Assembly (NCBI GenBank): GCA_035650975.1
Contig: DASRGQ010000058.1
Span: 3,019-67,018 of the forward strand
DNA from: Gaiellaceae bacterium
Lineage (GTDB): Bacteria; Actinomycetota; Thermoleophilia; Gaiellales; Gaiellaceae
DNA length: 64,000 nucleotides
Reading direction: 5' to 3'
Shown here: piece by piece, positions 1 through 64,000 of the stretch
Numbering within the stretch: position 1 is the stretch's first letter
Layout: the number at the start of each line of letters is the position of its first letter
Position numbers and translations under genes: made by a program
Notes under the pieces: generated by a model
Databases searched by the model: none
Told to the model about the DNA's origin: nothing
The model's input: the letters and a program-made list of their open reading frames with translations, nothing else

Positions 1-1072
1 GTGCAGGCTCCAGCATGCGCGCGGTGTCGACGGCCTCGGCGACGACATCGTGCAACGCAACCCGCCGCCGTTCGAGCGGCCGGCCTTCGTCGAGCCTTGC
101 GAGTAGGAGCAGGTCCTCGACGAGGAGGCTCATCCGCTTCGACTCGCGCGAGATGCCGGCCATCGAGCGCTCGAGGTCCTCCGGCCGCTCTGCGGCGCCG
201 CGCGTGAACAGCTCCGCGTACGCGCGCACGGCGGTGAGCGGCGTGCGGAGCTCGTGGGAAGCATCGGCGACGAAGCGGCGCAGCTTGTGCTCGGAGGCCT
301 CACGTGCCTTGAATGCGGTCTCGATCTGCGCGAGCATCGCGTTGAGCGCAAGCCCAAGGCGACCGACCTCCGTGCGCTCGTCTGCGCGCGCAACGCGGTG
401 CGACAGATCACCCGCCGCGATCGTCGCCGCGGTCGCACCGATCTCCGTCAGCGGGCGCAGGCCGACCCTGATCACCCAGAGACCCAGCAGTGCGATCCCG
501 CCGAGCACCGCGAGCGTTACGAGCAGCTCGACGAGGACGAGGCGATGGAGCGTGTCGTCGACGCTCGAGAGCGACGTCGCGACGATCAGGATCAGGTTTC
601 CGCTTCCCGGGTCGGCAGACGCGCGCACGCGGTACCGCCCACCGCCCGTCGCGGCCGCCACCGTGAAGTAGCTGACGCGGTCGTCGCCGACCCGTGCACG
701 CAGCGCGATGTGCTTCGGGAGCCTCGGCGGCGGAGCCGCCTTCGAGCCCGAGAACTGCGGGGCTCCCCCGCCCCCGACGATGGTTCCGTCAGCGCGCCGC
801 AACTGCACGAAGAGACCGGGTACGGCGCTTTTCAAGCGGTCGATTTCGGGCGCGCCGTCGGACGGGGGCCCGCCGTCGCCGGGAGCGCCGTGTTGTGGCT
901 CGCGCAGCGCTCCTTCAGCGGCGATGTGCGCAGCGTCGAGGGAGTCATCCGTGCGCGCGACGAGAAAGCTGCGCAGCGAGGTGTACGTGAGGACGTCGGC
1001 CACGGCGAGGCCCGCGACCGCGAGTGCGATCACGCCGAGGATGAGCCGCGCGCGGAGCGAGAGCTGCCTGAT
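1..1072 (-). CDS. sensor histidine kinase; 3' end cut by window edge
   Basis: The minus-strand frame directly after the response-regulator stop reads IRQLSLRARLILGVIALAVAGLAV (TM), then FVADASHELRTPLTAVRAYAELF (H-box, about nt 180-270). It is absent from the ORF track because it runs off the window. There is no canonical start right after the RR stop, so the start is uncertain. Confidence 0.8.
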   Translation of the reverse strand, partial: MRQLSLRARLILGVIALAVAGLAVADVLTYTSLRSFLVARTDDSLDAAHIAAEGALREPQHGAPGDGGPPSDGAPEIDRLKSAVPGLFVQLRRADGTIVGGGGAPQFSGSKAAPPPRLPKHIALRARVGDDRVSYFTVAAATGGGRYRVRASADPGSGNLILIVATSLSSVDDTLHRLVLVELLVTLAVLGGIALLGLWVIRVGLRPLTEIGATAATIAAGDLSHRVARADERTEVGRLGLALNAMLAQIETAFKAREASEHKLRRFVADASHELRTPLTAVRAYAELFTRGAAERPEDLERSMAGISRESKRMSLLVEDLLLLARLDEGRPLERRRVALHDVVAEAVDTARMLEPA

Positions 1073-1075
1073 CGG

Positions 1076-1780
1076 CTACTCCCGTTCTGCTTCCAGCATG
1101 TACCCCGCCTGGCGGATCGTGCGGATGAGAGGCGGCCCCGCGGCGTCGAGCTTGCGGCGGAGATAGCTGACGTAGGTCTCGACGACGTTGCGGCTGCCGC
1201 CGAAGTCGTAGTGCCAGACGTTCTGCAGGATCTGCGCCTTCGACAGCACGCGCCGCGGATTGAGCATGAAGTAGCGGAGCAGGTTGAACTCCGTGGCCGT
1301 CAGCTCGATCGCGGTGCCGCCGCGGAAGACCTCATGGCGTGTCTCGTCGAGGACGATGTCGGCGAAACGGAGCACATCGCCCGGTAGGTCGCCGTTGGTG
1401 CGGCGAAGGACCGCCTCGATACGAGCGACGATCTCGGCGAGCGAGAACGGCTTGGTGACGTAGTCGTCGCCGCCTGCGCGCAGCGCCTCGACCTTGTCCT
1501 CGACGGCGTCCTTCGCGGTCAGGAACAGGATCGCCGTCGCGAAGCCGCGTTCGCGAAGCCGCCTGCCGACCTCGATGCCGGGAATGTCCGGGAGCATCCA
1601 GTCGAGGACGACGAGATCCGGCTCCTCGCGCGCGACGGCCGCGATCGCGTCGCGGCCGTTGCCTGCCTCCTCAACCTCGTACCCCTCGTAGCGAAGCGCG
1701 GTCGCAACGGCGTCGACGATCGACGGCTCATCGTCGACGACGAGGATGCGCGCTTCGTGGGTCGGTCGAGTGTGTGTCAT
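1076..1780 (-). CDS. OmpR/PhoB-family response regulator
   Basis: Receiver domain (ILVVDDEP...DLVVLDWMLPD...LTAKD) plus winged-helix output (TEFNLLRYF...VETYVSYLRRKL). Start trimmed to MTHTRPTHEARILVV. Confidence 0.9.
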   Translation of the reverse strand: MTHTRPTHEARILVVDDEPSIVDAVATALRYEGYEVEEAGNGRDAIAAVAREEPDLVVLDWMLPDIPGIEVGRRLRERGFATAILFLTAKDAVEDKVEALRAGGDDYVTKPFSLAEIVARIEAVLRRTNGDLPGDVLRFADIVLDETRHEVFRGGTAIELTATEFNLLRYFMLNPRRVLSKAQILQNVWHYDFGGSRNVVETYVSYLRRKLDAAGPPLIRTIRQAGYMLEAERE

Positions 1781-1859
1781 GCCGCCACCGTGCCTCCGGT
1801 CGCTGTGATTCTCCTGAGGGCGGCGGCGGGAATGCTGTGAAACGTCTGTGAGAGTGGCT

Positions 1860-2618
1860 CTACGTTCCCTTCGTGAGCGCACCGAGGATCCCCGCGGCGC
1901 CGGCGATCGCGCCGCCCTCGGTCGCGGTCTCGGTGACGATGTAGGGCTGGAGCGCGTGGGCCAGCGCCGGGAGCGTGATCGACTGCAGCCAGACCTTCCC
2001 CGGCCCGCGGAGCTGGGCGAGGAACAGCCCGTCGCCTCCGAAGAGCTTGTTGCGGATGCCCGGCACCGTCGTCAGCTCGAGTGGGACGTTCGACTCGAAC
2101 ATCGCGACATGACCCGGATGAACGCGCAGGACGTCGCCCGGCGCAAGCTCGGACTCGACGACGTCTCCGTGCATCTCGACGAACGCCTTCCCGCGCCCGG
2201 AGAGCCGCTGCAGGATGAAGCCTGCGCCGCCGAAGATCCCCGCGCCGAGCTTCTGCTGCATGTGCACGTTCAGCTCGACGCCGGGCTCGCAGCAGATGAA
2301 CCCGTGCCGGTGGACGACGTACTCGCGGCCGTCCCCGATCTCGACCTCGCGAATTTCTCCGGGAGCCTTCGCGGCGAACGTGACCGCGCCGGTTCCCTGC
2401 GGCACGGTGTAGCTCGTCATGAAGAAGGTGCCGCCCGAGAGCGCACGCTTCGCGGCGCCCATGAACCCGCCCTTGCTCTGCCCGATGTTCTTGCCGGTCT
2501 TCAGCTCGACGGGGCCCTGCATCCACGCAAGCTCGCCCGATTCTGCGACGACCTCGTCTCCGGGTGCGAGCTGCACCTCGAGGATCGGCGTCGTTTCACC
2601 CTTGATCTCGTATCTCAT
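1860..2618 (-). CDS. AIM24/TIGR00266-family protein (DUF124)
   Basis: MRYEIKGETTPILEVQLAPGDEVVAESGELAWM... and the GAGIFGGAGFILQRLSG pattern are typical of the AIM24 family. Start trimmed to MRYEI. Confidence 0.8.
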   Translation of the reverse strand: MRYEIKGETTPILEVQLAPGDEVVAESGELAWMQGPVELKTGKNIGQSKGGFMGAAKRALSGGTFFMTSYTVPQGTGAVTFAAKAPGEIREVEIGDGREYVVHRHGFICCEPGVELNVHMQQKLGAGIFGGAGFILQRLSGRGKAFVEMHGDVVESELAPGDVLRVHPGHVAMFESNVPLELTTVPGIRNKLFGGDGLFLAQLRGPGKVWLQSITLPALAHALQPYIVTETATEGGAIAGAAGILGALTKGT

Positions 2619-2746
2619 GCTCCGAGTGTCCATCGGGGGCACACGCGCGTCAACCGCGTTGCCTTCCGAGCGAACCGATCGTGCGCCCTGGGCGAATGGC
2701 TCCCGACGTTCAAGTCAACGGGTCGTTCAAGGAGGGAGCACGAGAG

Positions 2747-3565
2747 ATGGAAGAGCTCGAAATGGTCGCAGCGGAAGCGCGTCGCACGAGCCGCGCGTCG
2801 TTCCTGCGGACAGGCGCCGTGGCAGGCGCCGGTATGGCCGCAGCATCGCTGCTGCCCGGCAGCGCGCTCGCAGCGCTGAAGGGCGAAACGGCGTCGCTCA
2901 CCGCAGGTGACGTGTCGATCCTCTCGGCGGCGGCGATCGCCGAGGCGCTCGCCGTCACCACGTACTCGAACATCATCGACACGGCGCCGTTCTTCAAGAA
3001 CCTCGAGAACGACGACAAGGGCTACCTGGTCGCAGCGCGCGAAGAGGAGATGTCGCACTATCTGCTCGAGGCCGGTGCGACGAAGAAGCAGTCGCCGTAC
3101 ACGGTGTTCTACTACCCGAAGGGCATGTTCCAGGACGCGAAGACGACGCTGAACACGCTCGTCACGCTCGAGGACGCCTTCATCGCCGCCTACCTCGTCG
3201 GCGTGCGCAACTTCAGCACGGCCGACCTGCGCGTCACCGCCGCGCGGATCATGGGCATCGAGAGCGACCACCGTACGCTCGCCCGCGTCGTCGGCCCCGG
3301 CGTCGCGAAGAGCGACGGCGGACCGGTCGAGGCGATCACGGGCGTCCTCGGCAAAGCCGAGAGCGTCGATCCGCCGAACAACAACGGCTACGAGCGCACG
3401 CTGAAGTGGACGAGCATCAATCAGGCCGTGACTGCGCTGACGCCGTTCATCGACAAGACGGCGGCCGGGAAAGCCGGCTTCGACACGAGCAAGGCGTACA
3501 CGTTCCACCCGTTTACGCCGAAGCTCCCGAACGCGCTCGGCGCGTTCCACTCGTTCGCGGGCTGA
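2747..3565 (+). CDS. ferritin-like domain protein with Tat-type signal
   Basis: N-terminus ARRTSRASFLRTGAVAGAGMAAASLLPGSALA (twin-arginine signal). The body is ferritin-like (AEALAVTTYSNII, EEEMSHYLLE, EDAFIAAYL, GIESDHR). Start trimmed to MEELEMV. Confidence 0.75.
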   Translation: MEELEMVAAEARRTSRASFLRTGAVAGAGMAAASLLPGSALAALKGETASLTAGDVSILSAAAIAEALAVTTYSNIIDTAPFFKNLENDDKGYLVAAREEEMSHYLLEAGATKKQSPYTVFYYPKGMFQDAKTTLNTLVTLEDAFIAAYLVGVRNFSTADLRVTAARIMGIESDHRTLARVVGPGVAKSDGGPVEAITGVLGKAESVDPPNNNGYERTLKWTSINQAVTALTPFIDKTAAGKAGFDTSKAYTFHPFTPKLPNALGAFHSFAG

Positions 3566-3580
3566 GGATGACGCGAGGTT

Positions 3581-3611
3581 GCGTGGGCCGCCGGACGCGG
3601 CGCGCCCACGC
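3581..3611. terminator. GC-rich hairpin between convergent genes
   Basis: GCGTGGGCCGCCG-GACG-CGGCGcGCCCACGC stem-loop between the ferritin-like stop (3565) and the CBS stop (3611). There is no U-tract, so function is uncertain. Confidence 0.35.
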
Positions 3612-3988
3612 TACCCGCTCTTGCAGAAGCCGGTGCGCTTCGAGTTCAGGCAGACGAGACCGAGCAGCTCGTCGTCGTCACCGAGCACGATCACGCGGCG
3701 ATGGTCTGTGGCGTTGGCGCGCGCGAATGCGGTCTCACCAGGCTCGTCGGGGCCGATCGTCTCGGCCTCGTGCGCGTAGGAGAGCGCCGGCTCCTCGTCG
3801 CCGGCCTCATCCGGAAGCTCGGTCAGCGCGCCGCGGAACGTCCGGCCGTCCGCAAGCAAGACCATCTGGACGTGGGGGTCCGCGAGCACGGCGCGGGCGT
3901 CCCCCACGCTCGCGTTCCCGGCGAGCGTCTTCGGGGAGCGGAGCATCAGGTCTCCCGCGGTCAGCCCGGCGACGTCCGGCACGGTCAT
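3611..3988 (-). CDS. CBS-domain protein
   Basis: 125 aa with a CBS-pair-like pattern (TAGDLMLRSPKTL ... HRRVIVLGDDDELLGLVCLN). Confidence 0.75.
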   Translation of the reverse strand: MTVPDVAGLTAGDLMLRSPKTLAGNASVGDARAVLADPHVQMVLLADGRTFRGALTELPDEAGDEEPALSYAHEAETIGPDEPGETAFARANATDHRRVIVLGDDDELLGLVCLNSKRTGFCKSG

Positions 3989-4098
3989 GCCGGGAGTCTA
4001 CTGTGCAGCGAAGCAGTGGCTTTGCCTAGGCATTGCTCGGCAACCCACCTAACCGTCGGGTGTATGGTTCAGCGATCGGAGTGGCTGGAGCAACCGCA

Positions 4099-4698
4099 AT
4101 GCACCTGCGAACCGGGTTCGACCGGGCGGAGCTCGTCCGCCGAGCCTGTGTCGCCGTCGCCGCGGGCGCGGGCGTCGCCGCGCTCGCGCGGCCGGCCGCT
4201 GCCGCGACCCTCCCCGACGAGGACCTGGCCTACCTGAGGCTGCTGATCGGGTCGGAGCTCCTCGAGGTGGACTTCACTTCGCAGGCGCTCGCCTCCGGCA
4301 AGCTCGACACTGCCTCGAGTGCCGTGGTCAAGCAGATGGCCGCCGACGAGAAGGCGCACGACAACTCGCTCGCTCAGCTCCTCGCCGGCAGCGGCCAGAC
4401 GCCGGCCACCTCCGAGGACATCGACTTCGGCTATCCGAAGGGATCGTTCGCGACGAAGCACGCGATCCTCTCTCTCGCGCATTCGATCGAGACGGTTGTC
4501 CTCGGCGCGTACCTCGGCGCGATCGAAAACGTGCAGACCCCTGCGCTCCGGCTCCCGATCGGCCAGATCGCAGCCACCGAGGCGCAGCACGTCGGCGCGC
4601 TGGCGGCGCTTGGCGGCAAGCCGGTGATCGGCCGCGCGTTCGCAGCGTCGTTGCAGATCGACACCGTTTCCTCGTTCCTCGACACCTTCGAAAGTTGA
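4099..4698 (+). CDS. ferritin-like domain protein, probably exported
   Basis: Signal-like N-terminus (LVRRACVAVAAGAGVAALARPAAAA), then ferritin-like helices (YLRLLIGSELLEVDF, ADEKAHDNSL, ETVVLGAYLGAI, ATEAQHVGAL). Distant paralog of 2747-3565. Confidence 0.7.
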   Translation: MHLRTGFDRAELVRRACVAVAAGAGVAALARPAAAATLPDEDLAYLRLLIGSELLEVDFTSQALASGKLDTASSAVVKQMAADEKAHDNSLAQLLAGSGQTPATSEDIDFGYPKGSFATKHAILSLAHSIETVVLGAYLGAIENVQTPALRLPIGQIAATEAQHVGALAALGGKPVIGRAFAASLQIDTVSSFLDTFES

Positions 4699-4706
4699 GA
4701 CCCTGA

Positions 4707-5084
4707 ATGCCGAAGCAGCTCTACACCGCAAGCGAAGCGGCCGCCGCACTCGGCATCAGCCTCGACACGCTTCGCCGTTGGGACAAGGCCGGGCGTGTAC
4801 ACGTTCAGCGCGACGCGCGCAACCGCCGCGTCGTCAGCGCCGAGGAGCTCGACCGCCTGCGCGGAGACGGCGAGGGCGCGCACATCAGCGCCCGCAACCG
4901 GTTCAGGGCGGTCGTCACCGACGTTAAGGTCGACGGGCTGATGGCGCAGGTCGAGATGGTCGTGTCGGACCCGATGCGCCTCACCGCGATCGTCACGCGC
5001 GATGCGGTCGAAGAGCTCGACTTGAAGAACGGAATGGCGATCACCGCGATCGTCAAGTCGACCAACGTGATGGTGCAGAGTTGA
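4707..5084 (+). CDS. MerR/excisionase-type HTH fused to molybdate-binding TOBE/Mop domain (mod operon regulator)
   Basis: N-terminus YTASEAAAALGISLDTLRRWDKAGRV (HTH). C-terminus ISARNRFRAVVTDVKVDGLMAQVEMVV...ITAIVKSTNVMV (Mop/TOBE). Sits directly upstream of modABC and overlaps it. Confidence 0.8.
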   Translation: MPKQLYTASEAAAALGISLDTLRRWDKAGRVHVQRDARNRRVVSAEELDRLRGDGEGAHISARNRFRAVVTDVKVDGLMAQVEMVVSDPMRLTAIVTRDAVEELDLKNGMAITAIVKSTNVMVQS

Positions 5085-5842
5085 CGAAGATCCTCGCGGG
5101 GCTCGGAGCACTGCTCGTCCTGGCGCTTGCCGCCGGGTGGAGCCACCGAGCGTCGGCGGCCTCGCGCGCGCAGATCACCGTGTACGCGGCGGCGTCGCTC
5201 ACCGACGTCTTCCCGGCGATCGACAAGAGCGAGAAGTATTCCTTTGGCGGCTCGAACACGCTCGCAGCGCAGATCACGCAGGGCGCACCGGCCGACGTGT
5301 TCGCCTCGGCGAACATGACGCTGCCGAATCAGCTGTACGCGAAGGGTCTCTGCTCGAAGCCTGTCGTGTTCACGCGCAACACCCTGGTCATCGTGGTGCC
5401 GAAGAGTAATCCCGCGGGCATCCGCGGCGTCTACGACCTGACGAAGCCGGGCGTGAAGCTCGACATCGCGGCAGCCGGCGTTCCGGTCGGCAGCTACACG
5501 CTCCAGGTGTTGAAGAACATGAATCTCACCTCGGCGGTGCTGAAGAACGTGGTCAGCCAGGAGACCGACGTGCGCGAAGTGCTCGCCAAGGTGGCACTCG
5601 GCGTCGCGGATGCGGGCTTCGTCTACTCGACGGACGCGAAGACGGTGCCCGGCAAGGTGAAGGTGCTGAAGGTGCCGGCCTGGGCACAGCCGAAGGTGCA
5701 GTACGGCGTCTGCGTCGTCACGAAGAGCGGTGACAAGGCCGACGCGCAGAAGTTCGTCAACCTCGTGTTGGGCAAGGCCGGCCAGGCGAAGCTGCTCTCG
5801 TACGGCTTCCTGCCGCGCGTCAAGCCGGCCGGGCAGAAGTGA
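5081..5842 (+). CDS. modA: molybdate ABC transporter substrate-binding protein
   Basis: Signal peptide plus ITVYAAASLTDVF...ADVFASAN...LVIVVPK...ADAGFVYSTDA pattern. The TTG start overlaps the regulator stop (TTGA). Confidence 0.9.
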   Translation: MTKILAGLGALLVLALAAGWSHRASAASRAQITVYAAASLTDVFPAIDKSEKYSFGGSNTLAAQITQGAPADVFASANMTLPNQLYAKGLCSKPVVFTRNTLVIVVPKSNPAGIRGVYDLTKPGVKLDIAAAGVPVGSYTLQVLKNMNLTSAVLKNVVSQETDVREVLAKVALGVADAGFVYSTDAKTVPGKVKVLKVPAWAQPKVQYGVCVVTKSGDKADAQKFVNLVLGKAGQAKLLSYGFLPRVKPAGQK

Positions 5843-6669
5843 AGCGGGCGCTCCTCACGGCGTTTTACGTCGCACTCGCGGCGCTCGCTCTCGCTTTTCT
5901 GATCCTTCCCGTCGTCGCGATCTACGCGCACACGTCGCCCGGGAAGCTCGTCGACCAGCTCTCCAACCCGGTCGTCAAGGACGCGTTCGTCGTGAGCGTG
6001 AGGACGAGCGTGCTCGCGCAGTTGCTCATCCTGCTGGTCGGCACGCCGACCGCGTATCTGCTCGCGACGACGCGCTTCCCGGGGCACGCGCTCGCCGTCA
6101 CGTTCGTGGAGCTGCCGCTCGTCCTGCCGCCAGCCGTGGCCGGCATCGGACTACTCGCGGCGTTCGGAAGCACCGGCCTCCTTGGACCGACGCTGCACTT
6201 CCTCGGTGTGACACTCCCATTCACACAGAGCGCGGTGACGGTTGCCGTCGCGTACGTCGCGAGCCCTCTCTACGTCCGGCAGGCGATCGCGGCCTTCGAG
6301 GCGACGGACCCTAATCTCGCAGCGGCATCGCGCACCCTCGGAGCCGGCGCGGCGCGCACGTTCTTTCGCGTTGTCCTGCCGCTCGCCCGCGGCGGGCTCA
6401 TTGCCGGGCTTGCGCTCTCGTTCGCCCGCGGCCTCGGCGAGTTCGGAGCGACGATCATGTTCGCGGGCAGCCTGCAACACGTCACCCAAACGCTGCCGCT
6501 CGCGATCTATGCGGAATTCGCCCAGTCGTTCGACGCGACGCTCGCGATGAGCGGTGTACTCGTCCTGATCAGCGTCGTCCTGCTCCTGACCCTCAGAATC
6601 GGCCTGACATGGCAGCGCTCGTCCTCGATGAGATCTCCGTCCCTCTTCGGTCTTTCGCTCTCGAGCTGA
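5839..6669 (+). CDS. modB: molybdate ABC transporter permease
   Basis: Multi-TM protein with an EAA-like loop (AAASRTLGAGAARTFFRVVLPLARGGL). The GTG start overlaps the modA stop (GTGA). Confidence 0.9.
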   Translation: MKRALLTAFYVALAALALAFLILPVVAIYAHTSPGKLVDQLSNPVVKDAFVVSVRTSVLAQLLILLVGTPTAYLLATTRFPGHALAVTFVELPLVLPPAVAGIGLLAAFGSTGLLGPTLHFLGVTLPFTQSAVTVAVAYVASPLYVRQAIAAFEATDPNLAAASRTLGAGAARTFFRVVLPLARGGLIAGLALSFARGLGEFGATIMFAGSLQHVTQTLPLAIYAEFAQSFDATLAMSGVLVLISVVLLLTLRIGLTWQRSSSMRSPSLFGLSLSS

Positions 6670-7640
6670 GCCTCGAGGTCGGCTCGACGGTCGCGCTCGT
6701 CGGGCCGTCGGGTGCCGGCAAGACGACTCTCTTGCGCGCCGTCGCAGGGCTCATCCGGCCGCGTGGGGGCCGGATCGCGAGCGGCGTGGAGACGTGGTTC
6801 GACGCCGCGCGTGGCGTCTCGCTCCCACCGGACGAGCGCAAGGTCGGCTACGTCTTCCAGGACTACGCGCTGTTCCCACACATGACGGTGCGCCAGAACG
6901 TCGAGTATCCGCGCCGGCACCGAGCCGACGAGTACCTCGAGCGCTTCCGCATCGCGCACCTCGCCGACACGCGGCCGGGCACGCTCTCGGGAGGCGAGCG
7001 CCAGCGCATCGCGCTCGCACGTGCACTCGCGCGCGACCCGGACGTCTTGCTGCTCGACGAACCGTTGTCGGCGCTCGACCCACATACCAAGGCCGAGGTG
7101 CGCGGCGAGTTGCAGCAGCTCCTCGCAGGGCTCGGCCTGCCGGTGCTACTCGTCACGCACGACTTCGAGGACGCCGCCGCCCTCGCGGACAAGGTCGGGG
7201 TGATCGTCGAGGGAACGCTGCGACAAGTCGCGTCACCTCGCGAGCTCGTTGCACGCCCGGCCGATCCGTTCGTCGCGTCCTTCACGGGCGCGAACCTGCT
7301 GCACGGGATCGCCGAGACCGCAGGGGGCACGACGCGCGTCCGCCTGGCCGACGGCACTGTGATCGCGTCCGTGGAGCCGGCGCGCGGCGACGTCGTCGTC
7401 GCGGTCTATCCGTGGGACGTGACCGTCTCGACCGAGCGACCGCACGACTCGGCGATGAACGTCATCGCAGCGCCGATCGCGAGCATCACCGAGCTCGGCA
7501 GCAGAGTGCGCGTCTCGATCGGCTCCGTCAGCGCGGAGATCACCGCCGAGTCCTTGCATCGCCTCGGCCTCGCGGTCGGGATGCTCGCGTACGGCAGCTT
7601 CAAGGCGACGGGAACGCGGATCGTCGCGAACGCTTCGTGA
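6609..7640 (+). CDS. modC: molybdate ABC transporter ATP-binding protein with C-terminal TOBE domain
   Basis: Walker A GPSGAGKTT, signature LSGGERQRIALARAL, Walker B LLLDEP, and a C-terminal TOBE-like domain. Overlaps modB by 61 nt. Confidence 0.9.
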   Translation: MAALVLDEISVPLRSFALELSLEVGSTVALVGPSGAGKTTLLRAVAGLIRPRGGRIASGVETWFDAARGVSLPPDERKVGYVFQDYALFPHMTVRQNVEYPRRHRADEYLERFRIAHLADTRPGTLSGGERQRIALARALARDPDVLLLDEPLSALDPHTKAEVRGELQQLLAGLGLPVLLVTHDFEDAAALADKVGVIVEGTLRQVASPRELVARPADPFVASFTGANLLHGIAETAGGTTRVRLADGTVIASVEPARGDVVVAVYPWDVTVSTERPHDSAMNVIAAPIASITELGSRVRVSIGSVSAEITAESLHRLGLAVGMLAYGSFKATGTRIVANAS

Positions 7641-8007
7641 GTCGCAGCTACCTGTGCGGCCTGCTGGGAACCGGTCGACTTCGACGAGGCCGGCCGTCTT
7701 CAGCCCGACGCGCCACGCTGTAGCCGGCCACATGCTTGCCGAGGTAGCTCTCCAGGTGTGTTACCCGGAGCGTGCCGCCGGTATCTCGTTTGAGTGGTTG
7801 GTGAGCGATCATGACTCGTGGTTTTTGCCCGCTGAGGTTGTCTCTCATGCTCCCTCATGCGAGGGAAGGGCGTCTCGCGCGCCGAATCCATTCAAGGCTC
7901 ATGCATCCGCTGCCGATATCACTCTCCGGCAGGCAAACCCGGACGTGATCCGGGACATAGCGCGACTCTCGTAGGGGTCCGCGTTGACGGTATGTCACGT
8001 GCGAGAG

Positions 8008-8033
8008 AGCCGGCTAGGGGGCCGGCTTTTTCG
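8008..8033 (+). terminator. intrinsic terminator-like hairpin with T5 tail
   Basis: AGCCGGC-TAGGGG-GCCGGCT followed by TTTTT on the plus strand. No annotated plus-strand gene precedes it. Confidence 0.5.
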
Positions 8034-8193
8034 CGGCGTTTATCTCCAGCCGAGGCCGCTGAAGAGAACGAACATCGCCAGCAGCGCGGCGCAGCGCGTG
8101 AGCTCCCCCGGTGTCACCAGACGAATGTAGACGCGCCGGAGGTCTCGCACTACCAACCATCGGCTGGGACAGGTCCCTCGATCAACCGAAAAG

Positions 8194-8268
8194 TCGGGGC
8201 GCCGAGATTTGAACTCGGGACCTCTAGTCCCCCAGACTAGCGCGCTAACCAGGCTGCGCCACGCCCCG
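8194..8268 (-). tRNA. tRNA-Pro (anticodon GGG)
   Basis: The minus strand reads CGGGGCG-TG-GCGC-AGCCTGGTTA-GCGC-G-CTAGT-CTGGGGG-ACTAG-AGGTC-CCGAG-TTCAAAT-CTCGG-CGCCCCG-A. This is a full cloverleaf, 75 nt, with no encoded CCA. Confidence 0.9.
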
Positions 8269-8430
8269 CGACGACAAGCACGGTATCAAGCAGGTTCTCA
8301 CCACGCCGGGCGCCGTCCTCCCACCCTCGCCATGATCACTTTTTGCCACTTCTTGTCTGCCGAGGCAACACCTCGGGAAAAAGGATTCGTTGCAGCGGGG
8401 CCTCGCGCGCGGGGCGCCCCGCTCCTCGGG

Positions 8431-8955
8431 TTAGCCGAGCGAGAAGATGACTGCGTACTGCTGTGTCGCGGTCACGTGGGCGACGCGGTCTGTCACGGCC
8501 ACCGTGAGCCGTGCGGGTATCGCGAACAAGACCATTCCGCCGCCACGGAGTGCGTCGTTGACAGTGACGCTGCCCTGTCTAGCCGCGGCCCCGGTCTTTA
8601 ACACAAGCGGTGCCTGCCGATTTCGCTCATATCTAATGGTGAGCTTGACCAGCACGGCACGACCGGCGCGCGCGTTCCGAAGCGAAACCGCGAAGCCGAA
8701 AGGATGAGTCACCGGCACGGTGTTCAGGCGTCCAGAGACGAGCGGCTTTCCATGTGTTAATGGCTGCACGGAGCGAACCGACAGTGCCGCGTCACGTCGT
8801 GCCGTAGCGGCCGGGATGAGCGCGAGTGCGAGCAGCGAGAACGCGACTGCAGTGAGAGTCGCCTGAGAAGAACGGCTGAGCGCGAACGGAAACGGTTGAA
8901 TCGGAGAACCTCCTTGGATGACCGTCGCGACTCGTCCTAGCCCACTCGAAGGCAT
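8431..8955 (-). CDS. hypothetical secreted or membrane-anchored protein
   Basis: 174-aa ORF with a hydrophobic segment (TLTAVAFSLLALALIPAATA) and a beta-rich body, in a lower-GC patch. No family recognised. Confidence 0.5.
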   Translation of the reverse strand: MPSSGLGRVATVIQGGSPIQPFPFALSRSSQATLTAVAFSLLALALIPAATARRDAALSVRSVQPLTHGKPLVSGRLNTVPVTHPFGFAVSLRNARAGRAVLVKLTIRYERNRQAPLVLKTGAAARQGSVTVNDALRGGGMVLFAIPARLTVAVTDRVAHVTATQQYAVIFSLG

Positions 8956-9062
8956 GCCCTACTGTTACCGCGGGCTCGCGCGTCATTCCGGAACACTCAC
9001 GCATGGCAGCGGCGTCCGCAACAAGCCCCCGGACTGCCCCAGCTACATCCCTCGAATGGCGA

Positions 9063-9521
9063 TCAACGACTCGGTTCGGAGATCACTCCGCCGTTGTCGT
9101 CGTGCCACTCCCCGTTCATCTCCAGGTAGTTCACCGAATACTTCCCGCCGTAGAAGCAGAGGCTTTGGGCGTTGTAGGTGCGGTTGACTCCGTGATCGGA
9201 GCGAAACAGGTTCTCCTGGTACTCCCAACAACTCCCGTGCGTCTTCGACGGCGGTCCCACGAGCGTGCGAACCTGGTGCGTCGTCATGCCGAACGCGAGT
9301 TGTCCGGAGTGTGCCAAGAAGCGCCAGTCGCCCTTGTGGCCGATCTGCCCGCCGACAGGAGACGCTGACCCGGAGTGACTTGCGGGGCGCGTGAGCAATG
9401 CAACAGCGAGTACGAGAATCGTGATCGCAACGAGGCCGATGCCGCCCGCCGTAAGGCGTCGCCGGTTGCGCGGTCCCAGTTGGACGGCAATATCGGCGAC
9501 CGCGGCGTGCGCGACAGTCAT
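9063..9521 (-). CDS. single-pass membrane protein, paralog of 10573-11058
   Basis: N-terminus DIAVQLGPRNRRRLTAGGIGLVAITILVLAV, then FGMTTHQVRTLVGPPSKT...CFYGG. Shares these blocks with the plus-strand ORF at 10573. Confidence 0.6.
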   Translation of the reverse strand: MTVAHAAVADIAVQLGPRNRRRLTAGGIGLVAITILVLAVALLTRPASHSGSASPVGGQIGHKGDWRFLAHSGQLAFGMTTHQVRTLVGPPSKTHGSCWEYQENLFRSDHGVNRTYNAQSLCFYGGKYSVNYLEMNGEWHDDNGGVISEPSR

Positions 9522-9971
9522 GCCGCAACCATACGCCGCTCGGCGCTGCGGAGTAACACCGGAGCACTTCCCGCCTCATCCCGCGCGGACGCGCCTCCCC
9601 CAGGCGTCCTTCCGGAGCACTGGCGCACCCCAGCTTCTAGGCGTCCGCTGACACCCTAGATCAATCTGTTGTGACCTCTCGACGCGGTGCCGATAGAGGG
9701 CTAGTGACGACTCTTAGATCATGGCGTAGCCACGACCAGCCCGATCCCATTCTCGCCGATATATGGGCTGCTTGTCGGTGGATCGTTCATCGCGCTCAAG
9801 CTGTGGGCCACCCCACTTGTGGTGCTGCTCACGGTCATCTTTCTCTACGTCTTCAATGCAGACCGGCTGTTGAAATGGTGGGTCCGGTTGCTGAACCCCA
9901 GGAACTGGTGAGGGGTACGGCGTCGTACGCTCGGGCGTCATTGCCGAACACTCGGGCAGGCGGCGTGCGAC

Positions 9972-10400
9972 TTAGCGAGGCCGTACGTGGACGCTCGCGA
10001 GCACGGGAAAAGGCGTCGTATAGCCCTCGGGCGTCCAGTCCGGCACAACGATGCGCCAGCGCCCGGCACTCGGAAAGGTCACTCTCGCGTTCCAGGCTGT
10101 TGCGGAGAACCGACGCGCAAATGTGGTGAAGCCACCGGGGACCTCGACTGCCGATTTCGTGGGGCGTTCATTCGTCGCCGCCCCAACCACATCCATCACT
10201 GAGGCTCGCGGCGCGATAAGGAGAAGTCGCAGCTGCGACTCCGGCTGCGGATGGCTAGCGCGAATCGTCAAGACCGTCGGTCGCTTCACCAGCACGACGG
10301 GTCTTGCGATGAGCCGAAGGGGAGCGTTGCCCGCAGGAGACGCCCCAGCAGCGGAGACCAGAGCGGCCACAAACGCGATTCCGACCAAACCACCCCGCAT
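9972..10400 (-). CDS. hypothetical secreted protein
   Basis: 142-aa ORF with a signal peptide (MRGGLVGIAFVAALVSAAGASPAG). No family recognised. Confidence 0.5.
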   Translation of the reverse strand: MRGGLVGIAFVAALVSAAGASPAGNAPLRLIARPVVLVKRPTVLTIRASHPQPESQLRLLLIAPRASVMDVVGAATNERPTKSAVEVPGGFTTFARRFSATAWNARVTFPSAGRWRIVVPDWTPEGYTTPFPVLASVHVRPR

Positions 10401-10572
10401 ATCCCGATGCTACGAACCCTTTGGTTCAGGGTGCATTAACGAGCACAGGCGCAGCCGAGGCCATCCTTAACCGGATAAAGGTTTCGCGGTCTCTTCGGCT
10501 CTCTTCCTCTTGATGGATCTGATGAAGGCGATCCGGACGACCGCCGCAGCCGAATGGCGTAGGCCGGTGTAG

Positions 10573-11058
10573 ATGGCAGCGTTTGTCGCGATCACGGATG
10601 TCGCCGTCGAGATGGGGCCGCGCAATCGGCGGCGGCTTACCGTCGGGGTGATCGGCCTTGTCGCAGTCGCGGTGCTCGCCGTCGGGTTGGTGCGACTGAC
10701 ACGGTCGGCGAGCAATCCCGGTGCAGGGTCAACCGCTCACGCTGGGCGCTCCGCTGCGAACACAAGCAACCTGACGTTCGGGATGTCGATAAAGCAAGTG
10801 GAGCGCCTGGCAGGGCGGCCGGTCAAAACAGAGACGACCGCCCAGGGTCGCTGTCTCTTCTACCGACCGAAGGGATCGATGGTCGGATCGCTAGCTCTAG
10901 CCGAGGTCGGTTCGCTCGCGTACGGGAAGGAGATCGGCTTCGAGGCGTGCTTCTACGGAAGCGGGCTCTCCACGATGTTCGTGCACCACCCCCGCCCACT
11001 TGGTAAGCCGGGCTTCGAGTGGAGCGCCTTCTACGGGAATCCCTACTACTCGCGGTAA
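10573..11058 (+). CDS. single-pass membrane protein, paralog of 9063-9521
   Basis: DVAVEMGPRNRRRLTVGVIGLVAVAVLAVGLV, then FGMSIKQVERLAGRPVKT...CFYGSG. Confidence 0.6.
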   Translation: MAAFVAITDVAVEMGPRNRRRLTVGVIGLVAVAVLAVGLVRLTRSASNPGAGSTAHAGRSAANTSNLTFGMSIKQVERLAGRPVKTETTAQGRCLFYRPKGSMVGSLALAEVGSLAYGKEIGFEACFYGSGLSTMFVHHPRPLGKPGFEWSAFYGNPYYSR

Positions 11059-11191
11059 CCACTCGGCGGCCCGCCTCTGGCGTGAAGCGCGAACACTGGG
11101 CGCCGTGGGTTCGACCAAATGAACATCGAGCATTAACGCGCGCCTCGGCGAACGAAACGAACGCCGTTGATGTGTGGCACACGGCTACTGG

Positions 11192-11404
11192 CTATCCAGC
11201 GCGCACAAGCTGTACCGCCCGCTTCGGGCACGCGTTCACCGCCCGGCGAGCGTGGTCCTTGAGTGCCAGCGGAATCGGGGTCGGGTCGACCAGGGGGAAC
11301 CCCCAGTCGTCGAGGGCGATGCGCTCGGGGAACAGCTCGGCGCAGAGACCGTGGCCGTCGCATGCGATTGGATCGACCAAAACGTTCAGTCGACGGCCTT
11401 TCAT
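11192..11404 (-). CDS. small ferredoxin (single Fe-S cluster type)
   Basis: MKGRRLNVLVDPIACDGHGLCAELFPE...AVNACPKRAV, i.e. a CxxGxGxC...CP ferredoxin pattern. The start overlaps the NuoF-like stop (ATGA). Confidence 0.75.
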   Translation of the reverse strand: MKGRRLNVLVDPIACDGHGLCAELFPERIALDDWGFPLVDPTPIPLALKDHARRAVNACPKRAVQLVRAG

Positions 11405-12597
11405 CGCGTCGCGCCCACCTGAAGAATCCCCTGGAGGCGCTTGCCGCATCCGCGGTGGTTCGCGTGACGCGCGAACTCCTCGGCGAACACGGCGAGCGCG
11501 CTGTCCACGAAGCGGACCACTCCGTCCGGGTGCCGGCAGGCGCCGCGCCCGGAGACAAGTCGTCCGAGCCGTTTGAGCTCGGGACGGCTGTCGCCACGCT
11601 GTTCAACGTGCATCGCATCCGAGATCGCTGCAAGTCCGTGGAGGCACGGGCCGCATTGCCCGGCGCTCTGATGCGCGAGGTACTGGACCACCCGCGCGCA
11701 TTCGGCGGCCGCGCACGTCGAGGATGGGAGCGCGACGATCACGCCGGCGCCGAGGATGTCGGGCATCAGCTGCGTCTGGGTTGCGGCGGCCGCCGGGATC
11801 CACCGTCCGAAGTAGCCGCCGACGAGGTAGGCGGCGACCTCAGCTGTCGTACCGCCGCTCTGCGTGATGACCTCTGCGAGCGTCGCACCGACAGGGATCT
11901 CATGGACTCCTGGCTGGGCGACGCTGCCCGAGAGCGTCACAAGCGCGGTTCCGCGTCCGAACCAGTCCGAGCCGAAGCGGGCAATCAGCGCGATGTGGCC
12001 GAGCGTCTCGACATTCTGGACGAGAGTGGGTGCACCGCCGAGGCCCTGTTCGGCCGGAAACGGAGGCTTGAGCGTCGGGTTTGCTCGGCGTCCTGAGAGA
12101 GCGCTCAGAACGGCTGTCTCCTCCCCGGCAACAAAGCCGCCTTCGACTGGCTCGACATCAAAGGTGACCGAGTCATAGCGCTTCGAGGTGCGCTCGCCGA
12201 TCGCCGCGGTCAGCTCTGGCCCGTATGTCGAGGTTGCGATGATGACCTGGGTCGCGCCGACCGCCTCCGCGGCGAGCGCAGCGCCGTCGAGGACGAGGTG
12301 CGGTGCGACGCGCAGAAGCGAGCGGTCCTTCTTGCTCGCCGGCTCTCCCTCGACGGCGTTCACGACGACGACCGCGCCGCGGCGGCGGGCGACCGCTGCC
12401 AGCTTGGTGGCCGTTGGGAAGCCGGCGCCGCCGCGTCCACGCAGCCCAGCGCGCTCGATGAGCGCAATCAGGTCGCACCCCGCTGGAAGCTCGCCGTACA
12501 GGGCAACGTGTCGGTCGAACGTGGGTCGGTGGCCTACAGCCGCAAGTAGGCGCGCGCCGCCTGCAGGTTGCCGACTCGACGCGTCGGCGACTTTCAT
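11401..12597 (-). CDS. NuoF-like NADH-binding FMN/Fe-S protein (Complex I 51-kDa family)
   Basis: GLRGRGGAGFPTATK (NADH/FMN motif), VVNAVEGEP, and SAGQCGPCLHG...GACRHPDG (Fe-S binding region). Confidence 0.85.
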   Translation of the reverse strand: MKVADASSRQPAGGARLLAAVGHRPTFDRHVALYGELPAGCDLIALIERAGLRGRGGAGFPTATKLAAVARRRGAVVVVNAVEGEPASKKDRSLLRVAPHLVLDGAALAAEAVGATQVIIATSTYGPELTAAIGERTSKRYDSVTFDVEPVEGGFVAGEETAVLSALSGRRANPTLKPPFPAEQGLGGAPTLVQNVETLGHIALIARFGSDWFGRGTALVTLSGSVAQPGVHEIPVGATLAEVITQSGGTTAEVAAYLVGGYFGRWIPAAAATQTQLMPDILGAGVIVALPSSTCAAAECARVVQYLAHQSAGQCGPCLHGLAAISDAMHVEQRGDSRPELKRLGRLVSGRGACRHPDGVVRFVDSALAVFAEEFARHANHRGCGKRLQGILQVGATR

Positions 12598-13676
12598 CCG
12601 CCGTCACCGCCGCCGGTCCGTGCATCCACCGTGCCGGTCGCTGTCCCGGAAGCGCTGTCGAGGGAGAGGATCATCGTCAGGAGGAGTCGGTCACCCGCCG
12701 AGTCGGCGACGGTCGCCGCGACAAGGTTGTTGTCGAGACCCGTGACCGATCCGTAGTAGACCGTCCTCGTCGTCGCAGGGACGAAGGAGACACCGCTTGC
12801 GGCCATGCTCACACCACCTGCGCTGGGCGTCCCGCGCAGGTCGATCCGCAGCGCACCGCCAGGGCCGCCCCCCGTGAGGCGGAGCTTGATCACCACCCTA
12901 GTCGTGCCGTTGCTTACCTCGCCCTGGACGATCGTGCCCACGAGCCGCGCCGAGAACGGACCGGGCGGCGACGCGGCGCTCGTGAGGGTCTTCGCCGGCG
13001 CCTGGGTGATCCGGTGCGAGGCCATCAGGTGTGTTGGCGTGCCGGCACGCGCCGCCCACCCCGTTTGCGCCGGGCCGCTCAGGTACCAGACAACGACGAG
13101 GATTGGCGCTGCGACAGCGGCAGCCGCTCCGCCGATGCGAACGTTGCGTATGCCGCCGCCGACTGCGACGCGGGCGAGAGTTGCGACGACCACGGAGACG
13201 AGACAGGTCACTCCCAACGCGACGAGCCACGTTGACTTGGGGTCACTGCCTGTTCCGAAGGAGTGCAGGAGTGCCACCGGCCACGATGCGTATGCGAGCC
13301 AATGCACTCCACGCCAGATTCGCGCGCCGATGCGATGGCGCAGGTAGCTCGTCACGACGAGGGCGAGGAGCAGGTCGAGGGCGACTGCACCAAGCCCGAG
13401 CCAGAAGGGCCGGTAAGGGGCCGCGAACGGGATGATCGCATCCGTCAGCCCGATCGGCGCGTAGCCGTCGGCGACCGTTGTCGCGACGTGCAGCGCGACA
13501 AAGACAATCGCCAGCAGCGTCGTGTTCCGATGGATCGACCCAATCGCGAACCGCGGCCACCGCGGGCCTTCGACGCGCAGGGCGGACAGGATGCCGAGTA
13601 CGACTGAGACCGTGAGAAGTACGAGTGCGACGGCGCCGCTGCCGCGCGTGATGTACCAGAGCTCGGTGGAGCTCAA
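12594..13676 (-). CDS. ferric-reductase-like (FRD/MsrQ-like) 6-TM di-haem protein with unknown C-terminal domain
   Basis: Six predicted TM helices. His pairs SIHRNTTLLAIVFVALH and VHWLAYASWPVALLH have NOX/FRE-like spacing. The TTG start overlaps the ApbE stop (TTGA). The roughly 130-aa C-terminal G/T/V-rich domain is unassigned. Confidence 0.8.
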   Translation of the reverse strand: MSSTELWYITRGSGAVALVLLTVSVVLGILSALRVEGPRWPRFAIGSIHRNTTLLAIVFVALHVATTVADGYAPIGLTDAIIPFAAPYRPFWLGLGAVALDLLLALVVTSYLRHRIGARIWRGVHWLAYASWPVALLHSFGTGSDPKSTWLVALGVTCLVSVVVATLARVAVGGGIRNVRIGGAAAAVAAPILVVVWYLSGPAQTGWAARAGTPTHLMASHRITQAPAKTLTSAASPPGPFSARLVGTIVQGEVSNGTTRVVIKLRLTGGGPGGALRIDLRGTPSAGGVSMAASGVSFVPATTRTVYYGSVTGLDNNLVAATVADSAGDRLLLTMILSLDSASGTATGTVDARTGGGDGG

Positions 13677-14589
13677 GCGGCCTCCGCGGCGGCCGGCCAG
13701 GTGCCGAGCAGGACGACCGATCCGTCTCGTCTGACAATACGGGCCGGGATGCACCGCGCATCGAGCCAGGCGCCGGCCGCCGGACCGGCGATGACGGCAA
13801 GCGTGGACGCCACATTTGCATCCACGCACGTCCCAGCAGCTGCGGTCACCGTCCTCCAGTCCGACCGCGACGGGGCGCCTGTGCGCGGATCGAAGAGGTG
13901 GTGCGCCTTACCGGTGGTCGTGAGCCAGCGGCGAATAACGATGCTCGAGGTGGCGAGGCCGCCGGCGGCGATCGCGACGACGGGTCCGGGGGCGTCGAGA
14001 GGCGCGGCGTGGTCCTCAGCGATGCGGACCGGCCACCCGCCCGGCGGCGGCGCGCCTGCAACCGAGATGTCCCCGCCGAGTGAGACGAGCACGCCCGTCC
14101 CCAGCGTGTCGGCGATCGAGGCTGCCGCACGGTCGGCGGCGAACGCCTTCGCCGTCGCGCCGAGGTCGAGCTGAACGCCCGGCGGTACGACGACCTCGTC
14201 GTCCTCGACCTGGACGCGACGCCACGCGTCGAGTTCCGGCGGACGAGCCTCGAACGCCACGGGGGCCTGCTGCCGAACGAGCCGGTAGGTGCGGTCGTAG
14301 CCCGCAGCGGCGATCGGTTCGCCGAGAGTCGGGCTGACGAGCCCGCCGGTCGCGGCAGCAGCGGCGAGGGCGACCCGCAGCGCGTCAGCGAAGAGGCGGC
14401 TGACACGGATCGGATCTCCGGCGTGCGCGTTTGCTCGGGCGAGCTCCGAGTCTGGGCGGAAGCGGCTCGCCGCCCGGTCGATCGCGTCGAGCTCGTCGGC
14501 GAGGAGCCTGAGCGCGATCGAGACATCGGCGCTGCCAGACACGACGAGGGTCGCCGTCGTGCCGAGCGCGGGGAACGAGGCCGACCGGA

Positions 14590-14593
<4 letters not shown>
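13673..14593 (-). CDS. apbE: FAD:protein FMN transferase (ApbE family)
   Basis: FPALGTTATLVV...IDRAASRFRPDSELARAN...LDLGATAKAFAADRAA...GGDISVAG...LATSSI, an ApbE-like pattern. No signal peptide or lipobox is visible. Confidence 0.85.
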
Positions 14594-14919
<326 letters not shown>

Positions 14920-14950
14920 GAGACGGCCATGAGCGCAACCTCAGTCGCGA

Positions 14951-16291
14951 CTAAGAACTGCGGGGGAGCGCGATCCAAGCGTCGAGGCCACCTCCGGGTC
15001 GGTTGGCCGCTGCGGCGGAGCCGTCGTGTGCGCGCGCGACGAGAGCGACGATGGCGAGGCCGAGGCCCGAGCCGCCGTTGCTTCGCGCCTCGTCGGCACG
15101 GCTGAACCGGTCGAAGGCTCGCTCGGCGAAATCGGCCGGGAAGCCCGGCCCCTCGTCAAGCACGTGTAGCTCGACGTGTCCATTTGCCTCGAGGGCGCTG
15201 AGTTCGACGGCGCCGGCGCCGTGTACAAGCGCGTTGTCGACGAGATTCGCGAGCGCCTGTTCGACCCGGATGACGTCCGCGTCGAGCGAGACTCCACTGC
15301 CGCCGTTTACGAGCAGCTCGCGGTTGGCGCTTGCTGCGCGACCGGCAAACCGACGCTGGATGCGCAGTAGGAACGTGTGCGCGTCGGTTGTCTCCCGGCG
15401 AACGGGCAGCCGGCCTTGGTCGGCCCGTGCGATCAGGAGCAAGTCCTCCGCGAGATGCGATAGCCGTTCGGTCTCCTCCGCGGCCGAGCGCACTGCCGCT
15501 TCCAGCTCGTCGTGAGTTCGCGGTCGGCTGAGCGCGAGTTCGAGCTCCGCTCGCAGCAGCGCGAGCGGCGTTCGAAGCTCGTGGCTCGCGTCACTGAGGA
15601 AACGCCGTTCGTGCTCGAACGCTGCCTCGAGGCGCGCAAGCATGTCATTCAACGTCAGTGCGAGCGCGCGCACCTCGTCGCGGGCTCTTGGAACGGGCAG
15701 TCGCCGACCGGGCACGTCGGGTGTGACGGCTGCGGCGCGCCGACGCATCGCCTCGACGGGGCGCAGCGCCGCGGCCGCGAGGCCGTACCCGGCGAGCACC
15801 GCCAAGAGGAGAGCCGCCGGCGCGGCAAGCAAGAACTCGCGCGAGAGTCTCGTGAGCGTCTCCGTTCTCGCGGCAAGCGAGCGCGCGACGATGATCGTCG
15901 CGGGGCTGCCGCGATAGGTGCCCGGCGATTCGGCGACCTGCCACGTTCCATCCAGGCCCTTCAACGGGGTCGTGAAGAGCGTTGTGTGCTTCAAGCGCGG
16001 CCGAGCCGGCAGGACGGCCGCCGATGCCGGCGTGGCCATGAGCAGGCTTCCGTCGGGTCGGGTCACGGCCGTGAGGAACGCTCCCTCGCTCGCGTCGCGG
16101 TCGCGCGCTACGTGGCCAGCAGCGGCGTCGTACTTTGCGTCGATGATCTGGCCGCGCAGACTGGTGTCGACGGATCCGAGCAGGGAGCTACCTACACGTA
16201 GGTAGATGAAGATGCCGGTTGCTGCGAGCACGAGGGCCATCGCCGCAGCAAACGGAAGCGTCAGTCGCAGTCTGATCGGGATCCGGCTCAC
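14951..16291 (-). CDS. sensor histidine kinase
   Basis: Two TM segments flank an extracytoplasmic region of about 150 aa. HAMP-like segment, H-box FLSDASHELRTPLALL, and an ATPase domain (VDNALVHG...GGSGLGLAIV). Confidence 0.9.
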   Translation of the reverse strand: MSRIPIRLRLTLPFAAAMALVLAATGIFIYLRVGSSLLGSVDTSLRGQIIDAKYDAAAGHVARDRDASEGAFLTAVTRPDGSLLMATPASAAVLPARPRLKHTTLFTTPLKGLDGTWQVAESPGTYRGSPATIIVARSLAARTETLTRLSREFLLAAPAALLLAVLAGYGLAAAALRPVEAMRRRAAAVTPDVPGRRLPVPRARDEVRALALTLNDMLARLEAAFEHERRFLSDASHELRTPLALLRAELELALSRPRTHDELEAAVRSAAEETERLSHLAEDLLLIARADQGRLPVRRETTDAHTFLLRIQRRFAGRAASANRELLVNGGSGVSLDADVIRVEQALANLVDNALVHGAGAVELSALEANGHVELHVLDEGPGFPADFAERAFDRFSRADEARSNGGSGLGLAIVALVARAHDGSAAAANRPGGGLDAWIALPRSS

Positions 16292-16968
16292 TCGCCGCCG
16301 TCCTCGCGCAGGCGGTAGCCAACCCCGCGAACCGTCTCGATCGAATGGCGGCCAAAGGGCCGGTCGACTTTCTGCCGGAGATAGCGCATGTAGACGTCGA
16401 CGACATTCGAGCGACTCTCGAACGCCATGTCCCAGGCACCGTCGAGGAGCTGCGAGCGTGTGAGCGTCTCACCGGCCCGCCGCAACAGCAGCTCGAGGAG
16501 TGCGAACTCACGTGCTGAAAGCTCGAGCTCGCTGTCACCGCGCCACGCGCGATGTGCAGCGGGATCGAGCCGCAGGTCCCCGGCCGCGAGCGTTGTCGGA
16601 CGTTCGATCGGTCCACGTCGCGCGATCGCACGCAACCGCGCCAGCAGCTCGGCGAACGCGAACGGCTTGGTCAGATAGTCGTCTGCGCCTGCATCGAGAC
16701 CGACTACTCGGTCGTTGATCGCGTCGCGCGCGGTGAGAAGCAGCACAGGCGTCCAGACGTGCCGTCGTCGAAGTCTCTGGACGATCTCGATCCCGTTGAG
16801 ACCCGGCAACATGATGTCGAGGACGATCGCGTCATACGGGGCGGCCTCCGCCATCCACAGCGCATCCTCACCGCGATGCGCCGTATCGGCCGCGTGGCCA
16901 TCCTCACGCAGCGCCCGCGCGACGAGGGCAGCCATCTTCGGCTCGTCGTCCACGACCAGGACTCTCAT
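16288..16968 (-). CDS. OmpR/PhoB-family response regulator
   Basis: MRVLVVDDEP...DAIVLDIMLPGLNG...LTARD plus a winged helix (REFALLELLLRR...VDVYMRYLRQKV). 4-nt overlap with the kinase. Confidence 0.9.
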   Translation of the reverse strand: MRVLVVDDEPKMAALVARALREDGHAADTAHRGEDALWMAEAAPYDAIVLDIMLPGLNGIEIVQRLRRRHVWTPVLLLTARDAINDRVVGLDAGADDYLTKPFAFAELLARLRAIARRGPIERPTTLAAGDLRLDPAAHRAWRGDSELELSAREFALLELLLRRAGETLTRSQLLDGAWDMAFESRSNVVDVYMRYLRQKVDRPFGRHSIETVRGVGYRLREDGGE

Positions 16969-17000
16969 GAAGTCATTGTGCGCTCTGGTTCCACCCGGAC

Positions 17001-17042
17001 GACTTTGCGCGCGCTTCCAAAAGCGTCGATCCGGACTTTGCG
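17001..17042. promoter_or_regulatory. 9-nt direct repeat pair (GACTTTGCG, 33-nt spacing) upstream of the response regulator
   Basis: Exact copies at 17001-17009 and 17034-17042, each preceded by CCGGA, in the 78-nt gap upstream of the RR start. Candidate RR binding sites. Confidence 0.35.
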
Positions 17043-17046
17043 GACG

Positions 17047-17706
17047 CTAGTGGTCGTGATGATTGTGGTGACGCGACGAAAGATGCAGCCAGTCATGCTG
17101 AACCGGCAGCGTCGCCAGCCCTACGGTCAAACCGAGCACCAACGCCACGAGCAGGACGAGCGCTCGCCGTGACGCCCCGCCAACGTCCCTCCGTGTCCTT
17201 GTGCGTAGGTCTCCCTCGACCGCGCGAAGCGCACGGGTGAAGTAGACGAGAACATGAAGTCCGAGCGTCACCGTCCAGGCGGACGCCGCTGGCCCGTGGA
17301 TCCTCCGCGCGACCCGCAACGCCTCGCCGTGGACGAGACCGAGCGCGACGCCGCTTCCGAAGAGCAGCACGGTGAAGAGCACGAGCAATGGCGCGAGCAG
17401 CCTCATTAGGATCTGCGGCGGCCCCTTGACGCGATAGGCGTCGTTGCGCAGGTAGTAGCGCGCAAACCGCCAGCCTGTCGTCAGCAGTTTCAGGACGACC
17501 GGCGGCAACAGCACCAAGCCGATGATCACGTGCAGCCGCAGGTATGTCTGCAGGCCGAGTACGAGCGTCGCCAGCTCTGCGAGCGCAAGCACGATCAGAA
17601 CGAGCCCGACGGCGGCGGTGAGCCGCATGTTTCCGTCCGGGTTGAGACGTCGCGCAAACGGAGGCCGCCTCGGCTCCGTTGCTTCGATGACCTTCGACTC
17701 GGCCAT
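17047..17706 (-). CDS. multi-TM membrane protein with conserved His residues and His-rich tail; paralog of 18404-19012
   Basis: Start at MAESKV preceded by GGAGGGGG. Four to five TM helices. Ends ...HLSSRHHNHHDH. Aligns along its whole length with the ORF at 18404. Confidence 0.65.
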   Translation of the reverse strand: MAESKVIEATEPRRPPFARRLNPDGNMRLTAAVGLVLIVLALAELATLVLGLQTYLRLHVIIGLVLLPPVVLKLLTTGWRFARYYLRNDAYRVKGPPQILMRLLAPLLVLFTVLLFGSGVALGLVHGEALRVARRIHGPAASAWTVTLGLHVLVYFTRALRAVEGDLRTRTRRDVGGASRRALVLLVALVLGLTVGLATLPVQHDWLHLSSRHHNHHDH

Positions 17707-17934
17707 ACCCCCTCCGCTTGTACCTGCGACGGCGCTGCGTTGCACACTCGTTCTCATCCGGCTCTCACCAAGACCCGTTGTACGGTTATCGGCCGTGAGC
17801 GAGATGCGAGGCCGTCTCGCTACCAACTGCGCGCACCTCGCCCCACGTTGCAACGCAAGCGAGCGACAGGCCCAGAAGCGGACAATCGGCGCGCCAGATA
17901 TGCGCCGTCCACGACCGATCAAGGAGGAGGCGAC

Positions 17935-18351
17935 GTGAACATCGAGTTTCTGTCGACTGTGGCGGTGATCGCGCCCGATCCGTCGGCCAGCCGCGAGTTC
18001 TACGTCGGCGCGCTCGGGCTACCGCTCGAGGGCCACGGCGAGGGTTATCACCACAGCGAACAGATCCCCGGTTGCAAGTCATTCGGCATCTGGCCGCTCT
18101 CCCAAGCCGCCGAGGCGTGCTTTGGCACCCCTGAATGGCGGTCGGACCGGCCGGTGCCGCAGCTGAGCCTCGAGTTCGATGTCGACCACGCAGAGGCAGT
18201 CAGCGTGGCAGCGCGGGAGCTCGAGCAAGCGGGATACGAGCTGCTGCATTCAGCACGCGAGGAACCGTGGGGTCAGACGGTTGCCAGGCTGCAATCGCCG
18301 GAGGGAGCGATCGTCGGCATCTCTTACATCCCCATGTTCCACGGCAACTGA
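17935..18351 (+). CDS. VOC/glyoxalase-family protein
   Basis: GTG start after AAGGAGGAGG. VNIEFLSTVAVIAPDPSASREFYVGALGLPLEG...EPWGQTVARLQSPEGAIVGISY has a glyoxalase-fold pattern. Confidence 0.8.
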   Translation: MNIEFLSTVAVIAPDPSASREFYVGALGLPLEGHGEGYHHSEQIPGCKSFGIWPLSQAAEACFGTPEWRSDRPVPQLSLEFDVDHAEAVSVAARELEQAGYELLHSAREEPWGQTVARLQSPEGAIVGISYIPMFHGN

Positions 18352-18403
18352 CGGGTTGGAGCGTGTTCAGCATTGAGCGGCGCGACAAAGTGCCGTTGAT
18401 GGT

Positions 18404-19012
18404 CTAGCGAAAACGGCCGAAACGGAAACCGGTCTGCCAGTGGTGGGCGAGCGGAAACGCGAACAGCGCGAGGAGCACGCCGACAAGGAGGGCTGATGCG
18501 AGGATGATTTGGCGCAGTCGCCGTCCGCCGAGGCGGTCGCGTCGCCACCAGTCCGAGGCGGCCAGCGGGAGCTTCGACAGGTGCGCGAGCACGTGCAGGC
18601 CGAAGGCGACTCCCCAGACGACGAAGCTCACCTTGTGCAGGCCAAGCCAGAGACCGCCGTGGCCGGCGAACGCCGCAGCGATCCCGGTCGCGAGCATTAG
18701 GACCGTCGAGACGACGAGGACTGGCGCGACGAGTACGCGGAGCACGACGTGTGGTGGTCCGCGCCGCACGTACGCCTCTGCTCGCCGGTAGTACGAGACC
18801 ATCCGCCAGCCGGTGCTGCCGAGCTTCAACGCGACCGGCGGGATGACAAGGAGGCCGATGAAGATGTGCGGGGTCAGATACCGGCCGACGCCGCCGAGCA
18901 AGGTCAAGCCTTCGGCGGCGAGCAAGACGATCAGGACGACGGCGGTCGCGGCCGTGAGCCGCTCGTTCCCATCGCTCCCGCCGACGAACAGCCGGTGCAG
19001 CCGGGCTCTCAC
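18404..19012 (-). CDS. multi-TM membrane protein, paralog of 17047-17706
   Basis: GNERLTAATAVVLIVLLAAEGLTLL...HIFIGLLVIPPVALKLGSTGWR...GPPHVVLRVLVAPVLV...GLHVLAHL. The start is uncertain (GTG at 19012; in-frame alternatives up to 19282). Confidence 0.6.
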   Translation of the reverse strand: MRARLHRLFVGGSDGNERLTAATAVVLIVLLAAEGLTLLGGVGRYLTPHIFIGLLVIPPVALKLGSTGWRMVSYYRRAEAYVRRGPPHVVLRVLVAPVLVVSTVLMLATGIAAAFAGHGGLWLGLHKVSFVVWGVAFGLHVLAHLSKLPLAASDWWRRDRLGGRRLRQIILASALLVGVLLALFAFPLAHHWQTGFRFGRFR

Positions 19013-19280
19013 GGCGCCATGGTGCCCGTCGAAACCTGAGGAACGGCTGAGACTGCCAACCCCTGCAGGGTCGGCGCACAACCGCCTACGACCAGCTGCG
19101 GTACCCCTTGTTAGCTTGATCCGGTCGTGGGTCTTGGAAACCGTTGACGGCCTCTGCGGTTCGCCAGGCTTGCATTCAGCCGCTCCGCGTTGCTTCCGCC
19201 GGCGCGGTTCTGGACGACTCGCGGGACTGAACGGCGCGGGGGACCGTTTCGCGGACGGCCGCACCCGGTACCTCGGGTGC

Positions 19281-20216
19281 ATGGAAATCGGCTACTGGCT
19301 CTCATCCGAAGAGCACGGACCAGGTGCGCTCGTCGAGCACGCCGTGCTTGCGGAGCAGGCGGGCTTCGAGCACCTGCTCATCTCCGACCACATCCATCCC
19401 TGGGTCGACGCGCAGGGACACAGCCCGTTTGTCTGGGGCGTGATCGGCGCGATCGCCCAGGCGACGGAGCGGATCCGGCTCGGCACCGCGGTCACCTGCC
19501 CGCTCGTGCGCATGCACCCTGCGATCGTCGCGCACGCCTCAGCAACAGCGCAGTCGCTGATGGACGGCCGCTTCTTCCTCGCGCTCGGCACCGGCGAGCT
19601 CCTGAACGAGCACGTGCTCGGCGACCGCTGGCCGCGCCCGGACGAGCGGCTCGAGATGCTCGACGAGGCCGCCGAGCTGATCCGCAAGCTCTTCGGCGGC
19701 GAGTACGAGACCTACCGCGGCAAGCACTACACCGTCGAGCAGCTCAAGCTGTACGACGCACCCAAGGAGCCGCTGGCGATCGTTATCGCCGCGAAGGCCG
19801 AGAACGCCGCGAAGCTCGCGGCGAAGCGGGCCGACGGGACGATGAACACGACGCCCGACGCCGACATCGTCAAGTGCTACCGCGACGCCGGCGGCACCGG
19901 GCCGATCTACGGCAAGGTCACCGGCTGCTTTGCGAGCGATCCCGCAAAGGCGCTCGAGATCGCGCTCGAGCGGCAGCCGAACGTCGCAATCGGCGGCGAC
20001 GCCTCAACGGAGCTCGCGCTTCCGCGCGACTTCGAGGCGCTCGCAGAGCTCGTGCGGCCGGACGACCTCCGCGACGAGCTCGCACTCGGCGACGACCCGG
20101 CCGCGTGGCGCGAGAAGATCGACGCGTTCGACAAGGCCGGTTTCACGCACGTCGCCCTCCACAACGTCGCCGAAGAGCAGACCGGCTTCATCGAGTTCGC
20201 GCGCGACCTCATTTAG
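19281..20216 (+). CDS. LLM-class F420-dependent oxidoreductase
   Basis: MEIGYWLSSEEHGPGALVEHAVLAEQAGFEHLLISDHIHPW...RFFLALGTGE, a luciferase-like monooxygenase / F420-dependent G6PDH-family pattern. Confidence 0.85.
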   Translation: MEIGYWLSSEEHGPGALVEHAVLAEQAGFEHLLISDHIHPWVDAQGHSPFVWGVIGAIAQATERIRLGTAVTCPLVRMHPAIVAHASATAQSLMDGRFFLALGTGELLNEHVLGDRWPRPDERLEMLDEAAELIRKLFGGEYETYRGKHYTVEQLKLYDAPKEPLAIVIAAKAENAAKLAAKRADGTMNTTPDADIVKCYRDAGGTGPIYGKVTGCFASDPAKALEIALERQPNVAIGGDASTELALPRDFEALAELVRPDDLRDELALGDDPAAWREKIDAFDKAGFTHVALHNVAEEQTGFIEFARDLI

Positions 20217-20676
20217 CGAGCTGCGCGATCACGTTGCCGAGCGCGTCCGCCGCACGCTTCTCGTCGGCAACCGAATCCCGTAGCGGCTCAGCGTGCTCGG
20301 AGTCGAGCAGCGCGAGCAGTGTGCTGTACGCGGCGAGCTCCCAATGCTCGACCTGCAGCGCGGCCTGCGCGCGCACGATGTCCGCCAGCCGGTCGTCGAC
20401 GCAGGAGCCCGCGAGCTCGTTCCCATGCTCGACTGCTTTCTCGACCTGCGGGACGAGGTTCGACGTCGACGCGACCTCCAGCTTCCTGAACACCGTCTCG
20501 ACCCGGTTTGCATGCTCCTTCGTCTCCTTGCAGTGCTGCTCGATCGCCGCGCGCAAGCCGTCGTCGGAGACCTCGCGCGCAAGCGTCGGCAGAAAGTCGT
20601 CCGCCGAGCGCCGCTCCACGTACAAGAGCTCGCCGAGCAGCTGGATCACGAGGCCGCGATGATTCGAGATCGGCAC
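20209..20676 (-). CDS. DUF892 (YciE/YciF-like) ferritin-like stress protein
   Basis: LVIQLLGELLYVERRSADDFLPTLAREV...AIEQHCKETKEHANRVETVF...LQVEHWELAAYSTL. The GTG start immediately follows the GMC stop. Confidence 0.8.
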   Translation of the reverse strand: MPISNHRGLVIQLLGELLYVERRSADDFLPTLAREVSDDGLRAAIEQHCKETKEHANRVETVFRKLEVASTSNLVPQVEKAVEHGNELAGSCVDDRLADIVRAQAALQVEHWELAAYSTLLALLDSEHAEPLRDSVADEKRAADALGNVIAQLAK

Positions 20677-22281
20677 CTAAAGCAACCTCGCGCAGCGGTC
20701 GGCGAGCGCCATGATCGCGAGCGCCGGATTGGCGGAGCCCTGCGTCGGCAGCACAGAGCCGTCGACGACGAACAGGTTGTCGACACCCCAGACACGGTGC
20801 GACGAGTCGACCACCGAGTCGTCGGGCGAGAAGCCCATGCGTGCGCCGCCGACGAGATGCGCGTAGCGGTCGATCGTCAGCGTGTCCATCGCGTCCGCGC
20901 CGTCCCAGATCTCGTCGAGGATCCGCTTCGCGTACGCGACGATCGCCTTGTCGTTCTCGCACTGGCTGTAGTTGAAGTGCGCGATCGGCATCCCGTACTC
21001 GTCCTTCTCGTCGGCGAGCGTGACACGGTTCTCCGCCTGCGGCAGGAACTCGGCGAGGATGCCGAGCACGGTCCAGTGGTTGTAGTCGCGCATGTACTCT
21101 CGCAGCGCTTGACCCCAATGGCCCTCGGCGAGCACATGCTGCGCCCAGCCGATCGGGAGCGGCGAGATCGTCTGGATCGAGAAGCCACGCGCGAACCCGC
21201 GACGCTCGTCGGTCTCGTAGAACTGCTCCGACGAGATCTCCGGCGGCGGCGCCTTGTACATGCGCATCAGCTCCGGGAACCGCGCGGCGGTCTGCGTCGC
21301 GCCTTGCACCATCACGAAGCGACCGACAAGGTCGGTGTTGTTCCCGATCCCGTTGGGGTGGCGCGGACACGCGGAGTTGAGGAGGAGACGCGGCGTCTCG
21401 ATCGCATACCCGCAAACCGCTACCGCTTCCGCGCGCTGGAAGTGCTCCTTGCCGTCCTTCACGTACGTCACGCCGCTCACGCGACCGGTCGCGTCGTCGA
21501 GCTCGACGCGCACCACCATCGAGTCCGCGCGGATCTCGCAGCCGTACTCGACCGCGTCCGGCAGGTGCGTGACGAGCGGCGATGCCTTCGCGTTCACCTT
21601 GCAGCCCTGCAGGCAGAAGCCGCGGTAGATGCAATGCGGCCGGTTGCCGAAGACGCCGTTCGTGATCCCGACGGGCCCGACGCGCATCTCGATGCCGTAG
21701 TCGCGCGCGCCCTGCCACGCTTTCGCGGCCGCACCGGCGATCGGATGCGGGTTGTGCGGGTAACCGTGCGGGTCGCCCCACGGCCAGTACTCGCCGGCGA
21801 CGGGCATCTCGAGCTCGATGCGCTCGAACGACTCCTTGAGGTCCCAGTAGCTGATCGGCCAGTCGAAGCCGACGCCGTCGCGTGACTTGGTCTCGAAGTC
21901 GGACGGGTGCAGGCGCGGCAGATAGCCGGCGAAATGGGTCATCGAGCCGCCGACGCCCTGCCCGGAGTTGTTCTCGCCCATCTCGATCGGATCGTTGCCG
22001 GAGATGATGCGGTTGTCCGTCCAGTAGAGGCCCGCTTGGCCGGCGCCTTTCTCGTCGCTCACCCAGTCGCGGTCGGGGTCCCAGAACGGACCCTTCTCGA
22101 GCACCACCACCTTCCACCCCTTGCGCGTGAGCCGCTGCGCGAGCACGCCTCCCCCCGCTCCCGCGCCGACGACCACGAGATCGACGACGTCCTCGTCGCG
22201 GAAGCGCCGCATCTTGTCGAGGTTCTGCAGCCCGCGTTTGTGCATGTCGAGCAGGAAGGCGGAGTCGTTGTCCTTCGGCAT
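20677..22281 (-). CDS. GMC-family FAD oxidoreductase (gluconate 2-dehydrogenase flavoprotein-like)
   Basis: DLVVVGAGAGGGVLAQRLTRKGWKVVVLEKG Rossmann motif. C-terminal HLVGGARMG...VVDGSVLPTQGSANPALAIMALA. Start trimmed to MPKDNDS. Confidence 0.85.
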   Translation of the reverse strand: MPKDNDSAFLLDMHKRGLQNLDKMRRFRDEDVVDLVVVGAGAGGGVLAQRLTRKGWKVVVLEKGPFWDPDRDWVSDEKGAGQAGLYWTDNRIISGNDPIEMGENNSGQGVGGSMTHFAGYLPRLHPSDFETKSRDGVGFDWPISYWDLKESFERIELEMPVAGEYWPWGDPHGYPHNPHPIAGAAAKAWQGARDYGIEMRVGPVGITNGVFGNRPHCIYRGFCLQGCKVNAKASPLVTHLPDAVEYGCEIRADSMVVRVELDDATGRVSGVTYVKDGKEHFQRAEAVAVCGYAIETPRLLLNSACPRHPNGIGNNTDLVGRFVMVQGATQTAARFPELMRMYKAPPPEISSEQFYETDERRGFARGFSIQTISPLPIGWAQHVLAEGHWGQALREYMRDYNHWTVLGILAEFLPQAENRVTLADEKDEYGMPIAHFNYSQCENDKAIVAYAKRILDEIWDGADAMDTLTIDRYAHLVGGARMGFSPDDSVVDSSHRVWGVDNLFVVDGSVLPTQGSANPALAIMALADRCARLL

Positions 22282-22304
22282 TGCGAGGCTGCCCTTGAGA
22301 AGCG

Positions 22305-23009
22305 TCAGTCGAGCCCCCGCTTCTGCGCGTCCCGCACCGGGTCGTAGTGAGCGGACTCGCTCGCCTCCCAGGACTCCCTTTCGCCGAGGTAGGGGGAGCC
22401 GAAGGCGCCGTAGCCGCGCGGATAGGCGGGCCCGCCGAAGCCGATCTCGTTCCACGCCCACGGGTGCGAGTAGAACGCCTGCACGACGTAGCGCATGACG
22501 AGACTCCACGCTCGCCCGACGTTCAGCGTCTCCCACGTACCGCCGCGCACCTTCGCCTGCGACACGTCGTGGACGATGTACACCTGCACGTCGAGCGGCG
22601 CCGCCGCGTACGACTCGTACGAACGGCGCTGCGCCTCCTCGTCAAGGCCGCGCGCGAAACGCCGCCACGTCTCGCCGTCCGTCGGCAGGTCGAAGTACTG
22701 GTAGCCGTCGCCGGTGCCTTTCGCAAGCTTCTGGTCGACGTACGAGAGAACGGGAATACGCGGCTCCTCGTCCTGCGCGGTCACGACGTCGCAGAACGCC
22801 TTCAGCGTGTCGACCTCCGACGGCGTGAAGAACTCGATCTCCGGAACGTTCTCGACGCGGTCGAGGATGACGCGACGCGTCACGTCGTCCCAATGTCTCG
22901 TCTGCGTCAGCACGTCGTACGTCGGGTAGCGCCCGACCATCTGCGGCGTTGTGCCGCGCTCCTGCCGGAGCCCGTGCGGATTCGGATGCGCCTGGTCTTC
23001 GAGCGGCAT
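22305..23009 (-). CDS. gluconate 2-dehydrogenase subunit 3-family protein
   Basis: FFTPSEVDTLKAFCDVVTAQDEEPRIP...AFYSHPWAWNEIGFGGPAYPRGY pattern. No Tat signal is visible at the trimmed start MPLEDQ. Confidence 0.75.
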   Translation of the reverse strand: MPLEDQAHPNPHGLRQERGTTPQMVGRYPTYDVLTQTRHWDDVTRRVILDRVENVPEIEFFTPSEVDTLKAFCDVVTAQDEEPRIPVLSYVDQKLAKGTGDGYQYFDLPTDGETWRRFARGLDEEAQRRSYESYAAAPLDVQVYIVHDVSQAKVRGGTWETLNVGRAWSLVMRYVVQAFYSHPWAWNEIGFGGPAYPRGYGAFGSPYLGERESWEASESAHYDPVRDAQKRGLD

Positions 23010-23014
23010 CCGCG

Positions 23015-23440
23015 TTATTTCTCGCGCTTGACTATCGCCGCGGCGAGGCCGAGCGCGCCGACGAGGCAGAGCGAGCCCGGCGCGAGCAGGGGCGGGCCCA
23101 TCACGAGGTTGTAGTGCGCCTCCTTGAAGCCGCCCGGCCGCTTCCGCACACCCTGGATGTGCGTGACGATCCCGATCAGCCCGTCGAGGAAGTACAGCCC
23201 GCTGACGAGCGGCAGCGCCGTCTTCGCCGCCTTCTCGGAGACGAACCCGGCGACTCCTGCCGCGGTGAGGGGCGGCGTCAGCACAAGCGGCGTCCACATC
23301 CACTTGTCGCCGAACGAGCCCTTGTAGTGCTCGAAGTAGATCTCCGCGCCGAGTGCGGGCGCCGACAGAGCGGTCGTCGCCGCGAGCAGCTTCTGCACGC
23401 GGCCGCTCCGGATGTCCTTCACCAGCTTCAGGCCGCCCAT
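23015..23440 (-). CDS. small 4-TM membrane protein
   Basis: 141 aa (MGGLKLVKDI...) with four hydrophobic segments. Overlaps the enolase-family 3' end by 13 nt. Confidence 0.6.
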   Translation of the reverse strand: MGGLKLVKDIRSGRVQKLLAATTALSAPALGAEIYFEHYKGSFGDKWMWTPLVLTPPLTAAGVAGFVSEKAAKTALPLVSGLYFLDGLIGIVTHIQGVRKRPGGFKEAHYNLVMGPPLLAPGSLCLVGALGLAAAIVKREK

Positions 23441-24498
23441 CGTTGCGCCTCCACCCGCTTCAGCTCGAGCCCGTTGCCCGCACGCGACGGGTCCGGCACG
23501 AGCTCGCCGTCGACCGGCTCGAGCACGCCGTCGAACAGCATCGACTCGATGCGCACGTGGTCGTGGAAGTACTCGAGATGGCGCAGCCGGTCGACGCCGC
23601 AGAGCGCATGCGCCGAGAGCTGCGGCGCGCAATGGCCCGAGACGTCGATGTTGTGCGCGTCGGCCAGCCCGTTCACGCGCAGGAGACTGGTGATGCCGCC
23701 GCAGCGTGTGACGTCCGCCTGCAGGCAGTCGACGTTCCCGACCAGGTTGCGGAAGTCCGCGAACGTGTAGGCGTACTCGCCCGCCGCCACCTCGACCGTC
23801 GTCTGCTCGCGGACGAGCCGCAGCCCGGCGAAGTCGGCCGACGACACCGGCTCCTCGAACCAGCGCACGTCCCATTCCGTTGCGTAGCGCCGGCCCCAGC
23901 GCACCGCATCCTTTGCGGTGAAGGCGCCGTTCGCGTCGACATAGAGCTCCGCGTCGCCGATTGCCGCACGCGCGACGTCGAGGCGATGCGGGTCGCGCTG
24001 CGGCTCGCGGCCGAGCTTCATCTTGACGCGCGGGATCCCTTGCGCGGTCCAGCCGCCGAGCTGCTCACGCAGCCGCTCGTCGGAATACGAGCAGAAGCCG
24101 CCGCTGCCGTAGACGGGCACGCGCTCGTGCACCGCCGGCAGGAGCCGATGGAGCGGGACGTCGTACAGTCGCGCGCGCAGATCCCACAGCGCGAGATCGA
24201 CGGCCGACAACGCGCAGAAGCCGATGCCGGGCCGCCCGGCGTTCCGGAGGTGCGCGCCCATCTCCGCCCACAGAGCCGCGACGTCGTCGGGATCGCGGCC
24301 CTGGACGATCGGCGCCAGCAGGCCGCTGACGACCGAGCCCGCCGCCTCCGGTGCGTACGTGAAGCCGAGGCCGCGCTTCCCGCCGCACACGACCTCGACG
24401 ATCACGATCGTCGTCGAGTCCCACTCGAGCGTGCCATCGGATTCCTGCTCGTCCGTCGGGACCGTGAAGCAGGAGACTTCGAGCTTCTCGATCCCCAC
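23428..24498 (-). CDS. enolase-superfamily enzyme (mandelate racemase/acid-sugar dehydratase-like)
   Basis: RVKMKLG (KxK), YVDANGAF, WFEEP, and AAGE metal/acid-base motifs typical of the MR subgroup. Confidence 0.85.
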   Translation of the reverse strand: MGIEKLEVSCFTVPTDEQESDGTLEWDSTTIVIVEVVCGGKRGLGFTYAPEAAGSVVSGLLAPIVQGRDPDDVAALWAEMGAHLRNAGRPGIGFCALSAVDLALWDLRARLYDVPLHRLLPAVHERVPVYGSGGFCSYSDERLREQLGGWTAQGIPRVKMKLGREPQRDPHRLDVARAAIGDAELYVDANGAFTAKDAVRWGRRYATEWDVRWFEEPVSSADFAGLRLVREQTTVEVAAGEYAYTFADFRNLVGNVDCLQADVTRCGGITSLLRVNGLADAHNIDVSGHCAPQLSAHALCGVDRLRHLEYFHDHVRIESMLFDGVLEPVDGELVPDPSRAGNGLELKRVEAQRWAA

Positions 24499-26286
24499 TC
24501 AGCGTCCCGGCAGGAACTCGAGGATCTTCTGCTTGAACGACTCGGTGATCATCTCGCGGGAGTTCGGATCGCCGCCCCTGACCGCTTTCATGAAGTGCTT
24601 CGCCTGCTCCACCGTGATGTGCGGCGGGAGCGGCGGGACCTCTGGGTCGCAGACGGCGTCGATCACGAACGGCCGGTCGCTCGCGAACGCCTCCTCCCAC
24701 GCGGCATCGATGCCGTCGGGCGACTCGATGCGCACGCCCTCGAGGCCGATCAGCCGCGCGAAGTCGGCGTAGCGAACGTCCGGGATCCGTTGGGTCATCG
24801 GGTTCTTTGGATCGCCCTCCATCGCGCGCTGCTCCCAGGTCACCTGGTTCAGGTCCTGGTTGTTCAGCACGAGGACGACGAGCCGCGGATCGGCCCAACG
24901 CTCGTAGTACTTGGCTGCGGTGATCAGCTCGGCCATCCCGTTCATCTGCATCGCGCCGTCGCCGACGAGCGCGATTGCCGGCCGGTTCGGATGCGCGAAC
25001 TTCGCCGCGATCGCGTACGGCACGCCGGGGCCCATCGTTGCGAGCGTCCCCGAGAGCGAGGCGAGATGCGACGGCTTCAACTTCAGGTCGCGCGCGAACC
25101 AGTTCGCCGACGAGCCCGAGTCGGAGCTGATGATCGCGTCGTCGGGCAGGTACTTGTTGAGCTCCCAGAAGAGCCGCTGCGGGTTGATCGGGTCCGCGTC
25201 CTGCAGCGCGCGGTCCTCGATCAGCCTCCACCACTCGGCCACCTCGTCCTCGATCTGCTTGCGCCACTTGCTCTCGGGCTTGTGCTGAACGAGCGGGATC
25301 AGCTCTTCGAGCGTCGCCTTCGCGTCGCCGACGAGACCGAGCTCCATCGGGTAGCGGATGTTCAGCATCCGGCCGTCGATGTCGATCTGCAGGCCGCGCG
25401 CGCTGCCGGGCTCGGGCAGGAACTCCGAGTACGGGAACGAGGAGCCGATCATCACGAGCGTGTCGCACTCGTTCATCAGCGTCCAGCTCGGCTTCGTGCC
25501 CAGAAGGCCGATCGAGCCCGTGACATACGGCAGCGAGTCGTCCATCACGGTGCGCCCGAGGAGCGCCTTCGCGACACCTGCGCCGACCTTCTCGGCGAAC
25601 TGGACGACCTCGTCGGTTGCATGCTTCGCGCCCTGGCCGACGAGGACAGCAACCTTCTCGCCCGCGTTGATCAGCTCGGCGGCGCGCTGGAGGTCGTTCT
25701 TCTTGGGCACGATGCGCGGCGCGTTCCACCCCGGCGAGGAGTGGATCGTGCCGTGCTCGACGGGCGGGTCGGGAACCGCGTCCATCCCCGCGAGGTCGTT
25801 GGGCACGATCACGCAGGTGACGCTTCGCTGGTCGAGCGCGATTCGATGAGCGCGGTCGACGAGATGGCGGATCTGCGTAGGCTCGAGGGCCATCTCGCAG
25901 TATTCGTGGGCGACGTCCTTGAAGAGCACCTGCAGGTCGACCTCCTGCTGGTAGCTGCCGCCGAGGGACGAGCGCGACTGCTGGCCCACGATTGCGAGCA
26001 CCGACTGGTGGTCGAGCTTTGCGTCGTAGAGGCCGTTCAGGAGGTGGATCGCGCCGGGGCCCGACGTCGCGAGGCACACGCCGACCTCCCCCGTCCACTT
26101 GGCGTGTGCACACGCCATGAACGCCGCCATCTCCTCGTGGCGGACCTGGACGAAGTCGATCTTGTCCTTCTGCCGCTCGAGCGCGCCGAGGATCGCATTG
26201 ATGCCGTCGCCCGGGTAGCCGTAGATGCGGCGCACGCCGTTCTCGTACAGCCGCTCGAGCAGGAAGTCGGCGGTCATCTGTCCCAT
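24499..26286 (-). CDS. thiamine-diphosphate enzyme, pyruvate oxidase / pyruvate dehydrogenase(quinone)-like
   Basis: YGYPGDGINAIL...VRHEEMAAFMACAHAK...ATSGPGAIHLLNGLYDA and the TPP motif GDGAMQMNG...VLNN. Start trimmed to MGQMTADF, sharing 1 nt with the SDR stop. Confidence 0.85.
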   Translation of the reverse strand: MGQMTADFLLERLYENGVRRIYGYPGDGINAILGALERQKDKIDFVQVRHEEMAAFMACAHAKWTGEVGVCLATSGPGAIHLLNGLYDAKLDHQSVLAIVGQQSRSSLGGSYQQEVDLQVLFKDVAHEYCEMALEPTQIRHLVDRAHRIALDQRSVTCVIVPNDLAGMDAVPDPPVEHGTIHSSPGWNAPRIVPKKNDLQRAAELINAGEKVAVLVGQGAKHATDEVVQFAEKVGAGVAKALLGRTVMDDSLPYVTGSIGLLGTKPSWTLMNECDTLVMIGSSFPYSEFLPEPGSARGLQIDIDGRMLNIRYPMELGLVGDAKATLEELIPLVQHKPESKWRKQIEDEVAEWWRLIEDRALQDADPINPQRLFWELNKYLPDDAIISSDSGSSANWFARDLKLKPSHLASLSGTLATMGPGVPYAIAAKFAHPNRPAIALVGDGAMQMNGMAELITAAKYYERWADPRLVVLVLNNQDLNQVTWEQRAMEGDPKNPMTQRIPDVRYADFARLIGLEGVRIESPDGIDAAWEEAFASDRPFVIDAVCDPEVPPLPPHITVEQAKHFMKAVRGGDPNSREMITESFKQKILEFLPGR

Positions 26287-27293
26287 CAGTGTCCTTTCAG
26301 TTGCAGGCTCGAGAACGTGCGCAGCGCGAGAACAGTGGCCGCCGATGCGGCTACCGCTCCGCCGACGAGATCGAGATGCGTCCGTAGCCACAGCTGCGTG
26401 CTGCGCGTGCGCGACTGCGTGTCGAACGGCCCGTGCGCCGCCTGCTCGCCGTCGACCGGTTCGAAGAGATTGTCGGGGCGGTTCTTGTCGAGCGGCTCGT
26501 CCGTCTGCTGCGCGTCGTAGGCGTTGCGCGCGAGGTAGTGATCGGCGAAGCCCGGTGCTATCGCGTTGCCGACGATCGCCTTCACCGTCGGCCAGCCGAC
26601 CATCACCTCGCGCTGCGGGTGGTCGATCGCCCACGCGATCGCATTCGCGGCGACCTCGGGCTCGAAAATCGGCGGCACCGGCTGCGGCGAGCGCGGCAGC
26701 TTCGCGCGGCTCCAGGTGAACTGGGGCGTGTTGAGCGCCGGCATCTGCACCATCGTCACCCGCACGTTCGACCCGTCGTGCAGCAACTCGCACCGCACCG
26801 ATTCGAGGAAGCCCTGCAGTGCGTGCTTCGAGCCGCAGTAGGCGGCCTGCAGAGGGATGCCGCGGTAAGCGAGCGCCGAGCCGACCTGCACGACGACGCC
26901 CCGGTCACGCGGCACCATCCGTCGCAGCGCAGCCATCGTGCCCCACACCGAGCCGAGGTACGTCACCTCGGTCGCGCGGCGGAACTCCTCCGGCGTCGTG
27001 TCGGCGACCGGCGCGAACACGGTCGTCATCGCATTGTTGATCCAGACGTCGATCGGCCCGAGGGTGTCTTCGATCTCCTTGGCGGCCGCCTCAACCGCGT
27101 CGGCGTCGGCCACGTCGACACTTACGAAGTGCGCGCGCGCACCGAGCTCCTCGACCTCGCGCACGGCGGCCGCAAGGCGTTGCTCCCCGCGTGCGATCAA
27201 CCCAACTGCGTCGCCGCGTTCTGCGAGCAGCCGGGCGACGGCGCGACCGACGCCCGCCGACGCACCCGTGATCACGACGACGCGTCCGTCCAC
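26286..27293 (-). CDS. SDR-family oxidoreductase with C-terminal extension
   Basis: VVVITGASAGVGRA (TGxxxGxG), NNAM, YCGSKHAL (YxxxK). The roughly 80-aa tail ends in a hydrophobic segment. Confidence 0.85.
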   Translation of the reverse strand: MDGRVVVITGASAGVGRAVARLLAERGDAVGLIARGEQRLAAAVREVEELGARAHFVSVDVADADAVEAAAKEIEDTLGPIDVWINNAMTTVFAPVADTTPEEFRRATEVTYLGSVWGTMAALRRMVPRDRGVVVQVGSALAYRGIPLQAAYCGSKHALQGFLESVRCELLHDGSNVRVTMVQMPALNTPQFTWSRAKLPRSPQPVPPIFEPEVAANAIAWAIDHPQREVMVGWPTVKAIVGNAIAPGFADHYLARNAYDAQQTDEPLDKNRPDNLFEPVDGEQAAHGPFDTQSRTRSTQLWLRTHLDLVGGAVAASAATVLALRTFSSLQLKGH

Positions 27294-27338
27294 GAACCCC
27301 GGTTACCCGCTCACGCGAAGGAGTAACCGGTCGAGTCT

Positions 27339-27677
27339 CTAGTGCGGGCCGACCGCGCGCTCGAGCTGCGCCTTCGTCATCGACGACCGACCTTCGATGC
27401 CGCGCTTCTTCGCCTCCGCGTAGAGCTGATCCTTGGTGCGGCCCTTCGGCCGGTTCGTGCCGGAGCGAAGGCCGCCGCGGCGGCCGGACGAGATGTCGTC
27501 GGTCGAGGTGCGCGACCGCTCGCGCGACTCGCCGGCGCGCGCACGCTCCTTGTTGACGGTGCGCGCGGCGATCTCCTCGGCGGTGCTCTCGGAGCGTCCC
27601 TGGTCGAGCTCGCTCTGCTTGACGTGCTCGTACTGGCGTGCGCGTTTCGTTCCCTTCTTCACTCCGCGTGGCGGCAT
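27339..27677 (-). CDS. small basic protein with Rho_N/SAP-like C-terminal motif
   Basis: Strong SD (GGGAGGAG) before MPPRGVKKGTKRARQYEHV. C-terminus KDQLYAEAKKRGIEGRSSMTKAQLERAV. Confidence 0.6.
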   Translation of the reverse strand: MPPRGVKKGTKRARQYEHVKQSELDQGRSESTAEEIAARTVNKERARAGESRERSRTSTDDISSGRRGGLRSGTNRPKGRTKDQLYAEAKKRGIEGRSSMTKAQLERAVGPH

Positions 27678-27730
27678 GGGCTCCTCCCATCGTCTCGTTT
27701 CCTGGGACGAGCTGCGCGTTCCCTGCCGCC

Positions 27731-27771
27731 TCACACGCAAACGCGAGAGCCCGCCGGAGCGGGCCCTCGCG
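27731..27771 (-). terminator. hairpin plus short U-tract downstream of the SatP-like gene
   Basis: CGCGAGAGCCCGC-CGGA-GCGGGCCCTCGCG (one mismatch), followed on the minus strand by TTTG. Confidence 0.4.
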
Positions 27772-27795
27772 CGTCGTCGGTTCGGTTGTCCGGAG

Positions 27796-28548
27796 CTACT
27801 GGCCCATCTTCACGCCCGGCTCGGCCCACTCGAGCTCGATCGGGCGGACAGCGGCTGATCCGGCCTGGTCGTGCGCCTTGCCGATCGGGAACGTCGGCAG
27901 CACTGACCGCCCGGTCGTCGAACGCAGCACGAGCGCGAGCACCGTGTACCACGCGAAGCCGGCCGAGAACACGAGCACCCAGCCCGCGACCTCGACCCAG
28001 CCGTGCGAGCCGAAGATGTACCCGCCGGCGAGGATGCCGGAGCCGGCCGCCAGCGTCGACAGCACGGTTGCCACCCCGAGGTTCTCGGCAAGCGCCGCAA
28101 CAGCGGCGATGCCGGTCGTGACCGCGAGCGCGAAGAACCAGAACCCGACTTCGGGGTCGTGGTACCAGGGCGTCGGCGCGGTCAAGACATGGGTCGCGAG
28201 CAGGATGTTCAGAATCCCGTAGGCAAGCCAGAACGCACCCCACGTGCCGTGTGCGAGCGTCGCGACGGCGTCGCGCGCCCGGTATGCCCACATGCCGGCG
28301 AGGAACTGCGCAAGTCCGCCGAACATCGCAGCGAACGGTGCGAGCACGAGTCCCGAGGTCGGCGTCCCCCACCAGCCGGCGAGATTCGACGCGACGATGA
28401 AGGTCGCCCCCGCGAACCCCGCAAGCCCGAGGATCGACGGCGCTGCGATCGGCTGCAGCATCACGCGCGGGCGCGCGAAGCCGTCTTCCCAATTCGCCGT
28501 GTCGACGCCGGCCGCTGCGATCCGTCCACGCTCGTCCAGAGAGCGCAT
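27796..28548 (-). CDS. GPR1/FUN34/YaaH-family (SatP-like) acetate/succinate channel
   Basis: Six TM segments with the LGLAGFAGATF...FGGLAQFLAGMW...NILLATH pattern of the family. Confidence 0.8.
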   Translation of the reverse strand: MRSLDERGRIAAAGVDTANWEDGFARPRVMLQPIAAPSILGLAGFAGATFIVASNLAGWWGTPTSGLVLAPFAAMFGGLAQFLAGMWAYRARDAVATLAHGTWGAFWLAYGILNILLATHVLTAPTPWYHDPEVGFWFFALAVTTGIAAVAALAENLGVATVLSTLAAGSGILAGGYIFGSHGWVEVAGWVLVFSAGFAWYTVLALVLRSTTGRSVLPTFPIGKAHDQAGSAAVRPIELEWAEPGVKMGQ

Positions 28549-28631
28549 CAGATCATCCCCTTTCGCATTACATCGTAGTACGAACTATCTTCCGAATTTG
28601 GGCGTCGTTAAACGCGAAGTAGGATCGAAAC

Positions 28632-29048
28632 GTGCCGCTGCGCAAGAACCGAAAGCACGAGCTGCTGAAGTCCGTGCCGCTCTTCGCACGCTGTTCGCGG
28701 CAGGAGATCGCGGAGCTCGCCGGCGAGTGCGACGAGCTGCCCGTCCGCGCCGGGATGGAGCTGACGCGCCAGGGCGCGCGCGGCAGGGAGTTCATGGTGA
28801 TCGCCGAGGGCAGCGCCACCGTCACGAAGGACGGCGAGCCGATCGCGTCGCTCGGGCCGGGCGACTTCCTCGGCGAGATCGCGCTGCTCGCCGACGTTCC
28901 TCGCACGGCGACCGTGACGACCGATGAGCCGTCGGTGCTGCTCGTCCTCACAGACCGCGCCTTCGAGCGGGTCGCGAGCCGCCTCCCGGACGTGCGTGCG
29001 AGCCTCCTCACCGCTCTCGCGGAGCGGCTTCAGACGTCATCCGTTTGA
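28632..29048 (+). CDS. stand-alone cyclic-nucleotide-binding domain protein
   Basis: LLKSVPLFARCSRQEIAELA...GDFLGEIALLADVPRTATV (cNMP phosphate-binding cassette). Confidence 0.8.
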   Translation: MPLRKNRKHELLKSVPLFARCSRQEIAELAGECDELPVRAGMELTRQGARGREFMVIAEGSATVTKDGEPIASLGPGDFLGEIALLADVPRTATVTTDEPSVLLVLTDRAFERVASRLPDVRASLLTALAERLQTSSV

Positions 29049-29092
29049 GCGGTTTTTAGGCGGCTCTCAGGCGGCGCCGCTACCGTGCCGCG

Positions 29093-29914
29093 ATGCGCAA
29101 GGCCCTGATCACGCTTTCAGTGCTCGTCGCTGCCGCAGGAGCCTGCGGCGCCGCCGGCGCCGCGACTCCGCGGAGCACCGTTACGCCGCAGATCAGCGCG
29201 AACTGGTCGGGCTACGCCCTCGTCCCAACGGGGACCGATCCGCTGACGTTCACCGACGTGACGGGCACGTGGGTGCAGCCGAAGGCGAAGTGCACCTCCG
29301 GCCGCACGGACGCGTCGGCCTTCTGGGTCGGCCTAGGCGGCTACGGCGAAGGGTCGAATGCGCTCGAGCAGCTCGGCACCGCTGCTCAGTGCGACGGCAC
29401 CGACCCGACGCCGACGAACTACGCCTGGTGGGAGGTCGTGCCGGCGGCGTCGGTGCAGATCCCCATGAAGGTGAAGCCGGGGGACACGATCACGGCGGCC
29501 GTGCTCGTGCAGGATCAGACGGTCACGTTCAGCCTGCGCGACGTAACGCGGAACGAGCGCTTCTCGAAGAAGATCACGACGAGCGAGGAGCTCGACGTGA
29601 GCTCGGCCGAATGGATCGCGGAGGCGCCGTCCGACTGTGGCGCGTTCGGAAGCTGCCGCGTCATCCCGCTCACGAACTTCGGCAGGATCACCTTCACGAA
29701 GGCGGCCGCAATCGGCAACAGCCATCCCGGCACGATCCTGGACGGCACCTGGACCGCCAGCCCGATCGAGCTGCTCGCGCGGGACGATTCGACGAGCTTC
29801 TTCGGCGATCCGTCGGATATCTGGACGGGCGTCGGCGCTGTGCCGACCGATGTCAGCTCGGACGGCCGCTCGTTCGAAGTCAGCTGGGCGAACAACCTCT
29901 CGCCGACCGGCTGA
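29093..29914 (+). CDS. peptidase G1 (eqolisin / glutamic peptidase, Peptidase_A4)-like secreted protein
   Basis: Signal peptide (possible lipobox AAGAC). NWSGYA, VTGTWVQP, AFWVGLGG, LEQLGT (candidate catalytic Gln) and YAWWEVVP (candidate catalytic Glu). Confidence 0.7.
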   Translation: MRKALITLSVLVAAAGACGAAGAATPRSTVTPQISANWSGYALVPTGTDPLTFTDVTGTWVQPKAKCTSGRTDASAFWVGLGGYGEGSNALEQLGTAAQCDGTDPTPTNYAWWEVVPAASVQIPMKVKPGDTITAAVLVQDQTVTFSLRDVTRNERFSKKITTSEELDVSSAEWIAEAPSDCGAFGSCRVIPLTNFGRITFTKAAAIGNSHPGTILDGTWTASPIELLARDDSTSFFGDPSDIWTGVGAVPTDVSSDGRSFEVSWANNLSPTG

Positions 29915-30019
29915 CCGAGCGCAGGAAATGGACGGTGGGGCCCCTAACCCCCCAGTGGTCGCTTGCCGGGACCCCACCGGCCCACCCGATAAGACGCATC
30001 ACAAAACGCGGGGTTAGGC

Positions 30020-30319
30020 TCAGCCGTTCAAGCGTTTGTAAAGCCTGTCGACGAGCTCCGGCATCGCCTCGAGCCTCTCGGTGATCACGCGCAGGCGGTA
30101 CTCGCGGAAGTGCTCAGGGTCGACGTCGAGCGCGTTGGCGAGCCCCTCGAGCACGTCGTTCGACGGCACCGGCCGGTTCCCGTGCACGAGGTGGTTCAGG
30201 TAGCCGGCCGACAGGCCCGTCTTCGCGGCCAGCGCACGATATGTGACACCTGTCTCGTTCATCAGGCGCTCAACGGCCGCGCCGAACGGGTCGGAGGCAT
30301 ATTTCCTGCGCTTCGGCAT
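30020..30319 (-). CDS. XRE-family helix-turn-helix protein
   Basis: RLMNETGVTYRALAAKTGLSAGYLNHLVHGNRPVPS. The ATG shares 1 nt with the proS stop. Confidence 0.75.
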   Translation of the reverse strand: MPKRRKYASDPFGAAVERLMNETGVTYRALAAKTGLSAGYLNHLVHGNRPVPSNDVLEGLANALDVDPEHFREYRLRVITERLEAMPELVDRLYKRLNG

Positions 30320-31983
30320 CAGTGCTCCTCCTTGCCGAGATCGGCAACGCTTACACGTCGCTCCACACCGGTCGCCCGGTCGCGCACGTCGACGGCCCCG
30401 TCCTCGAGGCTCTTCTTCCCGGCCGTGACGCGGAACGGGATGCCGATCAGGTCGGCGTCTGCGAACTTCTCGCCCGGACGGAGGTCGCGATCGTCGAGGA
30501 GGACGTCCTTGCCGGCCGCAGAGAGTGCTGCGGCCGCCTGCTCGCCGATCTCCTCGGCGCCCTTCAGAACGACGACGTGTGCGTCGTACGGCGCGATCGA
30601 CTGCGGCCAGACGATCCCGAGCTCGTCGTTGCGCTGCTCGACGATCGCCGCCATGACGCGCCCCGGCCCGATCCCGTAGCTCCCGCCGAGAAGCGGCTTC
30701 TCGGTGCCGTCCTCGTCGAGGAACGTGGCATCGAGCCCGGCGCTGTACTTGTCGGCGAAGTAAAAGATGTGGCCGATCTCGATCGCCGTCTGGAACGTGA
30801 GCGCACTCCCGCACTCGGGGCAGCGGTCGCCCTCGACCGGCTCGCGGAGATCGGCGTAGCGCGGAGCGTAGTCGCGGCCCGCCTCGACGCCGCGCAGATG
30901 GAAGCCGTCTTTGTTGGCGCCGGCGACGAACTGGCCGTCGCGCAGCGTCAGGTCGGCGATCACGTCGCCGTCGAAGCCGATCGGTCCGAGCGATCCGCCC
31001 GACGCACCGAACGCGGCGCGGATCTCATCGTCGGTCGAGGGGCGCGAGCCGATCCGGAGCGCCGAGAGGAGCTTCGACTCCGACAGCCGGTCGTCGCCGC
31101 GAATGAGCGCCAGCACCACGCGGCCGTCCTCGGTCGTCACCGGCATCGCCTTGGACGTGGACGCGAGGTCGACGTCGAGGAAGGCCGCCAGCGCCTCGCA
31201 CGTCGTCACCCCGGGCGTCTCGATCTCCTGCGGGCCGTCGATCGCCGGCGGAAACGTGGGTGCGCGTGGAATGCCACGCGCGACCTCGGCGTCGGCCGAG
31301 TAGTCGCCGTTCTCGCAGCGCACGAGCGTGTTCTCGCCCGACCCGGACGGTGCGAGGAAGTCGTAGGTCAGCTCGCCGCCCATGATCCCGCTCTCCGCCT
31401 TGACCTCGTGCGCCTCCACTCCGCAGCGATCGAAGATGCGGTGGTAGGCGACGCGGTTTCTCTCGAACGATGCGTACGCGCTCTCCTCGTCGCGGTCGAA
31501 CGAGTACCCGTCTTTCATGACGAACTCGCGCACGCGCAGCAGCGCGCCGCGCGGTCTCGGCTCGTCGCGGTCCTTCGTCTGGAAGTGGTACCAGAGCTGC
31601 GGGAGCTCCCTGTACGACTGGATCTCGCGCGCATGGAAGGTAAACGTCTCTTCATGCGTGAGCGGAAGCACGAACCGCCTGCCCGCGCGGTCCGTGACGT
31701 GGAAGATCTCCGCGATCTTCTCGCGGCCGGTCGCCTCCCACAGCTCGATCGGCGTCAGCACCGGCGCCAGGAACTCCTGCGCTCCGATCGCGTCCATCTC
31801 CTCGCGGATGATCTGCTCGATCTTGCGTTGCACCCGCCAGCCGAGCGGCAGGAACGACCACAGGCCCGCTCCGATCTGCCGGATGCAGGCGGCGCGCACG
31901 AGGAGCTTGTGACTCACCGCCTCCGCGTCTGCGGGCGGGTCGCGGAGCGTCGGCAGGAAGAGCTGTGAGGCGCGGGCAATCAT
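30319..31983 (-). CDS. proS: prolyl-tRNA synthetase (bacterial type with editing insertion)
   Basis: SHKLLVRAACIRQIGAGLWSFLPLG, class II motifs, and a C-terminal anticodon-binding domain. Confidence 0.95.
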   Translation of the reverse strand: MIARASQLFLPTLRDPPADAEAVSHKLLVRAACIRQIGAGLWSFLPLGWRVQRKIEQIIREEMDAIGAQEFLAPVLTPIELWEATGREKIAEIFHVTDRAGRRFVLPLTHEETFTFHAREIQSYRELPQLWYHFQTKDRDEPRPRGALLRVREFVMKDGYSFDRDEESAYASFERNRVAYHRIFDRCGVEAHEVKAESGIMGGELTYDFLAPSGSGENTLVRCENGDYSADAEVARGIPRAPTFPPAIDGPQEIETPGVTTCEALAAFLDVDLASTSKAMPVTTEDGRVVLALIRGDDRLSESKLLSALRIGSRPSTDDEIRAAFGASGGSLGPIGFDGDVIADLTLRDGQFVAGANKDGFHLRGVEAGRDYAPRYADLREPVEGDRCPECGSALTFQTAIEIGHIFYFADKYSAGLDATFLDEDGTEKPLLGGSYGIGPGRVMAAIVEQRNDELGIVWPQSIAPYDAHVVVLKGAEEIGEQAAAALSAAGKDVLLDDRDLRPGEKFADADLIGIPFRVTAGKKSLEDGAVDVRDRATGVERRVSVADLGKEEH

Positions 31984-32049
31984 CCGTTGCCGACTGAGGC
32001 TACCGCTTGCACCTGGTGTCGGGCGCAGCCCGAAACCAGGTTGTGCGTC

Positions 32050-33183
32050 TTACTCCAGCGGGATAGCGGAGGCTTCGGCCATCGCGAGGGCGGCGGGCTT
32101 CGCCATCTTCAGGCGCTTCGGACGGAACATGCCGTCGGCGATCCAGCGGTCGATCTCGTGGAAGAGCTCGTCGACGAGGATGTCGCTCGACACCTTCTTC
32201 AGCACCCGGCCGTGCGCGTAGACGAAGCCGACATCGCGGCCGCCGGCGATGCCGAAGTCGGCGTCGCCCGCTTCCCCAGGCCCGTTCACGGCGCAGCCGA
32301 GCACCGCCACCTCGAACGACTCGGGATACGTGCGCAGGCGCTCCTCGACGCGCTCGGCGAGCTGCTGCACACCGACGTTGTCGCGCCCGCACGAGGGGCA
32401 CGCGATCATCACCGGCCCGCGCTCGCGCAGCCCGAGCGCCTTCAGGATCTCGTATGCGGTGCGCACCTCCTCGACCGGGTCGGCGGTGAGGGAGACACGA
32501 ATCGTGTCGCCGATGCCGTCGACGAGCAGCGCGCCCAGCCCGACCGCGCTCTTGATCGAGCCCGAGAACGGCGTGCCCGCCTCGGTGACGCCGAGATGCA
32601 GTGGGTACGGCACCTTGCTCGCGAGCAGCCGGTACGCACGGATCATCGTCGGCACGTGGCTGGACTTCACCGAGATCTTGAAGTCGCGGTAGTCGAGCCG
32701 TTCGAGCAGGCGCACCTCCTCGAGCGCCGCCTCGACGAGCGCCTCCGCCTGGTCGTGCTGCGCGAGCTCGCTCAGGTGCTTGGGCAGCGAGCCGGAGTTC
32801 GCACCGATGCGCATCGGGATTCCTGCCTTCTTCGCCGCACGGACGACCTGCTCGACCTTTTCGGGGCCGCCGATGTTGCCGGGGTTGATGCGCACGGCCG
32901 CGACGCCGGCGTCGATCGCGCGCAGCGCGAGGCTGGCGTTGAAGTGGATGTCGGCGATCACGGGCAGCGGCGAGAACCGCACGATGCGCGGCAGCGCGTC
33001 GGCGTCTTCGCTCTTCGGCACCGCGACGCGCACGACCTCGCAGCCCGCGCTCGCGAGCGCGGCGATCTGCGCGGTCGTCGCCTCGACGTCGTGCGTCTTC
33101 GTCAGCGTCATCGACTGGACGACGACGGGCGCGCCGCCGCCGATCGTCACACCGCCGACGCGGACCGACCGTTCGCTCGCCAT
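32050..33183 (-). CDS. ispG: 4-hydroxy-3-methylbut-2-enyl diphosphate synthase
   Basis: VVVQSMTLTKTHDV...VRVAVP...ADIHFN...RINPGNIG...ACPSCGR...GCAVNGPGE. Only the C-terminal 377 aa of the 911-aa track ORF are used. Confidence 0.95.
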   Translation of the reverse strand: MASERSVRVGGVTIGGGAPVVVQSMTLTKTHDVEATTAQIAALASAGCEVVRVAVPKSEDADALPRIVRFSPLPVIADIHFNASLALRAIDAGVAAVRINPGNIGGPEKVEQVVRAAKKAGIPMRIGANSGSLPKHLSELAQHDQAEALVEAALEEVRLLERLDYRDFKISVKSSHVPTMIRAYRLLASKVPYPLHLGVTEAGTPFSGSIKSAVGLGALLVDGIGDTIRVSLTADPVEEVRTAYEILKALGLRERGPVMIACPSCGRDNVGVQQLAERVEERLRTYPESFEVAVLGCAVNGPGEAGDADFGIAGGRDVGFVYAHGRVLKKVSSDILVDELFHEIDRWIADGMFRPKRLKMAKPAALAMAEASAIPLE

Positions 33184-33203
33184 ACGACCAGCGTACCCGG
33201 CGG

Positions 33204-34385
33204 TTAGCCGCCTGAACCGAAGAGGTCGTTGCGGAGGCCGAGGTACATGAGGATCCCGAAGAGCGACAGGCCGACGACGCTGTAGCGAATGTAGACCGCC
33301 TGTGTGAACGTGCGTCCGCGTAGCTTCTCGGCGAGCGCCATCACGATGTGGCCCCCGTCGAGGGGCAGCACGGGCACCAGGTTCAAGAGGCCGAGCGCCA
33401 GGCTGATCAGCCCGAGCACAAAGAGGAAGTCGCGTGTGCTCTGGCGCCATGCCTGCTCGGAGGTGCGCACGATGCCGACCGAGCTCGAGACCTGGTTCGT
33501 GTCGCGCCCCGTCGCGAGGTGCCCGAGCCCGCGCGCCGTCTCCGCGGTCACGGACCACGTCAGCGCCAGCGAGTCCTTCGCCGCCGCCGGCACCGACTCG
33601 CCGGGGCCGGTCTTCGCCTCGATCGCGATCCCGATGCGGTACGCGCCGTCGGTCATGCGCGCCGCAAGCGGGCCGATCGTTACGCGCCGGCCGTGCCGGT
33701 CGACCGCGAGCGTGAACGGCCGTCCCTGGGTGGCGCGGATCCGGTCCGGAATGTTCTTCGGCCGAACGGCGCTCCCGGAGATCGAGATCACCCTGTCGCC
33801 GCCCTGGATCCCTGCGTGGGCCGCAGGTGACCCTTTGAGCACGCTCGCGACGACGTTCGTGTCCTGCGTCGAGGCGACGACGAAGAGCGAGGCGAAGAGC
33901 AGGAACGCGAAGACGAGGTTGACGGCCGGGCCGGCCGCGATCGCCACGAGTCGCCGCCACGTCGCCTGGCGCCAGTAGGCGTCGGGTGCAAGCGACCACT
34001 CGAGCTCCTGCGCGATCCGCGAGTCGCCGATCGCCGGACGAAGCGCGTCGAGCGCTGCGAGCGCGGCCGCGTCGTCGCCGCGCTCGATCGCGGCGTCGAG
34101 CTGCGCGAGCTCGGCTCTCTGCGCCTCGCGAACGTCGGGCGACAACGTGGCCGTGAGGTCGCCCGGCGAGGGGCGATTCATCCCCGGAATCTTCACGTAG
34201 CCGCCGAGCGGGAGCGCGCCGATGCCGTACTCGACGCCCCCGCGCACCGTCTTCACGAGCGGCGGGCCGACGCCGAGATAGAACTTGCGCGGCCGCATGC
34301 CCACTGCGCGCGCGGCAAAGAAGTGGCCGGCCTCGTGGATCATCACGAGCAGGATCAGGCCGACGATCGCGGCGGTCAGGCCCAC
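33204..34385 (-). CDS. rseP: site-2 (M50) RIP metalloprotease, RseP/Rip1-like
   Basis: HEAGHFFAARA (HExxH), a PDZ-like middle domain, and a C-terminal LNLVPVLPLDGGH motif. Confidence 0.9.
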   Translation of the reverse strand: MGLTAAIVGLILLVMIHEAGHFFAARAVGMRPRKFYLGVGPPLVKTVRGGVEYGIGALPLGGYVKIPGMNRPSPGDLTATLSPDVREAQRAELAQLDAAIERGDDAAALAALDALRPAIGDSRIAQELEWSLAPDAYWRQATWRRLVAIAAGPAVNLVFAFLLFASLFVVASTQDTNVVASVLKGSPAAHAGIQGGDRVISISGSAVRPKNIPDRIRATQGRPFTLAVDRHGRRVTIGPLAARMTDGAYRIGIAIEAKTGPGESVPAAAKDSLALTWSVTAETARGLGHLATGRDTNQVSSSVGIVRTSEQAWRQSTRDFLFVLGLISLALGLLNLVPVLPLDGGHIVMALAEKLRGRTFTQAVYIRYSVVGLSLFGILMYLGLRNDLFGSGG

Positions 34386-35425
34386 ACTGCCTCCTGGACG
34401 TCGCGTGCGCGCCGATCCGCTTCGCGCAGCTCCTCGAGGTCGCGCGCCGGCGAGCCGTCGGTTCGCGCGAGCACGCGCTCCACGTGCGCGGCGATGTCGA
34501 GGAACCCGATTCGTCCCGCGAGAAACGCGGCGACGGCAACTTCGTTCGCCGCGTTGAACGCGCAGGGATAGGTGCCGCCGAGCTCGCCTGCCTCGCGCGC
34601 GAACCGAAGCAGCGGGAACGCGTCGAGGTCCGGCGCGAAGAACTCGAGCGGACCGGCGGCGACGAGATCGAGCGGCGCGATCGGCGTCGCTGCACGGTGC
34701 GGGTACGTGAGCGCGTAGGAGATCGGGATGCGCATGTCGGGGTAGCCGAGGTGCGCGAGCGCGGCGCCGTCGCGGAAACGAACAAGGCCGTGCACGATCG
34801 ACGTCGGGTGCACGACGACCTCGATGCTGTCGTACGGCAGGTCGAAGAGGAAGTGCGCTTCGATCACTTCGAGACCCTTGTTCGCCAGGGTCGCCGAGTC
34901 AACCGTGATCTTCGCGCCCATGTTCCAGGTCGGATGTGCGAGCGCATCGGCGGGACTGACGTGCGCAAGCTCGTCGGCGGTGCGGCCGCGGAACGGCCCG
35001 CCGCTCGCGGTGAGAACGACGGCAACCGGCTCGCCGATGCTCGCGCACTGGAAGAGCGCCGAGTGCTCGCTGTCGACCGGGATGAGCGCACCGCCCCCGC
35101 GCGCTTGCGCGCCGAGCGCGAGCTCGCCGGCTGCGACGAGGCTCTCCTTGTTGGCGAGCGCGAGCGTGACGCCGCGCTCGAGCGCCCAGATCGTCGCCGG
35201 CAGGCCTGCAAAGCCGAGGGTCGCGTTCAGGACGACGTCGGGCTCGGCGCGTTCGAGCAGCTCGGTCGGGTCGCCGCCGACCTGAGTTTGCGGCGCGAGG
35301 CCGTCGATCGGCGTCGTCCCGGAGGACGCCGCGACGAGCTCGAGCTCCGGGTTGGCGGCGATCACCTCGAGCGCCTGGCGGCCGATCGAACCGGTTGCCC
35401 CGAGCAGCGCGACGCGCATCATCAC
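34376..35425 (-). CDS. dxr: 1-deoxy-D-xylulose 5-phosphate reductoisomerase
   Basis: RVALLGATGSIGRQAL...LANKESLV...DSEHSA...HPTWNMG. The start is one of GTG 35425, ATG 35422 or ATG 35419. Confidence 0.9.
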   Translation of the reverse strand: MMMRVALLGATGSIGRQALEVIAANPELELVAASSGTTPIDGLAPQTQVGGDPTELLERAEPDVVLNATLGFAGLPATIWALERGVTLALANKESLVAAGELALGAQARGGGALIPVDSEHSALFQCASIGEPVAVVLTASGGPFRGRTADELAHVSPADALAHPTWNMGAKITVDSATLANKGLEVIEAHFLFDLPYDSIEVVVHPTSIVHGLVRFRDGAALAHLGYPDMRIPISYALTYPHRAATPIAPLDLVAAGPLEFFAPDLDAFPLLRFAREAGELGGTYPCAFNAANEVAVAAFLAGRIGFLDIAAHVERVLARTDGSPARDLEELREADRRARDVQEAVWA

Positions 35426-35473
35426 GGACAGTGTGCCCTTCGGCCCCGCCTGGCTCTCGTCTCGGTCTCACGC

Positions 35474-35487
35474 GGTTCCGCGGAACC
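35474..35487. promoter_or_regulatory. perfect 14-bp palindrome GGTTCCGCGGAACC upstream of dxr
   Basis: Read directly in the sequence, about 50 nt upstream of the dxr start. Function unknown. Confidence 0.25.
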
Positions 35488-35576
35488 TAGAGCATATTCG
35501 ATCTATTGCAAACTGCTATGGGCCCGCGCCGGTCGAATGCCAGAAAAAGGATACGTGGCGACTCGGACGGAGCGGG

Positions 35577-36077
35577 TCACGGGTCCGTGACGCGCAGACT
35601 GTCCATGACGGCGATCGTCTGAGCGCGGGTCGCCGCCGCGACGTCGCTCCCTGGGAAGACGGTCAGGCCGAGGTAGCGGCCGTGGGTATGGAACCAGTGC
35701 ATCGAGGCGGGCGCGTCCGGGACGCCGCAGCCGGAACCTTCGAGCCGGAGCGGATGGCTCCAGTCGACGGAGAAGCGAGCCGGGCGATGGAGATTGCCCA
35801 CAGGGAGATTCGCGTGGTCCTCGACGACGGCGACCAGCACCTGATCGCGGGTCGGCGGCAGCAGCCCGCCCGTGTGGGCGGTGCGGATCGGCCCGGACGA
35901 CAGGAGCATCAGGCGTGCCGGGTCGCAGGCGGGCGCCCGGTTCGTGTCTGCGTGCCATCCGGCAGGGATCGTGACCTGGACGCCTGCACTCGTGGCCGTC
36001 TCGATCGCGCTCGGCTCGGCCGGCAATGCCGAACCGAGCGCCACGAGAAACAGAGCGAGCGAGACGAGCAGGCGCAT
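35577..36077 (-). CDS. hypothetical secreted protein
   Basis: Signal peptide MRLLVSLALFLVALGSALPA. The C-terminal motif LTVFPGSDVAAATRAQTIAVMDSLRV resembles that of 37019-37501. Confidence 0.55.
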   Translation of the reverse strand: MRLLVSLALFLVALGSALPAEPSAIETATSAGVQVTIPAGWHADTNRAPACDPARLMLLSSGPIRTAHTGGLLPPTRDQVLVAVVEDHANLPVGNLHRPARFSVDWSHPLRLEGSGCGVPDAPASMHWFHTHGRYLGLTVFPGSDVAAATRAQTIAVMDSLRVTDP

Positions 36078-36106
36078 GCTCTTCGTCGTACGTTCGCCGC
36101 CGTTTG

Positions 36107-36610
36107 TCAGGTCCGCGCGAGCGTCTCCTTCTGCTCGAGCAGCGACCGCAGGTAGTCCTCCAGCTTGTCGTAGCTACTTTCCTGGCCGTCCTGCTTCGTC
36201 ATGTGGGCGCGGCCTGTTTCGTCGGTGAACGCGAGCTTCATCGTCATCGTCGTCACCCCGTCGGTCTCGTGGAGGTCCGTCGTCTCAACGGCTTCCGCAT
36301 CCGGCCACCCTTCGAAGAACCACGATGCGACGGTCCGCGTCGGGGTCTCGATCTCCGAGTACGTTCCACGAAAGGAGCACTCCGCTCCGTCGGGGGTCAC
36401 AAAGACGATGTGGTAGCTCCCGCCGACGCGGAGATCGATGGAGCACTTGGTCACTTCGCAGTCGAACGGTGCGAACCAGTTGCGCACGTGCTCGGGCTTC
36501 GTGATCACGTCGAAGACGAGCCCGATCGGCGCGTCGAACGCTCGAGTGGTGACGATCTCGAGCTCGCTCGGATAGTCGTGGAACGCCGTCCCATGCCGTG
36601 TCGATGTCAC
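36107..36610 (-). CDS. SRPBCC/AHSA1-family protein
   Basis: LEIVTTRAFDAPIGLVFDVITKPEHVRNWF...GGSYHIVF pattern. The GTG start overlaps the ArsR stop (GTGA). Confidence 0.75.
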   Translation of the reverse strand: MTSTRHGTAFHDYPSELEIVTTRAFDAPIGLVFDVITKPEHVRNWFAPFDCEVTKCSIDLRVGGSYHIVFVTPDGAECSFRGTYSEIETPTRTVASWFFEGWPDAEAVETTDLHETDGVTTMTMKLAFTDETGRAHMTKQDGQESSYDKLEDYLRSLLEQKETLART

Positions 36611-36948
36611 TGTTCCTCTCCCTGTTCCTGTAGCTCTTTGAGGTAGCCGCCCATTCGATCGAGCCGCCCGCTCCACGCCTGCTCGTACTTGGCGAGCCAC
36701 TCGTGCGTCGGCCGCAGGCGGGCGGGCTCCAGGCGGTACAGCCGCCGGCGCCCTTCCGCGCGGCAGCTCACGAGCCCGACCTCGCTCAGCACCCGCAGGT
36801 GCTTCGAGACCTGCGGTTGCGACAGCGACAGCTCCGTCACGATCGCCCCGACCGCCTTCTCGCCCGTGATCAGGGTGTCCAGGATCTCGCGGCGGTGCCC
36901 CTCGGCGATTGCGTTGAAGACGTCCGACGTCGTTGCGGAGCGTGCCAT
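36607..36948 (-). CDS. ArsR/SmtB-family transcriptional regulator
   Basis: VFNAIAEGHRREILDTL...AVGAIVTELSLSQPQVSKHLRVLSEVGLV winged HTH. Confidence 0.85.
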   Translation of the reverse strand: MARSATTSDVFNAIAEGHRREILDTLITGEKAVGAIVTELSLSQPQVSKHLRVLSEVGLVSCRAEGRRRLYRLEPARLRPTHEWLAKYEQAWSGRLDRMGGYLKELQEQGEEQ

Positions 36949-36956
36949 CGCTTCAT

Positions 36957-36978
36957 CATATTCCGATATCGGAATATG
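36957..36978. promoter_or_regulatory. 22-bp perfect palindrome, candidate ArsR-family operator
   Basis: CATATTCCGAT|ATCGGAATATG begins 9 nt upstream of the ArsR start codon. Confidence 0.6.
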
Positions 36979-37018
36979 TCAACGAGCGAGGTGGCCGTGC
37001 GACCGAGACGTCGCGGAG

Positions 37019-37501
37019 CTATCTGATCGACCACGGCGGGAAGCGGGTCGCGTCAAGCTCACGCTGCGCCCTGCGCACCGCTGCGGTGGCCGGCCGCGGC
37101 GACCCGAAGTAGACATAGACCTGGACTGCCGATCCGTTCCGCCAGGTGTACCCACTCCACATCGAGACGTGCCCCTGGTCAGCGTTCCCCTCGAAGTTCG
37201 AGTGGATCTGCGACCTGGCGATGTGCAAACGGTGCCGCTGCATCATCCACGCAGGGCGGGACGGCTGCCACGAGCGGATCAGAAGGATCGCGACGTCGCG
37301 CGGCCCGAGGGTCTTCGCCGTCTTCCACGGAACGTCATTTGGAGCATCCCGGTAGCGGACAGTTGCCGCCCAGCTGTCGACCTGCACGCATCCCGGACAT
37401 CGCGTGATTGCGATCCGTGCCGTTCCGCCGTTCCAGCCGCCGGTGTGCGGAAGAAGCGCGGCCGGGGCAAGCAGTGCCGCTGACACGAGAGTCGCGATCA
37501 C
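37019..37501 (-). CDS. hypothetical secreted protein
   Basis: GTG (37501) or TTG (37510) start, signal-like VIATLVSAALLAPAALL. C-terminal VYVYFGSPRPATAAVRRAQRELDATRF. Only the 3' part of the 386-aa track ORF is used, because the rest overlaps cdsA. Confidence 0.5.
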   Translation of the reverse strand: MIATLVSAALLAPAALLPHTGGWNGGTARIAITRCPGCVQVDSWAATVRYRDAPNDVPWKTAKTLGPRDVAILLIRSWQPSRPAWMMQRHRLHIARSQIHSNFEGNADQGHVSMWSGYTWRNGSAVQVYVYFGSPRPATAAVRRAQRELDATRFPPWSIR

Positions 37502-37608
37502 ATCGCTCAAGTTACGGCTCGACCTCGGAAAGAGGTCCGATTTCCCCCGGCGCGCTACAAGCGGGTCTCGCCGCAACTCGCTCGGCTGCGAGGGTCTTCT
37601 CGCCCCGA

Positions 37609-38403
37609 CTAAGTCGTGAACGCGAGGATCGCGAAGTACGCAGCCGGTGCGGCGAAGAGGAACGCGTCGAGCCGGTCGAGCATGCCGCCGTGGCCGCCGA
37701 GTAGCCGGCCGCTGTCTTTCAGGCCCGCGTCGCGCTTCAGGAGCGACTCGAAGAGATCGCCGAGCGGCCCCGCGATTGCCAGCACGCCGCCGAGCACGAC
37801 TGACTGCGGGATCGTCAGGAAGTGCTGCTTGTACATGGCGACGAACGCGACGAAGACCGTCGCCGCGGTCCCGAACAGGAATCCCTCCCAGGTCTTCCCC
37901 GGCGACGTCGACGGCGCCATCTTGTGGCGGCCGAGGAGCCGCCCACCGAGATAGGCGAACGTGTCGCCGGCCCACACCGCAAGCAGCACCGTGTAGAGCG
38001 CGAGGCGGCCGTGCGTCGGCAGGTGCCGCAGGAGGAGTAGGAACGCGAGTCCGCCGCCGACCCAGAACGCGCCCATCACCGTGCTGCTGATCGCCGACGT
38101 CGAGGCGGCACGAGCTTCCGAGATTGCCTTCAGGCAAAACGCGAGCACGAACGTCGTGAGCGCCCCGCCGACGAGCCACGTGACGCCGGAGAGCTCCGCA
38201 CCGAGCAGCGCAAGCGTCGCACCGACGTAACCGGCCGGCGCGAGCGGTGCAAGCGCGCGCGCCATCAACCAGTACTCATGCAGCGACAACACAGCGGCGA
38301 GCGCGACCAGCGCGAAGAGCCACCAGCCGCCGAGATACACCGCGCCGAGCACGACCGGCAGCAGCGCGAGCGCAACGACGATGCGGCTGAGCCAGTTCGC
38401 CAC
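37609..38403 (-). CDS. cdsA: phosphatidate cytidylyltransferase
   Basis: Multi-TM protein with SPGKTWEG and FESLLKRDAGLKDSG...GHGGMLDRLD signature. Confidence 0.9.
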   Translation of the reverse strand: MANWLSRIVVALALLPVVLGAVYLGGWWLFALVALAAVLSLHEYWLMARALAPLAPAGYVGATLALLGAELSGVTWLVGGALTTFVLAFCLKAISEARAASTSAISSTVMGAFWVGGGLAFLLLLRHLPTHGRLALYTVLLAVWAGDTFAYLGGRLLGRHKMAPSTSPGKTWEGFLFGTAATVFVAFVAMYKQHFLTIPQSVVLGGVLAIAGPLGDLFESLLKRDAGLKDSGRLLGGHGGMLDRLDAFLFAAPAAYFAILAFTT

Positions 38404-38416
38404 AGCCGGCTCCGCG

Positions 38417-39166
38417 CTACCGGCCGCCGAACCGGCGGCGCCGCGAGGCGTACTCGGCCAGCGCGGCGCGCAGGTCGCGCGCGTCGAAGTCGGGCCAGAG
38501 CTTGTCGGCGAACACGAGCTCGCTGTAGGCGAGCTGCCACAGCAGGAAGTTCGAGATGCGCAGCTCGCCGCTCGTGCGGATCAGGAGGTCCGGGTCGGGC
38601 AGCTCCGGCGCATAGAGGTTCGCTGCGAACACGTTCTCGTCGATCTCCGCGGGATCGACGCCGCTCTCGGCGATCCGTCGCGCCGCCTCTACGAGCTCGG
38701 CGCGTCCGCCGTAGTCGAACGCGACCCAGAGGTTGATGCGCGCGTTCAGCGCGGTGCGATCCTCCATCGCGTCCATGCGCCTGCGCAGCTCCTCCGGCGC
38801 GCGATCGCGCCGGCCGATGAACCGCACACGCACACCCTGCTCCGCGAGGTCGGGGAGCTCGCGCTCGATCGTCTCGGCAAAGATCTCCATCAGCGCGTCC
38901 ACCTCGTCCGCCGGACGAGACCAGTTTTCCGTCGAGAACGCGAAGACCGACAAGTCGTGGATGCCGAGCTCGATCGACGCCTCGACCGCGCGGCGCACGT
39001 TCCGTGCCCCCGCTCGATGTCCGGCCGCAACCGGCAACTTGCGTCGCTTCGCCCAACGGCCGTTACCGTCGAGGATGATCGCGACCGAACCGGCGACCTC
39101 CGGCAGGTCGGGCTCGACCGCCGCGCGCACGCGCGTGAGCGTTCGAAGACGAGAGATGAGCCGCAT
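38417..39166 (-). CDS. uppS: isoprenyl (undecaprenyl) diphosphate synthase
   Basis: VAIILDGNGRWA...AGHRAG...FAFSTENWSRP...RTSGELRISNFLLWQ. Confidence 0.9.
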   Translation of the reverse strand: MRLISRLRTLTRVRAAVEPDLPEVAGSVAIILDGNGRWAKRRKLPVAAGHRAGARNVRRAVEASIELGIHDLSVFAFSTENWSRPADEVDALMEIFAETIERELPDLAEQGVRVRFIGRRDRAPEELRRRMDAMEDRTALNARINLWVAFDYGGRAELVEAARRIAESGVDPAEIDENVFAANLYAPELPDPDLLIRTSGELRISNFLLWQLAYSELVFADKLWPDFDARDLRAALAEYASRRRRFGGR

Positions 39167-39175
39167 GGAAGTCGC

Positions 39176-39733
39176 TCAGACTTCCATGATCTCGGCCTCT
39201 TTGCGCTTCAGCAGGTCGTCGATCTTCGCGGTGTGATCGTCGGTCAGCTTCTGCACGCGCCCCTCGGCCGCCCGCTCCTCGTCGTCGCCGACGTCGCCGT
39301 TCCTCACGAGCTCTTCGAGATGCTTGATCGCGTCACGGCGGACGTTGCGCACGGCGACTCTCCCCTCCTCCGCCATGTGACGAACGACCTTCACGAGCTC
39401 CTTGCGCCGCTCCTCGGTCAGCTGCGGAATCGGCAGCCGGATCACCTTTCCGTCGTTCGACGGCGTGAGCCCGAGATCGGACTCCTGGATGGTCTTCTCG
39501 ATCTGCTTCACCGACGACGGGTCGAACGGCTGGATCGTCAGCATGCGCGGTTCCGGCGCGTTGATCGTCGCGAGGTTCTTGAGCGGCGTCGGAGTGCCGT
39601 AGTAGTCGACCGAGATCCGATCGAGCAGCGCGGGCGCCGCACGCCCGGTGCGCACCGAGTTGAAGTGGTCGTGGGTCGCCTCGACCGACTTGTCCATCCG
39701 CTCGGTCGCGTTTCTGATGAAGTCTTCGATCAC
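39176..39733 (-). CDS. frr: ribosome recycling factor
   Basis: [28 protein letters not shown]...[11 protein letters not shown] pattern. Confidence 0.95.
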
Positions 39734-40500
39734 CTGGCCGCTCCTCCCGGGGTCGCGATGATGGTGCCCACCCGCTCGCCTGACGCCACCCTCGCGACGT
39801 TACCGGGTGCGAGCTCGAAAACGTGAATCGGCAGGTGGTTCTCCATGCAGAGCGAGAGCGCGGTCGTGTCCATCACCTTCAGCCCGCGCTCGATCGCCTC
39901 GAGGTGCGTGAGCTCCGGGATGAGCTTCGCGTCCGGCTTCTCCCGGGGGTCGCCGTCGAGAACGCCCTCCACTCCGTTCTTCGCCATCAGGATCGCCTCG
40001 GCCCCAATCTCGAGCGCGCGCAGCGCCGCCGCCGTGTCCGTTGTGAAGTACGGGTTGCCGGTGCCGGCGGCGAAGATCACGATCCGGCCTTTCTCGAGAT
40101 GGCGGACGGCGCGCCGCCGGATGTACGGCTCGGCGACCTCCTGAACGTCGATCGCCGACTGCACCCGCGTGTCGGCGCCGTTCCGCTCCAGTGCCTCCTG
40201 CACCGAGAGCGCGTTCAGGAGCGTCGCGAGCATGCCCATGTAGTCGCCGGTCGCACGGTCGATCCCCTGCGCCGCGGCCGACATGCCGCGGTAGATGTTG
40301 CCGCCGCCGATCACCAGCGCGATCTCGAGACCGCTCGCGCGCACGTCGACGAGCTCGCGTGCCAGTTCGTCGACGGTCGTCGCGTCGAGGCCGTAGTCCT
40401 TCGTGCCCATCAGGGCCTCGCCGGACAGCTTCAGCAGGATGCGAGCGAAGCCCACGCCGCTATGCGACGGCGTACCAGGCATAGTCGAGGAGCTCGACAC
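39730..40500 (-). CDS. pyrH: UMP kinase
   Basis: [10 protein letters not shown]...[10 protein letters not shown]...[15 protein letters not shown]. The start is uncertain (40500, 40482, or GTG at 40455). Confidence 0.9.
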
Positions 40501-41254
40501 CGCGCTCCTTCAGGAACTGCGCGACCGTGCCCGTCGACTCGTCCGCGCGGTACCACGTCTGCTCGGTGAGCACCGACTCGCCGAAGAACTTCTTGTTCAG
40601 CTGCCCCTCGACGATCTTGTCGCGGATGTTCTCCGGCTTCGCGAGCACCTCTTCGGACCTCGAGAGGATCTCGCGCTCCGCCTCGACCAGCTCGGCCGGG
40701 ACCTCGTCGCGTGTGCCGTACGTCGGCCGGGCGAACGTCAGGTGCAGCGCAAGGCTGCGCGCGACGGCCGCGTCGCCGCCCTTCGTCTTCACGATCGCAC
40801 CGACCTTGTTCGCGGGCGCATGCACGTAGAACGAGATGACCTCGCCGTCGACGGCGGCCATGCGCTTCGTCCCGACGACCTGGATGTTCTCTCCGAGCCT
40901 CGCCGCGAGCTCGACGCGCTCGCCCTCGAGCGACGACGCGTCGCCGCCTTCGAACGTCGCGTGCAGCACCTTCTCGGCATACGCGAGAAAGTCGTCGTTG
41001 TTCGAAACGGGCTCCGTCTCGCAGCCGATCGCGGCGATCGCGCCGGCGTCGTCGCGAACCATCACGCCGACCTTGCCTTCGCTCGTCGCGCGGTCGGCGC
41101 GCTTCGCAGCCGACGCCATTCCCTTCTCTCGCAGGAGCTTCACGGCATCGTCGAAGTCGCCGCCGGTCTCCTGGAGCGCGCGCTTGCACTCCATCATCCC
41201 TGCGCTCGTCGCTTCGCGCAGCTCCTTCACCATCGATGCAGTGATCTCGGTCAC
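40460..41254 (-). CDS. tsf: translation elongation factor Ts
   Basis: [45 protein letters not shown]. The GTG start overlaps the rpsB stop (GTGA). Confidence 0.9.
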
Positions 41255-42060
41255 GCCGTCTCCCCCTCGCTCGTCGTGGCCTCGGCGTCCGCCTCGGGCA
41301 CCGGCGCCTCGGCGGGCTCGGCCTCGGCGTTGCCGTTGCCGTTCGCGTTTCGCGGGGCACGCAGCTCGCCGGTCGTCACCTTTTGCTTCCCGGCCTCGAT
41401 GCCGTCCGCAATCGCCTTGACGACGAGCGTGCACGAGCGGATGGCATCGTCGTTTCCGGGGATCACGTAGTCCGCCTCGTCCGGATCGCAGTTCGTGTCG
41501 ACGAGCGCGATCACCGGGAGGCCGAGGCGCTGCGCCTCGCGCACCGCGAGCTGCTCCTTGCGGAGGTCGACGATGAAGATCGCATCGGGCTGCCGGCGCA
41601 TGTCAGCGACACCGCCGAGGTTCGCCTCGAGCTTCTCGAGCTCGGCTTCCATCGAGATGCGCTCCTTCGCGGGCAGGAGGTCGAGCTGCGACTCCGTCTT
41701 CAGCGACCGCAGCTCGTGGAGACGCTGGATGCGGTCGGAGATCGTGCGCCAGTTCGTGAGCAGGCCGCCGAGCCAGCGGTTGTTGACGTACGGCATGCCG
41801 ACGCGCCTCGCCTCCGAACGGACGGCGTCCTGCGCCTGCTTCTTCGTGCCGACGAAGAGGACCGAACCGCCGCGCTCCGCGATCGCCCGAGCGAATGCGT
41901 GCGCCTCGTCGAGCAGCTCCTGCGTCTGCGTGAGATCGATGATGTAGATCCCCCCGCGCTCGGTGAAGATGAACCGCTTCATCTTCGGGTTCCAGCGGCG
42001 GGTCTGGTGACCGAAGTGCACTCCGGCCTCCAGCAGTTCCTTCATGGAAACGACGGGCAC
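41251..42060 (-). CDS. rpsB: 30S ribosomal protein S2 with acidic C-terminal extension
   Basis: GTG start after [32 protein letters not shown]... Confidence 0.9.
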
Positions 42061-42170
42061 GTGAGCCCCTTTCTCGGTTTCGATTGCAGTCTGCCGGCGG
42101 GCCTCGCGCGGAAGCCGGAAAGGTCCGGCCACCGTCCGCGGGAGGGTCCCCACCGGGTCGGTGGGACGTG

Positions 42171-43043
42171 TCAGCCGCGAATGGTAGCGAGGCGCTGCTG
42201 GAGCTCGTCCGGCAGCTCCGATCGTGCCTCGACGCGCCCGTCCTGGAACGGGTGCGGGAACGCGAGCTCGGAGGCATGGAGGAACTGGCGTCCGAGCACC
42301 GGATCGGGGACCCCGTACGTGCGGTCGCCGACGACCGGCAGGTCGATCGCCGCGAGATGCACCCGGATCTGGTGCATCCGGCCCGTCTCGAGGCGCACGC
42401 GCAGCAGCGCATGCCCGGGGAGGAGCTCGAGCACCTCGAAGTGCGTGACGGCTTCCTTCGGCGCGTCGGTCTCGAGCGAGACCCGCGTCGGATCGCCCCG
42501 GTCGCGGCCGATCGCAGCCTCGATCGCGCCGGTGCGCGAGCGCGGTACGCCCTGCACAAGCGCCAGATAGCTCCGCTCTACGAGGCGGTCACGGACGAGC
42601 TGCTGCAGCCGCGCGTGCGCCGCCTCGGAGCGCGCGACGACGAGCAGCCCGGACGTGTCGCGATCGAGGCGGTGCACGATCCCGGGCCGTTCGGGGTCGC
42701 CGCCCGCGATGCGCCCCGCGAGTGCGTCGACGAGCGTGCCGCTCGCATGTCCTGCACCCGGATGCACGACGAGCCCCGCGGGCTTGTCGAGGACGAGCAG
42801 GTGCTCGTCCTCGACCACGATCGTCGGTGGCTCGACCGCCAACGGCGGCAGTGCCGGATCGTCCTCCGCGAGCTCGATTTGCTCGCCGCCTGCGAGGCGG
42901 TGGCTCTTTGCGCGAACGACGCCGTCGACGAGCGCACCGGCGGCAACCGCACGCTCTGCGGCGGCGCGCGAGCCGAGCTGCGTCGCGAGGAAACGGTCGA
43001 GGCGCTCGCCGGCCGCCGACGCCGGCGCCGTGAACGTCGTCAC
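42171..43043 (-). CDS. rluD: RluA/RluD-family 23S rRNA pseudouridine synthase
   Basis: S4-like N-terminus (ERLDRFLA). [14 protein letters not shown] catalytic motif. HQIRVHL. The GTG start overlaps the lspA stop (GTGA). Confidence 0.85.
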
Positions 43044-43603
43044 CGTGCAGCGACGTCGAGCGTGCGCCGCGGTGGGCGCGGGGCGCGATCGGCGGCGACG
43101 AGCGCGCCCAGCAGGATCGCGACGCCGACGACGATGAAGCTGTCGGCGAGGTTGAACGCAGGCCACCACCTGAGATCGATGAAGTCGGTGACATGGTGGA
43201 GCCGGATGCGGTCGACGAGGTTCGAGACGCTGCCGCCGATCAGGAGGCCGAGCGCCGCCGGCAGGACAGGGTGGCGCGCACCGGAGCGCGCGAAGTAGAC
43301 GAGCATCCAGACGACCGCTGCGGCAGTGACGACCGTGACGATCGCCGTCGCGCTCGCGAAGAACCCGAACGCGATGCCCGAGTTCTGCACGTGGTGGATC
43401 GAGAGCGGGCCGACGACGTGCACGGAGTCGTCGAGTCCGAGCGTCGCGGTGACGATGTGCTTCGTCACTTGATCTGCGACCACCGCCGCGATCGCGACCG
43501 CGCCGAGACCCGCCCACTGCCGCGCCCCCGCTGCGAGGGAGCGCTCGGCGACCGACACCGGCGTCAGGCCGTCGGTCGACGAGCCGACCCGGATGTCGCT
43601 CAC
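43040..43603 (-). CDS. lspA: lipoprotein signal peptidase II
   Basis: DQVTKHIV...NSGIAFG...GGSVSNLVDR...VTDFIDL...FNLADS motifs. Confidence 0.85.
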   Translation of the reverse strand: MSDIRVGSSTDGLTPVSVAERSLAAGARQWAGLGAVAIAAVVADQVTKHIVTATLGLDDSVHVVGPLSIHHVQNSGIAFGFFASATAIVTVVTAAAVVWMLVYFARSGARHPVLPAALGLLIGGSVSNLVDRIRLHHVTDFIDLRWWPAFNLADSFIVVGVAILLGALVAADRAPRPPRRTLDVAAR

Positions 43604-43604
43604 C

Positions 43605-43979
43605 TCAGGCGTCTCGCCGCCGCTGATCGTCGATGCAAAGACGCGCCCACGGGATCGCAGAAAGACGGGCAGCGCCGACCGGCTCGCCGCAGACCTCGCA
43701 GACGCCGTAGCTCCCCTCGTCGAGCTTGCGCAGCGCCAGCTCGACGTCGTCGAGCGTCTGCTGCGCGCCCTCTTCGAGGCTCTCGTCGAGCTCGCGGTCG
43801 TAGGTCGCGGTCGCGAGATCGCCGAGATGGTTGTCGTTGCCGGCTGCGACCTCGCCCAGCTCGTCCTCGAGGCTGCCCGGGTTCTCGCGCTCGAGAAACC
43901 GCACCGCGGCGGTCAGACGCGCGTGCTCTTCTTCGAGCCGCCGGCGCAGGCCGTCGGTGTCGATGTCCGCCGCACCCAT
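43605..43979 (-). CDS. DksA/TraR-family C4 zinc-finger protein
   Basis: Coiled-coil N-terminus and C-terminal CEVCGEPVGAARLSAIPWARLC. Confidence 0.8.
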   Translation of the reverse strand: MGAADIDTDGLRRRLEEEHARLTAAVRFLERENPGSLEDELGEVAAGNDNHLGDLATATYDRELDESLEEGAQQTLDDVELALRKLDEGSYGVCEVCGEPVGAARLSAIPWARLCIDDQRRRDA

Positions 43980-43998
43980 CGCCGCTCAGCGTACTCGC

Positions 43999-44676
43999 TC
44001 ATTCCCAGGAGAAGTCGCGCTTCGGCGGCTCGTCGTCGTCGAAGCCGTGCTCGGGCTCGACGAGGGGCGGCAGCGGCGCGGGCAGATTGTCGGGCTTCGC
44101 GCCCTCGGGCCGCGGCGGCTCCGGCTCCGCTTCTGCCTGCTCGTCCGCGTCCGAGCCTGCCTGCACGCGCGCCTCGACCTCTTCGAGCGAGATCGCTTCG
44201 AACTCGCGCGTGTCCTGCCGGTTCGGCCAGCTTTCCGAGGCGGCTGCCGAGCCGGGCACCGCTTCGTGATGCGACTCCTCGACCATCCCGAGCGCGGCGC
44301 GCAGCAGCGTCTCGACGCGGCGCGACTCCGCGAACAAACGCTCGCGTTCGTTCTGCGCCGTGCGTGTGATCGAGCGCGACTCCTGGTGTGCTTCGGCAAC
44401 GATGATCTCCGCCTCGCGCTTCGCGTTCTCGATCGCCTCGGCCGCCGTCTTCTCGGCGGCGAGCAATGTGGACGCAAGCAGCGACTCGCGCTGGCGCACC
44501 TCGTCGAGGCGCTTCTCGGCGTCCTCGAGCTTGTCCGCGAGCTCTCCCCGCTCGCGCCAGACCTCTTCGAAGCTATCGGCAACGTCCTCGAGCACGTGCT
44601 CGACCTCGGACCGTTTGTAGCCGAGCAGCCGACGCGGCGGATGGACGTGTCTCAGCTCAACCGGTGTGTAACGCAT
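43999..44676 (-). CDS. divIVA: DivIVA-domain cell-division/polarity protein
   Basis: MRYTPVELRHVHPPRRLLGYKRSEVEHVLEDV, followed by coiled coil. Confidence 0.85.
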   Translation of the reverse strand: MRYTPVELRHVHPPRRLLGYKRSEVEHVLEDVADSFEEVWRERGELADKLEDAEKRLDEVRQRESLLASTLLAAEKTAAEAIENAKREAEIIVAEAHQESRSITRTAQNERERLFAESRRVETLLRAALGMVEESHHEAVPGSAAASESWPNRQDTREFEAISLEEVEARVQAGSDADEQAEAEPEPPRPEGAKPDNLPAPLPPLVEPEHGFDDDEPPKRDFSWE

Positions 44677-44689
44677 CCACTCTCCTTCC

Positions 44690-44974
44690 TCAGTGGAACC
44701 TGTCGAGGATCGCGATGGCGATCCGCTCGGCGATGACCAGGGCGAGCACGCCGACCATCGGCGACAGGTCGAGCGGCCCTGCCATGGGCAGGATCCGCCG
44801 CCAGATTCGGAGGTACGGCTCGCAGGCGTCGTAGAGGAACTTGTGGATCACGCGGAGTGAGTAGGGAAGCTGGATCCATGAGGCGATGATGTAGAGAAAG
44901 ATCGCGAGTACGTAGACGCCGACGAAGACGTTCAGGAACAGCTCGACCTGGGTGATCGCGTCGAGCAGAACCAT
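44690..44974 (-). CDS. yggT: YggT-family membrane protein
   Basis: 94 aa, two TM segments, IASWIQLPYS...LRPIRR-like motif (YLRIWRRILP). Confidence 0.85.
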   Translation of the reverse strand: MVLLDAITQVELFLNVFVGVYVLAIFLYIIASWIQLPYSLRVIHKFLYDACEPYLRIWRRILPMAGPLDLSPMVGVLALVIAERIAIAILDRFH

Positions 44975-45009
44975 GTCCGCAGCCTCCTTCGCGGCGCGGC
45001 GGGGGTTTC

Positions 45010-45567
45010 CTACGCCTGGTTGAAGAACCCGCCCCGCTCGAGCAGCTGCGCGCGCTGCTCCGCGGAGACTTCGACGTTTCTCGGCGTGAGCAGGAACACC
45101 TTGTCGGCGACGCGCTGCATGCCGCCGTTCAAGGCGTAGGTGAGCCCGCTCGTGAAGTCGATCAGGCGCTTCGAGAGCTCCGTGTCGGCGCCCTGCAGGT
45201 TGAGGATCACCGGCATCCCCTGCTTGAACTTGTCGGCGATCTGCTGGGCGTCGTTGAAGCTGCGCGGCAGGATCAGGTGCACGCGAACGTTCGACGCCGG
45301 CACCGCCTCGATCTGCGGCCGCATCTCGCGCACCCGCGCGGAGCGGGCGGCCGGAACACGTGTCGGCTGGTCGGCACCCGACTCGGTCCAGTCGTCGTAC
45401 TCGTGCGACCGCCGCCGAGGCGTCAGACGCCGGACGTTCGGCCGCTCGCGATAGCTCTGCTCCAGGCTCTCCTCGGCCGCGTAGCCGTCCTCGTCGTCCC
45501 AGTCGTCGTCCTCCTCGGCGATGCCGAAGTAGACGAGCGTCCGCGACCAGAGGTCTCCCAGCGCCAT
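45010..45567 (-). CDS. sepF: cell division protein SepF
   Basis: MALGDLWSRTLVYFGI, an acidic linker, and C-terminal SFNDAQQIADKFKQGMPVILNL...RLIDFTSG. Confidence 0.9.
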   Translation of the reverse strand: MALGDLWSRTLVYFGIAEEDDDWDDEDGYAAEESLEQSYRERPNVRRLTPRRRSHEYDDWTESGADQPTRVPAARSARVREMRPQIEAVPASNVRVHLILPRSFNDAQQIADKFKQGMPVILNLQGADTELSKRLIDFTSGLTYALNGGMQRVADKVFLLTPRNVEVSAEQRAQLLERGGFFNQA

Positions 45568-45577
45568 TCGCGCCAGT

Positions 45578-46168
45578 TTAGTCCTGAAAGAGGATCGATC
45601 CGACGCGCACGTACGTCGCGCCCTCCTGCGCGGCGACCGCGTAGTCCTGCGTCGTCCCCATCGACAGCTCGTCGAGCCCGTGCTCCTCGGCGAGCCCGCG
45701 CAGGCGTGCGAACCAGGGCCGGGAAGCCTCGGGGCTCGCCGCCGCGGGCGGCATCGTGGACAGGCCGCGGACGCCGTAGCCGAGGTACGCCGGCAGGTGC
45801 TCGGGTGCGACGCCCGACTTCGACTCTTCGCCCGCCAGGTTGACCTGCACGAGCGCGGGAATCTCGAGCCTGCGCGCGGCCGACTCCGAGTCGACGGAAT
45901 GGACGAGCTCGCAGATGCGGTTCACGACCTTCACCTTGTTCGACTGCAGGTGCCCGATGAAGTGCCAGCGGAAAGCATCGCCGTACTCGGCGTGCTTCGC
46001 CTCGAGGTCCTGCGCGCGATTCTCGCCGATGACCTGCACGCCTGCGTCCACGAGTGCCGCGAGGTCCGCGAGCGGGACGTACTTCGTCGCTGCGACGACC
46101 GTTACGTTCGGTCCGACTTCGGCCTGCACGCGCGCGAGGCGCTCGCGCACGCGCTCAGGCGACAGCAC
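45578..46168 (-). CDS. yggS: YggS-family pyridoxal-phosphate homeostasis protein
   Basis: VVAATKYVP...IGENRAQDL...WHFIGHLQSNKV...SMGTTQDY. GTG start after AGGGAG, 14-nt overlap with pgeF. Confidence 0.8.
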   Translation of the reverse strand: MLSPERVRERLARVQAEVGPNVTVVAATKYVPLADLAALVDAGVQVIGENRAQDLEAKHAEYGDAFRWHFIGHLQSNKVKVVNRICELVHSVDSESAARRLEIPALVQVNLAGEESKSGVAPEHLPAYLGYGVRGLSTMPPAAASPEASRPWFARLRGLAEEHGLDELSMGTTQDYAVAAQEGATYVRVGSILFQD

Positions 46169-46832
46169 CGAGCACTCCCTGCGCGCCGAACGTCTCTCCG
46201 TCGCGCCGGTGCGAGAAGAAGAGCTCCGGGTGGCAGCGCGTGCAGAGGTCGACGCGCTCGACGTGCGCGACGCCCGCAGCTCGCAGCGAACGTTCCGCGG
46301 CAGTCCACAGATCGAGCTTGCCGGCGGACGTGAGGTCGTCGTCGTAGAGCGCCGACACCTCATTCCCCACCTCGTAGCAGCACGGCCCGATCGCCGGCCC
46401 GACGACCGCATGCAGTTCCCCTTCTCCAAGCGCCGCCACGCCGGCGTCGACGATTCCGTTCGCAAGTCCGCGCCAGCCGGCGTGCAGCACCGCGAGCGCC
46501 CGTTCGCCGCCTGTGCGCGCGATCGCGATCGGCACACAGTCGGCGGCGAACGCGAGCATCGGCAGCCCCGGCTCCGCCGTCCACAGCCCGTCGCCTCCAC
46601 GCCCGCGCGCGCCCGCCTGGTGCACGTCGGTCGAGTGCAGCTGACGGTTGAACGACAGCCTCTCGGCGTCGAGCCCGAGCTCTGCGCACGCACGGCGACG
46701 GTTCTCCTCGACGAGCTGCGCGTCGTCTCCGGTCGCAACGGTCAGGTTGAGCGACGCGAAGGCGCCCTCGCTGACACCGCCGGCCCGCGTCGTGAACGCG
46801 ACGACGTAGCCGGGCTGCTCCCAGAAGATCAC
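46155..46832 (-). CDS. pgeF: peptidoglycan editing factor PgeF (YfiH/DUF152 family)
   Basis: FTTRAGGVSEGAFASLN...QLHSTDV...ADCVPI...HAGWRG...GPCCYEVG...CTRC. Confidence 0.85.
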   Translation of the reverse strand: MIFWEQPGYVVAFTTRAGGVSEGAFASLNLTVATGDDAQLVEENRRRACAELGLDAERLSFNRQLHSTDVHQAGARGRGGDGLWTAEPGLPMLAFAADCVPIAIARTGGERALAVLHAGWRGLANGIVDAGVAALGEGELHAVVGPAIGPCCYEVGNEVSALYDDDLTSAGKLDLWTAAERSLRAAGVAHVERVDLCTRCHPELFFSHRRDGETFGAQGVLGAVA

Positions 46833-48319
46833 TGCCGCAGCTCCCGCGCGCGGCGGAGCAACTCGCGGCGCGTGTTCAGCTCCGGCCGGTGGATCACGTC
46901 GTCGAGAAGGCGCGCGAGCACCTGGCCGACGACCGGCCCGGGCGTGTAGCCGGCCGCGAGCAGGTCGTCGCCGCCGATCGCGAGGTCGCGCAGCCTGTGC
47001 GGGCTGCGGCGCTCACGGCGCACGGCCGCGCGCAGCCGCTCCAGCTTGGCGAGATCCTCGCCGGACGGCGGCACGCCCTTCCCGTGCAGGTCGGCCTCCT
47101 TGTGGTCGAGCAGCTCGCCGAGCAAGCCGTCGCCGTAGCGCGCAAGCAGCTTTCGGGCGCGCAGCGGGTCGTCGCGGCTCGTGTCGATCATGTGCGCGCG
47201 GACGATGCGCAGCACGCGACGCCGCAGCTCGTTCGGATAGCGAAGACGCAGCATCGCGCGGTCAGCGAGCTCGGCGCTCACCTGCTCGTGGCTTCGCTTC
47301 GCGTAGCCCTGCTTCGCGTAGTAGTGCAGGCGCCCGTCGGTGCCACGCCACGCGACGTGCGGCTTCCCGAGATCGTGGAAGAGCGCTGCGAGCCGCACCG
47401 CGAGCGTCCTGCGCGCGTCCGCAGCCGCCTGCACGACCGCGAACGTGTGCTCGTCCACGGGGAGCGAGTGATAGCGGCTCTCCTGCTCGAATCCGATCGC
47501 CGCCGAGAACTCCGGCAGCACGTGCGCGAGGACTCCTGTGTCGCGCGCGATCCGCAGCGCTTTCGCGGGCTGCGCCCCGAGCAGCAGCTTCGAGAGCTCG
47601 CCCAGCCCGTCGGCCGTGATGCCGCCGCCGATCCGCTCGCCCGAGACGAGCTCGATGCCGGCGGCATCGTCGCGCATCTGCGCGAGCGTCGACTCGTCCG
47701 GTTCGAGCCCGAGCTGAGAGACGAAGCGAAGGCCGCGCACGAGCCGCAACGGGTCCTCGGCAAAGCTCGCGGGCGTCACCGTGCGCAGCACGCCCTGCGC
47801 GAGATCCGCCTCACCGCCGTACGGATCGACGAGCGTCCCGTCAGCGAGCCGGCGCGCCATTGCGTTGATCGTGAAGTCGCGGCGCGCGAGGTCTTCTTCG
47901 ACGGTCGCCGTCGGGTCGACGACGATCTGGAAGTCGTGCCTGCCCGGCCCGGTCGAAATTTCGCGGCGCGGCGGTGCGAGCTCGATCCCGGCCCGCGCGA
48001 GCCGCCGGATTGCCTGCTCGCGCGGAAAGAAGCGAACGCCGACGGTCCGGCCGGCGACGACGAGCTCCTCCGTGCGACCGTGCGCCTTAAGCGCGGCCAC
48101 GAGGCCGTCGATGTCGACGGCGGGCACGAGGAAGTCCGCATCCTTCGACTCGCGGCCGAGCAGCCCGTCGCGAACGGCACCGCCCACGACGTAGGCGTCG
48201 AATCCGAGCGACCGGATGTAGTCCTCGAGCTCAGGCGAGAGCGACCGCCTCGATCTCGACGAGCGCGCCGGACGGCAAGGCTCCGACCTCGACCGTCGAC
48301 CGGGCGGGCGGCGTGTCAC
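46829..48319 (-). CDS. CCA-adding enzyme / poly(A) polymerase-family nucleotidyltransferase with HD domain
   Basis: AYVVGGAVRDGLLGRESKDADF, RRDFTINAMA, and a C-terminal HD region (LFHDLGKP). The only canonical start (GTG 48319) overlaps ridA by 89 nt. Confidence 0.8.
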   Translation of the reverse strand: MTRRPPGRRSRSEPCRPARSSRSRRSLSPELEDYIRSLGFDAYVVGGAVRDGLLGRESKDADFLVPAVDIDGLVAALKAHGRTEELVVAGRTVGVRFFPREQAIRRLARAGIELAPPRREISTGPGRHDFQIVVDPTATVEEDLARRDFTINAMARRLADGTLVDPYGGEADLAQGVLRTVTPASFAEDPLRLVRGLRFVSQLGLEPDESTLAQMRDDAAGIELVSGERIGGGITADGLGELSKLLLGAQPAKALRIARDTGVLAHVLPEFSAAIGFEQESRYHSLPVDEHTFAVVQAAADARRTLAVRLAALFHDLGKPHVAWRGTDGRLHYYAKQGYAKRSHEQVSAELADRAMLRLRYPNELRRRVLRIVRAHMIDTSRDDPLRARKLLARYGDGLLGELLDHKEADLHGKGVPPSGEDLAKLERLRAAVRRERRSPHRLRDLAIGGDDLLAAGYTPGPVVGQVLARLLDDVIHRPELNTRRELLRRARELRQ

Positions 48320-48617
48320 CGACGTGGCGCGCGTACACCTCGTTCATGCCGGCGAAGTCCGAGAGGTTCTGCAGGAACACCGTCGTTTTCACGAGCTTGT
48401 CGAGCGACGAGCCCGCGGCCTCGAGAATGGCCCGCAGGTTCGCGATCACCTGCTCCGTCTGCGGCCCGATCTCACCCGAGGTGAGGTCCTTCTCTCCCGG
48501 CTTCAGCGAGAGCTGCCCCGAGACGAAGACGAGCCCGTTCGCTTTGATCGCCTGCGAGTACGGCGCCCCTTGAAAGGGCGCCGGCGCCGTCTCGGTGCGC
48601 ACGGCCTCTTTGTTCAC
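48231..48617 (-). CDS. ridA: RidA/YjgF-family enamine/imine deaminase
   Basis: GTG start after GGAGGAGG. APAPFQGAPYSQAIKANGLVFVSGQL...KTTVFL...PARSTVEVGALP. Confidence 0.85.
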   Translation of the reverse strand: MNKEAVRTETAPAPFQGAPYSQAIKANGLVFVSGQLSLKPGEKDLTSGEIGPQTEQVIANLRAILEAAGSSLDKLVKTTVFLQNLSDFAGMNEVYARHVGDTPPARSTVEVGALPSGALVEIEAVALA

Positions 48618-49144
48618 GAGTCCTCCTCCGTCGAGTGCTGAACCGGCCGGCACGCCTGTCCGAGGGCAGCGCCGACCGCCTTGAAGATCGAAGCGAGCAC
48701 GTGCTGCGGGTCGTCGCCCTCGAGCACGCGCACGTGCAGGTTCAGTCCTGCCGCCTGCGCGAGCTCGCCGAGAAAGCGCGCCGCGACGTCGTCCGACACG
48801 CCGCCCACGCGGATGTCGGAGAAGTCGACGTTCGTCACGAGGCGGGACTCGTCGGCGCGCTCGAGCGCAGCGGAGGCGAGAGCCTCGTCCGCCGGCGCGA
48901 GTGCCCAGCCCGTGCCCGCGGCGCCCGGCTTGTCGAGGCGTTCGCGCATGACCGCCCCGAGCGCCGTCCCGGCCGACGCCACCGCCTCGCCCGTGCTGTC
49001 GGGCGCAACCTCGAGCGCGAGCCGGAAGCGGCCCGCGCGTGCGAGCTCGCCGACAAGATGATCGAGGATCGGCAACCCGGTCTCGACGTTCGCGCTCCCC
49101 GACGCTGCAAGGGCGACCCGCGCGCCGCTCGAGATGCCCGACAT
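48614..49144 (-). CDS. imidazoleglycerol-phosphate dehydratase-like protein with degenerate metal sites
   Basis: VETGLPILDHLVGELARAG...LNLHVRVLEGDDPQHVLASIFKAVGAALGQA follows the IGPD fold pattern, but both DxHHxxE motifs are disrupted. Confidence 0.65.
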   Translation of the reverse strand: MSGISSGARVALAASGSANVETGLPILDHLVGELARAGRFRLALEVAPDSTGEAVASAGTALGAVMRERLDKPGAAGTGWALAPADEALASAALERADESRLVTNVDFSDIRVGGVSDDVAARFLGELAQAAGLNLHVRVLEGDDPQHVLASIFKAVGAALGQACRPVQHSTEEDS

Positions 49145-49163
49145 GCGCGTGAGGGTATCGGCG

Positions 49164-50465
49164 TCAGCTCTCGACGCGCTCGATCTGCGCGCCGAGCGCG
49201 CGCAGCCGTTCGTCGATGCGCTCGTAGCCCTTGTCGATCTGGTAGGCGTCGCCGATCGTCGAGCGTCCCTCGGCGCAGAGCGCAGCGATCACCATCGCCA
49301 TCCCGGCGCGGATGTCGGGACTCGACATGCGCTGGCCGTAGAGCTGCGCCGGGCCCGTGATCACGACACGATGCGGATCGCAGAGGATGATCCGCGCGCC
49401 CATCGAGACGAGCTTGTCCACGAAGAACAAACGGCTCTCGAACATCTTCTCGAACACGAGCACGGTGCCTTTCGCCTGCGTCGCGACGACAACGGCGATC
49501 GACGTCAGGTCGGCCGGGAACTGCGGCCACGGCCCGTCCTCCACTTTCGGGATCGCACCGCCCAGATCGTCGTGCACCTCGAGCCGCTGTCCGGGCGGCA
49601 CGCGCACCCAGTCGTCACCGAGCTCGACCTCGACGCCCAGCCGGTGGAACACGGGCAGCACCGGCCAGAGATCGTCGGGGGCGATGCCGTCGATCGTGAT
49701 GTCGCCACCCGTGACGGCGGCCATGCCGATGAAGCTCCCCACCTCGATGTGCTCGGGGGCGATCGTGTGCGTGGCGCCGCCGAGACGCTCGACGCCGTCG
49801 ATCAGCAACCTGTTCGAGCCGATGCCATCGATGCGCGCGCCCAGCGCGCAGAGGAAGCGGCACAGGTCCTGCACATGCGGCTCCGACGCCGCGTTCGAGA
49901 TCATGGTGCGGCCCTCGGTGAGCGATGCGGCCATCACCGCGTTTTCCGTGCCCATCACCGACGGCTCGTCGAGATGGATGTGCGCGCCTTCGAGGCGACC
50001 CGCCAGCTCGTACCGCTCGCCGATGTCGATCGTCGCGCCGAGCTCGGCGAACGCGTGGATGTGCGGATCGAGGCGTCGCCGGCCGATGATGTCGCCGCCC
50101 GGCGGTGGAACGCTCGCGCGTCCCGCGCGCGCGAGCAGCGGGCCCGCAAGCAGGAACGACGCGCGAATCCTGTCGGCGAACCGGGCGTCGACTTCGTGAC
50201 CAATCTCATGCGCATGCACGCGGACCGTGTTGTCACCGGTCCATTCGACGTCGGCTCCGAGCTGACGGAGGAGCTCGATCATCGTGTCGACGTCCCGGAT
50301 GCGCGGCAGGTTCGCGAGCTCGACCGGCTCGGCCGTCAGCAGGCACGCGGCGAGGATGGGAAGCGCACCGTTCTTGTTGCCGGCCGCTCGAACGCGGCCG
50401 TTCAAGGGGCGGCCTCCCTCGATCACGAACGATTCCGCCACCGGCCTGGCAAGTGTCGTCGACAC
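49164..50465 (-). CDS. murA: UDP-N-acetylglucosamine 1-carboxyvinyltransferase
   Basis: GNKNGALPILAA...PGGDIIGRRRLDPH...full-length MurA pattern. Confidence 0.95.
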   Translation of the reverse strand: MSTTLARPVAESFVIEGGRPLNGRVRAAGNKNGALPILAACLLTAEPVELANLPRIRDVDTMIELLRQLGADVEWTGDNTVRVHAHEIGHEVDARFADRIRASFLLAGPLLARAGRASVPPPGGDIIGRRRLDPHIHAFAELGATIDIGERYELAGRLEGAHIHLDEPSVMGTENAVMAASLTEGRTMISNAASEPHVQDLCRFLCALGARIDGIGSNRLLIDGVERLGGATHTIAPEHIEVGSFIGMAAVTGGDITIDGIAPDDLWPVLPVFHRLGVEVELGDDWVRVPPGQRLEVHDDLGGAIPKVEDGPWPQFPADLTSIAVVVATQAKGTVLVFEKMFESRLFFVDKLVSMGARIILCDPHRVVITGPAQLYGQRMSSPDIRAGMAMVIAALCAEGRSTIGDAYQIDKGYERIDERLRALGAQIERVES

Positions 50466-50488
50466 GGACGGCTCTATGCTAATCGGCG

Positions 50489-51052
50489 ATGCCGAAGACC
50501 CGGACGGATGCGTGGGAAACGCTCACGCGCTACACGAAGAGCGAGGCGCTCCTGCGCCACGCGCTCGCCGTCGAGGCGTCGACCGCCTGGTACGCGCGGG
50601 CCGGCGGCGAGGACGAGGAGCTGTGGCGGGTCGCGGCGCTGCTGCACGACTTCGACTACGAGATGCACCCCACGCTCGACAAGCACCCGCAGGACGGGGC
50701 GCCGATTCTGCGGGACGAGGGCTACTCCGAGGACGTCATCGAGACCGTGCTTTCGCATGCCAACCACCTCGGGCTGCCGCGCGACACTCCCCTGAAGCGC
50801 ACGCTCTTCGCGTGCGACGAGCTTTCCGGGTTCATCCACGCCTGCGGGCTCGTGCGCCCGACGGGGCTCGAGGGGCTCGAGCCGAGGTCGGTGCGCAAGA
50901 AGCTGAAGCAGCCCTCGTTCGCGTCGGGCGTCTCCCGTGACGATGTGACTGAAGGCGCGGAGCTCCTCGGGCTCGAGCTCGACCAGCACATCGCGAACGT
51001 CGTTGCGGCGCTGCAGCCGATCGCCGGCGAACTCGGGCTGCCTGTCAGCTGA
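50489..51052 (+). CDS. HD-domain phosphohydrolase
   Basis: RHALAVEA...ALLHDFDYE...DELSG pattern. Confidence 0.8.
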   Translation: MPKTRTDAWETLTRYTKSEALLRHALAVEASTAWYARAGGEDEELWRVAALLHDFDYEMHPTLDKHPQDGAPILRDEGYSEDVIETVLSHANHLGLPRDTPLKRTLFACDELSGFIHACGLVRPTGLEGLEPRSVRKKLKQPSFASGVSRDDVTEGAELLGLELDQHIANVVAALQPIAGELGLPVS

Positions 51053-52139
51053 TCGACGCGAGCGCCTCGACGAGCCGCTCGAGGTCGCTCCCGTCGTTCC
51101 ACCAGCCGACCGAGGCGCGCAGCAGGCCGGTGCCGGCCAACTCGCGCAGGATCACGCCGCGGCGGTGCAGTGCGGCGGCGGCCGCCGCGGTATCGCCGTC
51201 GAAGCGGAACGAGACGAGCGTCGCCTGGTCGGCCTCGGTGACGACCTCGTATCCCTGCGCGGCGAGCAGCGACCGGCAGCGCTCGGCCAGCTCGCGCGCG
51301 CGTGCGAACCGGCCGTCGGGCAAGTCGACGAGCGCCGCCTCGAGCCCTGCGAGCGACGCGACGGGTGTGAAGGCGGGATCGAACCGGCGCGCACCGTTCT
51401 TCGGCTCCCACGTGCCGGCCGCGATGTCGTAGCTCTCGGCACTGGGGTAGGCGACGAGTCGCGGCCTGAGCGAGTCGCTGTCGGCCACGTACAGCGCGCC
51501 GGTTGCATCGGGGCCGCACAGCCACTTCTGCGCGCTGACCGTGTAGAAGTCGGCGCCCGCCGCGTCGACGTCGATCGCACCGACGCTCTGCGCGCCGTCG
51601 ACGAGCACGGGGATCTGCGTCTCGTCGCGCAGCGCATGCCACGGGAAGCACTTGCCGTCGATCCAGGAGACGGCCGACAGCGCGAGGAGCTTCGTCCGCG
51701 GCGTCACCTGCTCGAGCAGCAGGCCGAGCACGTCGTCCGCAGGTGCGTCGCGAACCTTCGCGATGCGCAGCATGGCGCCGCTCGCCGCAAGCGGGCCGGT
51801 CAGGCCGAAATGCTCGGCGTCGGTCGTCAGCACCTCGTCGCCGGGACCGAGGTCGAGGCCGGTGACGACGATGTGCACCCCTTGCGTCGTGGATGCCGTC
51901 AGCGCGACGGTGTCGACGGGCACGAGGATCTGCTCGGCGACGAGAACGCGCACGCGCTCTCGGCGTTCGAGCATGTCCTCGTGGTAGGCGCGCCCCGCTC
52001 TGCCGTGCGCGCCTTCCCACGTGCGGACCTCGTCCATCGCTTCGAGCGTCGCGCGGGAGAGCGGGCCGAACGTTCCCGCGTTCAGGTACGCGGCCCGCTC
52101 GAGCACCGGGAAGCGCGCGCGAAGCTCAGGCCACGTCAT
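51045..52139 (-). CDS. class V aminotransferase / cysteine desulfurase-like PLP enzyme
   Basis: YLNAGTFGP...VDGAQSVGAIDVD...FYTVSAQKWLCGP (PLP lysine motif). The ATG overlaps the upstream stop (ATGA). Confidence 0.8.
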   Translation of the reverse strand: MTWPELRARFPVLERAAYLNAGTFGPLSRATLEAMDEVRTWEGAHGRAGRAYHEDMLERRERVRVLVAEQILVPVDTVALTASTTQGVHIVVTGLDLGPGDEVLTTDAEHFGLTGPLAASGAMLRIAKVRDAPADDVLGLLLEQVTPRTKLLALSAVSWIDGKCFPWHALRDETQIPVLVDGAQSVGAIDVDAAGADFYTVSAQKWLCGPDATGALYVADSDSLRPRLVAYPSAESYDIAAGTWEPKNGARRFDPAFTPVASLAGLEAALVDLPDGRFARARELAERCRSLLAAQGYEVVTEADQATLVSFRFDGDTAAAAAALHRRGVILRELAGTGLLRASVGWWNDGSDLERLVEALASIS

Positions 52140-52918
52140 TCGACGGCCACCTCGACCGGAGCGTGGTCCGAGAGCACGACACCGTCGATCGTCCGCCGGG
52201 CCTCGGGCCACACTTCGACGGGCGTCGCCGATGCGCCTCGCACGAGCACGTGGTCGATGCCGGGTCCGGGCGCCGAGAAGCCCCACTTGCCGCTCGCGAG
52301 CGTCACGAGAGCCGGCGCGGCCGCGGTCAGGTTGAAGTCGCCTGCCAGCACGACCACGTCCTCCGGCTTCGCCTGCGTCGTCGCGAATCGAGCCGCGCGC
52401 AGGAGCTCGGCGTCGGGCAGACGCTTGTCGTCATTGCTCGTGCAGTGCATGTTGGCGACGAGAAAGGTACGTCCCTCGCCGTTTGCCACACGCAGAGCCT
52501 GCACGACGCGCCGCTCCTTGGCCCAGGCGAGCCGCGTGCGAAAGGAGATGCCGAGCTCCGTCGCGCAGTGGCCGCGAAAGCTCCGCGGGTTGAGCGTGAG
52601 CGTGGAGTGGCCGAGGATGCGCAGGCGCGCCGCGAGCAGGATGCCGTTCCCTTGGCCCGAGAACGCCGACCGGAGAAGGCCGTGGTTGAGCGCCGTCAGG
52701 CGGCCGCCGATCTCCGCCGTGATGGGCAGCGGGCCGATCCGCGGACGCGCCGCGACATCGCCGGCGCTGAACCGGCCGAGCGCCCAGGCAGGCACCTCCT
52801 GCACGCACAGGACGTCGGGATCGTCTGCGGTCGCGATCCGGAGCATCTCGTCCAGGAACCCGCGCCGCTGCGGCGGGTCGCTGTTGCCGTGGAAGAGGTT
52901 CCAGCTCCGGATGAGCAC
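52136..52918 (-). CDS. endonuclease/exonuclease/phosphatase (EEP)-family protein
   Basis: IRSWNLFHGN...VLCVQEV...VANMH...AGDFN...SDHAPV motifs. Confidence 0.8.
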   Translation of the reverse strand: MLIRSWNLFHGNSDPPQRRGFLDEMLRIATADDPDVLCVQEVPAWALGRFSAGDVAARPRIGPLPITAEIGGRLTALNHGLLRSAFSGQGNGILLAARLRILGHSTLTLNPRSFRGHCATELGISFRTRLAWAKERRVVQALRVANGEGRTFLVANMHCTSNDDKRLPDAELLRAARFATTQAKPEDVVVLAGDFNLTAAAPALVTLASGKWGFSAPGPGIDHVLVRGASATPVEVWPEARRTIDGVVLSDHAPVEVAVE

Positions 52919-52936
52919 GCGTCTACGCTATTTGAC

Positions 52937-53974
52937 TTGCACGTGTTGCTCGCCGACCCGCCTGCGTTCACGCCGTGGTACGACCACGAGCTCGCGGCCG
53001 CGCTCGCCCGGGCCGGCGCCGGCGTGGAGCTCGCGACGTCGCGGTTTCGCTTCGGCGACACGCCCGAGCCCGACGGCTACCGGCGGACCGAGCGGTTCTA
53101 TCCGATCTCGTCGCGGCTCTTCGCACGGTCGCGGCTCCGTTTGCCGTTGAAGGCGGTCGAGCATCTCGAGGTCATGCGGTCGCTGTCGCGTGCGCGCGCC
53201 GACGTGCTGCACCTTCAGTGGCTCGCGCTCCCCCAGGCGGACGTGCGGCTTCGTCTTCGCAGCCCATCGGTATTCACGGCGCACGATCTGCTGCCACGGC
53301 GCACGGCGGGCCGGCGTGATCTTTGGCGGCAGCTCTTGCGCAAGTTCGACCGTGTCGTCGTGCACAGCGCGAGCGGGCGCGACACGCTCGCCGAGCTCGG
53401 GATCGACGCCCGGGTGATTCCGCATCCGGTCTACCCGAGCCAGGCAACGCGGCGCGACGACGGGTCGACGATCCTGGCGCTCGGCGTGATCCGACCGTAC
53501 AAGGGCCTCCCCGACGCGATCGAAGCGACGAAACGACTACCGGAGGCACGGCTGCTCGTCGCCGGCGACCCGGCGATGCCGTTGAACGGGCTGCGTGCGG
53601 CCGAGCGCGTCGAGTGGCGGCTCGGCTACCTCACGCCGGGTGAGCTCGACGACGCACTGTCGGAGGCGACGGTGGCCGTGTTCCCGTACCGCGCGGAGCT
53701 CGACCAGTCGGGCGCTCTCCTGCAGGCGCTCGGCGCGGGCGTGCCGGCCGTGGTCTACGACGTCGCGGGGCTCGCCGAGCCGGTTCGCGCCTACGGCGCG
53801 GGCCGCGTCGTCGATGCGGAAGACGTCGACGGGCTGACCGCGGCGCTCGGCGAGCTGCTCGGCGACCGCGAAGCGCTCGCCGACGCGCGGCGCGGAGCGG
53901 AACGCGCGCGCGGCGAGCTCACGTGGGATGCAGCGGCGGTGCAGCACCTCGAGCTCTACGGGGAGCTGCAATGA
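52937..53974 (+). CDS. GT4-family glycosyltransferase
   Basis: TTG (52937) or GTG (52943) start. C-terminal GT-B pattern (ATVAVFPYRAELDQSGALLQALGAGVPAVV). Confidence 0.8.
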   Translation: MHVLLADPPAFTPWYDHELAAALARAGAGVELATSRFRFGDTPEPDGYRRTERFYPISSRLFARSRLRLPLKAVEHLEVMRSLSRARADVLHLQWLALPQADVRLRLRSPSVFTAHDLLPRRTAGRRDLWRQLLRKFDRVVVHSASGRDTLAELGIDARVIPHPVYPSQATRRDDGSTILALGVIRPYKGLPDAIEATKRLPEARLLVAGDPAMPLNGLRAAERVEWRLGYLTPGELDDALSEATVAVFPYRAELDQSGALLQALGAGVPAVVYDVAGLAEPVRAYGAGRVVDAEDVDGLTAALGELLGDREALADARRGAERARGELTWDAAAVQHLELYGELQ

Positions 53975-54285
53975 GGTTGCGGCGCTCGCCGTACGCAAAG
54001 GTGATCGACGCGCAGCTCGAGCTGTTCCTGCGCGACGACCGCGAGTTGCTGGCCGAGGTCGCCGAGCGGCACGACGCGTACACGCGCGCCGGCCGCACGG
54101 ACGCCGAGGAGCTCTACGGCGACTACGTCGACGCGGTCGAGACGGGAACGGAGGTCCTCGCCGACATGCGCGACCACTACGCGAGCACGCTCGACGATGC
54201 CGCGGCCGAGGCGTACATCGCGGATTTCAATCGCGCGGTGGCGCGGAAGCTGCCCGAGTTCGCGCTCGAGCTGGAGAACAGATAG
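53971..54285 (+). CDS. hypothetical protein (104 aa)
   Basis: The ATG overlaps the GT4 stop (ATGA) and the stop abuts the GH15 GTG. Helical, acidic, no family recognised. Confidence 0.5.
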   Translation: MRLRRSPYAKVIDAQLELFLRDDRELLAEVAERHDAYTRAGRTDAEELYGDYVDAVETGTEVLADMRDHYASTLDDAAAEAYIADFNRAVARKLPEFALELENR

Positions 54286-56097
54286 GTGCCTGAACGGATC
54301 GAGGACTACGCACTGCTCGGCGACCTGCAGACCGCGGCGCTCGTCGGACGCAGCGGCTCGGTCGACTGGCTGCCGTTCCCGCGCTTCGACTCGAGCTCGT
54401 GTTTCGCCGCGCTCCTCGGCGGGCGCGAGCACGGACGCTGGCTGCTCGCGCCGGTCGGCGCCGGCCCCGCCGACGAACGCCGCTACCGCGACGACACGCT
54501 CGTTCTCGAGTCCGAGTGGCAGACGGCGACCGGCCGCGTGCGCGTGATCGACTTCATGCCTCCGCGCGAGACGAAGCCCGACATCGTGCGCATCGTGGAA
54601 GGGCTCGAGGGCACGGTCGCGATGCGGACCGAGCTGGTGATCCGCCTCGACTACGGCTCGGCGGTCCCGTGGATGCGCCGGCTCGACAACGAGTCCCTGC
54701 TCGCACTCGGCGGCCCGGACGGGCTGATGTTGCGCACGCCGATCGACCTCGAGCCCGACGGTCACACGCACGTCGCCCAGTTCAGCGTGCGCGCCGGCGA
54801 GCGCGTCCCGTTCGTGCTCACGTGGTTTCCGTCGCAGGAAGACCCGCCGCACCCGGTCGACGCCGAGCAGGCGCTCGACGACACCGAGACGTTCTGGCGC
54901 GACTGGATCTCGGGGTGCGGCTACGAGGGCGAATGGCCTGACGCCGTGCGCCGCTCGCTGATCGTCCTCAAGGCGCTGACCTATGCGCCGACGGGCGGGA
55001 TAGTCGCCGCCCCGACGACGTCGCTGCCCGAGCGCATCGGCGGCGCGCGCAACTGGGACTACCGGTACTGCTGGCTGCGCGACGCGACGTTCACGCTGTA
55101 CGCGATGATGAACGCCGGTTTCCTCGAGGAAGCGGCGGCCTGGCGCGACTGGCTTCTGCGCGCGATGGGCGGCGACCCCGAGAAGGCGCAGATCCTGTAC
55201 GGCATCGGAGGGCAGCGCCGCATCGCCGAGTACGAGCTCGGCTGGCTGCCCGGGTATGCCGGCTCGCAGCCCGTGCGCGTCGGGAACGCGGCCTCCGAGC
55301 AGTTTCAGCTCGATGTGTACGGCGAGGTGATGGACGTCCTGCACCAGGCGCGTGTGCACGACCTCGATCCCGACGGGCACGCGTGGTCGCTGCAGCAGAT
55401 GCTGCTCGAGTTTCTCGAAAGCGCGTGGGAGCGGCCCGACGAGGGGATCTGGGAGGTGCGCGGCGGGCGGCGCCATTTCACGCATTCGAAGGTCCTTGCG
55501 TGGGTCGCGTTCGACCGTGCCGTCCAGGGCGTCGAGCGACTGGGTCTGCCGGGCCCGGTCGACCGCTGGCGGAGGGTGCGAGACGAGGTGCACGAAGAGG
55601 TGTGCCGCGAGGGGTTCAACGTCGAGCTGAACGCGTTCACGCAGTCGTACGGCTCGGACGACCTCGATGCGTCGACGCTCCTCATCCCGATTCTCGGCTT
55701 CCTGCCGCCGAGCGACCCGCGTGTCGTCGGGACGATCGAGGCGGTCGAGAAGCACCTGACCCGTGACGGCTTCGTCGAGCGATACAAGACGCACGACCGC
55801 AACGCCGTCGACGGGCTCGAGGGCAGCGAGGGCGTCTTCCTTCCGTGCTCGTTCTGGCTCGTGGACGCGCTACTGCAGCTCGAGCGCGACGACGATGCGC
55901 GCGCATTGTTCGAGAAGCTGCTCGGCGTGTCGAACGATCTGGGCCTGCTCGCCGAGGAGTACGACCCGGCGGCCAAGCGTCTGCTCGGAAACTTCCCGCA
56001 GGCGTTCACCCACGTCGGTCTCGTCAACTCGGCGTACAACCTCTCGCACCACGTGGGCCCGATCCACCAGCGCCCGCGCCGGAACGGAAAGCGGTAG
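54286..56097 (+). CDS. glycoside hydrolase family 15 (glucoamylase/trehalase-like)
   Basis: IEDYALLGDLQTAALVGRSGSVDWLPFPRFDS...NWDYRYCWLRDA...EEYDP pattern. Confidence 0.85.
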   Translation: MPERIEDYALLGDLQTAALVGRSGSVDWLPFPRFDSSSCFAALLGGREHGRWLLAPVGAGPADERRYRDDTLVLESEWQTATGRVRVIDFMPPRETKPDIVRIVEGLEGTVAMRTELVIRLDYGSAVPWMRRLDNESLLALGGPDGLMLRTPIDLEPDGHTHVAQFSVRAGERVPFVLTWFPSQEDPPHPVDAEQALDDTETFWRDWISGCGYEGEWPDAVRRSLIVLKALTYAPTGGIVAAPTTSLPERIGGARNWDYRYCWLRDATFTLYAMMNAGFLEEAAAWRDWLLRAMGGDPEKAQILYGIGGQRRIAEYELGWLPGYAGSQPVRVGNAASEQFQLDVYGEVMDVLHQARVHDLDPDGHAWSLQQMLLEFLESAWERPDEGIWEVRGGRRHFTHSKVLAWVAFDRAVQGVERLGLPGPVDRWRRVRDEVHEEVCREGFNVELNAFTQSYGSDDLDASTLLIPILGFLPPSDPRVVGTIEAVEKHLTRDGFVERYKTHDRNAVDGLEGSEGVFLPCSFWLVDALLQLERDDDARALFEKLLGVSNDLGLLAEEYDPAAKRLLGNFPQAFTHVGLVNSAYNLSHHVGPIHQRPRRNGKR

Positions 56098-56103
56098 CGC
56101 ACC

Positions 56104-59292
<3,189 letters not shown>

Positions 59293-59321
59293 TCCATGAG
59301 CTGCGTTTGTACGATCCGGTC

Positions 59322-59687
59322 ATGCCGGATCCGATCGTCAGCCGTCCGGGAGAAGGCGAGCTGCACGAGCGGGACGACGGGTACCGCTTGATCCGCGTCG
59401 ACCTCGAGCAGCTCGGCGTGATCGAGATCGACTTCGACGAGTCGCTCGTCGTTGACCCCCATAAGCATGGAGACCACGCCGACTCGTTCCTCGTGCTCGA
59501 GGGCGAGGTCGAGTTCACGGCCGGCGACGAGACCGTCGTGCTCGGTCCCGGTTCGTTCATCACCGCTCCGCCGGGCGCGCGGCATGGGTTCCGGAGCGCG
59601 GGCGGCCGCGCGCGCGTGCTGAACCTGCACACGCCGGGCGGCGGGTTCGTGGAAAGCATCCGCGAGACCACACGCCGAAGCGCCTGA
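59322..59687 (+). CDS. cupin-domain protein
   Basis: HKHGDHADSFLVLEGEVEF...PPGARHGF (cupin motifs 1 and 2). Opposite strand, between the imuB-linked small ORF and dnaE2. Confidence 0.75.
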   Translation: MPDPIVSRPGEGELHERDDGYRLIRVDLEQLGVIEIDFDESLVVDPHKHGDHADSFLVLEGEVEFTAGDETVVLGPGSFITAPPGARHGFRSAGGRARVLNLHTPGGGFVESIRETTRRSA

Positions 59688-59709
59688 CGTTTCTATGCTC
59701 ACCTGAGTT

Positions 59710-59985
59710 TCAGGCACGCTGGGTGAACCACGATCCTGCGTCGTCGTCGTGGTAGACGACGGTGTTCTCCCCGGTCTCGAGCACGAGGTCGAAGTAGCGG
59801 CGGTGCACGGGCTCGTCGGTCCACCAGCGATCGACGACCCGCCACTCTTCACGCACGACTCCCACGTCACGTCGGTTCACGCGGCGCGGCGTGCCGTCGG
59901 CGTGCGCCTCGACGAGCACGGTGCGCGGCGCATTCAGTCGTCGCGCGGCACGAGCAGTGCGCGCGCTTCCGGTATGCGCGACCAT
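59710..59985 (-). CDS. small conserved-looking protein with EWRVxDRWWT motif (possibly DUF6504-like)
   Basis: RRVNRRDVGVVREEWRVVDRWWTDEPVHRRYFDLVLETGENTVVYHDDDAGSWF. The ATG at 59985 overlaps imuB by 52 nt; an alternative GTG at 59919 has no overlap. Confidence 0.55.
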   Translation of the reverse strand: MVAHTGSARTARAARRLNAPRTVLVEAHADGTPRRVNRRDVGVVREEWRVVDRWWTDEPVHRRYFDLVLETGENTVVYHDDDAGSWFTQRA

Positions 59986-61118
59986 GCTGCGACCTCCACC
60001 ACCGTCGAGACCCCGCCTGCGCCGACGGCCGCCTTCACCTGGCGCAGGCCTTCCCGCAGCCTGCCCTTGAGCACGTCTCCTTCCGCCGCGAGCAGCTCGA
60101 GCTGCTCGCCCGTCTGCTCGGCGAGCTGCGACACCTCGATCCGGAGCTTGAGCGCAGGAGCCGGCAGCTCCGCGAGCTTCGGTGCGAGCGCGGCCCGCAG
60201 CCTCCCCGGGTCGCTCGTCGGCTCGCGCAGCGTCACCGTCCGGCGCCACGAGGCGCCGCCGACGAGCCGCGCCCAGAGCGCGATCTTCCTCGGCGGTCGC
60301 CCCGCGCGTTCCGGTCGGGCGAGGACGCGGTCGAGCAGCACGCCGAGCCCTCGCCGGAGCGTCAGCTCGTTGCCGACCGCTTCCGGGAACTCGAGCGTCT
60401 CGTGCAGCGGCTGCACGGGCCGCCGCGGCACCACCCGTCCCTGGTCCTCGCCTCTCGTCAGGCTGAAGGCACGCCGGCCGTCCGGCCCCAACCGCTCGGC
60501 CACGGCGCTGCCCGGCAGCCCGGCAAGCTGCCCGATCGTGCGCACTCCCAGCTCCTCCAGCTCCTCGTAGCGGCTGCGCTCGAGCGGCAGGAGCTGGAGC
60601 GGCAGCGGTGCGAGGAACGACCGCGTGCGATCGTCGGAGACGATCAGCGCCTGCCCCGGCCGCGCCACGTTCGCCGCTGCGAGCGCTGCGAAACGCCGCT
60701 CGGCCGCACCGGCGCGCGCGTCCCACGCGGTGCCGACGGCCGCGAGCGCCCGCTTCAGCGCCGGCTCGAGCCCCCCGTAGAGCCGCTCGACGCCCTTCGA
60801 TTCGAAGTAGACAAGGCCCGGCTCGGCCGGCTCGACGGCGAAGCCCGCGTCCTCGAGCCGCCGCAGGATCTCCTCCCAGGCCTGCTCGGCAGTCGCCGGG
60901 TCCTGCTCGACGAGCTCGAGCTCCGGGCACGTCGCGAGCGCCTCTCCCAAGCGCATCCCCGGCCGCACGCCCTTCGCTTCCGCCGCCCCCGTCACCGAGC
61001 CGATGAGCGGCTCCGACCCCGGCAGCGGAGCGAGCGCTGCGGGAAGCCCCTGGAGCCGCGGCCGAAGGCGCAGCGCCGCCCGAAGATCGAAGGCCTGGAT
61101 GACGACTGCGGCGATCAC
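59934..61118 (-). CDS. imuB: ImuB-like Y-family polymerase homolog (mutasome adaptor)
   Basis: 394 aa, Y-family-like fold pattern without the DxD/E catalytic triad context. Positioned upstream of dnaE2 behind LexA boxes. Confidence 0.8.
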   Translation of the reverse strand: MIAAVVIQAFDLRAALRLRPRLQGLPAALAPLPGSEPLIGSVTGAAEAKGVRPGMRLGEALATCPELELVEQDPATAEQAWEEILRRLEDAGFAVEPAEPGLVYFESKGVERLYGGLEPALKRALAAVGTAWDARAGAAERRFAALAAANVARPGQALIVSDDRTRSFLAPLPLQLLPLERSRYEELEELGVRTIGQLAGLPGSAVAERLGPDGRRAFSLTRGEDQGRVVPRRPVQPLHETLEFPEAVGNELTLRRGLGVLLDRVLARPERAGRPPRKIALWARLVGGASWRRTVTLREPTSDPGRLRAALAPKLAELPAPALKLRIEVSQLAEQTGEQLELLAAEGDVLKGRLREGLRQVKAAVGAGGVSTVVEVAAWSRIPEARALLVPRDD

Positions 61119-61120
61119 GG

Positions 61121-61158
61121 GAACGTATGTTCTACACGAACACCTGTTCCCCTGTCAA
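61121..61158 (-). promoter_or_regulatory. SOS promoter: TTGACA -35 plus two tandem LexA (GAAC-N4-GTTC) boxes
   Basis: GAACGTATGTTC (61121-61132) and GAACACCTGTTC (61138-61149). The minus strand reads TTGACA-N18-TAGAAC, and the imuB GTG follows about 10 nt after the -10-like hexamer. Confidence 0.7.
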
Positions 61159-61188
61159 GCCGGGAAGTATCCCTTCTCTGTAGAGCCG

Positions 61189-61737
61189 CTAGCCACTGAT
61201 GTTCACGATCTCCTGGGACGGGTCGAAAACGTCGTCGGTGATCTCATGAACCAGCCCGTAGTCCTTTGCCTCGCCAGCATCAAGGATCCGGGTATTCCGC
61301 ATGTCGTCGCGGACTGTTTCGATGGCGGTTCCGCTTCTCTCCGAGAGGATCGTGGCGATCCGATCTCGATCCCGCTGCATCGCGATGAGGATGTCCCCGA
61401 CTTCCTTTTCGCTCGGATTGGCCCCAACGGCGAAGGGCCAGTAGACGCTGTGGATGAGAAACCGTCCCTGACTTGTACAGAGCCGTCTGTCCCCAGCGGC
61501 GTAGATCGGTCCTCCGATGGAATCGACTTGACCGACGTTGTGGGTGATTACCTCGATGCCCAATCCGCGAAGGAGACCGTAAGCCGTCACCCCCCAATGG
61601 ACCCCGCCACCAGGAGTGGAAAGCGCGAGGAGGACCGACCTTGCTCCCTTCCCCACCCGGTCGGTTACTTCACTAATCAGGCGGGTTACCGATTGCTGGT
61701 TTACGTCGCCTGTGAATAGAACTTGGATCTCAGCCAT
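61189..61737 (-). CDS. orphan ClpP-like (S14-fold) serine protease homolog
   Basis: IQVLFTGDVNQQSV...LSTPGGGVHWG...GQVDSIGG (Ser)...FLIHSV (His)...EAKDYGLVHEI parallels ClpP. Lower GC. An alternative start is at 61773. Confidence 0.65.
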   Translation of the reverse strand: MAEIQVLFTGDVNQQSVTRLISEVTDRVGKGARSVLLALSTPGGGVHWGVTAYGLLRGLGIEVITHNVGQVDSIGGPIYAAGDRRLCTSQGRFLIHSVYWPFAVGANPSEKEVGDILIAMQRDRDRIATILSERSGTAIETVRDDMRNTRILDAGEAKDYGLVHEITDDVFDPSQEIVNISG

Positions 61738-61880
61738 GCGGCGGACGCTAACCAATCCACGGGCGGAATTCATGCCGCGGTCCGTCCGATCCGACCAGTA
61801 GAATTTGGCTTAGATACAAGAAAAGCGAAAGCGCCGCGGGTAGCCGCCCACGACGCTTTCTTGCCAACAAGGAGCGATAG

Positions 61881-62840
61881 ATGCCCCCGGTTGACCGCCT
61901 TAAGCCTACTCGCGGTAAGTCCTCTGAATCGACGTGCTCCCTCATGGAGTTCATGCGGGAGTTCCCCGACGACAACGCCTGCCTGGAATGGCTGTGGCGC
62001 ACGCGGTACTCCGAGGACGGCGAGACGGCCCATTGTCCGAAGTGCGACCGTGACCGCACGTTTAAGCGCTACAAGACCACGCAGCGGCGTCAGTCGTGGA
62101 CTTGCACCGGCTGCGGGCATCACGTCCACCCGACCGCCGGGACGATCTTCCACAAGTCCTCTACGTCGCTGCAGCTCTGGTTCTACGCGATGTACCTCAT
62201 CACTAGCACTCGATGCGGAATCTCCGCGAAGCACCTTGAGCGCGAGTTGGGGGTCAACTACAAGACCGCATGGCGGATGTTCAACAAGATCCGCAACGAG
62301 CTGATGACGCAGGACGAAACGCCGCTGTCCGGTGAGGTCGAGCTGGACGAAACGTTCGTCGGCGGAAAGCCCCGCGAGGCGGATCGTCGGCGTCGGGCGA
62401 AGCTCGGATGGAACGCGCAGACCGACTACTGGGAGCGCAAGGCCGTCGTGTTCGCCGGGGTCGAGCGAAGCGGGCGTATCCGCGCCGAGGTCGTCCCCAA
62501 TAGTCGAGCCTCCACGATCCTTCCGAAGGCGCAGGAATACGTCCTTCCAGGATCGATGATCTTCACCGACGAATACATCCCCTACACCCGGCTCGGGAAG
62601 GCTGGCTACCGGCATCACCGGATCAAGCACAACGCCCGCGTCTACGTGGACGGGAACGTCCACACGCAGACCATCGACGGGTTCTTCGGCCTGTTCAAGA
62701 CGGGCGTGCGCGGAGCGCACCATGCCGTCTCGCACAAGTGGCTGCAGGGCTACCTCAACGAATGGGCATGGCGCTACAACCGCCGCGAGGACGGGAACCG
62801 GATGTTCCGCGATCTGATCGAGGTTGCCGCGAAGGGCTAG
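61881..62840 (+). mobile_element. IS1595-family (ISXO2-like) transposase gene; element ends not defined
   Basis: N-terminal zinc ribbon (CPKCDRDRTFKRYKTTQRRQSWTCTGCGHHV) plus a DDE domain (EVELDETFVGGK...IFTDEYIPY...HTQTIDGFF...). RBS AAGGAG. Lower GC. Confidence 0.85.
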
Positions 62841-62956
62841 CGCTTCGGCGCGTGGACGATCTTGCGAAACGCGTCCATGAGATCCCTGCGCTTCGGCACC
62901 GGGATCTCTAGACCCTTCGGCGTGACTTGCTTGGGCTCTTTTGACGGCTGCGCCAC
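62837..62956 (-). CDS. possible 39-aa basic peptide
   Basis: GTG-started VAQPSKEPKQVTPKGLEIPVPKRRDLMDAFRKIVHAPKR. GC3 is about 80% in a roughly 58% GC region. No clear RBS, and only 18 nt separate it from the divergent 62975 gene. Confidence 0.25.
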   Translation of the reverse strand: MAQPSKEPKQVTPKGLEIPVPKRRDLMDAFRKIVHAPKR

Positions 62957-62974
62957 TCATGGGAGGGTAGCGCT

Positions 62975-63973
62975 ATGGAGCGGCTGGACAGGATCGTCAG
63001 TCGGCTCGACCGAGCCGATAAACACCTCAGCGAACTCAAGAAGCTCGTTTCCGAGTTCCGAGACAGCGACCCATACGGACGCCGCATCAAGGTGTATCGA
63101 AGCAAGCCGGGCTATTCGTTCCTCAGTCCCGAGGAGGCCGCGCCCTTCCTCGCCGGAAAGCTGAGGATGGAGGGCGGACCCCTGGAGTTGCAACCCGACG
63201 GCTCGGTCATATCGCGCGCTGAAATGGTCGAGGAGTTCGGAATCATGCTGGTGGTTAACGGCGCACCCAAGCTCAAGAAGATGGGAGCAATCGCAGGCGA
63301 CGTGATCCACAACCTCCGCGCCGCCCTCGACAACATGGTCTGGGAGCTGAGCGAGGCTTACTCCGGGCCGGGACCGCGTGGGAAGATCCCCTACGGAGAT
63401 CCTTGGCGCGACATCTACTTCCCCGTCAAAGCCCGCAACACAAGCGGAGAGTGGAAACAAACCATCCAGCGTGAGCTGGTCAAGGTGAATCCGGCTCTTC
63501 ACGCACGCTTCAAGACGCTGCAGCCGTTTACAACACATCGGAAGCGACCGGAGCGACACTGGGCAGCCGTCCTCAATGAACTCTCGAACGGGGACAAGCA
63601 CCACTCCATCGCCGTCCTCACTGCACTCACCAGCCTTGACCACATCGACCCCACCGACTGGGAATGGAAGGTTCCGACGATCGGAAGGCGATCCGAGGAG
63701 GAGATTCCCGACAAGATCGTCGCGGCAGTTCTCAAGCGCAGGAAGCTCGGGCCAGTGAAGGACGGCGCAGAACTCGCGCGTATCCGCATGGTTCGGAACC
63801 TCGCCACTAAGGGCGGGCTTGAAGACGCCGTGAATATGAATCTCGTCTATGCCAGCGACATAGCCTTCGAGCAGGGACCACCCGCCTATGGGGGACGGGT
63901 CATCGAGACTCTTGAACGCCTCCAAAACCGCGTTACGGCGGTCGTCGCTGAGTTCACACCCGAACTCTCGTAG
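62975..63973 (+). CDS. hypothetical protein (332 aa), no family recognised
   Basis: ATG after GGGAGGG. Motifs IAGDVIHNLRAALDNMVWEL and LNELSNGDKHH. Lower GC, next to the IS. Confidence 0.6.
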   Translation: MERLDRIVSRLDRADKHLSELKKLVSEFRDSDPYGRRIKVYRSKPGYSFLSPEEAAPFLAGKLRMEGGPLELQPDGSVISRAEMVEEFGIMLVVNGAPKLKKMGAIAGDVIHNLRAALDNMVWELSEAYSGPGPRGKIPYGDPWRDIYFPVKARNTSGEWKQTIQRELVKVNPALHARFKTLQPFTTHRKRPERHWAAVLNELSNGDKHHSIAVLTALTSLDHIDPTDWEWKVPTIGRRSEEEIPDKIVAAVLKRRKLGPVKDGAELARIRMVRNLATKGGLEDAVNMNLVYASDIAFEQGPPAYGGRVIETLERLQNRVTAVVAEFTPELS

Positions 63974-64000
63974 ACGCTCGAAGACCAGTTCCAGCGACCG

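Follow-up and report, generated by a model that had tools for sequence, protein, structure and literature searches.

A two-component-linked cluster in a Gaiellaceae bacterium, predicted to encode a di-haem electron conduit with a candidate flavin arm

We read the gene cluster described here, with somewhat better than even confidence, as a one-way conduit under two-component control that would carry electrons from cytoplasmic NAD(P)H through two haems and a flavin arm to the outside of the cell. By its gene content it is a variant of the MsrQ-like systems, of a rare subtype with a NuoF-like protein in the place of the fused FNR-type domain. New here are a β-domain predicted to lie outside the cell, a candidate arm protein ending in SGG(S/T), and a putative TGAGA operator together with the gene memA. 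In the proposed path, NAD(P)H would give hydride to FMN in the cytoplasmic NuoF-like protein, and single electrons would pass from its Fe-S cluster to a ferredoxin, then to the inner and the outer haem b of a ferric-reductase-domain (FRD) protein. The most likely next carrier, outside the cell, would be FMN attached by ApbE as a phosphoester on the C-terminal Ser/Thr of a small protein, which would hold the flavin on a flexible disordered tether, possibly docking on the β-domain. The electrons would end at an outside acceptor, for example a metal ion, oxygen or an envelope protein.

Cluster layout and gene neighbourhood

Domains were annotated using Pfam searches, and family-level scoring of the regulator, the kinase and the NuoF-like protein was done using NCBIfam models. 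The first-pass annotation listed seven minus-strand open reading frames (ORFs) in the window (the whole stretch of DNA analysed, 64,000 nucleotides); all are present, and HMM searches upheld each domain call (response regulator, RR; histidine kinase, HK; ApbE; FRD; NuoF-like; ferredoxin). The features are as follows.

11192..11404, minus: single-cluster ferredoxin, 70 aa (Pfam Fer4_15), next to the NuoF-like gene in 60/64 loci
11401..12597, minus: NuoF-like FMN/Fe-S NAD(P)H dehydrogenase module (Pfam Complex1_51K, SLBB and NADH_4Fe-4S)
12594..13676, minus: FRD protein, whole ORF, 360 aa from a TTG start (Pfam)
13074..13676, minus: FRD residues 1-201, six-helix di-haem ferric-reductase/MsrQ-like domain (PF01794 Ferric_reduct, 33.9 bits, cut-off 28)
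12615..12956, minus: FRD residues 241-354, eight-strand antiparallel β-domain, predicted extracytoplasmic (AF2)
13673..14593, minus: ApbE-family FAD:protein FMN transferase, leaderless (PF02424 at 3.4e-45)
14590..14919, minus: small anchor-and-arm protein, 109 aa, with Arg-rich N-terminus, one hydrophobic helix, Ala/Pro-rich tail with (AP)7 and C-terminal PVVVSGGS
14593..14616, minus: codons of the C-terminal P-V-V-V-S-G-G-S, whose final Ser is the candidate site of flavinylation by ApbE (sequence logo)
14918..14934, plus: another operator-like repeat, in inverted orientation, ATGAGAcggccATGAGC with 1 mismatch, overlapping the small-gene start codon
14951..16291, minus: sensor HK with two TM helices (Pfam HAMP, HisKA and HATPase_c)
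16288..16968, minus: OmpR/PhoB-family RR (Pfam Response_reg and Trans_reg_C)
17047..17706, minus: memA, 219-aa membrane protein, cytochrome-b561-like, His-rich C-terminus, about five helices predicted by eye
17717..17721, minus: -10-like box ACAAG, corresponding to the ACAAT box that related loci conserve at -11 of RR
17752..17768, minus: putative RR operator, direct repeat GTGAGA-gccgg-ATGAGA (pattern search, then direct reading)

Direct reading confirmed the overlaps named previously (4 nt at RR/HK, ATGA at small gene/ApbE, TTGA at ApbE/FRD, ATGA at NuoF-like/ferredoxin) and added an ATGA overlap at FRD/NuoF-like that was absent from the earlier list. The five core genes (small protein, ApbE, FRD, NuoF-like and ferredoxin) are translationally coupled via 4-nt overlaps, and the small gene directly follows the HK gene in the window after a 31-nt gap. 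A conserved probable operator lies upstream of memA and the unit therefore extends to about 17768; the seven-gene unit first proposed holds as far as it goes, having stopped short of memA and the operator. memA is probably the first gene of an operon that probably counts about eight: memA, RR, HK, small protein, ApbE, FRD, NuoF-like and ferredoxin.

Synteny was assessed in 64 loci from the Gaiellales, Solirubrobacterales, Acidimicrobiia and one Chloroflexota MAG; the present host, a member of the Gaiellaceae, is a soil actinobacterium. Conservation of the neighbourhood was strong, with FRD, NuoF-like and ferredoxin genes together in 60 loci (NuoF-like in 60, ferredoxin in 60), ApbE in 50 and the two-component system in 37-38. 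The small gene occurs in at least 18 loci without the two-component system. Small gene and FRD stand without a nearby ApbE in about a dozen of the 64 loci, and the pair is kept without ApbE or NuoF-like genes in L040, L072 and L075. In L080, ApbE and FRD lie in separate operons and the SGGS gene goes with ApbE. Pfam searches found no FMN_bind domain and no FNR domain in the cluster, the latter bearing out the reported absence of an FNR-type FAD/NADPH domain. No acceptor, metal transporter or MsrP gene was found among the neighbouring ORFs tested, and the cluster has no linked SOD, catalase or target gene.

Electron entry and membrane crossing

The NuoF-like protein matches T. thermophilus Nqo1 (2.8e-51) and retains the GRGGAGFPT, GEET, PPFP and NVET motifs; its FMN/NADH-site motifs are conserved across the family. 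Three of the four canonical N3 cysteines are present in the alignment to Nqo1, the first being missing. Cysteines conserved in the family are C295, C315, C318, C354 and C384, two beyond the retained N3 cysteines. RnfC models also match the protein, at about 1e-20, and it has no NuoE or NuoG partner. The ferredoxin carries the pattern CxxHxxC...CP with three conserved cysteines.

The FRD protein has the His pairs H49/H63 and H125/H138, 14 and 13 residues apart, and the NOX/FRE-like spacing pointed out in the first-pass annotation is thus confirmed; none of the four histidines varies among 20 homologues, and across 76 they are conserved to at least 90%. Together with the NuoF motifs and the 60/64 synteny, these residues fit the earlier proposal of an NADH-fed transmembrane path assembled from separate parts. 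AF2 predicts six helices in the membrane domain, for which the top Foldseek matches are STEAP2 and STEAP1 (probability 1.0). The His-bearing helices are TM2 and TM4. Their NOX counterparts are TM3 and TM5, since this protein lacks one N-terminal helix and has an additional one following. With the helix register shifted by one, the C-terminus is predicted to lie outside the cell. Loop charges (K+R means of 3.6, 4.1 and 1.9 on one side versus 1.5, 1.7 and 1.0 on the other) likewise predict an N-out, C-out topology, with the C-terminal 155 residues outside.

Modelled alone, the β-domain reached a pLDDT of 89.5 and a pTM of 0.80 with AF2. It has no Pfam match, a profile search of PDB sequences returned nothing, and Foldseek gave no hit under E=0.01 (best TM-score 0.43); it matched only 223 cluster representatives among 1.84 billion proteins. 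Within the β-domain no Cys, His or Met is conserved in the 76-homologue alignment. A fusion of the domain to an NqrB/RnfD-like protein adjoins ApbE and FMN_bind, and in L085/L086 the domain occurs in a cluster without ApbE or a flavinylation-motif gene. The C-terminal domain had been suggested as a cytoplasmic dock for the NuoF-like protein and ferredoxin; since loop charges put this all-β domain outside, docking with the NuoF-like protein is unlikely.

ApbE and a candidate flavin arm

In ApbE, the family-conserved motifs HHxxDP and DAxxxST align with their counterparts in TM1553 and T. pallidum Ftp. A signal peptide was found in no related locus with a readable start, and in the 30-odd related loci whose ORF begins at the proximal start codon the conserved core starts within about 12 residues of it. 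In a strict search at least 58 of 81 loci have a homologue of the small protein upstream of ApbE/FRD, and nearly all do if variant endings are allowed. The protein belongs to no Pfam family, and its 22 database relatives are unnamed or merely 'hypothetical protein'. The Ala/Pro-rich tail varies freely except for its conserved end, PVV(V)SGG(S/T)-COOH: among 68 sequences the logo has S at -3 in 67, G at -2 in 65, G at -1 in 66 and S/T at 0 in 68. SGG[ST] ends 69 of the 7439 ORFs in the loci, 65 of them directly upstream of ApbE/FRD.

In the other cluster proteins no [ST]-G-x-[ST] motif is conserved, as FRD loses its SGVS in more distant homologues; the SGG(S/T) end is the cluster's sole conserved candidate for modification by ApbE. 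This speaks against the earlier treatment of the 109-aa protein as a bystander and of ApbE as lacking a substrate; the small tethered protein may bear flavin at its very tip. Its N-terminal helix flank is more positive than the C-terminal one (K+R 5.0 versus 3.2), with an arginine pair on the N-flank in 48/68, which weakly suggests an N-in orientation. The known ApbE motif is D-x-x-[ST]-G-A-[ST], of which a 7-residue tag is sufficient, works best at a protein terminus and can dispense with the Asp (PMC12052999); FMN_red proteins include some whose unstructured C-terminal extensions are flavinylated (PMC11334425). A parallel is found in L084, where a linker-tethered FMN_bind protein with canonical DIVSGAT is encoded just upstream of a leaderless ApbE, likewise with an ATGA overlap, and the β-domain recurs in the product of the gene downstream of that ApbE.

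Regulation, alternative readings and relation to known systems

The nearest NCBIfam models to the RR, which is 66-83% identical across related loci, are the CopR/SilR/CztR subfamily (240.8 bits, cut-off 279.2), RppA and HprR (205 bits, below cut-off); the HK scores 243 bits against TIGR01386 heavy-metal sensor kinase (cut-off 292.55), and neither protein reaches an equivalog cut-off. A TGAGA-N5-TGAGA repeat stands at a fixed position upstream of the RR in 33/43 related loci, compared with 0.05 in shuffled sequences. The copy in the window precedes ACAAG by 47 nt, a spacing equal to that in other loci; conserved spacing only is what marks ACAAG as a tentative -10 box. The second repeat, at 14918..14934, is not significant by itself because the operator-like pattern has 4 matches in the window versus 1.87 expected by chance. 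Control by the adjacent two-component system, as first proposed, fits both the operator and the co-occurrence of RR and HK; the RR would probably bind the repeat and turn the unit on upon an envelope signal. P0143, a 219-aa protein annotated as hypothetical, matches the memA product at 100% identity. PF01292 is found in 7 of the 120 memA homologues listed, memA itself giving a non-significant match (E=0.11); H59, H137 and H151 are invariant among homologues. In 26/64 loci FRD has a memA/B-like gene within about 6.5 kb, mostly beside the RR.

The outside flavin arm draws support from an SGG(S/T) end that is cluster-specific and conserved amid a free tail, from its company with ApbE in L080 and from the L084 parallel. 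Against the conduit reading as a whole stand a leaderless ApbE although both candidate targets are predicted outside, Gly for the Ala of the known motif and no Asp, a weakly determined topology of the small protein, the loci pairing small gene and FRD with no nearby ApbE, a NuoF-like protein without its first N3 cysteine or a NuoE partner, a conjectural contact of ferredoxin with the short cytoplasmic FRD loops, the lack of an acceptor, metal transporter or MsrP gene in the neighbouring ORFs tested, and a β-domain that has no conserved Cys/His/Met and occurs in L085/L086 without ApbE or a flavinylation motif. The FRD superfamily usually has its flavin on the cytoplasmic side, and swinging arms rich in Ala/Pro, that of PDH E2 being an example, are cytoplasmic. 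Both points count for the same conduit with its arm inside, which we regard as unlikely: the small protein would be N-out/C-in with its tail flavinylated by cytoplasmic ApbE, its FMN would sit between ferredoxin/NuoF-like protein and inner haem, at the FAD place of NOX/STEAP, and only the β-domain would be outside. ApbE is leaderless throughout, cytosolic ApbEs are known (PMC12052999), and the helix flanks of the small protein differ little. The N-flank is nevertheless the more positive, consistent with N-in; an extra cytoplasmic flavin would be superfluous because the NuoF-like protein has FMN and ferredoxin can donate single electrons directly; and the leaderless ApbE of L084 is paired with a tethered FMN_bind protein, a class that is extracytosolic in characterised systems.

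A split NOX-like oxidase, whose outer haem would reduce O2 directly to superoxide with the small protein and ApbE accessory or unrelated, appears improbable. It would explain the His spacing identical to NOX/FRE, the NAD(P)H module and the relation of the RR to HprR, which regulates msrPQ of E. coli in response to oxidants, and memA, some of whose homologues carry PF01292, might return superoxide electrons to quinone like CybB. It leaves the strict conservation of ApbE (50/64 loci), of the SGG(S/T) C-terminus and of the β-domain unaccounted for; memA's own PF01292 match is not significant, and SOD, catalase and target genes are not linked to the cluster. We give little credence to the small protein being no redox carrier at all, either an HK connector/modulator or a structural partner of FRD like p22phox for NOX2, with VVSGGS as a docking strand for the β-domain and ApbE modifying another protein. 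Its gene directly follows HK and stays paired with FRD in L040, L072 and L075, where ApbE and NuoF-like genes are missing, and the V-V-V run followed by small residues could extend a β-sheet by one strand; yet the gene persists in loci without the two-component system, goes with ApbE and not FRD in L080, and encodes the only conserved [ST]-G-x-[ST] in the cluster.

Among known systems, E. coli MsrPQ/HprSR likewise places an FRD-family haem protein beside a CusRS-like two-component system, with the RR at 205 bits to HprR. The electron source of MsrQ is quinol or Fre, not a NuoF-like protein. Here, in contrast, no gene for the molybdoenzyme MsrP was found among the neighbouring ORFs tested, RR and HK fall under every equivalog cut-off, and the putative operator is a TGAGA direct repeat. 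NOX, FRE and STEAP share two bis-His haem sites on two helices with 14/13 spacing, a STEAP-like fold and, likely, the order cytoplasmic nicotinamide cofactor, flavin, two haems, outside acceptor; the present protein differs in its register, shifted by one, and in lacking a fused domain of the FAD/NADPH (FNR) or the F420 type; electrons would come from a separate Complex-I-51-kDa-like FMN/Fe-S protein plus ferredoxin. NQR/RNF systems resemble the cluster in the proposed use of ApbE-dependent covalent FMN as an extracytoplasmic relay (NqrC/RnfG) and in an NADH-binding Complex1_51K/SLBB-type module (RnfC), whereas here NqrB/D/E and RnfA/D/E subunits are absent, the membrane would be crossed via haems and not Fe-S/flavin, and there is no sign of ion pumping.

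The closest likeness is to the MsrQ-like systems (PMC8238504; Huang et al., 2024, mSystems, PMC11334425), mostly actinobacterial, in which a PF01794 di-haem protein is likewise encoded beside apbE. Méheust et al., 2021 (eLife, PMC8238504) described such flavinylation-associated clusters, 31 of them with a NuoF-like PF10589 gene whose product is the presumed NAD(P)H entry, as here. The combination that the first-pass annotation did not recognise as characterised was therefore already on record, at the bioinformatic level only. The present cluster has, instead of FMN_bind and FNR, the novel β-domain and the small C-terminal-motif protein, and it also links ferredoxin, a two-component system and a cytochrome-b561-like gene; because its ApbE has no signal peptide, it may fall outside the operational definition of Méheust et al. 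As in engineered Flavin-tags and FMN_red extensions, where a short unstructured terminal [ST]-G-x-[ST] suffices for ApbE (PMC12052999; PMC11334425), the putative flavinylation site is a terminal motif, SGGS here rather than SGAT and with the Asp absent, and this candidate tag would be the sole functional element of a membrane-anchored disordered protein.

Composition and extent of the gene cluster

The seven co-directional minus-strand open reading frames (ORFs) described in the first-pass annotation were all present at their positions, and each of its domain assignments was confirmed by Pfam. They encode a response regulator (RR) and a kinase (HK) forming a two-component system (TCS), a small protein of 109 aa, ApbE, a 360-aa ferric-reductase-domain membrane protein (FRD), a NuoF-like protein and a ferredoxin (Fdx). 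Direct reading of the junctions bore out the reported overlaps between RR and HK (4 nt), small gene and apbE (ATGA), apbE and FRD (TTGA), and NuoF and Fdx (ATGA), and added a 4-nt ATGA overlap between FRD and NuoF as well as a 31-nt gap between HK and the small gene.

Species-representative genomes scanned for FRD relatives gave at least 591 matches overall, from which 80 loci were taken. These are MAGs throughout, belonging to Gaiellales, Solirubrobacterales, other Thermoleophilia, Acidimicrobiia and, in one case, Chloroflexota. Synteny was counted on the 64 loci with sufficient flanking sequence: NuoF-like and ferredoxin genes lie downstream of FRD in 60/64 loci and ApbE upstream of it in 50/64, while an orthologous TCS is found in 37-38 and a membrane protein of the memA/memB type (see below) in 26 of the 64. 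The genes are thus syntenic in relatives, the opposite of what the first-pass annotation had named as grounds for abandoning its proposal, making the cluster a conserved unit. Neither NuoE nor NuoG was found in the cluster by Pfam or in annotated neighbourhoods, and the cluster and flanking ORFs scanned contain no gene for MsrP, VIT1, a metal transporter or another acceptor. Oxidored_molyb had no match in these ORFs or in Pfam-annotated neighbourhoods, so that the adjacent MsrP expected of MsrQ proper is missing.

The nearest NCBIfam models for RR and HK are those of the CopR/CopS-type heavy-metal subfamily and HprR, all with scores below the curated cut-offs. More specifically, HK scored 243 bits against TIGR01386 (cut-off 292.55) and RR 240.8 bits against the TIGR01387 subfamily (cut-off 279.2), which places both outside CopRS/CusRS/CztRS. 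The HK sensor domain has no Met, His or Cys richness when the translation is read by eye.

Upstream of RR, 33 of 43 related loci carry a direct repeat, [AG]TGAGA-N5-[AG]TGAGA (0.05 in shuffled sequences), positioned at -57 to -60, or at -39 to -42 when inverted. Nearly all related loci have an ACAAT box roughly 11 nt ahead of the RR start codon, a location that suggests leaderless or near-leaderless RR transcripts; the equivalent region in the window is GCGCACAATGACTTCATG at about 16971-16988. The repeat is absent from the 78 nt upstream of the window RR, and the same architecture is found directly upstream of the next gene, memA. This operator-like repeat indicates that the unit is probably memA-RR-HK-small-ApbE-FRD-NuoF-Fdx, running from 17768 to 11192.

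Features around and within the predicted unit
17768-17717: operator-like architecture directly upstream of memA (GTGAGAgccggATGAGA, 30 nt, ACAAG)
17047-17706, minus strand: memA, 219 aa, matching an annotated protein
14918-14934: inverted copy of the operator-like repeat with one mismatch, overlapping the small-gene start codon (pattern search)
18404-19282, minus strand: memB, memA paralogue (46% identical over 136 aa), co-directional and directly upstream
19299-19305: single GATGAGA half-site, the only such element preceding memB

No terminator-like sites were detected within the 17768-11192 unit. Internal sigma-70 promoters were considered and set aside, the single sigma-70-like match being located in the HK gene. 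Across the window, the operator-like repeat has 4 matches versus 1.87 expected, and the copy at the small-gene start codon may have an internal regulatory role or may have arisen by chance. The products of memA and memB fall in a family of membrane proteins annotated as hypothetical, in which three His are invariant and three more are nearly so; the match of memA itself to cytochrome b561 (PF01292) is weak (E = 0.11), and a precomputed PF01292 annotation is present in seven of 120 listed homologues.

Two paralogous small proteins (9063-9521, minus strand, and 10573-11058, plus strand) are encoded next to the cluster's downstream end. Both have N-terminal anchors of the type …GPRNRRRLT.G.IGLVA…, one of them has a weak BamE-like match (E = 0.0035), and a connection with the conduit is improbable. 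The region 19254-23303 encodes a luciferase-like monooxygenase (plus strand) and, on the minus strand, a GMC oxidoreductase and a gluconate 2-dehydrogenase subunit-3-like protein, all unrelated to the cluster.

The putative haem protein and its predicted electron supply

FRD, which is 100% identical to an annotated protein of a Gaiellaceae MAG, matches PF01794 with 33.9 bits (cut-off 28), and the same domain is carried by all but one of 120 listed homologues. The His pairs, noted earlier for their NOX-like spacing of 14 and 13 residues, are H49/H63 and H125/H138 and lie on two transmembrane helices. In a set of 20 homologues none of the four residues varies, and in 76 sequences with identities down to about 42% each is conserved to at least 90%. 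By profile and His-pair criteria FRD is a member of the PF01794 ferric-reductase-domain superfamily, and binding of two b-type haems is predicted. It has no FAD_binding or NAD_binding Pfam match, that is, the fused FNR-type domain of NOX/FRE proper is absent.

The AlphaFold2 model of FRD has six helices, with STEAP2 and STEAP1 as top PDB matches. The His residues are on the second and fourth helices, so that, compared with NOX, FRD has one N-terminal helix fewer and one helix more at its end. Across the family, mean Lys+Arg counts are 3.6, 4.1 and 1.9 in the loops that follow helices 1, 3 and 5, against 1.5 for the N-terminus and 1.7 and 1.0 for the loops following helices 2 and 4. This distribution argues for an N-out, C-out protein, the orientation demanded by the NOX haem helices, and would make the last ~155 residues extracytoplasmic. 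The first-pass annotation had regarded the C-terminal domain as a cytoplasmic docking platform for the NuoF-like protein and ferredoxin, a role contradicted by the loop charges, which put the domain outside.

The NuoF-like protein aligns with T. thermophilus Nqo1 (E = 2.8e-51) and keeps the FMN loop GRGGAGFPT together with ExEP, GEET, PPFP and NVET, all conserved in 76 family members; in the alignment with Nqo1, Val takes the place of Asp94 and Phe that of Tyr180. Each of its Pfam domains scores above its own cut-off, and the NuoF equivalog model TIGR01959 gives 207 bits, below the cut-off of 558.65. The first of the four N3 cysteines is Ala and the other three are retained. Two additional cysteines, C295 and C384, are conserved in the family and could stand in for the lost N3 ligand. 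The ferredoxin has three conserved Cys in the arrangement CxxHxxC...CP, which is typical of [3Fe-4S] proteins among actinobacterial ferredoxins.

The best-supported mechanism for the cluster is a chain leading from NAD(P)H to the outside. NAD(P)H would reduce the FMN and Fe-S centres of the NuoF-like protein, which would pass electrons to the ferredoxin; from there they would reach the inner and then the outer haem b of FRD and, through an extracytoplasmic relay, an acceptor. The chain may serve to reduce metals or oxygen or to repair envelope proteins. If true, this would be the first replacement of the NOX-type fused flavin domain by a Complex-I-like FMN/Fe-S module plus ferredoxin, in a compact regulated module exporting reducing power from Gram-positive-type cells. 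Thermoleophilia (Gaiellales, Solirubrobacterales) are abundant soil bacteria and mostly uncultured.

Clusters of this kind have been described computationally. Méheust et al., 2021 (PMC8238504) report 1797 “MsrQ-like” flavinylation-associated gene clusters, mostly actinobacterial, of which 31 are of the NuoF type, and a MsrQ-FMN_bind fusion was modelled by Huang et al., 2024 (PMC11334425). The window cluster has one feature of the operational definition of Méheust et al., a PF01794 gene at most five genes from ApbE/FMN_bind, ApbE being immediately upstream of FRD; with its leaderless ApbE it may nevertheless lie outside that definition. The core idea of the first-pass annotation, a split NOX-like conduit, has thus been published before as a bioinformatic inference; its interpretation was largely right, though anticipated and mistaken about the C-terminal domain, now predicted to be extracytoplasmic. 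Our literature search found no experimental characterisation of such clusters.

A C-terminal β-domain shared among membrane proteins

The C-terminal domain of FRD (residues 241-354, hereafter β-domain) was predicted on its own as an eight-strand antiparallel β-meander (pLDDT 89.5, pTM 0.80). It is preceded by a juxtamembrane motif, W..GP...GWA.R.GTP, that is strongly conserved in the 76-sequence family, and lacks any conserved Cys, His or Met. Searched at E values up to 10, Pfam gave no family for the domain; PDB sequences queried with a profile yielded no hit, and Foldseek returned weak likeness to small β-barrels (E no better than 0.012, best TM-score 0.43) with no FNR match by fold. These Pfam and PDB-sequence searches also led us to reject a divergent FMN_bind or DUF2271 domain, and an NqrC/RnfG-type fold was dismissed with none in the Foldseek results.

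Among 1.84 billion cluster representatives, 223 relatives of the β-domain were found, nearly always C-terminal, and the domain also occurs outside FRD. One short contig of 2.8 kb (L084:2-2807) encodes, in this order, a protein with a Pro/Ala/Ser linker and an FMN_bind domain (DIVSGATGSS) whose N-terminus is missing, a leaderless ApbE, and an NqrB/RnfD-like membrane protein with a fused β-domain. In two other loci (L085:25-3617 and L086:111-2982) a β-domain protein anchored by a single helix is divergent from an RR and HK, the RRs being 52% and 56% identical to that of the window. The intergenic region contains CTGAGA-N5-CTGAGA-N5-CTGAGG in L085 and a less regular TGAG-type repeat in L086. In L085 a memA-like gene comes next, overlapping by 4 nt, and no such gene was detected in L086. 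Taken together, L084, L085 and the FRD loci indicate that the β-domain recurs with three classes of membrane protein: FRD, NqrB/RnfD-like and putative b561-like. NAGPA follows in both L085 and L086, and UbiA in L085 only.

The small protein as a candidate ApbE substrate

The most interesting feature of the cluster is the small protein with its invariant SGG(S/T) C-terminus. Homologues are encoded directly upstream of ApbE, or of FRD where ApbE is absent, in essentially all loci. The family shares an Arg-rich N-terminus, one hydrophobic helix that could be a signal-anchor, an (A)AGSTHxKK motif and often APAPPLV. The tail that follows (median 65 aa, range 56-124) consists of 21% Ala, 20% Pro and 12% Ser and is otherwise freely variable up to the ending P-V-V/A-V-S-G-G-S/T. 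Among 68 sequences, S is at -3 in 67, G at -2 in 65, G at -1 in 66, and the last residue is S or T in all 68. SGGS is by far the commonest C-terminal tetrapeptide (66 cases) in 7439 ORFs of at least 60 aa from the fetched loci. SGG[ST] ends 69 of these ORFs; 65 lie directly upstream of ApbE or FRD, and three of the other four are cluster-linked too. This restriction to the cluster speaks against a general sorting signal. The family has no Pfam model, and its 22 database relatives are unnamed or “hypothetical protein”. One MAG (L050:6659-7060) has a small gene that departs from the pattern after …PVAVSG, probably through a frameshift or assembly error.

Several other identities were discarded. 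The small gene and apbE are not one frameshifted gene, the stop after SGG(S/T) being kept in all loci, also where FRD follows. An accessory role dependent on the TCS does not fit loci that have the small protein and lack the TCS, and a canonical Tat signal is not convincing, with an RR (Arg-Arg) pair in only 48/68 members and RVRG in the window copy.

ApbE matches PF02424 (3.4e-45), and its HHLFDPRTG and DANVAST motifs can be matched to solved ApbE/Ftp structures, with conservation across 63 family members; by alignment, then, it has the catalytic His and metal-binding motifs of a flavin transferase. In the MsrQ-like systems of Méheust et al. (PMC8238504), the ApbE substrate is an FMN_bind, DUF2271 or DUF3570 domain. 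The window cluster differs in that no such substrate domain is recognised: none of the three had a Pfam match in any cluster protein at E up to 10. We therefore surveyed [ST]-G-x-[ST] in the cluster proteins. Two candidates in FRD failed on conservation: “DSASGTATG” near the C-terminus is not conserved even in close homologues, and “ASGVS” (S294-S297), located within a β-strand, is kept above 54% identity and becomes SRVS, SDVA or GSVA in the wider set. The only conserved candidate is the V-V-S-G-G-[ST] end of the small protein. ApbE recognises D-x-x-[ST]-G-A-[ST] and modifies the last residue (PMC12052999); the small-protein end matches three of the four core positions, lacking the Asp and having Gly for Ala. 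A seven-residue tag is sufficient for ApbE, a terminal position is best and the effect of an Asp-to-Ala change is minor (PMC12052999). In nature, unstructured C-terminal extensions of FMN_red proteins are flavinylated (PMC11334425).

Gene context points the same way. An ATGA junction couples translation of the small gene and apbE. In a locus where FRD and ApbE are in separate convergent operons (L080), the SGGS gene stays with ApbE-NuoF-Fdx. In L084, the linker protein with FMN_bind (30.9 bits) and a canonical DIVSGATGSS has the same ATGA overlap with the leaderless ApbE. These observations suggest that the small protein sits in the substrate slot, and by analogy it looks like a tethered FMN_bind carrier cut down to linker and motif. 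We tentatively propose that it may be a natural minimal ‘flavin tag’: a membrane-anchored, disordered Ala/Pro-rich swinging arm, reduced from an L084-like linker-tethered FMN_bind carrier, whose sole functional element would be a C-terminal Ser/Thr bearing FMN attached by ApbE, and which would serve as a mobile carrier from the outer haem/β-domain to an external acceptor. If true, a natural ApbE substrate can be a domain-less tethered peptide, and the search space widens for “orphan” ApbE targets (~4% of genomes as given in Méheust et al., PMC8238504).

Several findings count against this proposal. The Gly in place of Ala in SGG(S/T) is one; about a dozen of the 64 loci, in which the small gene and FRD have no ApbE nearby, are another. 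Likewise, the stand-alone β-domain protein of L085 and L086 has no ApbE or flavinylation-motif gene in its vicinity. A further problem is one of sidedness: no ApbE signal peptide was found in any locus with a readable start, and where the ApbE ORF begins at the proximal start codon, no more than about a dozen residues precede the conserved core, whereas the β-domain and the small-protein tail are predicted outside. One possibility that accounts for the leaderless ApbE is that the small protein is modified first and then exported; another is that ApbE is exported by an unconventional route. Alternatively, the flavin arm may be cytoplasmic and feed the inner haem, a reading that agrees with a leaderless ApbE and that the charges flanking the small-protein helix oppose, the tail being predicted outside, if only weakly (Lys+Arg 5.0 vs 3.2).

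A leaderless ApbE is also encoded in a second module of one related locus (L040:1175-3501), next to a 197-aa MsrQ-like protein with His pairs spaced 14 and 13 residues and a membrane-anchored protein with two CxxCH motifs, from which it is probably a di-haem cytochrome c. The module suggests that Thermoleophilia repeatedly place a leaderless ApbE beside MsrQ-like proteins.
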